A stretch of DNA of 64,000 nucleotides from Octopus bimaculoides (Eukaryota): NCBI RefSeq assembly GCF_001194135.2, contig NC_068986.1, forward strand, positions 86,311,537 through 86,375,536, given 5' to 3'. The notes beneath the pieces were generated by a model. It saw only the letters and a program-made list of their open reading frames with translations. It was not told where the DNA came from and did not search any database. The translations under genes and the position numbers were made by a program. This document shows positions 1 through 64,000 of the stretch, in pieces. Every line of letters begins with the position of its first letter. The stretch's first letter is position 1.

Positions 1-61
1 ACACACACACACACACACATGTGTTTGTGTATCAATAGACGAAGAAAATAAATAGTCAATT

Positions 62-153
62 TGGTTCCATATTTTTGGCACAAGGCCAGTAATTTCGGGG
101 CCGGAGATAAGTCAATTACACAGACTCAAGGCCCCAACTTATTTTATCAACCC
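62..153 (-). mobile_element. SINE family A 3' fragment (tail type 2)
   Basis: Reverse complement reads gggttgataaaataag...gaaattactggccttgtgccaaaa, matching the 3' half of the copy at 1431-1646. Confidence 0.6.
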
Positions 154-367
154 GTTAATACGCCGGACAATAGGCTTAGCGGCATTTCGTCCGTCTCTAC
201 GTTGTGAGATCAAATCCTTCCAAGGTTGTCTTCGCCTTTCATCCTTTCGAGATCATCCTGTCGAGATCGCACTGGAATAAGTACCAGCTGAGCGCTTGCG
301 TCGATTTAATCGACTTACACACTACTCCCGAAATTGATGGCCTAGTGCCAAAAGTTGATACTAATAT
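153..367 (+). mobile_element. SINE family A, diverged, tail type 2
   Basis: gcttagcggcatttcgtccg...gcctttcatcctttcg...aataagtaccag...tcgatttaatcgactta...gatggcctagtgccaaaa. Confidence 0.7.
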
Positions 368-1430
368 TAAGTATAATACCGTAGTTATTCTTTGTATTAG
401 TTACTGTCTTTCAACACGAGAGAAGAAAAAACTTTATAATCACGGTTCAAATGTCGGTGAAGTCTTGTTTGCGTTTTGCCTTTTCTAAGTCGAACAAATA
501 TATTATGAGTGTAATTTCACGGTTTGTTTAACGGGCTAAATTACCTTTGTTGACCTCGCGCCTATTTTAAAAGCAATTATTATAACCGATATGAAAAAGT
601 ATTTATTAAATACTGGGGTTGATATAATTGACTCGTCCGCTTCCTCTAGGTTTTCTGTCCATATTAGAAACAAATGATCGAGGTTGAAATTTCTGCGGAC
701 ACGGACTTCTATGTTTGAAAGAATCCTCATCCAGATTTTGAAGCTTCAACTAAAAATGAAAATAAAAATGCAGAGAAAACTCTTACCATTGGGTTAATTT
801 GTTGAAAAGTAGGTGCGAGTTCCGAAAAAAGGATGAGCAGAGGGAACCGCTCTCTCCAAAACCTTGTAGGTAGAGCAACAGTTGTGGACGACAATTTTCC
901 CTCGTATTCTGGGCGATTTTTGATGCTAATGTTACACTATTGGTTCTAGATAACTTCTTCCTGTGTAAATAAAGCTGCATTATCATCTTTCATTATATAA
1001 TAACTTATATACTTCAATTTCTTGCATATTTTGTTTAAGTAAGAAACCCAAATACTCGATTTGTTTTATTTATGTCTATGATTGTCGCCGTCTTTGCGAT
1101 TGCGAAACCTAACAAATAATAACGAGAACAAAGAAAAGAAATGGCAACATTTTTAAACGGACGTAAGAAGCAGTGTAAAATATCCGTGGTGATGACCGCT
1201 TCCTTCTCCATAATTTTCATAGTTCTAAATATATAAAAAAACAAAATAAACATGTAGGATTGATTGATCATTCATAGCCAGTTTAAGTGCGGATTTGTAA
1301 CTAGGTAGGATACAGTTAGGAGGAATTGGTCAAAAACAAGCTGCTTGTGTAAAGTAATTTTGATGGCTATTACAAAACTGAACAGTAATTTTTTAGCATC
1401 TAAAATGTTTCACCCTGCGACACAGGATAA

Positions 1431-1646
1431 AGTGGTGAGCTGGCAGAATCGTTAACACGCAAGGCAAAATGCTTAGCAGTATTCGTCCGTCTTCACGTTC
1501 TGAGTTCAAATTGCGACGAGGTCGAAATTTGCCTTTCATCCTTTCGTGGTCGATAAAATAAGTACCAGTTGAGCACTAGGGTCAATGTAATCGACTTACT
1601 TGCTCCCTCAGATTGCTGGCCTTGTGCCAAAATTTGAGATCAATAT
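1431..1646 (+). mobile_element. tRNA-derived SINE family A, full length, tail type 2
   Basis: A-box-like tggcagaatcgt, B-box-like gagttcaaatt, central gcctttcatcctttcg..gtcgataaaataagtaccag, tail ctggccttgtgccaaaatttga. Shared with many copies in the window. Confidence 0.85.
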
Positions 1647-2139
1647 TTACTCGATATGCGTTGCATATAATAATAGTAATTAATGCAGAATACATGAACA
1701 CTTTTATGATGTCATTATTTTAATTTGTTCTCCATACGAAAAGGCATTTTATTAGTCCTTCACAGTTGTTATGAACCATAAAGAGCCCGTGGATTGCTGA
1801 TAAGGCTCAATAAGTTAAAATCGTAGCCAACATTATCAAGGCAGTCAATGGTTACAGTCAGTGTCCAAATCTATCTTTATCTGAAATTTGTAGATTGAAA
1901 TTTCCCACTTCCTGTATTTTGCACTTTTTGAAAATAGAATTTTTACTGACACTAATGACATTTCTCGAATTAGAGTTATAATTTCACTTTAAAAAAAGGC
2001 CCTTCCACTCACCATGGCATGCAAATTAGTTTTTACTTATCTATATTTTCGGTCTAGAAATTCTGTGTTGTCAGAAAATATACATACATATATACATACA
2101 TACGTACATACATACATGCATACATACATGCATATGTAT

Positions 2140-2196
<57 letters not shown>

Positions 2197-2379
2197 NNNN
2201 NNNNNNNNNNNNNNNNNNNNNNNNNNNNNNNNNNNNNNTATATATATGTAAAGTAACATATGCACACACAAATATATGTAATACATAATATAATATAATA
2301 TATAATACAATGTATTATATATATATATATATATGTGTGTGTGTATGTGTGTGTGTGTGTATGTGTGTGTAAATATATA

Positions 2380-2431
<52 letters not shown>

Positions 2432-2867
2432 TGTGTGTCACGTATGCCATTTCAGAAAAAAAAGAAATTAAAAATTAAGTGTGTTTGTGTATGTGAATGT
2501 GTGCCTGTTAGATAATGGTGTGGTGGCATAATTTACTATTTTTTCAGGATATTAATAATTTTCAGTTATTTACACTTCCTATTTCGGTTTGGTGAGCAAT
2601 TATTGTTTATATTACTGAGAATCTGTTCCAATTTCAGACACAAATTCCTCTCTGTTTATAAAATGTACGTTTGTGTATATGTAAGACATAACCATTATTT
2701 ATGTATTTCTGTTTATGTGAATTCATATCAGCTTACGTTTCTATGTAAATAGATGTTTGTTTAGTTTAGACAATTTTTAATATATATATGATTATATATG
2801 AGAAAATGTTTTCTAAGTTTTCATTTTCCTCTTCCTCATATTTCTATGCATATCCTTACAGCTTGTG

Positions 2868-2925
<58 letters not shown>

Positions 2926-3687
2926 GAAATGATACACGCTGCTTGTATATGGCAAATGTAGGGCACAGTGCCTATTAGACATGATGCTTCAAAATCTTAC
3001 CTCTGTTGTTAAACCTCTATACCGCCAGTTCAATTTACTCTTATGTAACACAACTTTTATAGTATTACGAGCACATTTTGGCCACTGTAGCATTACTTCT
3101 ACAAAATAACTTAAGTATTCACATCTCTGCAACAAAATATCTGTTTTAAAACCTTTACACTTTATCATCGCAACAATCTCAAAAATGTTTCGATAAAACA
3201 CCACCAATTATTATAATTGAATGCCTTTTCACTGGCTTCAAGCTGCGGCTAGTCTTCGACAGTCGCCTTCTCTGGATCTAGCGGCTACTTGTAGGTTCAG
3301 GTTTATCGTCCGTTTCCTGACGGTCTTGCGCAAGAATTCCACTATCGGCCAAGACGGTTAACAACTATGAAATTCTCATAAGCTCATGCGTTTATATATA
3401 TGTTACCATTCTTCTCTAAAAAGGATATCCTTCTTCACGTTTCTGGAATGAACCAAATACAGAAGTTTGTCGAGCGAGTTTAGCCATATTCAGTTGAAAT
3501 AAGACCAACACATCGAGCCTAAAGACGAAAGCGAGTTGATGTAGATATTTTCAACACCCGATTTGAATATCTGGAGAATATCTGCGATCATGACGCTTGC
3601 AAGGGTCTGATGTCAAGTAACTGCTCCATATTATAAAACAAATAAATGCGCCCTTTTCAAAGCCAAGCCAAGCCAGGCTCATGTCTA

Positions 3688-3739
<52 letters not shown>

Positions 3740-3744
3740 ACGTG

Positions 3745-3880
3745 CTTGTATGTAATAAGTATGCTTCCCAACCATGTGGGTTTGGGCTCAGCACCTTGGC
3801 CATGTGCCTTCTGCTTTAGCCCCGAGCTGACCAAAGTCTTGGGAATGAATTTGGTAGAAGGAAACTCAAAGAAGCTCCTA
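3745..3880 (+). mobile_element. SINE family B (CORE-type) 5' half, diverged
   Basis: tgcttcccaaccatgtgg...gcaccttggccatgtgccttctg...gaccaaagtcttg...atttggtagaaggaaact matches the 5' half of the 63100-63524 copy. Confidence 0.65.
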
Positions 3881-3924
3881 CCTCTGCTTCCGCCCACGCT
3901 GTCACACCTACAGCTACCTCTCCA

Positions 3925-4300
3925 ACACCACTATATCTTGAATGTCACTACAGCCGGCTCCTTTATGTGCACATCTACTTATGCTATTTACTGCACCACC
4001 TGCTCTCTCTGTCCTTCTCTATACATTGGACAAATGGGACGCCGACTGGATGACGGGTTCGTGGAGTACTTCCGAAACATCAGACTCAGCAATGACACCC
4101 CGGTCTCACGTCACTTCCTCTCCACCGGTCATTCGTGCAACATCTGTCTGTGTTCGGATTATCTCTGCACAGGGGCCACCAGGACTGCTGCCTTCACCGT
4201 GAATAGGAATTAATCTTCTGTCTTTGTTCCTTTGTGCCATATGGGATGAATTCACTTTCTCTTTACATCTTACACCAACCCACACGGATTCCCACACACC
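3925..4300 (+). mobile_element. Penelope-like element fragment (GIY-YIG endonuclease, degenerate)
   Basis: Translation GSFMCTSTYAIYCTTCSLCPSLYIGQMGRRLDDGFVEYFRNIRLSNDTPVSRHF fits the PLE GIY-YIG pattern (IYC..C..C...YIGQT.R.L..RF.EH). Frameshifted 3' part. Confidence 0.75.
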
Positions 4301-4793
4301 TCCCATGCCAAATTGCTCCTCTAAAATCCTCAAGGCGATACTCCTGCAAGGCTATACTCCTCCTATTCAATGAGTTAAAGAAATATATGTCACATATGAT
4401 TTAGACGTATATGTAAAAGAAGTATATGACACATACAAACACACGTGCACGCACGCGTGTGTGGTCACAACCGTTGGTGACGTTATTAGGCATTGTTTCC
4501 CTACATTGGCAGAGCACCAGACAACTCACATTCAGATTTATTGTTTATCATATGAAATATGCCACAAACTGGAAGGTGTAGTCGCGTAAGGGGGAACATA
4601 GTAGGGGAAGTCAGAGAACTTCATTACAGTTTTTCGTAATCTGTTATGTTTCCGTTCTGTAACAATGTAACCTTGAATCAAATGTTATAAAAATGGGTTC
4701 TTACTGTTCTTGTTTCGACGCTCTAACGTTTCATTCGTTAACGTTTTTCTTCCATTTCAAAAGTCATGAGCCTTATAGAAATATCACATTAAT

Positions 4794-5203
4794 ATTCTTT
4801 TCTACTCTATGTACAAAACCCGAAATTTGGGAGGATGTGGCCAATCGATTAGATCGACTCCAGTATAGAATTGGTACTTAATTTGTCGAACCCGAAAGGA
4901 TGAAAGGCAAACTCGATCACGGCGAAATTTGAACTCAGAACATAAAGACAGACGAAATACCACTAAGCATTTCGCCCGGCATGCTAACGTTTCTTATTTC
5001 TTTATTGCACACAAGGGGCTAAACATAGAGGGGACAAACAAGGACAGACAAAGGGATCAAATCGATTACATCGACCCCAGTGCGTAACTGGTACTTATTC
5101 AATCGACCCCGAAAGGATGAAAGGATGAAATCAGAACGTAACAGCAGACGGAATACCGATAAGTATTTCGCCCGGCGTGCTAACGATTCTGCCAGCTCGC
5201 CGC
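4794..5203 (-). mobile_element. SINE-A head-to-tail dimer (tail-1 unit followed by tail-2 unit)
   Basis: One complete head at 5203; junction ...aataaagaaataag|aaacgttagc at about 4990-4994; downstream unit ends in cctcccaaatttcgggttttgtac. Confidence 0.85.
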
Positions 5204-5240
5204 ATTCAGTTCTTATAATATTTCATTAATATTACAACTG

Positions 5241-5442
5241 AAGGTGCTGAGCTGCCAGAATCATTAGTACGCTGGTTAAGATGCTTAGCGGCGTTTAGGC
5301 CGTGTATATGTTCTGAGTCCATATTCTGCCTTTCTTCATTTTGGGGTTGATAAAATAAGCTCCATTTATGCACTTCAGTCATTGTAACCGACTTTCTCCT
5401 TTTCCCGGAATTGCTGGCCTTGTGCCAAAATGCGAAATCAAT
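5241..5442 (+). mobile_element. SINE-A, diverged, tail type 2
   Basis: gagctgccagaatcattag...ggggttgataaaataag...gaattgctggccttgtgccaaaat. Confidence 0.7.
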
Positions 5443-5845
5443 AATATTATAGCAACTGTTTCTATTTTCAGTATCAAATACACGAAGGGACACTCTATCG
5501 AAGTCACTTCCGTCTAAGAACTCCATTCGATAACTGTAGTGTGAATTCATCATTGCAGAATTCAATCAATATTTGAATAAGTTTTCAGTAAATACATTCA
5601 TAATGTCGTCGGATAGAAATAACGAAACTGCTTTGGTGTGGGATAGGTTTTCTAGCTACGCGAAGGTTCCAGTTGGCCGAAGTTCCCAATACGATTTTCA
5701 GTCTGGTTCGATACAACCTACACACACTGTAGTAGTTTAAATTGCAATGATCAAATTGTCCACTTCTCTTGAGAACAAAGTTTAATGGATGATAAACTTG
5801 TTTTATTTTGGCATTTCATTGTAGAACGTCATGTTTACATACACA

Positions 5846-6010
5846 CACGGCCGGCTCAAGTTGCCAGCAATTCGGGCAGTCGCCTGGGGCGCCATGTGCT
5901 TTTTAGTCTACATTTTCAGTTTTCTCCTTATGAAAGTTTAAAAGAATTTACCTGTAAAGGCACCGAAGTTCAGCTTGCCTTGGGCGCAAATGACCCTAGG
6001 GCCGACCCTG
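5846..6010. mobile_element. Putative hAT-like MITE (165 bp)
   Basis: Imperfect terminal inverted repeats cacggccggctc / gggccgaccctg and a GC-rich body in AT-rich flanks. No clear 8-bp TSD. Confidence 0.4.
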
Positions 6011-6032
6011 AACAACCATATTGATACACAAA

Positions 6033-6215
6033 ATGTTGGCTTCAAACTTTGGCACAAGGCCAGCAATTTTAGGTGAGGGCGTAAGTCATTTACATCGACC
6101 CCAGTGCTCAACTGGAACTTATCTTATCGACCCCGAAATGATGAAAAGCCAAACCGACTTCAGAACGTAAAGCTACTATGTATTTTCCCCGGTGTGCTAA
6201 CAATTCTGCCAGCCT
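6033..6215 (-). mobile_element. SINE-A, tail type 2, internally deleted
   Basis: tttggcacaaggccagcaatttt...acatcgaccccagtgctcaactgg...gctaacaattctgccagc. Confidence 0.7.
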
Positions 6216-6239
6216 GCAATCTTATTTAATACACACAAT

Positions 6240-6468
6240 TTTGGTTAATAATTTGGGACGAGACCAGCAATTTTGTGAGAGGGGGTTACATAAGTGCACT
6301 CAACTGGTACTTATTTCATGGACTGCGAAGGGGGATGAAAAGCAACGTCGAGCACGTTGGAATTTGAACTTAGAACGTTAAGACATGAAATGTCTTTACG
6401 TAAAGACAGACGGAATTCAGCTAAGCCTTTCACCCGGCGTGCTGATGATTCAGCCAACTCAACGCCTT
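6240..6468 (-). mobile_element. SINE-A, diverged
   Basis: gcactcaactggtactta...ggatgaaaag...ggaatttgaacttagaacg...cccggcgtgctgatgattcagccaactc. Confidence 0.6.
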
Positions 6469-7390
6469 TTTTTAATACGCAAAATATTGCAACCTTAAAA
6501 TTAACATGATTTAAACCTTAACCCATGCTTTACATTGAACATTAAATAATTACATATAACGAATAGAAAAACTATGCCTCCCTGCTCTCTCAGATTGAAA
6601 GCTAAAAGAAAGGAAAATGACGTGTTGACTGAATGATACATTATATAATTTGATTTATAGGAAACACCTTCTATTGTCACAAAGACATACACAAAAATTT
6701 TATTGTGAAAAATATTAACGCTGAATTGCCTGTCAAAACATTTTTGAACGTCAAGGTGAACGCATGACAGGCACATACACAATGGTAAATTTGTAATATA
6801 AATTGAATGAGCGCTATTATTGGATTAATATCATGCAAGTTATAAGAAAATGTGCAGTTACATATAAATTAATAAAGAAATATTAAAGAGAAAGAAGAAG
6901 AATTGAATGAGAAATGAGAAAGAATGAAATACATAAAATAGTAATAAGAGTGAGGAAAGTATGAAAAGAAGAGATAGAAAGTAAGAAATCATTATATTTT
7001 GTGCAAGTTTGAAATACAGTTGAGAGCGTAGGCAAAATAATGGCAAAAATGAATGAAGTTAGTTTATAAAAGATTCATTAATGATAGTCAGAGACAGAAT
7101 TATGGAAAGGAAAGAAACAAGTGGCAGATAGACAAAGATATTATTTACGAATTACAGAAATGGAGAAAAGCGTGAGCAATAAAATTGAAGTTTAAAGGGG
7201 AGACGAGTTTAAAATGAGGGGAAAGGGAAGCAAAGTAAAAGACAACGTAAGAACTGTATAGGAAAATTGAAAAGAAATACTCAACATGAGTATTTGTTCA
7301 TTGAAATGTTTAAAAAGAAATTTTTAATAATGTATGTATCTTCTTTCCTGTTATTCTCTCTCTATAGAACTACATACATGCATACATACA

Positions 7391-7605
7391 TTCCTTTCTA
7401 CTCTTGGAACAAACGCCGAAATTTTTGAGAAGGGTTCAGTCGATTACATCGACCCTAGTACGCGACGGGTTTTTAATTTATCAACCCCGAAAGGATGAAA
7501 GGGAAAGTCGAACCCCGCGGAATTCGAACTGAAAACGTAAAGACAGACGAAATGCCGCTAAGCATTTCGCCCGGCGTGCTAACGTCTCTGCCAGATCGCT
7601 ACCTT
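7391..7605 (-). mobile_element. SINE-A, tail type 2 variant
   Basis: agtcgattacatcgaccc...ccccgaaaggatgaaagg...aagcatttcgcccggcgtgctaacgtctctgccag. Confidence 0.8.
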
Positions 7606-8366
7606 CTGTTCACATATATTCATTAGATGACTTGAAAAGGCGGTTATCAAAACTCTTGAGATGCATCAGGAAAAAGTATCAGTTTTTAACAGCTGTTGGC
7701 ATTAGCTACATGTTGGGTAATTTTTTGCATGCATACATAAATGTATGTATGTGTATATGTATGTGGGTGTGTGTGTACACGTGTCTGTGTGTGTTGTACA
7801 TGGGTTCATGAACATGGGTTTATGTGTGTATTTTGTGTGTGTATGTAAATGTTCATGTCGAATAACTCCAAATTTAATGTTCTCGTGTGTTATATACTTA
7901 ATCTATTATAAAACGTTACTATAAAAGAAGTACTTTATATCGAGATTCCTCATTTATAAACCGCTGTAAAAAGGTTATTGATATTATATATTTGAAATCT
8001 CAAATACAAATAGGGTCCATCGGAATGGTTTTAATACAGATTCATCCATTTCATTCAGAATGCTTGGTTCCGACAAGAGGTTGTAATCAAAATTACGTGT
8101 CAAAAATAGCACAATTTAATTGATACATTCATCTGATAAACCCCTTGTAATTATAACTTCCATGTTGTGGATAACTTTTACAGTCAGTATATCTCAATGG
8201 AAATTGTCTGTCACTCTGAAAAAAAAATACTGTAGGTCTCGTGACAATATCTAAGAACATCACCAACATTTATGTCTTCCAGTAGTTTCTACACACTGAA
8301 GGTCATCTGTGCAAAATAATATTTTTAACATTTTCTCGCCCTATACATATCTAAAATAAATTTATC

Positions 8367-8507
8367 AGGCGTTTGGTAATGAGCTTGCTTCCCAACCACA
8401 TGATTCCGGGTTCAGTCGCACTGAGTAACACTTTGGGCAAGTGTCTTCTATTATACCCTCGGGTCAACGAAGGCCTTCTGCGTGGATTTGGTAGAGGGAA
8501 ACTGAAA

Positions 8508-8510
<3 letters not shown>
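8367..8510 (+). mobile_element. SINE-B 5' half ending in (TA)n
   Basis: gcttgcttcccaaccacatgattccgggttcagtc...ttgggcaagtgtcttcta...ggatttggtagagggaaactgaa. Confidence 0.75.
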
Positions 8511-8551
<41 letters not shown>

Positions 8552-8841
8552 CAAAACATACAAGCACTAGGATCTGAAATAAGATATCACGACAGTTAAT
8601 ATCATCAGTGAATAAAATTTGAAATTGATGGTATCAACAGTAGTAAAATAGGTGGTTCGCAGGCAAATAGCGCTATTTAGCTATATATTACAAATCAGCA
8701 CGAAGTGTAAGGATGCATAAAAGCAGACACCTGCTAGAAATAAGAGCTAAAGTCTCAGTGAAACCACCAAGATAACAGAAAAATAAAAGTAGGCGAGGAA
8801 ACAGAAAGAATTAATACATTCAAAAGCACAACTACAAGAGA

Positions 8842-8844
<3 letters not shown>

Positions 8845-8891
<47 letters not shown>

Positions 8892-9105
8892 TTGTGTGCC
8901 TGTCTTTGTCCACCCGCCATCATTTGACAACCGATGTCGGTGTGTTTACGTCCCCGTAACTTAGCGGTTCAGCTAAGAACCCGATAGAGTAAGTACAATG
9001 CTTACAAATAATAAGTCCTGGGATCAATTTATTCGAATAAGGGCTGTGCTCCAGGATGGCCGCCGTTAAATGACTGAGACAAGTACAAGAATACAGGAAT
9101 ATATA
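8845..9105 (+). mobile_element. SINE-B 3' half starting from (GT)n
   Basis: ttgacaaccgatgtcggtgtgtttacgtccccgtaacttagcggttc...gtgctccaggatggccg..aaatgactgagacaagta. Confidence 0.8.
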
Positions 9106-9567
9106 TATACATATGTATGTCTGTATGTATATCAAAAAAGTATGAAAGAGCCATATGTTCAAACGATCGGTTTTTCGGAGTTTATGGCGTATATCTATGT
9201 CCCCACACAGTCACTGCAGTGCGTACTTTAGAATATCTTAATACTTTAGTAATCGTCTATACAGGAATATATTGTGTTTTTGATGCAGTACGTCCATAAG
9301 GGACATTATCACCTCACGAATAACGCAATAAATTTGCTTTTTGCTGTGTATTTAAATTAATCATCATGCAGATAGCTAAATATCTATGTACGCATGTATG
9401 TATGTATATACGTACGTACGTACCTACATTTGTATATATATGTATGTATTTTCGTCATTATTCAGTTTATTTCTAACCAATAGAGAGAGAACCGGTTTCT
9501 AACATAGATCCAAGGCTCCTTCATTTTGTTTACGTATGTAAGTATGTATGAATTTATATGGATACAG

Positions 9568-10005
9568 ACATGGCTGCTTGCTTCCCAACCATATATTTCT
9601 GCGATCATTTCAACTGCGCGATAATTTGTGTGAGTGTCTTCTATACTGGCCTCGGGCCGACCAACCCCTTGTAAGTGGATTGCCTGACAGAAACTGAAAG
9701 AAGTCATTCGTATGTGTGTATGTGTGTATGTATGTGTGTATGTGTGCATGTGTTTGTGTCTACTTGTGTATGTGTGTATGTCTGTGTGCCTGCGTGTGCA
9801 TGCGCTTCTGCCTGTGTCTGTGCCCTACCACTTCTTGGGAAAATGTGTTGGTACATTTACGTTCCCGTAATTTAGAAGTACGCTAAAGCAGTTCCGGCTT
9901 TAAAAGAGAAGAACTGGAGTTGATCCAGTCGACTAAGTACTTCCTCAAGGTAGTGCCCCAACGTGGCAGTAGTCTAATGACTGAAACTAGTATAGAATAA
10001 AAGAT
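9568..10005 (+). mobile_element. SINE-B, diverged full length with internal (TG)n
   Basis: 5' half, about 110 nt of TG-rich microsatellite, then 3' tail gtagtctaatgactgaaactagtatagaataaaaga. Confidence 0.7.
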
Positions 10006-10585
10006 ACTACATACACCTGAGTAGCCGTGTCTGTGAGTGTATGTATGCATGCATACATACACATATGTAAGTATAGATATATGGATGTAATATGAAAGCA
10101 TAGCCGTCTCTTGAAAATGAATTCGACTAGGTAGTAAGAACCATACTACATGCACGTAGGCACACAAATACACACGCGCAAACACATATGTGCCTGGGTA
10201 TGTTGGTGAGCGTGACTTTACGGTTATCTACGAGTGTATTTTAATCAACACTTACAATAACAATATTGAATAGAATTAGAATAAAATGTATGAAAATCTT
10301 CTGGAACGCGACTTCAATATATTACATGATTATCAATAACTTAATCTCCTGTCCCTCTATCTTCTGTTTCGTAAAAGTATTTAGATTATGGCAATAAACT
10401 GCCAAATTCTGGAACGGTCACTTTCAATGTTCATTCTTCAATATTCACCATTCTTAATGTCTCGACTGATTCATACAAATGTGTCTACGTAATTATGTAT
10501 ATATATATTTCTACATGTATATCAGTCCAAGACGTATGCGTTCATGACGGAGTGCGTATGTATCAATGCATGAAGTTAGAAACAG

Positions 10586-10644
<59 letters not shown>

Positions 10645-10847
10645 GAAAAGAGAGAGATGAGAGAGAGACGGAGAGAAAGAAAGAAAAGCGATATACATGC
10701 ATGTATGTATGTAAATCTTAGATTTATAAGTCGTATATGTCTAACTGTGTTGGTGTATATATTCAAAACTGTCTAGGTTATTATTTTCTGGTTGTGTGAT
10801 TGTCAATGTACTTCTGCCTGTCGTACACGACAATGTATGCATGTATG

Positions 10848-10878
<31 letters not shown>

Positions 10879-10911
10879 AAATATATATATTGTTGCATTT
10901 GTATATGTACC

Positions 10912-11021
<110 letters not shown>

Positions 11022-11346
11022 TACATACACACGCACATGCACACGCATATATACACTCATATATATACATACATACGTATGTATATATACGCATGTATAT
11101 GTACATCTGCGTATGTCTATGATTTTGTATGTGGTTTTTTGGGGAGGGGGGTTGTAAGGAGATATGTATGTGCATACGCCAGCTTCTTTTTGTTTTGTTA
11201 TCCAGTCTATGTGTTTGCATGGGCAAATTCATTGTATTTGTAATTGTATATAAGTGTTGCTTCTGTACGTATGTAATACAGATAAGTGTACTCTTCTATC
11301 TATCATTGTTGCATCAGTCTCTCTCTCTCTCTATCTTTCTATACAC

Positions 11347-11384
<38 letters not shown>

Positions 11385-11409
11385 ACACACACACATATAT
11401 ATATATATA

Positions 11410-11465
<56 letters not shown>

Positions 11466-12972
11466 ATATGATCTAGGTCTCCAGTTATTTAATGCTATGT
11501 AATTTCGCTTGTTTATGCACATTCTGTGCAATGAACGGAGATCATTTTTAATCTTATTTATATTCAAGACATGTTTTATAGAGATAGATCCGTATATATT
11601 TATACTAATTTAAACAAAAAATACATTGCATATAAACATAGGAGTATATATATGTGCGTGTAGGTGCTCGCGTGCACACGCAGGCACACACACAAACATA
11701 TATACGTATTTATTTATACATAATTTATATACCTCGATATGTATATATACATTCATTCACCCCAGACGACACATTATGATCTATCTCTATATGCGTATAT
11801 AAATAAACCTATATATGTAGTTATCTTTCATTCTATCTACAGATATATGTGTGCGTGTGTGTGTGCATGTGTATGCGCGTGTGAGAGTGGCTCGCGTGCG
11901 TACGCACGTGCGCATGTTGAGAGCCCATGCGTGTGTCTGTTTATATATAATGTAATACTTCTACCCTGGAAATAAAGTCACGTTTCGGGGCTCCATAGTG
12001 TCTCATAGTCCCTGGAAGGGAATAACTTTCTACAAGAAACTATGGTACGCACCCTTCCAAAATAGCAAAAACACAAATCACTAGTTATCTTTCACTTCAC
12101 TATTACAAACACCGACATTTTACATCTTTTATACCACTCTCATTAATTCATTCACTATAGAAAATAAATCTTTTAGCAGAAGAATTATTGAACTACTTCC
12201 ATTGTATTAACGTTTCTTATCGTGCAACAATAATTCCGACGGTTCAGAAAAAATAAATGTATTCCACAAGAATCACCTCAGCCTCCATCTTGCTAGTCAT
12301 CTGCGCACATCGTAGTAAAACGTAACTGGAATGATGCGTCATTAGTCTTTATACTTGATAGATCACGCATACATTCTGAATCAGACAGCATTGCAATATC
12401 TCGTGGCTGTGTGTATACCAGAGCTGCAATATATCTTGGATCTAAGAACAGCGTGGTTAAACCATTGACTATTGTTTAGCGTCTTCTATACAATGTCCAC
12501 TTATTCTTCCTTTATATATTTGTCATCAGATATTTTCTTCTGTTAGTTTCAAAACATCATATTAGATATTGCAATTTGTGTTTTAACAATACTGGCTATG
12601 ACCGATAAAACTACCTGATATATAACAGCTCCAGTTTCCAAGGTTTTTTGCCAGGGATTCCGTTACGTGTCTTCTGCTATGCCCTCGCGATGACCAAAGC
12701 TTCGTGAGTGGATTTGGTAGTTAGGCAGAATTTTAGATAAGCCCATCGTTTCTTTCTCTGTCTCTCATATATATACATATATATATATACATACATAGAT
12801 ATATATACATATATATTCACACACATATATATATATACATATACATATGTATATATACATATATATAATAATACAAAGAATATATATACATGTATACACA
12901 CATATATGTACATACTTACATCTACATGTGTATATACATGCATATCAGGGTACAGGACGTTAGAACAATAAA

Positions 12973-13071
12973 TTACGTGGCACCTTGGGCATGTGTCTTC
13001 TACTATAGCCTCGGGCCGACCAAAACCTTGTGAGTGGATTTGGTAGACGGAAACTGCAAGAAGCCGTCGTA

Positions 13072-13154
<83 letters not shown>

Positions 13155-13358
13155 ATATGTTTGTGTGTCTTTGTTTGTCCCCCCAACTTGACAACCGACG
13201 CTGGTGTGTTTACGTCCCCGTAACCTAGCGGTTCGGCAAAAGAGACCGATAGAATAAGTACTAGGCTTACAAAGAATAAGTCCTGGTGTCGATTTGCCCA
13301 ACTAAAGGTGGTGCTCCAGCATAACCGCAGTCAAATGACTGAAACAGTTAAAATAGTA
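12973..13358 (+). mobile_element. SINE-B, 5'-truncated, internal (TA)n
   Basis: CORE-like gtggcaccttgggcatgtgtcttctactatagcc, then (TA)n, then tail aaaggtggtgctccagcataaccgcagtcaaatgactgaaac. Confidence 0.85.
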
Positions 13359-13646
13359 TAGGAGTATGGGTTCCATTATTTTATTTCTGAGCTTTACAAA
13401 TTGTAATAAATTTATTTGTTGTGTCATGTCTTTTAAAATATATTTTCATCATTTTATAACATACAAATAAATTATTCATATATCGATTATTTCTTCATTT
13501 TCTTTTTCCCCCTTAATATCGATAATATACAACTTCAATAATCCGCAACATATACCAATGACTTTCGCGTTATATGGAAGGGATTAACCAGTGGAATATC
13601 TTGGATTATATAATTCTAAATGCGGATATGACCTCCTAGTATTAAC

Positions 13647-13702
<56 letters not shown>

Positions 13703-13703
<1 letters not shown>

Positions 13704-13889
13704 CCGTATGGTAAGAAGCTTGCTTCCCAACCACATGAGTCTGGGTTCAGTCCCATTGCTTGGTAACGCAGGCAAATGTCCTCTACTCTAGCGTCGGTCC
13801 AACCGATGTCTTGTGAGATGATCTAGTAGACGGAAACTGAAAGAAGCCTGATGTATTTATATATATATATATNNNNNNNNNNTATTAAC

Positions 13890-13952
<63 letters not shown>

Positions 13953-14165
13953 ATGTGCGTGCGTGTGTGCGCGTGAGTGTGTGTTTACACGCACGCGTGT
14001 GTATGAGTTTGTGATTCTTTATGTGTGTGTTTGTCCCACAATCACCAACGCTTGACCGGTGGTGTTGTGTTTGAGGCCCCATAACTTAGCAGTTCCGAAT
14101 GAAACCGATAGAATAATTACCACGATTAAAAAATAATTAAGTACTGGGGCTGATTCATGCGATTA
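13703..14165 (+). mobile_element. SINE-B spanning a small gap
   Basis: ggtaagaagcttgcttcccaaccacatg...gtagacggaaactgaaagaagcc, microsatellite, then ataacttagcagttcc..gaaaccgatagaataa. Confidence 0.75.
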
Positions 14166-14217
14166 AACAAATTTAAGATATATATATATATATATACATA
14201 CATATATATATATATAN

Positions 14218-15173
14218 NNNNNNNNNNNNNNNNNNNNNNNNNNNNNNNNNNNNNNNNNNNNNNNNNNNNNNNNNNNNNNNNNNNNNNNNNNNNNNNNNNN
14301 NNNNNNNNNNNNNNNNNNNNNNNNNNNNNNNNNNNNNNNNNNNNNNNNNNNNNNNNNNNNNNNNNNNNNNNNNNNNNNNNNNNNNNNNNNNNNNNNNNNN
14401 NNNNNNNNNNNNNNNNNNNNNNNNNNNNNNNNNNNNNNNNNNNNNNNNNNNNNNNNNNNNNNNNNNNNNNNNNNNNNNNNNNNNNNNNNNNNNNNNNNNN
14501 NNNNNNNNNNNNNNNNNNNNNNNNNNNNNNNNNNNNNNNNNNNNNNNNNNNNNNNNNNNNNNNNNNNNNNNNNNNNNNNNNNNNNNNNNNNNNNNNNNNN
14601 NNNNNNNNNNNNNNNNNNNNNNNNNNNNNNNNNNNNNNNNNNNNNNNNNNNNNNNNNNNNNNNNNNNNNNNNNNNNNNNNNNNNNNNNNNNNNNNNNNNN
14701 NNNNNNNNNNNNNNNNNNNNNNNNNNNNNNNNNNNNNNNNNNNNNNNNNNNNNNNNNNNNNNNNNNNNNNNNNNNNNNNNNNNNNNNNNNNNNNNNNNNN
14801 NNNNNNNNNNNNNNNNNNNNNNNNNNNNNNNNNNNNNNNNNNNNNNNNNNNNNNNNNNNNNNNNNNNNNNNNNNNNNNNNNNNNNNNNNNNNNNNNNNNN
14901 NNNNNNNNNNNNNNNNNNNNNNNNNNNNNNNNNNNNNNNNNNNNNNNNNNNNNNNNNNNNNNNNNNNNNNNNNNNNNNNNNNNNNNNNNNNNNNNNNNNN
15001 NNNNNNNNNNNNNNNNNNNNNNNNNNNNNNNNNNNNNNNNNNNNNNNNNNNNNNNNNNNNNNNNNNNNNNNNNNNNNNNNNNNNNNNNNNNNNNNNNNNN
15101 NNNNNNNNNNNNNNNNNNNNNNNNNNNNNNNNNNNNNNNNNNNNNNNNNNNNNNNNNNNNNNNNNNNNNNNNN
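14218..15173. other. Largest assembly gap (one of 19 N runs, almost all bounded by microsatellites)
   Basis: N run flanked by (TA)n. All poly-X ORFs in the track arise from such gaps. Confidence 0.95.
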
Positions 15174-16377
15174 ATATATATATATATATATAGTAAAGAC
15201 AAGAAATTAATATTTCGAACGTAGTATAGCTGTGAAAACAGCAGATAGATTGAATATTTTACCCTCACAAACGGAAAAAGTGTCGTTCGAAATATCATTT
15301 TCTTGTCTGTAATATACGAAATACTCGACGCTTCCAAATAAAAGTTTGCTTGCAAAAATGTTAGCATGTATACATATGCATGCGCACGTAAATACAAACA
15401 TACATGCATGCATGCATTCATATGTGCGTACACACAAACATACATACATACATACTTACATACATACATATATACATACATACATACGTACGAACATACA
15501 TACATACATACATACGTACGTACGTACATATATACATACATTAATACATACGTGCATACATACATACATACATACATGCATACAAGTATGTATAGATATA
15601 AAGCAGTTTCTCTGTCATTGTATTGTATCTAGTTATACAGTGACGGTTCGACTCCGAAGTCTGTTTGATTTATATATCTCTAATTAATTCCTGTGACTAC
15701 TGATAATATTGAGGAATAATTAAAATAAATTAATCGAAATGAAACTATGAACATTTCGAGATATGTGTTATGTAGGACGAGAGAAACAAGAATATATAGC
15801 CGTTTATATGATATGGGTGTACATGTGTATAAGAAAGAACTGGAGGAAAGAATAATTTAGCCCGTAACTGGGTAATTAACTATTTAGTAAAAAAATAATG
15901 ATGATTATATTGCTAAAGGAACGAAAAGCGAAAGTTCATTTCACTTGTATTAGGTGAACGAGACTGGGTAAATCTCAGATATTATAGAGATAATTCAAAA
16001 TGTATTACAAGCGATGCAAATAATATAAAGAATAAACAGCATTCAGAGAAAGAAAAGAATTAATAAATATATGCACGAAATATATAGACAGTCGTATAAA
16101 ATAAGCGAACAATAATCATGTCTGCGTGTGCGTGTGTATGTATGCATGTATGTGCGTACGTTTACACACACAGATATANNNNNNNNNNNNNNNNNNNNNN
16201 NNNNNNNNNNNNNNNNNNNNNNNNNNNNNNNNNNNNNNNNNNNNNNNNNNNNNNNNNNNNNNNNNNNNNNNNNNNNNNNNNNNNNNNNNNNNNNNNNNNN
16301 NNNNNNNNNNNNNNNNNNNNNNNNNNNNNNNNNNNNNNNNNNNNNNNNNNNNNNNNNNNNNATATATATATATAGGT

Positions 16378-16418
<41 letters not shown>

Positions 16419-17929
16419 CAGATATATAGGTACATGCATACATACATCAATACATACATCAATACATACATACATATGTACATATATACATACGTATATA
16501 CATACATACATACATACATACATACATAAATAGATACATACATACATGTGTGCACGTATTGGAAGGAGAAACAGACAATATTGACAATGAATCGGAATTT
16601 CACAGTATATTATTTCAATTAAGTTTCGCATTAATTGTAAAAACCGCTTATCACTTGACATCAGAAGCGCCATGTCTTCTTTTCTTTTTCCCTAATTATG
16701 AACAAAATGTCTTCCACTTCCTATATCGTACAATTCCACGGAAATTTAGAAGTATTTAGCTTTATATAATAACATTTATCAACAACGTTCGTTTTATCTT
16801 TGGTATTTCCTTTATGACTAGTTTTTTTTTATTAAGATCTGTTTTATTGCTAAGCTAAACACTTTGATCAGTGATAAACTGTGACAATGACGATGACGAC
16901 GACGACGACGACGACGATGACGATGACGATGATGATGATGATGAGGAGGAGGAGGAGGAGGAGGAGGATAATAACGATGATGATGATGATGATAATAAGG
17001 GTGATTCAGCCAATAATATTTACGTATGCTTTTGAGCAATATTTGAATCTGTTATCTAGATTAGTGTAATCTGTGTGTAAGAATGTGTGCGTGTGCGTTT
17101 GTGGGTATGTGAGTGTGTGTATTGGGTGGGGATGTCATGTATGTGCTTATCAAAGTGAGTGTAAATGTACAAGTTGAAAGTGATAAATAAGAATGGTACG
17201 TAGGCTTAGAAATGCGAGTGCGTGTATGTATGTGAGTGTGTGTTTGTGTGTGTGTGCGTATATATAGGTACATATACATATACACATACGTATGCATANN
17301 NNNNNNNNNNNNNNNNNNNNNNNNNNNNNNNNNNNNNNNNNNNNNNNNNNNNNNNNNNNNNNNNNNNNNNNNNNNNNNNNNNNNNNNNNNNNNNNNNNNN
17401 NNNNNNNNNNNNNNNNNNNNNNNNNNNNNNNNNNNNNNNNNNNNNNNNNNNNNNNNNNNNNNNNNNNNNNNNNNNTATATACATTACATGCGTGTATGTG
17501 TGTATAGTTTTATGTGTTTGTGAGTGTGTATTTCACTAAATACACGAATATGTTCAAATTGGATTTCATCCTTTTTATTTTACATTTTCCTTACTTTTGT
17601 TTTACTGCTTGTTTGGGACAATAAAATACCTAAGTACCTACTCGATGGCTCCGGACCTTCACGTACCCATTTTATTTTGTTTGGCGTTTGTTTTGCTTTT
17701 TTTACTTGTGTAGACTTCCCAGCCGTACTTTTCTTCTATAATCTTTTCGTCAGTTATAAAACTGAATTATACAAAATTCAAGAATCAAACCATTACATTG
17801 TAGAGACTAGTATAACAGTCTCACGTAAGACAAGCCTGCATTTGTAACACACACCATAAAACAAAGTTAAAATAACACTAGTGGCGAATGCTAACATACT
17901 CCACACAAAAGTAGAATATTAATTACGGA

Positions 17930-18110
17930 AAAGTGGCAGAGTCGAGCACTCCGAGAACAATGTCAAGCGGTGGTTTGTCCGTCTTTACGTTCTGACTGCA
18001 AACTTCCCCGAGGTCGACTTTGCTTTTCATCCTTCCTGGGTCAATGGAATAAGTATCAGTAGAGCACTGGCATCGATGCAATCGACTTACATCCTCCTCA
18101 AATACTTCAG
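17930..18110 (+). mobile_element. SINE-A, diverged
   Basis: gtccgtctttacgttctga...cgaggtcgactttgcttttcatcc...gagcactggcatcgatgcaatcgactta. Confidence 0.6.
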
Positions 18111-19437
18111 GATTGATTATGGAAAGCGTACTCTTATAAAAAAGTAACATTTACATGAGTACAAACTACCGAAAATCAACACGACGCTACTGATATGATA
18201 AAAAGAATTAAGAAATAGGGGTTAAATTTTAACAAATCTGAGGTTGATGCAAAAGGGTGACGGTAAAAAAGTATTTGGTGGCACGACCTGCAGGATTTCA
18301 CGCCAGCCATATCAAATTTTTGAAAATTAGACTGGGAAGTTCTAGAAACGTCAAATACAGAATATACGGTTTTAAACAAACTGTAAAAAATTTACAGAAA
18401 AAAAGAACTCAAGTAAAAAGATAAAACCTTCGCTGATTCACATTACACAGAGTAATATATAGTTAAATCAGTCGCTAGAATTATTAGTTTTTCTACAAAA
18501 TAACATGGAAGACGATTCCGAAATCAAAATCTATAAAGAAAATCGATAGAGAAGGATTGTAAAAACTGAGTCTTATACTTGGCCCTGGCAGTGACAAAAG
18601 TGGTCAAAGTCCTGTCTTAATTAACCTTTACAGATTTCTTTACCTTTACGCGTAACAGCCAATCCCGTTCTCCAGATAGCTTTTGAATAAATATTTTCAT
18701 CGACAAACCGTACTTATATTCAGCTCAAAATTTCCAAGGTATTTAGCAATAATATATGCACGTCACTGACTGTATTAAAATTTAGGGTGGGAAGGATGAA
18801 TTTCACAAGGTTATTGTATTAGCAAGATATATCTGATTAATCTGTGATTAGTGTAAGATTTGTGGAATGAGACAAACAAGGGGTAAAGTAAGAAGGAAAC
18901 ACGAATTTATTTGGTGGACATAATGGAATGATTCATTCAATCATTCATAGGAACAGGTATCGTTATAACCGCGGTTGGAGTTAAGGAAGAAACAAACTAT
19001 ACTTTGTTAGCTGTACTGAGACGTAAATTTTTACTAATTGTCTCTATGATGATTGGTAAATAAATAACCTAGTTCACAGCAATCAATAAGCGTGACCCAC
19101 GAGATGTGGCTTTATGGCACTATCTCAGACATAAATAGCACCGCATTAAGGTAGTCATATGAAAGTTTGTTTCTAGACGAGCGCTAAATGCAACACATTC
19201 CGGTAGGTCTTAATGCGAGACATCCAATCAACACGAGCCACATATGTATTTATTAACAATGAGTTAGAGGAGTGAAAGATACGATTCATTTAAATACATC
19301 CTTGTTGCTCCTACCACATATATGAATATATATATGTATATATATGCATATATGTGTGTAAGTGTGCTAGTATGTGAGTACGTGCGTATGTGTGTGTATG
19401 TCTGTATATAAACAAGTGTGATTCTATATATATATAT

Positions 19438-19498
<61 letters not shown>

Positions 19499-19535
19499 CA
19501 GAGACAGAGAGAGACAGAGAAAGCGAAAGAGAGGT

Positions 19536-19886
19536 AGGCGTGGGTGCGTGATAAGAAGCATGCTTCTCTACCACACGTGCAGGCCCACTGCATAGCAACT
19601 TGGGACGCTGTCGTTTATGTGGATTTGGTAGACGGAAACTAGAAAAAGTCACGTGTATGTGTGTGTGTGTGTGTGTGCTTGTCCAACAGTCACCCCTTGA
19701 CAACCGGTGTCGGTGTGTTTACCTCCGTAACTTAGGTGTTCGGCAAACGATACAGAGAGAATAAGCAGTGGGCTTTAAACAAACATACTAGGGTCAATTT
19801 GTTCGGCTAAAATCATCATAAGGCGGTACTCCAGCATGGCGACAATGGAATGATTGAAACAAATAAGAGAATAAAAGAATGCAAGA

Positions 19887-19890
<4 letters not shown>
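19536..19890 (+). mobile_element. SINE-B, diverged full length
   Basis: ggatttggtagacggaaact, (TG)n, ttgacaaccggtgtcggtgtgtttac, tail aaggcggtactccagcatggc...gaataaaagaat. Confidence 0.75.
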
Positions 19891-19919
<29 letters not shown>

Positions 19920-19920
19920 C

Positions 19921-19982
<62 letters not shown>

Positions 19983-20913
19983 NNNNNNNNNNNNNNNNNN
20001 NNNNNNNNNNNNNNNNNNNNNNNNNNNNNNNNNNNNNNNNNNNNNNNNNNNNNNNNNNNNNNNNNNNNNNNNNNNNNNNNNNNNNNNNNNNNNNNNNNNN
20101 NNNNNNNNNNNNNNNNNNNNNNNNNNNNNNNNNNNNNNNNNNNNNNNNNNNNNNNNNNNNNNNNNNNNNNNNNNNNNNNNNNNNNNNNNNNNNNNNNNNN
20201 NNNNNNNNNNNNNNNNNNNNNNNNNNNNNNNNNNNNNNNNNNNNNNNNNNNNNNNNNNNNNNNNNNNNNNNNNNNNNNNNNNNNNNNNNNNNNNNNNNNN
20301 NNNNNNNNNNNNNNNNNNNNNNNNNNNNNNNNNNNNNATACATATATATATATATCATATAGCTATCTAACCATAAGCCCGCGCATAAACACACAGCAAA
20401 GGGGAAGCACATAAATTACTGGTGGAAAAAAAATAACATCAGTCCAGCGTTATCCTTTCCTAGTTACTGTTCTTAAACGCCCTTTCCCTCAGCCCACACC
20501 CATCGCACTCACACATAAACACAAACTCGCAAACACACACACACACACACATACTTAATATACTAATATGTAAACACACTTTTATGTTTACATATACATA
20601 TGGCATTTTGAGCAAAGCACGGAATGAAATTAAAAGGTTTTGACTTAGGTCAAAGTTGAGATTATATTCAAATAACCGAATTGCCTATCTGATAAATAAT
20701 CTGGAAAAAGTTCAAACAATTCTGGGATATCATGACATATAATAAACCCTTTTTTTTTTTTTTTTCCTTTTCGTGGCCAGCAAAAGGTCAAATAATCGTA
20801 AAAAAAATAGGGAAAGATAATAGTGGATGAGAGTGAGTGACTGACAATCAGCCCGTCAGACACAGAGATAAATAAATCTTGGGAGAGATAAATAAATGGA
20901 CACAGACACACAG

Positions 20914-20948
<35 letters not shown>

Positions 20949-21732
20949 CAAACACGCAAGCACATACACACAAGTACGCACACATACATACACATACAGG
21001 CACACTCACATGTATATACATATACATACACACACACACACACATATATATATACAAACACGCAAGCACATACACACAAGTACGCACACATACATACACA
21101 TACNNNNNNNNNNNNNNNNNNNNNNNNNNNNNNNNNNNNNNNNNNNNNNNNNNNNNNNNNNNNNNNNNNNNNNNNNNNNNNNNNNNNNNNNNNNNNNNNN
21201 NNNNNNNNNNNNNNNNNNNNNNNNNNNNNNNNNNNNNNNNNNNNNNNNNNNNNNNNNNNNNNNNNNNNNNNNNNNNNNNNNNNNNNNNNNNNNNNNNNNN
21301 NNNNNNNNNNNNNNNNNNNNNNNNNNNNNNNNNNNNNNNNNNNNNNNNNNNNNNNNNNNNNNNNNNNNNNNNNNNNNNNNNNNNNNNNNNNNNNNNNNNN
21401 NNNNNNNNNNNNNNNNNNNNNNNNNNNNNNNNNNNNNNNNNNNNNNNNNNNNNNNNNNNNNNNNNNNNNNNNNNNNNNNNNNNNNNNNNNNNNNNNNNNN
21501 NNNNNNNNNNNNNNNNNNNNNNNNNNNNNNNNNNNNNNNNNNNNNNNNNNNNNNNNNNNNNNNNNNNNNNNNNNNNNNNNNNNNNNNNNNNNNNNNNNNN
21601 NNNNNNNNNNNNNNNNNNNNNNNNNNNNNNNNNNNNNNNNNNNNNNNNNNNNNNNNNNNNNNNNNNNNNNNNNNNNNNNNNNNNNNNNNNNNNATATATA
21701 TATATATATATATATATACATTTGCTTTCCAT

Positions 21733-22610
21733 TTTATTAGTTTCAGCTGAAAGCTGTGGCCATGCTGGAGTACCGCCTTTTTTTACACTGTTATTATTGA
21801 GAGCCTTATATGTGGAATTTGGTGAGTAAGGGCGCTTAACATTGCTACTCTCTTATGCGCTTCCTTCTGCGAGGTAGATTCATCTGGGACTCTCGACAGG
21901 AAGAGATCCAGTTTTGATTTGAAAACATCTGCATCCACTCTGTGTAGGTCCCTCAGGCTCTTTTCGATAGTATTAAAAAGCTGTCGGCCACTCACACCCG
22001 GTCTGTTGCAGTAACTGGTCATGAAGCGCAACGGCATTTCTGGGATCTTTGGCACTGGAATTTGTGTAGCTTTCAATGCCAAAATTTGGCACAATCCCTT
22101 CCAGGATCTTCCAGATGTATATTACTGCATATCTCTCCCGCTTTCGCTCCAGGGAGTAGAGTTTCATCCTTTCCCAGTAACTGAGCTGTTGCAATGAAAC
22201 GATCTTCTTTGTGACGATTCGCTGAATTGCTTCAAGGTCCGCTGTTAATTTTACATTGTGGGGTGACCATAGCTGGGAGCAGTAGTCCAAGCGGCTGAGG
22301 GCCAATGTCCTCCAGTGGACCATCATGGTTTCCTTTTCTCTGGTTCTGAAGGTTCTCAGGACCCTGCCAGTCATCTGTCTGCACTTTGTCACCATCTTGG
22401 TAATGTGCACATGGAAAGTGGTGCCACCACTCATGTAGATCCTCAGGTCCCACATAGATTTAGATTCTGGGATTGTAATCTCCCGTGAGCCAGTGTATCC
22501 TGTAAGTTTTACGTTCAATTTTGGGTGCTGGTGCCGCAGGACATCGAACTTTCCAACATTAAAATGCATATTATTATACTCAGTCCATCTGTAAACTCAG
22601 CCCAACTGCA
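21733..22610 (-). mobile_element. CR1/L2-group non-LTR retrotransposon, 5'-truncated (RT C-terminus, stop codon, short 3' UTR)
   Basis: NNMHFNVGKF...VLRTFRTREKETM..WRTLALSRLDYCSQLWSP...LEAIQR...YWERMKLYSLERKRERYAVIYIWKILEGIVPN, then frameshift to FKSKLDLFLSRVPDE...; stop at 21783-21785. Confidence 0.9.
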
Positions 22611-22967
22611 GCTGCAAGAGGGCAACATCGGTAGGGTTTTGTATTTCTGCGAAACTACAAAATCTACATATGCATACACGAACAAATCGATCCTTGCAAA
22701 ATGTTTTTACGTTAAGTCTGGTACTGATACTATCGGACTCTTTTTATCGAACTGCTGGGTTATGGGGAATGCAAACAAACACCGGTTACCAAATATTGGT
22801 TTCCGACACGTCTTAGTGGTTCCTCGCCTTTATCACTAAGATGTCTAGGAAAACAACTGATGAGAAAATCGGCTGTGGATTTTGCTTGTATCGTGTTTTC
22901 GTCTCCTTTTTCGTCCGGCATGTTTTCGACCAGTTTTCGTCTATTTTCCCCTTTTCTGTCTAAACTT

Positions 22968-23045
<78 letters not shown>

Positions 23046-24063
23046 TTCCTGGGAGACATCTTTTGTATCTGCTCTCGATTTGAGACTGATATGATTTTAG
23101 CGCTTTCTGCCAGTGATGCACATTCAAGCAAAACCCTGTAGCCTTAATCTCGTAAAGATTATGTGGTCCATTTAGGTCATGCATAGCTACGGTTCTTTTC
23201 CTTTTTAGTGTTTATTCTGATGCAGCCTTCCATGCAGCTCCTGGGAAAAACTAAATGTTCAGTTATTTTCGTTCATTTTTGTTGTAATGTTTCTCTTTCT
23301 CCCCTTCTATTCTCACATCTTTTTCTTTCTGCTTGTCGCCACACATACATCCACACGCAAAACACACACGTAAAGATGCATTCGTGAATACATACACACC
23401 ACCTGCCTTTTATTCAATCAAACCTTTGAAAACTATACACCTGTGTGGCTACAGCTATAAGCAGTTGGTCAGGTCAGGTCAGCCCTCACCAAATAAATAG
23501 AACTGATAATGCAAAAACACTATACAAGCAACATTCGCAGTTCAGCTATGACCATCCCGACCTTATGCATACCAAAAAATACATCATCAAATTTGCCCTT
23601 ATTGAATATAGGATACCTCGTAGATTGATTCATATTATAGGACAATATGGCAACTGATAGTCTACAAAATTATTTTCGTTATAAAACAACGAAATTGAAT
23701 TTTAAAAGAGAAAACACGAAAGGTATATAAAGAAAGAGAAATATGGTAGTTGATAAATAATTATGAGACATAAATAAAAATTTTAAAAAACTAACATTTC
23801 TAAATAACCGATACAAGAAAGACAGGGAAACCAACCGGCCCTTTATCACCCAGCTCTCTGGTTTAGCTATAATTTTATTTTATGCCCGTTCAGTCATTCA
23901 CCAGCTTTTGTAAACGATACCTTTTATTTTGATATTCAGCAATAACAAAATACCGCTACCCGCCTTTTAATCACTTTCTCCTGTCTTTTATTTATTAGCT
24001 GGTCATTCGGATGTGTGCGTCTATGAGTGTATAGACATAAACACGCTCACACACACATACACA

Positions 24064-24110
<47 letters not shown>

Positions 24111-24549
24111 TATCTATCTATATATCTACTTATAGAGATCGTTATATATCTCTCTCACTCACACACAGTCTCTTACACACATACACACATACACACAGAC
24201 ACACATATACACGCACATTCTGAGGAATGACGGGGTCACAGTCCTTAGTATTTGTAAATTTTGGTAAAATGGGATTGGACATTTATTAGATTTTGTATCC
24301 CTATCATATCGTTCGCACCTTTGTCATCGTAGTTTCCTATTTCATACAGGAAACAACGCTTATTGTACGTGTTATTATTGCTTCAATTCTTTCTAATGGA
24401 TGGAGGGCGGTTAAGAAAATGACTCATAATACTGTATTTGATATCTGTAGCTTCCATATCTATCCTCCCTATTTCTTCGTTCTTTTGACATCAAATAAAC
24501 AACTATAAAATATAAATTCAAAGCAAACGAAATGATACTAAAATTATCT

Positions 24550-25139
24550 TCTTCTCTAGGCCCGAAACTTCGACCCCAGTACTCAACTGGTACTTAATTT
24601 ATCGAACCCTAAAGGATGAAAGGCTAAGTAGAATTTGAACTCAGAACGTCAAGACAGACGAAATACCGCTAAGCATTTCGCTCGGAGTGCTGACGTTTCT
24701 TATTTCTTTATTGCCCACAAGGGGCCAAACACAGTGGGGATAAACAAGGACAGACAAAGGGACTAAGTCGATTACATCACGCCCAGTGCGTAACTGGTAC
24801 TTAATTTATCGACCCCGAAAGGATGAAAGGCAAAGTGGACCTCAGCGGAATTTGAACTCAGAACGCGAAGACAGACGAATTACCGCTAAGCATTTCGCCC
24901 GGCGTGCTAACGTTTCTTATTTCTTTATTGCCCACAAGGGGCTAAACATAGAGGGGACAAACACGGAATTAAGTCGATTACATCTATCCCAGTGCGTAAC
25001 TGGTACTTAATTTAACGACCCCGAAAGGATGAAAGGCAAAGTGGACCTCGGCGGAATTTGAACTCAGAACGTGACGGTAGACGAAATACCGCTAAGCATT
25101 TCGCCCGGCATGCTAACGTTTCTGCCAGCTCGCCGCCTT
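24550..25139 (-). mobile_element. SINE-A head-to-tail trimer (tail-1, tail-1, tail-2 remnant)
   Basis: Single full head at 25139; junctions tail|aaacgttagc at about 24913-24917 and tail|aaacgtcagc at about 24696-24700. Confidence 0.9.
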
Positions 25140-26367
25140 GAAATAATGCTAAAATTGTAGCACTGATGATACCGAAGATAATAGGACTGAACATATTCTC
25201 TGATCATGCATATTGAAGACGGAATTCGAACACTCTTTAGCGACTTATTGAAGGTTTTACAAAATATCTAAGACTAGTCTGGCACACGCGGTGAATTATA
25301 TCGATACGTGTTATGTATTCAGCGTGACGTGAAATGAATCTTTGAAAAGAAGAAAAGAAAGAAAAAACAGTGTTGATTGGTTGTCCAATAAATAGTCCTA
25401 ACTTCTAGGCCATCTGCTGCATTCAATTATATTACCGACAAATGTGTAGAATTCGTCCAATTGTAAATATATTTTATGAATGCAAACCAATACAGTCACA
25501 TGTGCAAAGAACAAACATCGTCAAAATAAAGATTTTAAAAATATCAACGAAATACAAGGTAACTCAGATTGAATTCTAATAACATTTTCTAAAAGTTCAT
25601 CTTAATTTTCAGTTTTTCACTCTGCTACCAAAATGTGTGCCAATCTCCAACCACAGACGTCAAATGTTGATTAATGACGAAATTCCGCCATTATGAACAT
25701 TTTTATGTGTCTGTATTTTTTAATTGTTTAGTTCCGAAATTAAAATTTTCTTTAAAAAGAAATAAATATGTTGGTATAAATTATAGAAAACTAAAACTTC
25801 AAAAAATGCTGTGTGAAGTGTCATCTGATTCATCAGTAGAGAATGAGTTTAATCGAGTACGTAACACTTAAATTTTGGTTCAAAATCTGCCTGGAATGAG
25901 ATAACACCATATCTTTTATTGCTTAACACGACATTCCGTCTCTTCATGGATTGTTTCAAGCGATTTTCATCACACATACAGTGCTTCAGTACACTATTGG
26001 CTGCTATAGATAATTCCGGGTAACTTTCGAATATACAGACTTGGAATCTTTTTATCTCTATACCTGTATATCTGCCATAAAATTCAATTTATATATTGTT
26101 ACACTCATAATGAGTGTGTGGGTGTGCGTGTGTGGGTGTGCGGGGGGGGGGGNNNNNNNNNNNNNNNNNNNNNNNNNNNNNNNNNNNNNNNNNNNNNNNN
26201 NNNNNNNNNNNNNNNNNNNNNNNNNNNNNNNNNNNNNNNNNNNNNNNNNNNNNNNNNNNNNNNNNNNNNNNNNNNNNNNNNNNNNNNNNNNNNNNNNNNN
26301 NNNNNNNNNNNNNNNNNNNNNNNNNNNNNNNNNNNNNNNNNNNNNNNNNNNNNNNNNNNNNNNNNNN

Positions 26368-26567
26368 CTATAATAGGACATCTAACCCGCTAGAAAGAGC
26401 AGCAAAAAACTCTATACCACAAAAATAGGGATAATTTCGAAAGAGAATGAAAAATTAAAAATTAAAAATTAAAAGTTTTTATTTTTCATTCTCTTTCGAA
26501 ATTAACCCTATTTTTGTGGTATAGAGTTTTTGCTGCTCTTTCTAGCGGGTTAGATGTCCTATTATAG
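26368..26567. repeat. Long near-perfect palindrome (foldback/MITE-like), about 88-bp arms
   Basis: 26368-26455 is the reverse complement of 26481-26567 with one mismatch and one 1-nt indel. The left arm abuts an N gap. Confidence 0.85.
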
Positions 26568-26588
26568 GCATCTCTGTATTCTAACGAA

Positions 26589-26629
<41 letters not shown>

Positions 26630-26767
26630 CACAAAAAAACTATATCCACCAATGCGGTGTTAAGCACTCATTTTGAACGTTCGACATTTACGTATACACA
26701 CACACACACACACATATATTTGTATAAAATATTGCGATACAAATGTATTACTTTCCAGTAAAATAAA

Positions 26768-27212
26768 GCACCGTAAAGGTAGAAGTATAAATATAAAGTA
26801 GTGGTATAACAAGGCACCAATATTATCTGGAAATAACAGTCGATACATTTACGATGCTATAGAAAAGCTTCAGTGCGTATATTACTGGCAAAGACGTGTG
26901 AGTGCAACAGACATGAACAATTTTGTCTTACCTCTAGGAAGTACATTAGATAAATGGACAACCCAGAATCGGATAATGCAGTACCTAGGTTTAGGACTCA
27001 TCAAATACGATTGTCAACGTAAAATTGATTAGTCTTCATCAGTTGGATTTACCTGGACAATATTTCAAATGTTGCTACACAAATGTCAATATACTCGCCT
27101 GAACGCTTAGCCATTAACAGACCGAGAACAATAAAATTTGGCACCATAAAGGTAGAAGTATAAATATAGAGTAGTGGGACAACAAGGCACCGATATTAAC
27201 TGGAAATAGCAG
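26768..27212 (+). repeat. Local direct repeat, about 72 bp (26768-26839 and 27141-27212)
   Basis: gcacc(g/a)taaaggtagaagtataaatata(a/g)agtagtgg..aacaaggcacc.atatta.ctggaaata.cag occurs twice; the second copy ends at a gap. Confidence 0.8.
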
Positions 27213-27521
27213 NNNNNNNNNNNNNNNNNNNNNNNNNNNNNNNNNNNNNNNNNNNNNNNNNNNNNNNNNNNNNNNNNNNNNNNNNNNNNNNNNNNNNNNN
27301 NNNNNNNNNNNNNNNNNNNNNNNNNNNNNNNNNNNNNNNNNNNNNNNNNNNNNNNNNNNNNNNNNNNNNNNNNNNNNNNNNNNNNNNNNNNNNNNNNNNN
27401 NNNNNNNNNNNNNNNNNNNNNNNNNNNNNNNNNNNNNNNNNNNNNNNNNNNNNNNNNNNNNNNNNNNNNNNNNNNNNNNNNNNNNNNNNNNNNNNNNNNN
27501 NNNNNNNNNNNNNNNNNNNNN

Positions 27522-27571
<50 letters not shown>

Positions 27572-28490
27572 CATATGTGTGTCTTTTGCATGCATATATG
27601 TATACAAATGTTGGTTTTGTTAAGTATATACTTTACGGGAAAAAAAATTCACATCCCACAGCCATAGAAAAGAATATCAAATACATTACCGAACCGAGTT
27701 GCAAACAGATTCAGCCTGAAGATCCCACTGACGTGAAACTAGAGTTGCAGCACAAATGTTTATTTTCAAAAAAAAAATAAAACACGTAATCGCGCGCGCG
27801 CGCCCCTCTCTCTGTGTTGTATGCACGTGTGTGTGCGTCCGGGTGCATGTGTGCATATTTGTTGGTAAAATTGATAAATATTACACGCATACACCTGTAC
27901 CTTTTTGTGGAAGCTCTTCAGGCATTATTGAAAAAGCTCACATAAATTGAACCTATATTATAGTTTCATTGCATTATTCATTGTGTGCCATTCTCTTCGG
28001 TGAGCATTAACCAATATATATATACATGTATGCGCGCACGTACACACACGCGCGCGCGCACGCGTACGCACCACACACACTCACAAATATATACACACTT
28101 CTACATACATGCATGAATTTTTTAGGAGATGTTGCGTGTGTGTGTATGTACTGTGGATGTTTTCTCAGTTTACCTACAGTAGTGCGACCTCGGCACCTAG
28201 CTCATTATTCACCTTACTTCAGTGAGACTATTAGCTGTGAGAGCACTTGTTACTTCTCTCGGTCTGCTTAGAATAGGCGCTAAACCACCACCAAAATAAC
28301 TTTAAACCGTTAAAAATATAGTAAGAGATGTTTTATAATATTGTCTTTAGTACGCTCCAAAAGACGGGATGTTCGCTTTTGGAATGCTTTCCACCAAATA
28401 TCTCTCTATCAGGGACACAAAGAACAAAACCTCTTCGCTCTTTTTATACATACATTTATACATACATGTGTGTGTGTAGAGAGAGAGATG

Positions 28491-28542
<52 letters not shown>

Positions 28543-28820
28543 CAGAGACAGACAGACAGACAAATAGATAGATAGATAGTTTTTGTTATTTAATTTAATT
28601 TCAATCTTCAATGTCCAGCGTTTAAATTCAACTGGTACTAACTATTCTATCGATTGTGGAATCGGGTCAAAGACAAAAACATCTAGAACAAACTCCTCTA
28701 AGACTGAAATGTCTTAGAGGAGCTTCCCACAACAAAACCCTTTACCATTAAATATACCTGACATACACTGGGGTTAATCTAATGAATACTTCCGTATTTA
28801 ATATTTACATAGCGACTCAA

Positions 28821-28920
28821 ACGGTGACCTGGTAGAATGGTTAGCAAGCCGAGTAAAATGCGTAGCGGCATTTCGTCCGTCATTTCGTTCTGAGTTCAAA
28901 TTCCACCGAGATCGACTTTC
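28821..28920 (+). mobile_element. SINE-A 5' fragment
   Basis: ctggtagaatggttagc...gcggcatttcgtccgtc...ctgagttcaaattccaccgagatcgacttt. Confidence 0.65.
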
Positions 28921-29007
28921 TCTCAAATCGTACTCTGCTGTGTTGAGAAAAGAAACAACAATTTAAATAATCAAAGTAGCAAGTTCTAAAAGAGATGCAA
29001 CTGAAAT

Positions 29008-29093
29008 GTGGTAACAATCATGAGTAGAGTTACTATGATATTAATAATAATAGATAATAATATCATAGTAACTCTACTCATGATTGTTACCAC
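29008..29093. repeat. Perfect palindrome, 36-bp arms, 14-nt loop
   Basis: gtggtaacaatcatgagtagagttactatgatatta (29008-29043) is the exact reverse complement of 29058-29093. Confidence 0.9.
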
Positions 29094-29137
29094 TTTAAAA
29101 TTCCCACTCTCTACGGAACAATTTTACTACTATTTTC

Positions 29138-29208
29138 TAACCCCAGGGGAGCACCTAATCTAGCTGGTTAACGACTAACTAGCTGAAGAAGGTGTTCCCT
29201 TGGGGTTA
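29138..29208 (+). other. 71-nt two-stem hairpin whose only non-Watson-Crick stem pairs are G-U
   Basis: 29138-29156 pairs with 29190-29208 (17 WC + 2 GU); 29162-29170 pairs with 29176-29184 (8 WC + 1 GU); 5-nt terminal loop. Confidence 0.6.
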
Positions 29209-29445
29209 AAAAATTGTTCCGTACAGAACGGCCATGTTGAAGTGGTAACAAACATTACTTTAGTTGAAATATAATCCAAAATACAACGCTTTTGAAAATA
29301 TGATGATAAACACTTGGTTCACAATTATTTGTTTATAGGTCTAACAAACAAAAATAACCACAGCTGGTCCTATTCTAAAGTTTAGTAATTTTAGTAATTT
29401 TAGTAATTTATTTGATAGAACGCCACACATTATTTATATCGCGTT

Positions 29446-30055
29446 AAGGCGACGAGCTAGCAGAATTGTTAACATACTGCAAATAATTGTTAGCGGAATT
29501 ATATTTTCGAACAAGGGAGTTTAGCGTCCCTCCTCAGTATAAAACAATATCTGCGTACCACGGTTTCTGGGTTATTTCTCTTCGTCAGCACAGAATACCT
29601 GCTCGGCTAGAGATGGCGCTGCTAAATTCCTGTTCGATAATGTATATTTTACAAAGTGACACACACTCACTGATCTAATAAATAAAAACATTATTATTTC
29701 TAAATCTCTCAACGGAAGACATTCAATTACAGTACTCTAAAGCAAATATTATTTGCTAACAATGTGACAGTCCCGGTTAGGACGAATGTTACTGTTATTT
29801 AGCCCCAGGAAACAGCTGGCTATACGACATATTATCTGTGTCCTTATATTTTCGAACAAGGGTGCTTAGCGATCTCACTAAGAAAAAGCTTTATGTTCTG
29901 AATTTTTCTATGTTCTGAGTTCTAGTCCCACCGAGTCGACTTTGCTTCTTATTCGTCGGTGTTGATAAAATAAGAACGAACTGAACACTAAGTTCGATGC
30001 AATCAACTCAAGCTCCCCCATTTCCTGGCCTTCTGCCAGGATTTAAATCCATTAT
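29446..30055 (+). mobile_element. Old SINE-A split by an inserted segment bounded by a 28-bp direct repeat
   Basis: Head aaggcgacgagctagcagaattgttaac at 29446; body resumes at about 29890 (atgttctgagttc...gtcgactttg...gttgataaaataag...cctggccttctgcc). Repeat ttatattttcgaacaaggg.g.ttagcg at 29499-29526 and 29844-29871. Confidence 0.5.
29548..29597 (-). ncRNA. Type I hammerhead ribozyme-like motif (stem II imperfect)
   Basis: Minus strand: ucugug CUGACGA agagaaauaaccca GAAA cc gu gg UA cgcaga. Stem I 6 bp, stem III A-U/C-G/C-G with 2-nt loop, GUA triplet. Confidence 0.5.
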
Positions 30056-30494
30056 TAATATCCCTTTGTATTGAGATTCCACCATTCTCATGCTTGCTAT
30101 TTCTTTATTCTAGATCTAGAATTAATACAATTAATACCAGTGGGGTACTTGGATTTATTAATCGTTTATTATTATGCGATATTCACAGCAGACCTGGATA
30201 CTTGAGACAATTACATGCACGCAACCACAAACACACACACACACACACACACACAAAAACACACACACACACACTCGCGCGCACGCGCATATTCCGTGTA
30301 TCGACGAGATTGTCGTATGTTATTACGCACAGCTGGTCGCAATTCGCTTCTCCGCATTGTTGTAGCTTTTGAATGATGTCCACCACCTCCTTAGCTCTGG
30401 GTATGGAAGCCACCATCATGCAGTTATGAGTACAACACGCTATTAAGCCATGCCTTCACACACACACACACACACACAAATACACACACATACG

Positions 30495-30555
<61 letters not shown>

Positions 30556-30558
<3 letters not shown>

Positions 30559-30786
30559 GCGAGCTGGCAGAAACGTTAGCAGGCCGGGCGAAATGCTTAA
30601 CGGTATTTCGTCTGCCGCTACGTCCTGAGTTCAAATTCCGCCGAGGTCGACTTTGCCTTTCATCCTTTCGGGGTCGATTAAATAAGTACCAGTTACGCAC
30701 TGGGGTCGATATAATCGACTTAAGCCGTTTGTCTGTCCTTGCTTGTCCCCTCTGTGTGTAGCCCCTTGTGGGTAGTAAAGAAATAA
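30556..30786 (+). mobile_element. SINE-A, full length, tail type 1, inserted in (CA)n
   Basis: ggcgagctggcagaaacgttagc...gagttcaaattccgccgaggtcgac...gtaccagttacgcactggggtcga...gccccttgtgggtagtaaagaaataa; (CA)n on both sides. Confidence 0.9.
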
Positions 30787-30937
30787 CACACACACACACA
30801 CACACACTCAAACAGATAATTCGAAAAATATTTTCATTAAAATTTATTAACTTTTATTTAATAAAATTTCACTCAGGCTTGTGGAAGACATTTATAATAA
30901 ATGTGTATTTTATGTATATTATGTATTTTGCATATGA

Positions 30938-31146
30938 AAGCGGCGAGCTGGTGGAATCATTACTGGGAAAAATGCTTGGCGACATTTCACCTTCCTTTAC
31001 GTTCTGAGTTCAAATATCACCGAAGTCGACCTTACCTTTCATACTTTCGGGGTTGATAAAATAAAAATCAGTTGTCTACTGAGATCGGTGTAATAGACTT
31101 ACCTCCTCCACCAAATGTCAACCCGTGTCTACAGTAGAAAGGATTA
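30938..31146 (+). mobile_element. SINE-A, diverged, tail type 2 variant
   Basis: gcggcgagctggtggaatc...ctgagttcaaat...ttcggggttgataaaataa...acagtagaaaggattat. Confidence 0.7.
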
Positions 31147-32497
31147 TGTATTCTGTGAATAAACGCTCTCGTCTTACAACTTTTCAAACGTTCGTGATCC
31201 GGGTTAATGCATAGTGGACAATTTTTGTTTTCCTTTCTTTTTAGGAATTGCGTTAAATATTTTCGGTCTAGTTTCAGCTTTGGAATTTTTATGATGTATT
31301 TTTCATTTGTCTTTCGTAGTTGATCATGTTAATATTATATCTTATCTAATGAGAATATTCAAAATCGTTTACTATTTCAAACGTTTGCATTTCGTAGTTG
31401 ATCATTTCCATCATTCTTTTGCAAAATAGAAATATTTAAAATTATCCATTTTCAGAATGCACAGTTACACATGCACATATATATTTACACATAAACAACG
31501 TCGTTCCCTAAGGTTTACAAATAAAATCTGATGGTCCAGCATATGTTTCCATTTATCAAGGATAAATAATGTGACGTCTACACGGCCGATTCTTAAATAT
31601 TTTTATTGCATTTTCCGTTATGAATGCCAATGTAGCTTCTCAAAGTGTTCTTTTGAAAGTCTAGTAAGGAATCCGATATGACCATTAAAATAGTAATTCT
31701 TTGTTGCAGGTTCTATATGATTACAATATATTTAGAATCATATTTGAAAGAAGAGAAAAAGAAACGAGTGCATATTAGTAGACGTAAGTACGACTGTATA
31801 ATTCGGGAAGGCACTTTGGCAATTTCTTAGCTTGACATCTCTTAGCAAACTTCTCGATCCTTCTGCGTCGCGGAGAGTATGGAAACGTACTCGAACATCT
31901 TAGAAACATTTAAGAAATATAGAAATATAGAAACTGGCCATTATTTCACTTTATACCAATCTGCTCAAGTGAAAATGCGGAGCAACCATATGCTTGTGCA
32001 GCTTTGTCAACCTTCAGATATCAGTCTGGTGTGAGACAAGAATCTACTTGGGAAGGCGACTACATGGTCATATAAAATCATTAGCAAAATCATGCCACGT
32101 GTTACATCTTACTCGGGGAGACGGATAATTTTTAAAAAGTCATACACGCACATACACAAACATATATANNNNNNNNNNNNNNNNNNNNNNNNNNNNNNNN
32201 NNNNNNNNNNNNNNNNNNNNNNNNNNNNNNNNNNNNNNNNNNNNNNNNNNNNNNNNNNNNNNNNNNNNNNNNNNNNNNNNNNNNNNNNNNNNNNNNNNNN
32301 NNNNNNNNNNNNNNNNNNNNNNNNNNNNNNNNNNNNNNNNNNNNNNNNNNNNNNNNNNNNNNNNNNNNNNNNNNNNNNNNNNNNNNNNNNNNNNNNNNNN
32401 NNNNNNNNNNNNNNNNNNNNNNNNNNNNNNNNNNNNNNNNNNNNNNNNNNNNNNNNNNNNNNNNNNNNNNNNNNNNNNNNNNNNNNNNNNNNNNNNN

Positions 32498-32548
<51 letters not shown>

Positions 32549-33204
32549 ATCATGCACATAGGGAAAGATGGAGTATAGCAAATAAAGAGCGGAAAGTGTT
32601 GAGGCTTGAGACGAGACACATTCAAAACTATTGTATGCTCATCGTCTTCGTCATCGTCGTCATCATCATCACATCATCATCGTTATCATCATCAGCATCA
32701 TCATCGCGAACATCATTATTGTGAGAATTAAAAATAAACAACAACCCAAAACAGCAAGTGGAAATAAGTTTCGAAAGGTTTTCAGCAAGGTACAACATGC
32801 ATGTTAGTGACAGTATAAACCCCTTCGATCGATGCGTCTAAGTATGTGTGTCTGTGAAGTGTATTTAATTTGGGTATGTGTATATGAGTGTATGTTTGCG
32901 TGTCGTGCCTGTATGAATTTTAGTATATACCTCTGTGTGTGTGTATATGTGATAAGTACGTGTGGTGCTCCCTTTGTGAATCTACCGCGTGAGTATTTCT
33001 GTATGTCTCAATATTACTATATAAGAGGAAGTGTTCGTATATTCATGTCTATTAGCGATTATAGACCGGTGTTTATGTTTGAATGCGCTTGTGTTGCTGC
33101 GTGTGTAATTGTATTTTCACAGCGAAATATCCTTTTTGCTATATGGCACAAGGTCTGATATTTTAAGAGAGAGGCCTAGTCAATTGCATGGAGTCTATTG
33201 TTCA

Positions 33205-33331
33205 AACGTTGCTTATTCCAGTGGCCCCGAAGAATGAAAGAAGACGACCACGGCGTAATTTGAACTCAGAACGTAGAGGTAGAGAAAAGCACTTTGTCCG
33301 GTTTGATAACGATTCTACTTGCTCGCCGCCA
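33205..33331 (-). mobile_element. SINE-A 5' fragment
   Basis: aatttgaactcagaacgtag...aacgattctacttgctcgccgcc. Confidence 0.55.
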
Positions 33332-33677
33332 TTTTTGCGTCTAAATATATATATATAGGTATGGAGGTATGTTTGTGGCTTCAAGGGTTCCTGTGCGTGT
33401 AAGTACGATGGTACTTATGTGTGTTTGTCTCAGAATGTGTGTGTTTGTTATTGCCTGTATGTATGTGTATGTAATCGAGTGTGTGTGTGTGAGAAAGAGA
33501 GAGAGAGAGTAAGAGAGATATTATGACTGTGATAGAGAGAGTGGTTAAATGCGAATATTTGTATGTATACTTCCAAATATCAATAGAATGTGTGTATGTG
33601 TGCACTGTGAGGGAATGAGTAAATGTTTTGTGTGAGAGATAGGGAGATATATTGGATAGATAGATAGAGAGAGAGAG

Positions 33678-33736
<59 letters not shown>

Positions 33737-33989
33737 GTGCGCGTGTGTGTGCGCGCGTGTGTGTGTGTGTATGTGTGTGTGTGTGTTTGCGTGTGCGAGT
33801 GTGTGAGTATGTGTGCGTCTGCGTGTGTGATAATTGGTTCCGCTCCCTAATTTATATTCAATAACACTGACATCTGTGAAATAAGTTGAGAAAAAGGAAA
33901 TGGGGGAACAGGCGAATAAATACAATGACAGAGTTCCAAGCACAAGACAAAAGCAAAATAATATATGTTCAGTGCTTCCATCTTCTATT

Positions 33990-34047
<58 letters not shown>

Positions 34048-34372
34048 TCTTTCTCTCTCTCTCTCTCTCTACCTGTCTATGTATCATACGCTCTTTCGTT
34101 GTCTCTCAAACTCTCTGTCTATCACTCCGTATCTCACCCTCACCACTTTCCCACTTTTATTTTCATAACATATTTCTCGCAAACACGCACACCCCGTCCT
34201 CTCCATATATATTAATACACTTATGCATACATACATACATAAAAATATACATGCAGTCATAGGTACTTACATACCTACATACACGCATATAAATTTCGTT
34301 AAACCAAAAGCATAAAGCGAAGAACCAAAATAAAAATAATAATTTTTGATTATATATATATATATGGATGGA

Positions 34373-34539
34373 TATCTTTTTATTACGGCCACACAGGGAT
34401 AAATACAGAAAGTGGACAAAATACAATGTAGAGCTTATCTTTTTGGGGGTAAAAAAACAAAAAGGAAGGCGGGTAGAATTTCGATCAAAAGGGATCGTGA
34501 CAAAAAAAAAAGCATGGGGAAAGCCGATCACCATGGGGA

Positions 34540-34540
<1 letters not shown>
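34373..34540 (-). mobile_element. Probable LINE 3' end (T-rich UTR ending ccctgtgtggccgtaataaaaaga)
   Basis: Pyrimidine-rich strand ending in aataaa plus an A-rich end; adjacent to the Tx1-like ORF2 fragment. Family assignment is inference. Confidence 0.45.
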
Positions 34541-34600
<60 letters not shown>

Positions 34601-34602
<2 letters not shown>

Positions 34603-35490
34603 TGTGGTAGCTCTCGAGTCATTACTACAGTAACATGATATTTTGAATTGCATCCTGTTTGAACTAGGATACCGAAGGTTTTGTCGGATTATAGGGTTTT
34701 ACAGACGACGTCACCGTAATAGATATTTCGGAAATTGAGGTGACGGCACTACTTCAATCAAGTACGAAGAGGTGACAAGAGTGATTGACCAAGAGAAGGT
34801 GATGCACCTACGGCTCAGCACCTGGAGGGGGAGGTCAATGCCAGTCGACAGCGTCGTAGGGCGCTGGTCATAAGGACCAGTTAAATTTCTCGGGGTCTCG
34901 TGTGTTGGAGTGCAGGGCATGCAGCAGCTAGAAATGAGCAGAAATGCGCTGAGACTGCGACTTTTCTAATATTCCCTTGATGGTGAGCAGGTATGGTTTC
35001 TGTTTTTCAGCATCTCGTCTCGTACTTAGAGCTACAGTCTCGGGTCATGCGTAGACTGAAAAAGGCCTCTGCCAGTCGCGTAATGCGGTCGGTGGATATC
35101 CCACATTGGAGTATAATAGGGGATTAGTGGCGGCCAAGAGCGACGACGTCTTCGAGGAAACTGTTTGTCGGGAGAATCAGTTACCTGGTCATTATCGGAA
35201 GATTTTCGAGGACTATAGATAACTTTCAGAAATCCTTGTCGTGGCTATGCTGCCGGTAAGGGGCGGTCTTCCAATTCGATTCGAGCCCTACAGACGCGAG
35301 TGTGTTGTCAGAAAGACCTGTCCAATACGCGCTCAAAGCGATGAAAACGTTCTGTAAGTGCTCATCCTGTGTCACGCATTTATGACCTATAGAACTTTAT
35401 CGAAAAGCTGTTGTTACGTGTAGGATGTATCCAGTTATCGGCCGAGACCATCGCGAGGGTCCCTTCACAGCCTTCTTCTGGCATCTAGCG
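34601..35490 (+). mobile_element. Tx1/L1-clade LINE ORF2 remnant (RT plus C-terminal Cys-rich region), multiply disrupted
   Basis: YVVALESLL...FTDDVTVI (YADD-like)...KYEEVT..IDQEK...WRGRSMP...GRW..GPVKFLGV; later YNRGLV..SDDV.EET...NFQKSLSW...GLPIR...TCP...QSDENVL and IEKLLLRVGCIQLSAETI. Confidence 0.8.
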
Positions 35491-35986
35491 AAAAAACTAG
35501 TGTCGTGAGCGAGTTTGAAGGAAGTGATGACAGATACTTTCCTCTTTAGTCAGGCTTTCATCGACTTTCTTAAGTTTAAATGAAAGAAAAATGAGAGGTA
35601 AGTGCTGGTCCCCAGTATTTTTGATGAAATGCAAGTGAATGTAGGGAGGGGGACTGTGTGAATGGGGGAGAATCCATATGAGAGCTTCTCTCAAGTTCAG
35701 TAACGCAGTATCCGCTGTTCTAACAAAACATCCACGTTAAGTTGGTTATATTGATTGCTTTTTATTATAATTCTTATTTTCCTTAGCTGCGGTTTTTCCG
35801 TTTCTTGATCTTTAACACTTGGCCACTTCTACATGTTATACACCCATAATGATTCAGTATAGTGACTTTAGTCACTTCTTCTTGGTATGTGTTCAAGAGA
35901 ATAAGGAAAAGAAAAGAAAAAAGGCCAGTAGAATGGGATTTTGAGGGGTGTTTTGGCAATTGTCTTTAGCAGCTACACCAAACACT

Positions 35987-35988
35987 TC

Positions 35989-36059
<71 letters not shown>

Positions 36060-36230
36060 ATTGTTGTTATTGTTGTTTTATACGTAAGACTTGTGATGCT
36101 GGTATTGACTATAGTATTAGTGGTTTCAGCGTTGATTATATTGGTGTTGGAAATGGTAGGGACATTACTAGCGTTGCTGTTGTTATTCTTGTGGTTGTTG
36201 ATGTTGTTGTTGTTGTTGTTGGTGTTGTTG

Positions 36231-36262
<32 letters not shown>

Positions 36263-36310
36263 GGTAGTGATGGTGGTAGTGGTTGTGGTGGTGGTGGTGG
36301 TAGTGGTTAT
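35987..36310. repeat. Compound trinucleotide microsatellite (AGT)n/(TGT)n/(TGG)n
   Basis: Directly visible; source of the poly-S/T/V/L ORFs in the track. Confidence 0.9.
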
Positions 36311-36817
36311 AATTATTGTTTTTCCATGAAGCAAATTTTGGCAACATGAAGCCTAAGTTTCTGGCCAGGAAATTATCCAATCTACTCTGCTATTTCGTTC
36401 TCCCTATTTCCATCTACCTCCCACCAATACCCTTACCCGCTTCAGCAATTGTGTGGATGTACGTTTGTATGTGTGTAAAGAAACGTATAGGCAAACTAAA
36501 CATATAACCACATACACGGGCACATATATATAAGCATGGATATTTATACGCCGATCCTAGTTTAACGTAATGGTGTAATATTTCACTTCTACATCGTGTT
36601 CGGTATTTCCCTAATCAGAATAACCAGAATAAAAATGAGGGGATAATTATATGACCCCTGCGCATCCGATACGTAAAGCTTAATGTCGAATACTTGCATA
36701 TGTGTGTGAGCGTATGTGTGTGTGTGTATGTGTGTGTATGTGTGTGTGTTTATATAATACATATAGATGTATTTACATACATACATACATACATGCACAT
36801 ATATGTATATGCTTATA

Positions 36818-36861
<44 letters not shown>

Positions 36862-36874
36862 NNNNNNNNNNNNN

Positions 36875-36960
<86 letters not shown>

Positions 36961-37394
36961 GGGTAATGATAACTGTTTAGAATTCCCTATACAGGTAATC
37001 TATGTATACACGCACACACACATAAATACACACACACACACACATACACACACATGCATATGAGAATATGTATATGTAGATATATATAAGATTGTTCTAA
37101 CTAAATTACTCCTTGTCATGAATTCAAGCGTCTCAATTTTTATTTTCCTAACAGAGTCCTATCAATACCTTTTTTTCTATATTGCTTACACATATGATCT
37201 ATTCACGTATTATTTGTTTTTTAAACATAGTGTGACCGCTTTATTTGTATCTTACCTTTCTAATGGATATATGTTCGAGAATATATATTCCAAACGCTCT
37301 TAATATCAACAACTGTTTAAGGCCGTTCGTCAATCTTCGGTGAAATAGTTCAATTCGCAATGTATGTGTTGCTGAAACGTAGATTTACACATTA

Positions 37395-37517
37395 CGAGGG
37401 GTGTATGAAATGTTTTGAGCCCCCAAGGCCTTTGTGTCTTGAAGTCTTGTACCATCGTCAGAAGTCTTGTATCATGTTTTATTTCTATGAGGCTCAAGAA
37501 TTTTCACACACTCTTCG
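37395..37517. mobile_element. Mariner-type MITE (123 bp) with TA target duplication
   Basis: TA-cgaggggtgtatgaaatgttttgagcc ... ggctcaagaattttcacacactcttcg-TA; imperfect TIRs of about 27 bp. Confidence 0.75.
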
Positions 37518-39056
37518 TATATATCATAACTTGATATTGTGTGGACTGATATCCGTGTTGGCAGGTCGCTTATATTTTACATTAAATATAATGTTTAATA
37601 ATGTTAAACAATGAGAGTTTGCATAGTATGCAAATCAGCAGCCTCTGTGCTCTGTAGCTACTGATGTTGAGTACATAAACAGATTTGCTGCGTAATTCTC
37701 TGTAATTCATCGAAAGATGCAGACAACCCTGATGGGATTGCAATAAGGTTCAGAAATGGATTAAGAGCTGTTCATTTGTTCGGTCTACAGAGAAACATTT
37801 CAACTTGCTATGTCCGTATTCCTACTACCTGTAAAGGAAATATTCAATCACCACTATGTTACATATATATATAATTGTTAAAGAGGTAAAAAAAAAAAAC
37901 AAACATTAAGGCAAGACAAATATATCAAGTCGTTTACAATCTTATTATCGGAAAATAATTCAAAGGCTTACAGCTGTTTCTGGGATATCCCCGAGTCTGG
38001 GATATTCCATCATCAGAAACAAATATGAAAAAAAAACAAAAAAAAACAAACAGGGAAAATGAGAATGGTATATATCAATGAGGAAGGGAGTAAAGTAAAT
38101 AAGGAGATAGAAAGAGAGAAGTAAAAAGAAGCATAAAAGTTCATAGTTCAACTTTCTGAAGTTTTAGAAAAATAGCATGAGTCCTTAGGTGCAATCCATG
38201 ACTACCGTCTCGGCTATAACCTTGAAGCCTTAGTAATCCGTTACAGCACGTACCTAGCATGATCATCTTATTAACTGTAGAAAGCGGGATCCCAAAGCTT
38301 CTTTTGTACAGTGCATGATTAAACAGTCACATATACAAACTGAAACATAAAAGTTAGAGTGAGCATAAAACAATGTTTTATGGGTGTCTATTTACTTCTG
38401 TCATGTCTCTGTATGTGTGTGCGTGTGTGTATGTGTGTGTGTGTATACATATATATATATATATATNNNNNNNNNNNNNNNNNNNNNNNNNNNNNNNNNN
38501 NNNNNNNNNNNNNNNNNNNNNNNNNNNNNNNNNNNNNNNNNNNNNNNNNNNNNNNNNNNNNNNNNNNNNNNNNNNNNNNNNNNNNNNNNNNNNNNNNNNN
38601 NNNNNNNNNNNNNNNNNNNNNNNNNNNNNNNNNNNNNNNNNNNNNNNNNNNNNNNNNNNNNNNNNNNNNNNNNNNNNNNNNNNNNNNNNNNNNNNNNNNN
38701 NNNNNNNNNNNNNNNNNNNNNNNNNNNNNNNNNNNNNNNNNNNNNNNNNNNNNNNNNNNNNNNNNNNNNNNNNNNNNNNNNNNNNNNNNNNNNNNNNNNN
38801 NNNNNNNNNNNNNNNNNNNNNNNNNNNNNNNNNNNNNNNNNNNNNNNNNNNNNNNNNNNNNNNNNNNNNNNNNNNNNNNNNNNNNNNNNNNNNNNNNNNN
38901 NNNNNNNNNNNNNNNNNNNNNNNNNNNNNNNNNNNNNNNNNNNNNNNNNNNNNNNNNNNNNNNNNNNNNNNNNNNNNNNNNNNNNNNNNNNNNNNNNNNN
39001 NNNNNNATAGGTAGGTAGATAGATAGATATGTAGGTAGATAGATAGATATGTGTGA

Positions 39057-39091
<35 letters not shown>

Positions 39092-39117
39092 GAGTAGTTT
39101 CAATTTTCAGACTAGTG

Positions 39118-39255
39118 AGGTGTGTTCTTGAGCAAATCACTTCATCTCACGTTGCTCTGCGACCACTTCGACACCTCACGAGTGGCACACCGTGCACCTG
39201 TTCAAGGAACGTTAATTTGATGAAGGGAGTGGCCGCAGTCTAATGACTGACACAT
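39118..39255 (+). mobile_element. CORE-type SINE fragment with SINE-B-like tail
   Basis: gtgttcttgagcaaatcacttcatctcacgttgctc (as in 48970-49192) and terminal ggccgcagtctaatgactga. Confidence 0.45.
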
Positions 39256-39563
39256 GTAAACGAGCAAACGAATAAATTTTAAGAGAACTATTTGTTATCT
39301 TCAATATAACAACCTAGTTTTATTGTGTTTAGATTTCCTATATATGTGTAGGGATGTGTGTGCATATTTAATAGATATCTTTAATCTTTAATTTCTTTCA
39401 GACATGAGGCACCTGAAACAATCGCCCCTAATACCTTATTCATAGCCAGGTATTATTTTATCGTTTTCTTTTGTCGAACCGTCTGTTAAACGGCGGTGGG
39501 GGAAAATCACAAAAACAGACACATATACACATGTATTCAAAGACACACACACTCACACACACA

Positions 39564-39611
<48 letters not shown>

Positions 39612-40784
39612 CGCATTAAAATACTCAAATATGTGTGTGCGTGCGTGCATGCATGTGTATGTTTCTGTGCAAGCATGTATGTGTATGTGTGTGTTTGTGT
39701 GCTAGCATATATGTGTGGGTACATGTGTGTCTGCATGTGTGTCTGCATGTGTGTCTGCGTGGGTGTGTGTGTGTGTGTGGGTGTGTGTGTGTGTATGTGT
39801 AATTAATTTCTGGACCAACGACTAGCAACAACGTTTCATAAAAATCTTCGATGAATATTTTGGTAATGCTGTTTCTTACGCCGACCAAGCTGCTGCTTTT
39901 CCTTCATGCTGTCTTTACTGGTGTTACTGCTGCTGTTCCTTTCACCGGCGGTGTTGCTGCTGCTGCTGTTGTTGTTATTGTTGTTGTTAGAAACCGGACA
40001 CTTTTGATCTCTACAGGAATTGGGTTCAAGAAATTTCATTGAAACACCATTTGTAATTTATTAGATGAAAGCTGTAGTGGTTGTGAAAGAGCGTTTTGGT
40101 AATTATTGCTTGGCCTCCCTGGAGGTAAAAACTCAGGAAATGGTGCCGGGGTGTGTAGTTCACTGACATCTTAATTTGAAATCTTCCTTCCGATATCATG
40201 TTATACTGCAACTTCAGCTTTGTCTTTATTGATTGGTTGTCATTGCAAGTCAACTGTGATTGTTCTTTCAGATGGATGCTCCATCTTCCTCTCCCCACTC
40301 TGTCATTCTCCCCCTCGCTCTCTTTCTAACTTTCTTCATTCTTATCTCTTATATACTCTATTTCTCTGTTCCATTTTTATATCTTTCTTTCTCTCTTATA
40401 CATACATCCAAATACTAACATGCACACACATACAAATACTAGCAAACGAACTATCTCGTTCACAAGCACACACACACACACACAAGCACGCACACACACA
40501 CACACACACACACACAAGCATACACACTGTCACGTACATGCACACATTCTCACTTTGTGTCTACGTTCGTGGTTATTTGTATTTGATAATTCTTATTGAA
40601 AATCATTATAAGGTGATTAGCTGATGTATATCCTTGAACCTGACAACAAAATATCGCCAACAGAGGATCGAACCTAGAGTTAGAATCTAAGTTGACTTTT
40701 TAAAAATCTAGTTGTTCTTGTTAATGTTGCTGGTATCAACGTTTTTGTTATCTTCAATATAAATAAAAAGATTTCCATAATATA

Positions 40785-40975
40785 CTTACCTACTTACATA
40801 CATACTTACATATTTACTTATTTGTTTGCTTAAAAATGTTGCCCTCTATGGAGCATAATCTAATAACATCTCTCCACTCATCTCGAGTCTGGGCTGTCAT
40901 TTCTGCGTTTCGGCTTTGCCTCAATATCCCGCCTACAGCCATTGTTAGGGAGTTCTGTATTTTGCATCTCCTATA
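40785..40975 (-). mobile_element. RTE-clade LINE 3' end remnant
   Basis: Minus-strand TAQTRDEWRDVIRLCSIEG resembles the RTE C-terminal A.DR..WR..V..LC motif and is followed by a (TAAG)-like tail. Confidence 0.45.
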
Positions 40976-42935
40976 AGCATAAGTTTTATTGAAGTCCTTT
41001 ATATTCCAGATCCCTCAGTGGTTTTGAATTATCGTCCAGACATTTGTAAATATGCTTCATATAAGTTAGAGATGTTAGTCGTACCGAAACACATCTTTAC
41101 CTTTGGGAAATGGGGGCCCGTATTGTTTTGGCAGGAATCATTTGATGTCTCCAACAGTAGAGGGGCTTTCAGGAGCCTACTCTGCGCTGGCATCGTTCCC
41201 GGGTGTCATTGAGGCACACTCCATCAGCAACAAGGACTGGGACTTCTGGTGAAATTAATACAGGCATATTTAAATGTATGAATGTGTCAATGTATTTAAA
41301 AATGTATGAGTTTCTATGAATTGTGATCAACATGGGCTTCGTTTCTGCTTGGGTTATTCACTTCACATATTTCTCAATTTGGATTTAATCCATCCTAAGA
41401 TAATAAGGACTTAGAGAATACCTCAAAGGAATCTAATGTCAACATAAATATATTCAGTTTTTAGTTCGCTAATATATTTTATATTTAGTGTTTTTAAATT
41501 TTTTAGATTTTTAATTAATTAGGTTATTTAATGAGATCCGTAAATATATATGTATCGATGACTATTGATAAATATCCGATTAGCGTTGCTCTTATAATAT
41601 GTGAAATTTTGACGTATTTTGCGCAGGATTGGAGGGACTCTTGATAATTAATCCTTTTGTCTTACAAAGACTATTGCTGCTTCGACATTACAAGAAAATT
41701 TTCAAACGCTTTATTCCTTTTTGCAGCATATTAATTATTTTACCCTAATAAAGTCGCAGGATTCATCTGCTTCGTATGAAATATCAAACAACTAAACTAT
41801 GGATCACTAAATTTCTGTAGTCTTAAGTCAAGTGACAAAAAGTGTTATTTTAAGTGTGAATGAGTCATGAGAAACGTAGATTTTACCTGTGCTTTTATAA
41901 TTTAATTTAAGCGTTAAAACAGTCATTCCCAACGTTTCAACATTAGTTCCCAACAGTGGTTCCCAAGGCATTTTATTTAAATGAGCTTACCTACGGACAC
42001 CTTTTTATATGCTTATCCTTAGGTATATATATATATATATATATATATNNNNNNNNNNNNNNNNNNNNNNNNNNNNNNNNNNNNNNNNNNNNNNNNNNNN
42101 NNNNNNNNNNNNNNNNNNNNNNNNNNNNNNNNNNNNNNNNNNNNNNNNNNNNNNNNNNNNNNNNNNNNNNNNNNNNNNNNNNNNNNNNNNNNNNNNNNNN
42201 NNNNNNNNNNNNNNNNNNNNNNNNNNNNNNNNNNNNNNNNNNNNNNNNNNNNNNNNNNNNNNNNNNNNNNNNNNNNNNNNNNNNNNNNNNNNNNNNNNNN
42301 NNNNNNNNNNNNNNNNNNNNNNNNNNNNNNNNNNNNNNNNNNNNNNNNNNNNNNNNNNNNNNNNNNNNNNNNNNNNNNNNNNNNNNNNNNNNNNNNNNNN
42401 NNNNNNNNNNNNNNNNNNNNNNNNNNNNNNNNNNNNNNNNNNNNNNNNNNNNNNNNNNNNNNNNNNNNNNNNNNNNNNNNNNNNNNNNNNNNNNNNNNNN
42501 NNNNNNNNNNNNNNNNNNNNNNNNNNNNNNNNNNNNNNNNNNNNNNNNNNNNNNNNNNNNNNNNNNNNNNNNNNNNTATATATATATATATATGTATATA
42601 TTTAAACATATATGTATGTGTATATATGCATATGCGTATGTAACAGAATGTGTGTGGTTGTATTGTTGAGTGGACATGATTTCTTTCTTTCAGAGTCTGT
42701 GTAGAATATCTGTGCCTAACAATATCATCTATATCATCTATATGTGAGCATTAGTGGCCTGAAGAGGTTCGGTTTTGTGATGTGTGTTGGATTGTCAGGA
42801 AAAATCTTTCAAGGTTGTCAAGCGTTTAGAGCAACTTTGAGAATTTTGTGTGTGGTACGAGATAATGTCCACATTGACAATAGTAGTGTATGATAATGTC
42901 TTCATTGTGTGTGTGTGTGTGTATATGTCCGTGCG

Positions 42936-42972
<37 letters not shown>

Positions 42973-42980
<8 letters not shown>

Positions 42981-43440
42981 TGATCAGACAAATTGTAGAC
43001 ATATTAAAACAACATCTCGATACAAAATGTTACATCGAATTTAAATATGCTCAAATAAATCCCAGAATATATAGATTAAGATGATACATTTAATTTTCAG
43101 TATATACACATTTGGCGGAGACAATCTGCCGGAGTTTGGGAACAACTTAGGAGCGAGTGGTGCAAATAATTTCTGCGGAGATTTCGTCCCAGCACTTTTG
43201 AATATGGTGCGCAAGAGCTCTGAGATTTGTGTGAGAATTTTCACAGGCTTTTCTCTCAATAGGCAAATTTCACAGGCTTTGCTCATCGGATTCAGGTCAG
43301 GTAAAGAGTGGGACCAGAACATTTTCGACCACAACGGCTTAAAATTCTCTTGACACCATTCTTGGACTTTTTTTTAGCTATACAAGATGTTGCACCATCT
43401 TGTTGGAAAGTTACATGTTCGTCTCCTATTGTTGCAATAA
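42973..43440 (-). mobile_element. Tc1/mariner transposase 3' remnant with putative right TIR
   Basis: VTFQQDGATS and FWSHSLPDLNPM are degenerate FQQDGAPxH / WPPxSPDLNP motifs; possible TIR TA-caatgtgatcagacaaattgtagac at about 42973. Confidence 0.7.
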
Positions 43441-45340
43441 CCCGACGGACTACTTTATCCATTAACATGTTCAAATAATCATGTTGGTTGTATATATATA
43501 TTGGAAGTCACTGCGTTAGCCCGAAGTTCTTCAACAGTTCGCCTCAGTAGCTGTACGTGTGCATATGAATATTTCGGGACATTCATTTTTGAAGGTAATC
43601 TAATTATCCACTTGACTCTTAAAGAAAGCCAACATGAGAGGTTCAACTTGATTCCTTGGTTCGTTGGAACAAGAAAAAAAGATTTAACAGTTAATTTCTT
43701 GAGGGTACATTTATTCATGTGAAAGGTGTATTCATTTGTTTATTTATTTAAATCTATTCAAATAATTTCATTTATTTTCAACCGTTTTAAAAAGTCCTTT
43801 CATCTTTGCTATTATTTTCCATTTGCATACATTTTATATACAGACTGGATCTTGACACTACGAATAAAATTTTAAAATTTAAGCGTCACAGCATTGCCTC
43901 ATCGCAGTATATGAAACCCTTAAAAGAGATTGTTATCAGCAACAGATCAGTATAAGTTCAAATTAACGATCTGTATATCATACCTTAAAAATATATATAC
44001 CGTTGAAAGCTTCCTAAATTGCGTTATTCGTTTCGGGAAAGCATCTCTTATAGAAGTATAGTGTTAAAAGAATACATAAATATATCATCAGCAGACGAAA
44101 ATCGTCCAGCAGCGGTAGCGGTCATTTTAAATATGTATTCATTCTTACTTGAGCTTCGGTAGCAGTAAGCATCCACTGACACCGCGTTCTAAACGAAAAT
44201 CAGCTGCTGATATAGTTAAACGATGATTGAAATCCAGCAATGCTTCATTTTAGCCGGCAGGCTAGATAAAAATTCACCCTTAGCAATGGAAGCAACATTA
44301 GCTTCGTCAGTTGTGGATATATTTCTGTCTTTTAACACTGTACGTGCATAAGAGATACTTTCTGGAGGCTTCTAGAAAGCTTTCAACAATATATCTACTT
44401 TAAGTGTGATATATTAATACTGACCAATAAAGTGTATTCGTTTCTGTTGGGTAAACCGTATCACTCTAACAATGCTTTCATTAAATCGTGTGTGCGTCCT
44501 CATTTCGTCCATTAGATTTCATTTATCTTTACACTGCATCCACATAAGGATTTGAAGGGAGATCCGCATGCTAAGTAACACCTGCTGTTTTTGAATGCTA
44601 ATATTATTTCTTTACTTAGCATTACTTATCTAGGAAATGCTTACACCACGCTGACAAGACTAAATGATTTTTACGTGTACACCGTTGACAAGATTCGAAA
44701 CTGAACAACATTTAGACATTCTGACTCTTTGTTTTGTCGTCTTTATAAATACGTTAAGCAATATCTCCTACATTTCTTATGAAAGAATGTAGTCAATTTT
44801 AGGAAATATGACAGCTACTTCTAGCAGATTAAACGGCCATCTGGAAGCTTCTTATTAATTTTGCTGCCAATTTGCTTTTGCTGCTTATGCTGTAGTAGCA
44901 GTAATTTTATATCAAACCTATGATCAATTACTCCGCTTATAAAAGTCTAATCTGTTCGTACCATCTTCGATTTCAAAACTACAATACTCTTAGATTCAGT
45001 CCTTCTTACGACGATGTTCTGATATCAAGGAAACTAGCTATTGTTTCTAACGGGTCTGGTGAAACTACATTGGTTTTCATTCACTCCTATGTTAAATTGA
45101 GAAAAATGTAGTATCAACCATATTATACTTGTATTGAGATAGAAGGGACGTATATTACGCTTTTAATTTTAATAAGAATAACATCGCTAAAAATACCCCA
45201 AATTTGAGCTGATTTTTCTTCAACCAACAAACCTATACTTTAATTCATTCAGTTACGTTTTAATAACTTGAAGAGAGAGAAGAAACAGGTGAGGTTTGAG
45301 AGCTAAATAGAAACAGTGGTGGTATAACAATGATACAGGA

Positions 45341-45393
<53 letters not shown>

Positions 45394-45542
45394 CAGAGAG
45401 ACAGAGAGAGAGACAGAGACAGAGAAATAATATAAAACGACGGGAAAGACAGGTAGGAAGAAATACAGAGAAGACATAAAGGAAAAGAGGAGAAAGAGAA
45501 AAACAAAGAGAGAGAGAGAGAGAGAGAGAGAGTGAGAGAGAA

Positions 45543-45573
<31 letters not shown>

Positions 45574-46059
45574 GTGAGTGAGAAACAGAAATGAAGAATT
45601 AGAATTATGTAGGAGGATGAAAGTATAAAAGAAATATATCAACAGAGGAAGAGAAGAGAATTAAAAGAACCAGCCACCACCCAGCCACAATTCACCAAAA
45701 GTTGCAAATCAAAGTCGGGAGAATATGTTGGATAACGAGCTAATTAATGCCAGAAATAGCAATAGGAACCATCATAAATATGAAGAATCTTCTAGATGTG
45801 TCAAAGACACCGATATTATTTCTTTTTCTTTTTTTTCTTTTTGCTTTGGGTTTTGGTTTTTACGAATGAGGAATGATATGGAGAAACCCCAAATTACAAA
45901 CGTTTACAATGAATTAGTTTGGATTTGTTTTGTCTTATCATTGTGTTTTTATTACATTTTTTTCTTTTGTTTTTGTTTCAGAATTTCGTCCCAAAAACGG
46001 TAATTAAGATTTAATGATCTAATATTTCAGATCACTAAATCTCAGATTTTTCCATTCCA

Positions 46060-46780
46060 TGAGGCTGATAGTTCTGTTATTAATTTTGCTGCTGTTGCTG
46101 GTGATGATGGTAGTGATCATGACCATGATGATGGTGATGGTGGTGGTTGCTATTGCGTTGGTTGTAATGGTAACCAGGATGATAATGATGTTGATGATGA
46201 TGATGGCGGTGGTGATGTTGGTGGTGTTGCTGGTGGTGATGTTGCTGATGGTGATGGTGGTGATGGTGGTGGTGGTGGTGGTGGTGTTAATGTCGGTGGT
46301 GGTGCTAATAGTGGTGGTGGTGGTGGTGNNNNNNNNNNNNNNNNNNNNNNNNNNNNNNNNNNNNNNNNNNNNNNNNNNNNNNNNNNNNNNNNNNNNNNNN
46401 NNNNNNNNNNNNNNNNNNNNNNNNNNNNNNNNNNNNNNNNNNNNNNNNNNNNNNNNNNNNNNNNNNNNNNNNNNNNNNNNNNNNNNNNNNNNNNNNNNNN
46501 NNNNNNNNNNNNNNNNNNNNNNNNNNNNNNNNNNNNNNNNNNNNNNNNNNNNNNNNNNNNNNNNNNNNNNNNNNNNNNNNNNNNNNNNNNNNNNNNNNNN
46601 NNNNNNNNNNNNNNNNNNNNNNNNNNNNNNNNNNNNNNNNNNNNGGTGATGGTGGTGGTGAAGGTGGTGGTGGTGGTGGTGGTGGTGGTGCTAGTGATGA
46701 TCAGGATCATGATAATCCTGATGATCATGATAATGATGAACATGATAATGTTGGTGGTGATTGAGATGATGATCATTGAG
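46060..46780. repeat. Compound (GGT)/(GAT)/(GCT) microsatellite field with internal gap
   Basis: Directly visible on both sides of N gap 46329-46644. Confidence 0.9.
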
Positions 46781-48127
46781 ACGACTAGAAAGGCTTATGA
46801 GGATAATAATGAGTATAATCATGGCTCACGAGAGCGAGATCTTGTAGTTTGCAGGATTTATTCAATATTTATTGTTAAATACTGATGCATATGGGACTTG
46901 AACTCCGAACATAAAGACGCAAATTTACATATAGTAATACATTTCGTTCTGATTCTTCAATCTTTGTCACCTTAAATCATTGGCTTCTACGTTTTCTGGT
47001 AGCTTATACGTTACCATGTGATGCAGTCCAATTATATTTAACCCATCGTTTGTCCCCTGGGTAACAATAGAGCGGGCAATTCGGCTACATTAAAGGCCAA
47101 CTCTCCGGCTTTGAAGATAGAGTTTCCCTTCCTTCTACCCGTCGTGATTATCCTGCGGGGTCAGAAGCATAAACTACACTCTTGTCTATAACATTATATA
47201 TATATATATGAATATATATAAATGATGAAAATTATATATATATATATATGAATATATATATATATNNNNNNNNNNNNNNNNNNNNNNNNNNNNNNNNNNN
47301 NNNNNNNNNNNNNNNNNNNNNNNNNNNNNNNNNNNNNNNNNNNNNNNNNNNNNATAATGAAAAGAGCGGAGAAAAGGGACAAGAAAACAAATACGTGAGG
47401 ACGTCGTACATGGAAAGTATTAATAAGACGCTCGGAGAAGGAAAGAAAGAGTGGTTGTTTTACTTTTCGAGCAAAGCTCTTCTTCGGAAGTAGGAGGCAG
47501 GAAAGTCCAAAAGGAAACGAAGAAGGAGGAAAAAAACGCCAACAGTCCACGTGTAATGCATACACGCACACACATACACGCACACACACATATACATACA
47601 CACACATATATACATATGCATACATATACGTATACATATATGTATGCATATATGTAGACTCGCACGTATACATTTAAGAATACATGCATATGTGTGTGTG
47701 TATGTGTGAGTGTGTGTGAGTGTGTGTGTGTGTGTGGTGGGGTGCTGCGTGTGTAAGAAGTAATACATTTTAGCATCGACTCTGATTTGGAAAAAGCCCT
47801 AAAATTATTGGAGAAAACACAGAAATCATCTCCGTGGACTTTCGTTTTGCAACACTTACCTTCTTTAGTAAATGGTAGAAGATATTTTACAAAGCAGTCC
47901 TACAGTTTCTGTCGGATGTAAAGATGCCAGAACTGAGGCAACAAGGCATTATATCAAATGGCCGCTCAATCAACAGCGCCTTGTGGCCAATCAACGACAA
48001 TAACAACGTTTTCTTTTATTATGGTTTGAATTAAACGGACAGTGCTATAATTATGTTTGAATGAATTTAGGAATGATTTCAATAGTTTTCCTATTTAGTT
48101 TAATCTTTTAGAAAGATTAACCTGAAC

Positions 48128-50275
48128 CTGTTTGTGACAGTAAATAGAAGCAAAATATTTCAAACATAAAATAAATTATTTTGCCCATAGAATCAAGAGA
48201 AGTCGAACGTTTCGGACATAAACAAATACAGACGGTTGCCCGGGAAGCCAAAATTTTAGAGGCGGTTATATAAAGCTAACACTTCACTCTGCTCTACAAC
48301 AGCATCTGGTTGTTGAACACTTTTCAAGAAATTGTTATAAGAAGTTGAACCAAACCCGCTGCTCCCTCTCTCACTAGTTTTTACTCCAAATGTTCAAGCT
48401 GAGCATTAACCGAATTAATCTCATCAATCACCGAAGATTTGTGAATATAATGGCAAATTCCGCTTCACTCCTGGCTAAATCATAATGAAAAGAGACGTTC
48501 TCGACGGGGCTAGATGAAACTTCGATGAGAACGCTAACAGTCTTTATAAGATCATAAATGTTTAGCTTCCTAAATGCTCTTCTCTAATATATAGAAAAGC
48601 ATCTTTCTCTTCAGATAATTTGCAAGAATTATGTTGTAGAATAGAGATAAAATAAGTGTGTTTATTATAAATAGAATCATTTACAAGATGGATTGTAATA
48701 CAGATAGCTTTTGGAGATATCGCATAACGCGGAGTCGATGACGTATCATGAGCGAGTAGAATAATTAAATTAAGTGTTCAACTCAAAGAACTGAACATAT
48801 TTCATTGCTCAACATCTGTATTCTTATAAGAGTTTGTTATGGCACAGTATTTCACTGATATGAAATAATGTCTACTTAGAAGCGAAATGGTTATTAACTC
48901 TTCTCTCTGTACGTTCATTTATGTCTCAGTTTTATCTTCAATTTTTTATCCACTTATCACCACCTAGTAAGTAAGGAAGTTACAGCTGGTTTTCCGGTTT
49001 CGTGGCGTATATATTCCCCACGTGAACGGGACGCCGGTCTGTCGCAGGATTACTCATTTTTGCCAGCGGAGTAGCCTGCATCAATGTGAAATGAAGTGTT
49101 TTGCTCAAGAACGCAATGCGTCAGCCGGTCCAGGATTCGAAACCACGATCATGAGTCCAACACCCATTAACCACTAAGCCACGTATCTCCTCAGTTATCA
49201 CTACCACTATCATACCACCACTGTCACCTCCTCCACCATCCTCACCACCACCACAACCACCATCGTCATCATTACAATCAACAGCAGCAGCATCTGAAAG
49301 ACGGTTCATCGACATAATCTTTAACGCGTAACAAAATGTTTTGTGTTATTGGTTCTGCATCTGCGCAATGAGCTCAAGATCTCACTACGATCGACTTTTC
49401 TTTTCCATACGCTCAAAGTGGATAAATATAGTAACAATCACTTCTTGGGACAGATTTTCCCTTTCGTTGAAGTGAGGCTAGTAAGAAGCGTTCTCAGTGC
49501 TCCCACAATCCCTTTCACCACTGGTCTGTGGGACACTCGATGAATGTGATGGCATAATGACGAATCGATTAATCCATGTCTTATGGCATGAACTGTGTGA
49601 CCTGCTCTCATTAATACTACTAATTGGCCCACCTTGGTCCACCTCAACCACAATTACTTCTTCAGCCAACTCATAAAGTAACATCACCTTCACAGCTAAT
49701 ATCAGCTAAAGTACCCGGTCACTGCTTCATAACTATTATGTTTAGACTTTTGTTCAGGATGATACAAACTACTGAGTTTTCGGATGGAATTCTGAAATTC
49801 TAAAGCCTCTGGGAATACCAAACAAAAAACCGTAGACACGCAACTACTGTGTGTTTAGCACACCTATTAACTCCTCACCCTTAGAACTCAACAAGGAACT
49901 GTATTTCGAGCCCCAACTTCATCCTTATGTGCCAAGAAGTGGGTGGGTATAATTTTACCTTTCATTCTGACCAGCCAACAAAGAAATCTGTTTGTGTTTC
50001 CCTTGCTATCATTAGAACTTACATTTCTTCAAAAATCATTTTCCGCTAAATAATGTATGAAGGTAGGGTGGTCAGAAATGGAATGTTTTTGATCGAAAGC
50101 CTTCTTGACCCTTGTTAATCTATGTTAAACAACTTCAACAGAAGCAGATAAAACTACAGATTCCTAGGGAAAAAAATGACTGTTTGTGACAGTAAATAGA
50201 AGCACATAATTTCAAACATAAAATAAATTATTTTGCCCAGAGAATCAACAGAAGTCAAACGTTTCGGACATAAAC
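48128..50275 (+). repeat. Dispersed direct repeat, about 96 bp (48128-48223 and 50180-50275)
   Basis: ctgtttgtgacagtaaatagaagca...tttcaaacataaaataaattattttgccca.agaatcaa.agaagtc.aacgtttcggacataaac occurs twice, about 90% identical. Confidence 0.85.
48970..49192 (-). mobile_element. tRNA-derived SINE (third family; CORE-like plus V-like central segment)
   Basis: Minus strand gtggcttagtggtta (A box), ggtttcgaatcc (B box), ttcttgagcaaaacacttcatttcac (CORE-like), gaccggcgtcccgt...acgccacgaaaccgg. Confidence 0.7.
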
Positions 50276-51707
50276 TTTAATTCTATTTTATGTTGCTGAT
50301 ATACTCCTGATATTCTCAGTAGGCGAATGCCACCTCAGTAGGCGCATTCCCACCAGTGGAATTGGACTGGGCGTTGGAAAATAACAAATGTAAAGACAAT
50401 GAGATATTATTTCATATGCTTGAGTTTGTCAAACTGTTACTAACTTATGTATCACGTTTGTTCCTTAAATATACTGAAATACTTTCAAGAATATTTGAAG
50501 AATAAACAACTTACACCAGCATTAAGTCTACCTCCTCAACAAGATACGAACCACTATCATGTCGGTTGTTTGTTCAATGTGCTTTTAAGTTGATTATCAG
50601 CTGTGTTCCAATAAATAAAATAATTACCATAAACTATTTTGTGATTTGCTAGTAAATTTTCCAGTAGTAAAATCTATTCTTCGTAAATACTTCTCTTAAA
50701 AAAAAACTTTCATTTTTTTTTTCATTTAATCTTTCTTTTTGCATCTAGTTTATCGATCATTTGATTTTACTATTTTAGTCCTTTATTCATTTATTTATTC
50801 ATTTTTTTATTTATTTACTTCCAATTTAATTTATTTTTAATGTGGAATTGATGTTAAATGGATGAACACATAGCTGCCGTGTCCATGTACGTGTAATGAA
50901 GTGTATGAACATTTAGATGTAGTTTCTCGCTTCACTGAACAGGAAAAAACCCATAATTCTTTGCATCTGTCTCTGATGTTAAGCACATGTCCAGGTGGTA
51001 GAAGCTGTTAGTTAGTCTGGTGTGGGCCACAATTTACGTCTAAATACAATAACTTGTGGTTAGACGAGGCAATCAAAGAACTATCACCTCTCACACGCAA
51101 TATATTTGGCAACGAACAGCAGAGAAACGAAATACCCGGTGGTAATAAACCGAGGTTGTTATTGCCACGACCGTAACTGAGTTAAGTGTGTTCACATCCG
51201 ATGACAGATAACTTTACCTTTTTATCCACTTGAGTACAATTCATTAAAGACTTGTCCAAGGACTTAGTGTCAGTTGATTCTTATTTTCAGTGAACAACGC
51301 CACAGATGTAATGAATTTTCATACAACGACAAAATAATTAGAGATTCAATTCCAGTATAAGTGTAGACACAATAAAATGATAGATGTAGGAATGTCAGTC
51401 GAAGTCAAATTCAACTAAAGCTTTAGTTACTAACTAAAAGTCAATGAAATGCGAGTGTTTTAACGAAACTGTGCACTTACAGTTTGCATACATATTTCCG
51501 AGGTCTACTGGTATATATTCACAATACTTATGTTAATTAAAACCTTCTATGAAAAAATTATTACATGCCCACAGAAACTAAGGAAGAACTGAATTATCGA
51601 AAGTTCAGTTGCTGCGCTAATTTTCTAGTTAATCTGTAATTTCAACCGTAGGAATAGTTGAGACGCACATTGTTAAAATATTGTAGTTTCTCCTTTATTA
51701 TGTTTCT

Positions 51708-52157
51708 TATTTCTTTACTGTTCAAAAGGGGCTACACACAGAGGGGACAAACAAAGACAGATAAACGGATTAAGTCGATTATATCGACCCCAGTGCGTAA
51801 CTGGTACTTATTTAATCGATCTCGAAAGGATGAAAGGCAAAGTCGACCTCGGCGAAATTTGAACTCAGAACGTAGCGGCAGACGAAATACTGCTAAGCAT
51901 TTCGCCCGGCGTGCTAACGTTTCTTATTTCTTTATTGCCCACAAGGGGGCTAAACATAGAGGGGACAAACAAAGACAGACAAAGGTATTAAGTCGATTAC
52001 ATCGAGCCCAGTGCGTAACTGGTACTTAATTTATCGACCCCGAAAGGATGAAAGGCAAAGTCGACCTCGGCGGAATTTGAACTCAGAACGTAACGGCAGA
52101 CGAAATACCGCTAAGCATTTCGCCCGGCGTGCTAACGATTCTGCCAGCTCGCCGCCT
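51708..52157 (-). mobile_element. SINE-A head-to-tail dimer flanked by one 14-bp TSD
   Basis: TSD tttattatgtttct at 51694-51707 and 52158-52171; junction tail|aaacgttagc at about 51920-51924. Confidence 0.92.
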
Positions 52158-53936
52158 TTTATTATGTTTCTAGTCATTAATTCTTGGCCTGGCGGTAACA
52201 ATGCCATTGAAAAAAAAAACATATTTAGTCAATAGTTAGTATTTATACAAATACTTACTAGACTTCAATAATAAAACCGAACTTTAAAAAGATATCTTTA
52301 TGAAGTGGCAAGCTAATCGCATTGCTTCCTAAACTTAGAATCAGATGCCAATATTTTCACTATCGCCATACTCAAGATTTCAACAGGATCACATACTGTT
52401 AATTTTTGGTTGAAAAAATTATTAGACCAGTTTTGGGCCGATCAAGGAAACACAAGAAAATAAACTAATAAGAATTGAAATCACATTCTTTGACTTCTAT
52501 ATATTGCCATCGTTTTCCTCACTAAACTCTCCTTTGGTCTGTAACTAAATACCTTCTCGTATACGAAGCCTATTAAAACAGGCTGATGCCGAATTCAACA
52601 GCTGGACCTTAAAATTACTCAGAAATTGTAGAAGAATATCTACAAAAAACATCAAGTTTTAGCTATTTATTACGTCTGATCTTCCTTGTCCTGAGTCTTT
52701 TGTTATCGTGAATAAAACAGTACAGCCCGATCTGTTTGTTTTCATTGCTGATAATAAGGTATTCCAAATTGTTATCTTGAGAAACGAAAAAGACCGAGAC
52801 ATAGAAATGCTACCCCCTTATACATCTGTATTTGTATGTATGCTTTGTGTGTATGCGCTTGTTTGTGCGTGTCTGTGTGTGTGTTTGTATTAGATTGTGT
52901 GTATGCGTACTTAAGTAGAACAAGAGAGAGAGAGATTAAAAGAAAAGGAGCCTGAAAGCAAAAGTCAGAAATGTACATATGTTTACGCATGTATATGTTT
53001 CTTTAAGCACAAGCTGCATGCATAAATATACGTATGTTTGTTATAGTGTCTACCATCAACGCTCCAACGTTGAGCAGACATCCTGACACGAAACATCAAG
53101 AACATTACCATTATAACTAATGTTGATAACAACACTGAAACAAGAAGATGAAGAGCACTATTACACACTAAGAAACAAAACTGTATTAACTCTAAACAAG
53201 TTCAGTAGCACAAATATATTCATCGTAAATGGTAAATCTGAAAATAACCGGACTAAAGTTGTATTAAGTTATCATGTAACGTTTTGTTATCTTTATGGCG
53301 ATGCATTTCTTCCTAGATTTCTGTGTCATAGGCATTAAATTTTTTATAACCNNNNNNNNNNNNNNNNNNNNNNNNNNNNNNNNNNNNNNNNNNNNNNNNN
53401 NNNNNNNNNNNNNNNNNNNNNNNNNNNNNNNNNNNNNNNNNNNNNNNNNNNNNNNNNNNNNNNNNNNNNNNNNNNNNNNNNNNNNNNNNNNNNNNNNNNN
53501 NNNNNNNNNNNNNNNNNNNNNNNNNNNNNNNNNNNNNNNNNNNNNNNNNNNNNNNNNNNNNNNNNNNNNNNNNNNNNNNNNNNNNNNNNNNNNNNNNNNN
53601 NNNNNNNNNNNNNNNNNNNNNNNNNNNNNNNNNNNNNNNNNNNNNNNNNNNNNNNNNNNNNNNNNNNNNNNNNNNNNNNNNNNNNNNNNNNNNNNNNNNN
53701 NNNNNNNNNNNNNNNNNNNNNNNNNNNNNNNNNNNNNNNNNNNNNNNNNNNNNNNNNNNNNNNNNNNNNNNNNNNNNNNNNNNNNNNNNNNNNNNNNNNN
53801 NNNNNNNNNNNNNNNNNNNNNNNNNNNNNNNNNNNNNNNNNNNNNNNNNNNNNNNNNNNNNNNNNNNNNNNNNNNNNNNNNNNNNNNNNNNNNNNNNNNN
53901 NNNNNNNNNNNNNNNNNNNNNNNNNNNNNNNNNNNN

Positions 53937-53972
<36 letters not shown>

Positions 53973-53974
53973 AA

Positions 53975-54087
53975 TTTGATGAAAAGGATGAAAGGCAATG
54001 TCATCCTCGGTGGAATTCAAACTTAGAACATAGAGAAGAAATGTCACTAAACATTCTGACATTGCGGTAACGGTTCTGCCAGTTAAC
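53975..54087 (-). mobile_element. SINE-A 5' fragment, diverged
   Basis: aaggatgaaaggcaatgtc.tcctcggtggaattcaaacttagaac...aacggttctgccagtt. Confidence 0.5.
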
Positions 54088-54703
54088 CGTCTTTGCTTCA
54101 TTCTTTGTCTCCCTCTGTCTCTCTGTCACTCTCTGTCATTCTGACTCTCTTTATATATATACATTCAATATTTAGTACGTTAAGATATATGGTTTGTGCC
54201 TGATGATTATGTCTGAGGTAGTTCTCAACATATGAAACTATTAGTTGCTCATAACACGTGTTGTGTCTATTAAATAATATTTATCTCTCACCAAATGGAA
54301 TACTTTTTTACTGAACTTAGAATGACGGAGTAGCATATTATATCGGTATATAGTTCACTAGTTCTACGCCGAGGTCTATATGATGCTTGAGAATTCATGT
54401 AAAGGTTTTGGTGAAAATATGTCTAATAAGACAGGTATACTTCTATAACACACAAGATGTATTTTAACGTGTCATACAGGTTCAATTCATAGAATCATAC
54501 AGATTTATTTACAAAAATACCTGATTTGAAGAGCAATCAAAGCTTTCCATGCGCAAAACATGGTGGAGACACACTGTTATTGATGGACAAAAACACACAA
54601 ACACACACGCAAATAGACATACATAGAAGATACGAAATGGAGTCCTACGGATACATCTATCCCTTAGATGGTTGCATAAACTCTAACTTATATCTTGCTT
54701 AAT

Positions 54704-54771
<68 letters not shown>

Positions 54772-55042
54772 NNNNNNNNNNNNNNNNNNNNNNNNNNNNN
54801 NNNNNNNNNNNNNNNNNNNNNNNNNNNNNNNNNNNNNNNNNNNNNNNNNNNNNNNNNNNNNNNNNNNNNNNNNNNNNNNNNNNNNNNNNNNNNNNNNNNN
54901 NNNNNNNNNNNNNNNNNNNNNNNNNNNNNNNNNNNNNNNNNNNNNNNNNNNNNNNNNNNNNNNNNNNNNNNNNNNNNNNNNNNNNNNNNNNNNNNNNNNN
55001 NNNNNNNNNNNNNNNNNNNNNNNNNNNNNNNNNNNNNNNNNN

Positions 55043-55079
<37 letters not shown>

Positions 55080-55152
55080 GTATATGTAATATATATATAT
55101 ATATGTATGTATATACATATGTATAAATATATATATATATATACTTATATAC

Positions 55153-55193
<41 letters not shown>

Positions 55194-55236
55194 CTTATAG
55201 ATGTATTTACGTATACATACGTACATGCATATATGA

Positions 55237-55282
<46 letters not shown>

Positions 55283-56744
55283 TGTCACACTCTCAGAGAG
55301 CACAATGTCCTCTGCTGTTATACCGTTTATATACGCAAGTCTTTCAATGGTTTGGAATGTTTGGTATACGATAGGAAGAGACCGTGCAGCTGTTGAAATA
55401 TATGGATTAGTCTTGGTGCCGTAGAATGGCGTTTGCATCTGTATAAATGAATACATGAAATTATTCATAACAGCCTAATCTATACTTGAAGTCTGTCCTA
55501 TTCATACTTATTATTCAGTTTTTACATTTAAATAAACTTCATTTAACTATTATATCTATTTCAGTGTATGTGTGTGCATGCGTGTGTATGTGTATATTTA
55601 TGTGCACGTACATACACTTATGTATAATATTTATTCATGTGTGTGTGTGTGAGTGTGTGTATGTGTGTGATTGTGGGCGCACTCGCGAGCCAAAGCCGAA
55701 CAAAAGCCAATAAACATAAACCTATTTCTTTGACCTCACATATCTAGAAAGATCTGAAACGAACCTTCACAGCAAATTCGATTAAGTTTTTTTTACAAGT
55801 AAATAGCTTCCTGAATGATACCCAGCATGTTTTCCGCATCACACGGTATATTCCGTATACAGGTACCAATATGTTACCCATATTGGTTACCCCATATGAA
55901 AGTGATAACTGCCCAACAATTACAAAACTGATTGTTTTCCGATGCACTATGGGCAAGAATAAAGTTTGATTAAACCATTGAGGACCTGTGGCAGTAAAAA
56001 AATCGATAATTCATTGGGCCATACCAGAACATATTGTTGAACAAAGCAAAAGATCCTCGGTAACCGACGTATAATGTAAGAGAGGAGACCAGTAGAAAGA
56101 CCAAACGAAGTCCAAGTAGAAAATTACCTGAATCTTTTCTGCTACAAAACTCTGTCATCATTGACAGACCCTCCCCCGAAGTTTGCGGAAAGAAACCATT
56201 CAATTACCCCACAAAATGAATTAATCTTGAAACACTGGTATGTTGACCGATAAGCGGTGCATGCCACGATAGTGGACGTTCTACTAGAAATAAATATTCT
56301 CTTGGAAGTGGCAGCTGTATGACTTCAATTGAAGAGGATACTGAAATATTAGATGTGCGTCAGCTATGCAAAAACAAGAAGATATTGTCGTGGATACGAA
56401 CGGAACTCTTGATCCAAATAAATCAGAAGAGAATCGAAGCCATCTTAAACCTAATATACTTGTTAGTTAGAAAGATCTAGCCTTCGCCACTAGGGGTGTG
56501 AAAGACAAGAGATTGCAAGTATGGAACCACCAGCTCCCTAAAGGCATTTTTCCCACAACAGAAGGTAAATGAAAGAGGGATTCATGTTGAAAAGGCGATT
56601 GGAACAGATTCGATACACTTTCATAACGGATGAAAAATAGATTAAACTAGAATCTTAGAAAAATCATTAAAGAAAGACATCAATATCTAACAAGTTCGAG
56701 GAGGTAACGATGACGCTAAAACAATCTCCCATCATGAAACAAGA

Positions 56745-56889
56745 TGTGTGCCTTGGGTATGTGCTGTGGTTTGCTGTGATGCTCTTATGGTTACTGTATT
56801 GAAAGTGGTTTGCGTAGAATGTGTGCAGTGCCCAGTAGTGCAATTTTCTGTATGTTATATATATTTGTAAGTCCTGGTGTTTTTATTAT
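56745..56889 (-). mobile_element. R4/Dong-type LINE short 3' piece (duplicate of 57359-57503)
   Basis: About 145 bp nearly identical to part of the 57305-57678 fragment; bordered by (TAT)/(CAT)n. Confidence 0.8.
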
Positions 56890-56904
56890 ATTATTATTAT
56901 TATT

Positions 56905-56959
<55 letters not shown>

Positions 56960-56974
56960 ACATCGTTAAGTATT

Positions 56975-57194
56975 AAGGTGGTGAGGTAGCAGAATCGTTA
57001 GCACAGCTGGCTAAATGCTCTTAGCGGCATTTCGTCCCTCTTTTATGTTCTGAGCTCAAATTCTGCCACGGTCGACTTTACCTTTTATCCTTTCGGGATC
57101 ATTGAAGTAAGTACCAGTTGCGCACTGAGGTCAATGTTATCGACTTACGTCTCATCCCCAAAAACATGCCTTGTACCTAAATTAGAAAGGATTA
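56975..57194 (+). mobile_element. SINE-A, tail type 2, running into (ATT)n
   Basis: ggtagcagaatcgttagc...gtaccagttgcgcactgaggtc...gccttgtacctaaattagaaaggattatt. Confidence 0.8.
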
Positions 57195-57209
57195 TTATTA
57201 TTATCATCA

Positions 57210-57256
<47 letters not shown>

Positions 57257-57258
57257 GC

Positions 57259-57304
<46 letters not shown>

Positions 57305-57678
57305 GTTCAGTAGTTTTATTTTTATAACGTGCTTTTACTTCACTACCGAGCGCAGCTCTGTGTGCCTTGGGTATGTGCTGTGGTTTGCTGTGATGCTCTT
57401 ATGGTTACTGTATTGAAAGTGTTTTGCGTAGGATGTGTGCAGTGCCCAGTAGTGCAATTTTCTGTATGTTATATATATTTGTAAGTCCTGGTGTTTTTGT
57501 TATGCATTTGTCTGAATATTTTTTTTATTATACCTAAGGCACTATGATAGGAATTGTTTCTGTCTTTAGATTCCACATTCGAGTTACCTCTATTTCCAGG
57601 TCTTTGTATTTTGAAAGTTTTTCCATTTCTTTTAGGGAAACGTTGTCATCTGCTGGTATTGATATATCAATTAGAAAG
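57305..57678 (-). mobile_element. R4/Dong-type LINE 3' fragment (subfamily 2) embedded in (TAA)n
   Basis: FLIDISIPADDNVSLKEME..SKYKDLEIEVTRMWNLKTETIPIIV.ALG...IQKIALLGTAHILRKTLSIQ* (REL endonuclease end; small indels), then 3' UTR ending ctactgaac(aat)n. Confidence 0.85.
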
Positions 57679-57696
57679 TATTATTGTTATTATTAA

Positions 57697-57744
<48 letters not shown>

Positions 57745-57747
57745 CAC

Positions 57748-57792
<45 letters not shown>

Positions 57793-58032
57793 TACTCATA
57801 TACACTCGGCTTACATCCTAATATTAGGCTACAATAAGTAACTTTACATCGGGTTACAACATCAGGCTACAACAAATAGCCTTAGATACCAAAAAACTTC
57901 CTATTGGGTTACCGCAAGTAACCTTAGATGCCACGAACCCTGCTAAGTATCCTAGCTGTCATTAAAAACATTGTTTTCTACTGCTGTACTAAACTGCATT
58001 TTATGGCTATTGCCTCTCTCCATCTGTTCAGA

Positions 58033-59403
58033 TATTATTATTCCTTCGCAACACAGTGTAGGTAAAAATGCACCGGAATTTTTAGTCATCTGTCAAGTCA
58101 CCACAAGGACCTCAGATAGATAATACTTTCCTTAAGATGTGCGCTGTGCCCAATAAAGCTGCATTTTGCAAAACATCAATCTTATTTCTTTATTGCCCAC
58201 AAGGGGCTAAACATAGAGGGGACAAACAAGGACAGACAAACGGATTAAGTCGATTATATCGACCCCAGTGCGTAACTGGTACTTATTTAATCGACCCCGA
58301 AAGGATGAAAGGCAATGTCGACCTCGGCGGAATTTGAACTCAGAACGTAGTGGCAGACGAAATCCCGCTAAGCATTTCGCCCGGTGTGCTAACGTTTCTG
58401 CTCGCCGCCTTCAAAACATCAATTTTGCATGGGATTTACACTTGCCTTAAGAAGTTTTGAAGTTTCAATGGAAATGAGCCCAACGTTCCGGTCACCACTG
58501 GCACCACTTTTACATTACCCTCTCACATTCTATAGTCTTGCCATTTCCACTTTCAATTCGGAGTACTTGGTGACTTTTTTCAGCCTCTTTACTCATAACA
58601 TTCATGTCATTTGGTATGGCTACATCAATTATCTGACAGTATTTGTTTCTCTATTCAATATGATAATATCCGGCCGACGGAGTTCGATTACAAGATCCGC
58701 CTGAAAATCATAGTCCCTGGGTATTGTTACTTTTCCATCCTCCTGCATAACTTCAATTGGTACATGTTTATACCAGTTCTTTGCTACTTCATTTTGGTGT
58801 TTACGGCATAAGAAATACGCAAACAGTTTATTGTGACGGCGCTTGTATTCTTTTTGTGCAAGACTCTCACATCTACTTACTAAGTGGGTCTCATTTTCCA
58901 CACTCTTTCCAAAGAGCCTGCATTTCTGGATGTCAGAAGATTTATACATGTTATACTTCACTGAATTGGTAGCGAGAGCCTGGTCTTGTGCAGCAATCAT
59001 CAGGCTTTCGGTGGTACGCTTCAAATCACCTCGCTCAAGCCATGCCCACGGTGATGTATTATCCTTCAAGTCTTGCGTATTCCTTTCAAACTGTTCATGC
59101 ATTCTTATTTCAAGAAGGTCTTTTCTCCTCAGCTCTTTGGTTAAACTCTTCCTTGCCCATCATTTCTTCTGCATTTACATCCATATCTTTCGTGGCATAT
59201 TGCAGCAGGTCATCATCACTATTTATCAAATATTCGGCAAGCGTTCTCCTTTCACTCCTTATACAATGGTCTATACTAATTAGTCCTCTGTCACCATTCT
59301 TTTTTTTTTTTTTCATGAACAGGCTATTTACGTTTGCTTTAATGTGTAGCACCACATGCAGCGTCATCAACTTACTCGTCATTTTATCCAGTGTTGATAT
59401 TTC

Positions 59404-59407
<4 letters not shown>
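58033..59407 (-). mobile_element. R4/Dong-type (REL endonuclease) LINE 3' portion, interrupted by a SINE
   Basis: LDKMTSKLMTLH..LH.K; GDRGLISI; WLERGDLKRTTESLMIAAQDQALATN; CRL..ENETHLVSRCESLAQKEYKRRHN; RRPDII; KEAEKVTKYSEL; LQNAALLGTAHILRKVLSI*; ends gaaggaataataat. Confidence 0.9.
58181..58411 (-). mobile_element. SINE-A, tail type 1, with 12-bp TSD inside the LINE ORF
   Basis: TSD caaaacatcaat at 58169-58180 and 58412-58423; removing the SINE restores ...KIDVLQNAALLGTAHILRK. Confidence 0.92.
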
Positions 59408-59480
<73 letters not shown>

Positions 59481-60151
59481 GTTTGGTTTGCTGAGAACAT
59501 CACAGATTTTCTGGTGGATAATATGAAAGAATGGAAAACCGAATTGTACTCAAGTAATGTGTTCCTTGGAGAAGTTAATATTAAAAGGGGTATCTTTNNN
59601 NNNNNNNNNNNNNNNNNNNNNNNNNNNNNNNNNNNNNNNNNNNNNNNNNNNNNNNNNNNNNNNNNNNNNNNNNNNNNNNNNNNNNNNNNNNNNNNNNNNN
59701 NNNNNNNNNNNNNNNNNNNNNNNNNNNNNNNNNNNNNNNNNNNNNNNNNNNNNNNNNNNNNNNNNNNNNNNNNNNNNNNNNNNNNNNNNNNNNNNNNNNN
59801 NNNNNNNNNNNNNNNNNNNNNNNNNNNNNNNNNNNNNNNNNNNNNNNNNNNNNNNNNNNNNNNNNNNNNNNNNNNNNNNNNNNNNNNNNNNNNNNNNNNN
59901 NNNNNNNNNNNNNNNNNNNNNNNNNNNNNGGAATTTGGGATTCCCAGATGCCCTTTACTTAATATGAAAAGAGACAAGAAAGCATCCTGCAGAGGATTGC
60001 GGTTGCCATCAGGAGAGACAGTAGTGGGTATAGATATTTAGGGATTTTGGAGCTGGATGACATTCTACACAGAGAAATGAAAGTCAAGGTCAGCGAGGCG
60101 TATCAAAAAAGGGTGAAGATGGTGTTGAAATCCAACCTGAATACCAAAAAT
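59481..60151 (+). mobile_element. R4/Dong-type RT segment in opposite orientation, with internal N gap
   Basis: AENITDFLVDNMKEWKTEL...LGEVNIKRGIF[gap]EFGIPRC.LLNMKR.K...G.RLPSGE...LELDDILHREMKVKVSEAYQKRVKMVLKSNLNTKN; flanked by (TAT)n on both sides. Confidence 0.85.
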
Positions 60152-60156
60152 TATTA

Positions 60157-60256
<100 letters not shown>

Positions 60257-61645
60257 CATTATTATTATCAACAATTATAATAAGGATTTTTTCATTTGCA
60301 TAATGTCACTTTTCTGAGAGAGATGTATATTACTAAATCTTCTCTAAATTTGAATGTTCCTTGTGGTATCGAGCCTGGATAGATTAGAAAAAAATAATCT
60401 CAGCAGTAATTTACTCTGTAGTGGTGAGCTAATTAAACACCACTCAGCATTTTCCAGTATCTTGCCAATTTCTCTCTCTACTGTCCTCATTAATAATCAT
60501 AATAATATTCAAAGATTAACGAGTCCAAAAATACAGAGGATTAAACCGAGATTTGTATAATACTGCTACATACTATATGCACCCTGTTCGGCTTCGAACT
60601 CGGATCATCCATCAATACTGCAAAACAATAAAATATTATTGCAGTTCTCTGGTATCTGATGCATTTCCACGTCTCTCTTTTGATTAAATAAATGAAGTGT
60701 TTCACAGCGATTGTATTAGATATACTGAACAATAGAGTTTGTCAATAAATCTTGTTAACTAACACAGCTACACAATGTGATTTAGAAAGAAGAAAAAACG
60801 ACATCAAAATGATATATGTAGAGAGATTGATAAAGAAGTAGTAAAACAAAAAAATAACATCAGTCTATGGGTTATGGACTATGAACATTAATCCATTCTG
60901 ATCGGAGCAACAAATAATGACAAGGCTAAGAGAAAGATTAAAGAATGTAAACATGTACAGAAATGCCACTAATAGTTTGGAGAATTAAAGAACAAGTAAT
61001 TTGAGTAAAGAAGTAAAAAAAATAATACACACAACATAGGAAAATACAGCGAAAATATCGTCCGCCATATTGTGCTGGATGCGTAACAGGAAGTTCAATG
61101 AAAATAAATCCCTGGAAACAGTTTAAACAAAAAATAAAAAGGAAGAAACAAAAATGTCAAAAAGTAAGGGAAAAGTGTAATCGTTACTGTTCAGTGAAGA
61201 CAAGAAAATTGTATTTTTTCAAATAGACTATTTTCCTATTGAGTGACTGTCTTAATTTGGAAAAATCCTTTGAAGAATTTGCGAGATCAGCTTAAATGAA
61301 TGTTTTTTTTGGCTCTGTGTTTTTTTAAGATAGATGTTTTCTTTTGTTTTGACTTCTGTCGCTTTTCCACTTTTCGCAAAACGAACCACTTTGCCGTCTC
61401 ACATACATACCATCAGCACAACTAACCAAACAGCTAACCGACCGACTCTCCGTCCAACATTTTCATCGACCAAAGATATATTTTTTCCTCTTTCATCTTT
61501 CAATATATTTATTTTTCCTTTGACGTTTTCCTATTATTTACTATTATTATCGGAATCCCCGAGAAAAGAAAAGAAAATAATGTTGGAAAGTGAAGCCAAG
61601 AAATAAAATAAAATTTAAAAGGCAACAATTATACACACACACATA

Positions 61646-61676
<31 letters not shown>

Positions 61677-61727
61677 NNNNNNNNNNTATGCTCACGTAGA
61701 GACAGGCGTATATATAAACACATACAT

Positions 61728-61767
<40 letters not shown>

Positions 61768-62221
61768 AAATATTTATAAAAGTTTATATATCAATGTGTC
61801 TTTATATATAAATATATATGTGTGAGTTTTGCGTGTGTGTATGTGTATATATTTATAAATTCATATATATATATATATATGTAATTAGCATGTGTGCGTG
61901 TGTGTGCGCGTGTGTATGTGTGTGTGTGTGTTTGTGGTACAACATGAAAAAATCGTTGCCTGACCTATTCACATCTGCAACCTTGCAAATTTCTAAAGAC
62001 TGTCTTTCAACAACACAGATTTCCTCTGTCGGAACTTTATTTTTTTTTTTTTACTTTGAGCATAATACTTTCCTTAGTATTATTATTACTATTATTATCA
62101 TCATCATCATCATCATCGTTATTGTTTTTATTATTATTATTTTTTGTTGCAGACATGTTCTATATCAATATTTTCCTTTTCTTTGTCACCATTTTACTAT
62201 ATAATCTTAGGTTTTTCAATG

Positions 62222-62656
<435 letters not shown>

Positions 62657-63099
62657 AAAATGTATTGAATATGTGAGTGGTACTTGTTTTTCTTTCGTCT
62701 CTTTTATCTACAAATATACATTCTTTTGATTTTTTCCTTCCGCCTTGCGATTTATTTTTGTTTTGTTTAACTTCTTCAATATCCTCTCGTTCCATTATTG
62801 TTTGGATAGTTTAATTCAATGATATTGAATAAAATCAATATTTCCTTAACTAAATTCTAAATTGGGGTAATCATAGCGATATGAAATATCTAAAATGAAG
62901 AAACTCATAAAAATTGACTTTTAAAGATTAAATATGCATCTATCCTGATATCTCTTCTTATCGATATTGTTTGGATTGCTGTAGAATAATCAGATTACGC
63001 TAATACGTCAGTAACATGTATGCTTTACATATATTTACATGTCAGCATTAACTGACACCCTTGGGTCTTATTGACACCATTACCTCTCATAACCTCTAT

Positions 63100-63524
63100 A
63101 TATTCTTTTATTCATTTACTCTTTTACATGCTTCAGTCATTTTGACTGCGGCCATGCCGGAGCACGATATTTAGTCGAGCGAATCGACAACAGAACTTTT
63201 TCTTTCTAAGCCTAGTACTTATTCTATCGATCTCTTTTGACGAACCGCTTATCTACGGGTACGTAAACACTTCAGCATCGGTTGTCAAGTGATGTTGGAG
63301 GGACAAGCACAGACAGACAAACATATACACTCATATATATACATATACACTCATATATACATACATATACAACGGGCTTCTTTCAGTTTCCGTCTAACAA
63401 ATCTACTCATAAAGCTTTGGTCGGCCCTAGGCTATAGTCGATGACACTTGCCGGAGGAGCTACGCAGTGGAATCGAACCCGGAACCATGTGGTTGGTAAG
63501 CAATTACTTACCACACAGCCACTC
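63100..63524 (-). mobile_element. SINE-B, full length (best copy in the window)
   Basis: Minus strand gagtggctgtgtggtaag (A box), ccgggttcgattcc (B box), CORE-like ggcaagtgtc.tcgactatagcc, short internal TA/TG tract, tail gtgctccggcatggccgcagtcaaaatgactgaagc. Confidence 0.88.
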
Positions 63525-63742
63525 CTATATATATATATCTATATATACTTCCTGTATTTTGGTTATTTCTTTTACTTCTTTCAGTCATTCAACAACGGCC
63601 TAGTACTTATTCTACCGATCTCTTTTGTCGAACCACATGCAATTCTCTTAGGCATTGGTACCGGAAGCTCCAATACAAACATGTGAGAGTGTTTGGCTAT
63701 CAATCTGAGGACAGTGCAATCTGAGGACATGTAATGAGATAG

Positions 63743-64000
63743 ATAAAAATCAAACTTCCAGTCAACGTCGTGGGGTTTCGAGTGAACACTAGTGACGGTG
63801 ATGTTATGCTTCCATTCGTCTTTCCTCACGGTCTCAGGCCCAACACAGAGACCTACATCACGTGCTGGAGGAGGTAGCGCTGCTCTGGGTCAAGAGGGTG
63901 GCTGCTGGAAGAACCTATGTCTGGCAAGAGGACACTGCACCATGCCACATAAGCAGGAGAAACCAGCTATGTCTGTCGAACAATTTCTGCGACCGCATCA
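63743..64000 (+). mobile_element. Tc1/mariner-superfamily transposase fragment (DDE/D domain), frameshifted, runs off the window
   Basis: KLPVNVVGF.VNTSDGDVMLPFVFPHGLRPNTETYI.C/LEEVALLWVKRVAAGRTYVWQEDTAPCHISRRNQ.CLSNNFCDRI; WQEDTAPCH corresponds to the FQQDxAPxH second-Asp motif. Confidence 0.85.

What the first reader, a model, noticed from the sequence alone, without database searches (positions are those of the whole stretch)
51694..52171. Head-to-tail SINE-A arrays with one invariant junction: a SINE that may target its own A-box
Seen: three separate arrays (4794-5203, 24550-25139, 51708-52157) contain four junctions at the same position. Each joins the end of tail-1 (...aataaagaaataag) to position about +15 of the next head (aaacgttagc; once aaacgtcagc). 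Each array has only one complete head. Every upstream unit has tail-1, while the terminal unit has tail-2 or a tail-2 remnant in two of the three arrays. At 5185 and 52137 the lead head reads aaTcgttagc but the junction reads aaAcgttagc. The 52-kb dimer has one outer 14-bp TSD whose minus-strand reading also begins agaaac. Inference: tail-1 copies insert preferentially at AG^AAAC inside the A-box of existing SINE-A copies, and the cDNA anneals to the identical upstream head, giving a seamless 5' join. This would be a self-seeding SINE-to-tandem-array mechanism. Established: many Tx1-clade LINEs are sequence-specific for small RNA genes or repeats.
Basis: partly seen in the sequence, partly recalled or inferred. 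Interest (0 to 1): 0.75.

Follow-up and report, generated by a model that had tools for sequence, protein, structure and literature searches.

The report
SINE copies nested head-to-tail
Three short head-to-tail arrays of one SINE family all join the exact 3' end of one unit to the same base inside the promoter region of the next, which points to reverse transcription primed at one preferred site, but one 64-kb window cannot show that the SINE targets its own head.

Summary
SINE-A lies on the minus strand in three arrays (5204-4797, 25137-24546, 52156-51706). They contain four junctions, all reading ...GAAATAAG|AAACGT(T/C)AGC: the exact retrotransposition 3' end of tail-1 joined to head position 17 (counted from GGCGGCG), with AG shared.

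New findings:
- Each whole array is flanked by one target-site duplication.
- Units within an array are not each other's closest relatives, which excludes simple tandem duplication and rolling-circle copying.
- The downstream units are three unrelated elements, so the junction arose at least two or three times.
- Four of six tail-1 3' ends abut AAAC, including one in unique DNA.
- The middle unit of the trimer is a mosaic, best explained by unequal crossover rather than a second targeted insertion.

Best reading (about 0.45): reverse transcription of a tail-1 copy was primed at AG^AAAC inside an existing SINE-A head, and homology resolved the 5' join.

Not excluded: one founder junction spread by descent, or template switching during a single insertion.

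If the reading is true, this is a new variant of known target-preferring SINE/LINE behaviour.

The parts
52158..52171 (-). Upstream copy of the outer TSD of array A3 (AGAAACATAATAAA on the minus strand)
   Evidence: Local alignment of the flanks, 14/14 identical; sequence read.
51923..52156 (-). A3 lead unit: complete head (GGCGGCGAGCTGGCAGAATCG...), core, and tail-1 ending ...AATAAAGAAATAAG at 51923
   Evidence: It shows 0.7% deviation at shared-consensus columns. Its closest relative is the A2 lead unit at 95%, not its own neighbour.
51706..51922 (-). A3 terminal unit: starts at head position 17 (AAACGTTAGC) and has a tail-1 variant (...TTTTGAACAGTAAAGAAATAAG). It belongs to the derived lineage '1a' shared with the two monomers.
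   Evidence: It is closest to monomers 30556-30786 and 58181-58411, at 95%.
51694..51707 (-). Downstream copy of the A3 outer TSD. Its first two bases (AG) overlap the last two bases of the tail.
4993..5204 (-). A1 lead unit: complete head with AATCG, a 22-bp internal deletion, and tail-1 ending at 4993
4797..4992 (-). A1 terminal unit: starts AAACGTTAGC, has a T2-type core (CTGTCTT) and tail-2 (...AGAGTAGAAAAG)
4772..4796 (-). A1 outer TSD, downstream copy (AATATTAATGTGATATTTCTATAAG). The upstream copy is at 5212-5233 and lies 7 nt from the head.
   Evidence: Local alignment gives 22-25 bp with 2 mismatches and one 3-nt indel; 12 of 500 shuffles reach that score.
24916..25137 (-). A2 lead unit: complete head with AAACG, a 12-bp deletion in the tail, and tail-1 ending at 24916
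24699..24915 (-). A2 middle unit: starts AAACGTTAGC. It is a mosaic, with T2-type GTCTT in its 5' part (as in A2 terminal) and a private GGTCCAC variant shared only with A2 lead. Tail-1 ends at 24699.
24546..24698 (-). A2 terminal unit: starts AAACGTCAGC, has a T2-type core with two deletions and a tail-2 remnant (...CTAGAGAAGAAGAT)
24529..24545 (-). A2 outer TSD, downstream copy (AATTTTAGTATCATTTC). The upstream copy is at 25140-25156.
   Evidence: 15 of 17 identical, directly abutting both ends of the array.
58181..58411 (-). Stand-alone tail-1 monomer with 12-bp TSD ATTGATGTTTTG. It defines the true 3' terminus of tail-1 (...ATAAG).
30556..30786 (+). Stand-alone tail-1 monomer inserted in a (CA)n run

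Best explanation
Each array is a composite made by retrotransposition. An older SINE-A copy, with its own TSD, already sat at the locus. Later a tail-1 SINE-A RNA was reverse-transcribed from a DNA 3' end created at AG^AAAC, between positions 16 and 17 of that copy's head, inside the box-A-like motif TGGCAGAAACG.

The target strand carries about 14 nt of head sequence identical to the new cDNA. Second-strand priming therefore occurs by homology, and the hidden TSD merges with the head. The product is: one complete head, the new unit with its full tail-1, then the old unit from position 17 onward.

What is shown:
- the junction sits at the true tail-1 terminus;
- the units are of different lineages;
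- one outer TSD flanks each array;
- tail-1 ends are enriched next to AAAC.

What is inferred: the order of events, endonuclease preference as the cause, and the homology-mediated 5' join.

Arrays can then lengthen by ordinary unequal crossover, as in the 24.5-kb trimer. A plausible reinforcing step, not tested, follows from the lack of any Pol III terminator in lead or internal units. Transcripts from an array read through the junction and carry head sequence 3' of tail-1. That sequence could anneal to nicked heads elsewhere, as is proposed for target-cotranscribed R2-type elements.
For: (1) Exact terminus. Tail-1 ends at ...ATAAG in a monomer with a clean 12-bp TSD and at all four junctions. 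SINE-A has no internal T4 terminator. The 3' boundary is therefore set by specific RT initiation, not by an RNA end or a DNA breakpoint.

(2) Units in one array are not nearest relatives. A3 lead versus A3 terminal is 91-93%, A3 lead versus A2 lead is 95%, and A3 terminal versus the monomers is 95%.

(3) The three downstream units are unrelated. Two are T2-type and share only one exclusive derived site out of 21-22 deviations; the third is lineage 1a. The junction therefore formed more than once.

(4) Target bias. Four of six tail-1 3' ends abut AAAC (window frequency 0.0061; p = 2e-8, or 2e-4 in the most conservative count). This includes the A3 TSD AGAAAC in unique DNA.

(5) Junctions always carry the A allele, while complete T2/T3 heads mostly carry AATC.

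(6) Terminal units are more diverged than upstream units: 10.3 vs 6.9%, 11.8 vs 5.1 and 5.9%, and 2.9 vs 0.7% (pooled Fisher p = 0.027).

(7) One outer TSD flanks each array. This excludes insertion of the downstream unit behind a pre-existing upstream unit.

(8) Precedent. The target-preferring SINEU-3 with Tx1-Mar forms tandem insertions by sequential insertion at one site (PMC4494074).
Against: - Only three arrays in one window.
- In A1, lead and terminal units are equally diverged at non-CpG sites (8.5 vs 9.2%).
- Upstream-unit divergence, terminal-unit divergence and TSD decay rise together across the arrays (A3 < A2 < A1). That is also what co-insertion predicts.
- TSD mismatch counts fit the younger age slightly better, with a rough likelihood ratio of 1.4-4 (my calculation).
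- All upstream units are the ancestral tail-1 type and all stand-alone copies are the derived 1a type (Fisher p = 0.03-0.1). Their tail ends are identical, so an endonuclease-only model does not explain this split.
- Two of three stand-alone insertions are at sites unrelated to AGAAAC.
- Heads are hit far more often than the 61 other AGAAAC sites, so the hexamer cannot be the whole signal.
- Lead heads read T where the hidden-TSD model in its simplest form predicts A. This needs heteroduplex resolution.
- No partner LINE with tail-1 is present in the window.
- No read support or empty-site evidence could be obtained.
Confidence: 0.45

Rival explanations
1. Founder junction spread by descent. 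The tail-1-to-position-17 junction formed once or very few times. It then spread either because dimers are transcribed from the lead head and retrotransposed as a unit (Alu-like masters), or because array-derived RNA, cDNA or DNA recombined with SINE-A copies elsewhere by gene conversion or homology-primed reverse transcription. In either case the junction is carried along.
For: - Invariance is automatic under this model.
- One outer TSD flanks each array.
- No T4 terminator lies inside lead or internal units, so dimer-length Pol III transcripts are expected.
- The lead-T / junction-A pattern recurs in A1 and A3.
- All upstream units are of the non-1a tail-1 type.
- Unit divergence and TSD decay co-vary across arrays.
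- A1 lead and terminal units are equally diverged at non-CpG sites.
Against: - The downstream units are three unrelated elements. A1 terminal and A2 terminal share one exclusive site, and A3 terminal is lineage 1a. At least two or three masters or recombination events are therefore needed.
- Upstream units share no derived character of their own. They are the ancestral tail-1 grade, not a clade.
- The terminal unit of A2 is significantly more diverged than its upstream units (p = 0.04).
- In all arrays the switch between lineages lies within about 45 nt of the junction. A recombination model would predict scattered breakpoints.
- It does not explain why the A3 genomic TSD also begins AGAAAC.
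Confidence: 0.25
2. Single-event template switch. During target-primed reverse transcription of the downstream unit's RNA, the nascent cDNA reached head position 17. It was then used as primer on a tail-1 SINE RNA, giving a chimera inserted in one step with one TSD. This is analogous to U6-L1 chimeric retrocopies.
For: - One outer TSD per array.
- The upstream partner is always complete to its 3' end and the downstream partner is 5'-truncated, which is the architecture of known template-switch chimeras (established knowledge: Buzdin et al. 2002; Bibillo and Eickbush 2002-2004).
- Age indicators for A1 and A3 are compatible with co-insertion.
Against: - No 5'-truncated monomer starting at position 17 occurs among about 19 other SINE-A copies.
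- The acceptor boundary is the internal RT-initiation site, not an RNA 3' end, because transcripts read through.
- In A1 and A2 the donor has tail-2, so machinery acting on tail-2 would have to hand over to tail-1-specific initiation.
- The A allele at all junctions is unexplained.
- The mosaic A2 middle unit is unexplained.
- The A2 terminal unit is older-looking than its partners.
Confidence: 0.15
3. DNA-level origin, or an artefact. The arrays would be local tandem duplications or unequal crossovers within one SINE insertion, as in bivalve TSD1-(SINE)n-TSD1 arrays or squamate SINE-derived satellites. Alternatively they would be mis-assemblies of a gap-rich short-read scaffold.
For: - Unequal crossover does explain the third unit of A2.
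- A different tandem pair at 6036-6467 has the TSD-SINE-TSD-SINE-TSD form.
- The window has 19 N gaps.
- Such arrays are described in PMC11481361 and PMC10702118.
Against: - Units in one array carry different tails and lineages and are not nearest relatives.
- The breakpoint coincides to the base with the retrotransposition terminus in three loci. A random duplication breakpoint would not.
- In the bivalve arrays the internal units are truncated at both head and tail, unlike here.
- An assembler cannot invent a non-homologous tail-to-head join, and each array has matching TSDs in unique flanks.
Confidence: 0.05

Closest known systems
SINEU-3 with Tx1-Mar in crocodilians (Kojima 2015, PMC4494074)
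   Same: A SINE shares the target preference of its LINE partner and hits one site in another repeat family. Tandem SINE copies arise by sequential insertion at the regenerated target.
   Different: There the target is a Mariner DNA transposon, the TSD is visible between the units, and about 90% of copies are on target. Here the target would be the SINE's own family head, the TSD would be hidden in the homology, only about half of tail-1 ends are on target, and no partner LINE is identified.
SINE-derived satellites (sSats) of squamates (Vassetzky et al. 2023, PMC10702118)
   Same: Head-to-tail repeats of part of a SINE, with one longer terminal unit reaching the SINE terminus. The same unit boundaries recur at several loci.
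   Different: sSat units are internal SINE segments, are homogeneous within loci, and can reach hundreds of copies. Here there are 2-3 units of different lineages, and the unit's 3' boundary is the true retrotransposition terminus.
TSD1-(SINE)n-TSD1 arrays in the bivalve Scapharca broughtonii (PMC11481361)
   Same: One outer TSD, a complete head only on the first unit, and the same head truncation in all later units.
   Different: There the first and internal units also have truncated 3' tails, as expected for an internal tandem duplication. Here the upstream units have complete tails and differ in lineage from the terminal unit.
Head-to-tail B2, Dip, B1 and Alu multimers in mammals (PMC8466645)
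   Same: A new SINE integrates into a preferred site provided by an older SINE, giving dimers to octamers. Those authors also could not separate nested insertion from dimeric masters.
   Different: In mammals the target is the A-rich tail (L1 endonuclease TT/AAAA, established knowledge) and the units stay full-length. Here the site is inside the head, and the downstream unit loses its first 16 nt.
Template-switch chimeric retrocopies (U6-L1 and similar) and dimeric SINEs such as Alu and Twin
   Same: A complete upstream RNA copy is fused to a 5'-truncated downstream copy within one TSD. Dimers can amplify as a unit.
   Different: Chimera breakpoints in the downstream partner are variable, and dimeric SINE families have fixed composition. 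Here the breakpoint is invariant and the composition varies.

Membership tests
tRNA-derived SINE (SINE2) | Head with Pol III box A and box B and recognisable tRNA similarity | tested here: inconclusive
   By eye, TGGCAGAAACG (positions 11-21) resembles box A (TRGCNNAGTGG) and GAGTTCAAATTCC resembles box B. ARAGORN finds no tRNA and Rfam finds no match at E <= 1. The MFE fold of the head is a long hairpin closed by GGCGG/CCGCC, not a cloverleaf.
tRNA-derived SINE (SINE2) | Short, dispersed, many diverged copies with variable TSDs and family-specific 3' tails | tested here: met
   There are 26 nhmmer matches in 64 kb on both strands. TSDs of 12, 14, 17 and 22-25 bp were found. There are three tail types.
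Target-specific retrotransposon or SINE (Tx1-clade-like, SINEU-3-like) | Most copies inserted at one defined sequence, in one orientation | tested here: inconclusive
   Four of seven tail-1 ends lie at head position 16/17 (three or four independent events), and one of three others lies at AGAAAC in unique DNA. Two lie at unrelated sites. The sample is too small.
Target-specific retrotransposon or SINE (Tx1-clade-like, SINEU-3-like) | A partner LINE shares the 3' tail and the same target | tested here: not met
   No tail-1-like sequence exists outside SINE-A copies in the window. The RT fragments at 21973-22569 and 58629-59102 are not linked to tail-1. The genome outside the window could not be searched.
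Dimeric SINE family (Alu-like master) | Fixed two-unit composition amplified as one element with one TSD | tested here: not met
   One TSD per array is met. Composition is not fixed: the downstream units are two unrelated T2-type elements and one tail-1 element.
SINE-derived satellite or internal tandem duplication | Units within a locus derive from one another (near-identical at origin, same lineage) | tested here: not met
   Units within an array are 77-93% identical and are closer to units elsewhere. The exception is the A2 middle unit, which is a recombinant of its two neighbours.
Template-switch chimeric retrocopy | Complete 5' partner, 5'-truncated 3' partner with variable breakpoint, and a single TSD | tested here: inconclusive
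   The architecture and the single TSD are met. The breakpoint is invariant rather than variable.

The most novel reading that the evidence does not exclude
A SINE lineage that homes to its own family's promoter. The machinery acting on tail-1 nicks AG^AAAC in box A of resident SINE-A copies. Array-borne source copies make read-through RNAs whose 3' extension is head sequence, and this guides priming to other heads. The 5' end is healed by homology. The process would copy the junction faithfully, silence the invaded unit's promoter, and seed tandem arrays that unequal crossover then extends. That would give a direct retrotransposition route from a SINE to a proto-satellite.
Probability: 0.3. 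Interest if true: 0.7.

Novelty: new variant of a known kind. Interest (0 to 1): 0.5.

Why it matters
How dispersed SINEs turn into tandem repeats is poorly documented. [quoted passage not shown]

A junction that coincides to the base with the reverse-transcription start site, recurring at independent loci, would show that the first duplication can be made by retrotransposition into a preferred site within the SINE itself. Recombination would not then be needed for that first step.

It would also be a case of a SINE disabling the Pol III promoter of older relatives, because internal units lose half of box A.

Finally, it gives a simple handle on the target preference of an unidentified invertebrate LINE: AG^AAAC, with the A versus T allele at head position 19 as a natural test.

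Tried and rejected
**Read and run evidence.** There is therefore no long-read, RNA or polymorphism check.

**Sampling more copies from the genome.**
- The antisense frame through SINE-A is open, so I searched it as a protein. There were no hits.
- The RT-like ORF gave only 35-59% relatives on unrelated metagenome contigs, plus one Octopus protein at 44%. No same-genome loci could be fetched.
- A two-block SINE-A core pattern matches 7 copies in the window. It matches nothing in the metagenome, prokaryotic-genome or viral collections.
- A full-text search for SINE-A sequence strings found nothing relevant.

**Organism.** It was not established. An octopus-like origin is only my recollection plus the 44% hit.

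**Models rejected.**
- Rolling-circle or circular-RNA copying, and simple tandem duplication, because the units differ in lineage and tail.
- Recombination at the AGAAA shared by tail and head, because it would delete TAAG, which is present.
- Insertion of the downstream unit behind a pre-existing upstream unit, because the TSDs pair the outermost flanks.
- AAAC being part of tail-1, because the monomers lack it.

**Tests that gave no discrimination.**
- TSD decay is too short to use as a clock.
- The 1a / non-1a lineage split turned out to be a derived clade against an ancestral grade, so it is weak evidence for descent.
- A Pfam scan of five TE-like ORFs returned nothing.
Full report
**1. 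What is there**

A blastn search with one full unit and an nhmmer search with a 13-unit profile find 26 copies in the 64-kb window.

The copies share a head and core of about 170 nt. The head begins (AA)GGCGGCGAGCTGGCAGAA(A/T)CGTTAGC. They carry at least three different 3' tails.

Tail-1 (...CCCCTTGTGGGCAATAAAGAAATAAG) occurs seven times. Two tail-1 copies are stand-alone monomers:
- 58411-58181(-) has a clean 12-bp TSD, ATTGATGTTTTG, starting directly after ...ATAAG.
- 30556-30786(+) lies in a (CA)n run.

These monomers fix the true 3' terminus of tail-1.

**2.

Four tail-1 ends are followed directly by AAACGT(T/C)AGC, which is head position 17 onward counted from GGCGGCG. The AG at positions 15-16 is shared with the tail end. 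An 18-mer spanning the junction occurs four times, against 0.06 expected.

The arrays are:
- A1: 5204-4797, tail-1 unit plus tail-2 unit.
- A2: 25137-24546, tail-1 unit, tail-1 unit, then a tail-2 remnant.
- A3: 52156-51706, tail-1 unit plus a tail-1-variant unit.

Each array has one complete head. The lead heads of A1 and A3 read AATCG, while all junctions read AAACG. No N gap interrupts an array.

**3. New facts from the window**

(a) All three arrays, not only A3, are bracketed by one direct repeat that abuts the outermost ends. A1 has 22-25 bp with two mismatches and one indel, A2 has 15 of 17, and A3 has 14 of 14. The downstream unit therefore did not insert behind an existing upstream unit. 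Either the whole array arrived at once, or the TSD belongs to the terminal element and that element's head was later invaded.

(b) Units in one array are not each other's nearest relatives. A3 lead is closest to A2 lead (95%). A3 terminal is closest to the two monomers (95%). A1 and A2 terminal units are T2-type and only 77-85% identical to anything. Simple tandem duplication and rolling-circle copying are excluded for the founding junctions.

(c) The three downstream units are unrelated elements. A1 terminal and A2 terminal share one exclusive derived site among 21-22 deviations each. A3 terminal carries the derived states of lineage 1a. The same junction has therefore been formed, or transferred, at least two to three times.

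(d) The A2 middle unit is a mosaic. It has the T2-type GTCTT signature of its downstream neighbour in its 5' part. It also has a private GGTCCAC variant shared only with its upstream neighbour. This is the product expected from one unequal crossover between misaligned dimers. The only array longer than a dimer thus grew by ordinary recombination, and the window holds three, not four, independent junction events.

(e) Tail-1 ends are joined to AAAC in four of six events. AAAC has a frequency of 0.0061 per position in the window, giving p about 2e-8. If the three head junctions are counted as one inherited event, two of four gives p about 2e-4. The A3 TSD in unique DNA begins AGAAAC, a hexamer with frequency 0.00058.

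(f) Seven of nine complete T2/T3-type heads carry T at position 19. Both T2-type downstream units nevertheless carry A at the junction.

(g) At columns where the tail-1 and tail-2 consensus agree, terminal units deviate more than upstream units: 10.3 vs 6.9%, 11.8 vs 5.1 and 5.9%, and 2.9 vs 0.7% (pooled p = 0.027). At non-CpG columns the difference disappears in A1 (9.2 vs 8.5%) and persists in A2 (10.6 vs 3.7 and 4.6%).

(h) No run of four or more T occurs in the sense strand of any lead or internal unit. Pol III transcripts starting in a lead head must therefore read through the junction. The sharp 3' boundary of tail-1 must be set by specific initiation of reverse transcription.

**4. Mechanism**

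The upstream side of every junction is the exact RT start site. The junction was therefore made by reverse transcription primed from a DNA 3' end complementary to AAACG....

It could also have been a nascent cDNA (template switch).

Nested insertion needs only standard target-primed reverse transcription. With the 12-17-bp stagger seen for this family, the top-strand 3' end would be old head 17-30. This matches the new cDNA perfectly and would prime second-strand synthesis there. The result would be the seamless single head that is observed.

The model explains facts (c), (e), (f) and (g). For A1 and A2, a template switch would need tail-2 machinery to hand a cDNA to tail-1-specific initiation. 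It also predicts position-17-truncated monomers, and none are seen among about 19 other copies.

A founder-junction model is favoured by four things: automatic invariance, the read-through transcripts in (h), the recurring lead-T / junction-A pattern, and the fact that all upstream units are non-1a while all stand-alone copies are 1a (p = 0.03-0.1). In that model dimer masters, or cDNA or gene conversion, carry the junction. However, the non-1a units share no derived character; they are an ancestral grade. The model also needs several masters or recombinations because of (c).

My estimates are:
- nested insertion at a preferred site: about 0.45;
- spread by descent: 0.25;
- template switch: 0.15;
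- DNA-level origin or artefact: 0.05;
- the remainder unassigned.

A hybrid is attractive. Read-through RNA from an array carries head sequence 3' of tail-1 and could guide priming to other heads, as is proposed for elements cotranscribed with their target (cited in PMC4494074). This is untested.

**5. Limits of the specificity claim**

Two of three stand-alone tail-1 insertions are at sequences unrelated to AGAAAC.

The window has 67 AGAAAC sites. Six of them are the head/junction form AGAAACGTTAGC: three of the four junctions plus three complete heads. The fourth junction reads AGAAACGTCAGC. The three independent junction events therefore fall in this tiny class, whereas only one of the 61 other AGAAAC sites received an insertion.

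A hexamer preference alone cannot produce that bias. A longer recognition sequence, homology-assisted completion, or RNA-guided priming is needed. No LINE with a tail-1 3' end is in the window, so the Tx1-clade idea is untested.

**6. Comparison with known systems**

- Target-preferring SINEs that form tandem insertions by sequential insertion are known. SINEU-3 with Tx1-Mar is one, but its target is a Mariner element and a visible TSD lies between units.
- Head-to-tail SINE multimers are common in rodents and bats through insertion into A-rich tails. Their authors likewise could not separate nested insertion from dimeric masters.
- SINE-derived satellites in squamates and TSD1-(SINE)n-TSD1 arrays in a bivalve share the single outer TSD and the single complete head. 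Their units are internal segments truncated at both ends and derive from one another.

The distinguishing feature here is a junction at the true 3' terminus, joined to one fixed base inside the head, between units of different lineages. I rate this a new variant of a known kind, provided the nested-insertion reading holds.

**7. What could not be done**

No further sequence from this genome was reachable.
- SINE-A translated in its open antisense frame has no match in the protein collection.
- The RT-like ORF has only distant relatives.
- The SINE-A core is absent from the metagenome, prokaryote and viral collections.

The organism is not established. All statistics rest on three arrays and two monomers, and they are fragile.

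**8. Verdict**

The self-seeding array-growth part is contradicted by the one trimer available. Interest is 0.5. The census described under next steps would settle the question quickly.

Noticed in passing
window 6018-6490 (minus strand): This is a second, different kind of SINE-A tandem pair. Two full-headed units carry a third tail type, and three copies of one ~18-22-bp direct repeat (CAAyATTkTGyGTATyAA) separate and flank them, giving TSD-SINE-TSD-SINE-TSD. The units are about 80% alike and the repeats 78-83% alike. That fits an old duplication of SINE plus TSD by unequal crossover, or re-insertion at the same target.
   Followed up: partly
window 153-363, 1432-1650, 5244-5442, 6039-6217, 6298-6465: SINE-A has a third tail type (...AAAATTGCTGGCCTTGTGCCAAAATTTGAAATCAATATT), besides tail-1 and tail-2 (...AGAGTAGAAAGGAAT). 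The family may therefore use several LINE partners.
   Followed up: partly
window 8881-9080(-), 9794-9987(-), 13150-13345(-), 14010-14155(-), 19653-19860(-), 63132-63330(+): An unrelated ~196-bp SINE-like family ends in microsatellite. Its 3' part (GGGGACAAACAAAGACA...) matches the antisense of SINE-A tail-1 over 28 nt at 89%. This may be chance or a shared module in the opposite orientation.
   Followed up: partly
window 21973-22569(-) and 58629-59102(-): These ORFs look like fragments of reverse-transcriptase-bearing elements. For the first ORF, 56 relatives were found and several carry PF00078; the best named hit is an Octopus 'jockey-like' RT at 44% identity. A Pfam scan of both ORFs themselves is empty; the second ORF was not searched for relatives and is RT-like by motif only. 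The tail-1 monomer at 58181-58411 sits about 220 bp 3' of the second ORF, with its own TSD.
   Followed up: partly
window, whole: The window has 19 runs of N (10-957 bp) and is very rich in microsatellites (46 TRF rows). Base composition is 29% A, 29% T and about 16% each of C and G, with N making up the rest. This is typical of a short-read scaffold of a repeat-rich animal genome.
   Followed up: no
window 51658-52029(+) and 30443-30811(-): The antisense strand of SINE-A is an open reading frame across a whole unit (122-123 aa ORFs). It has no relatives in the protein collection and is most likely fortuitous.
   Followed up: yes
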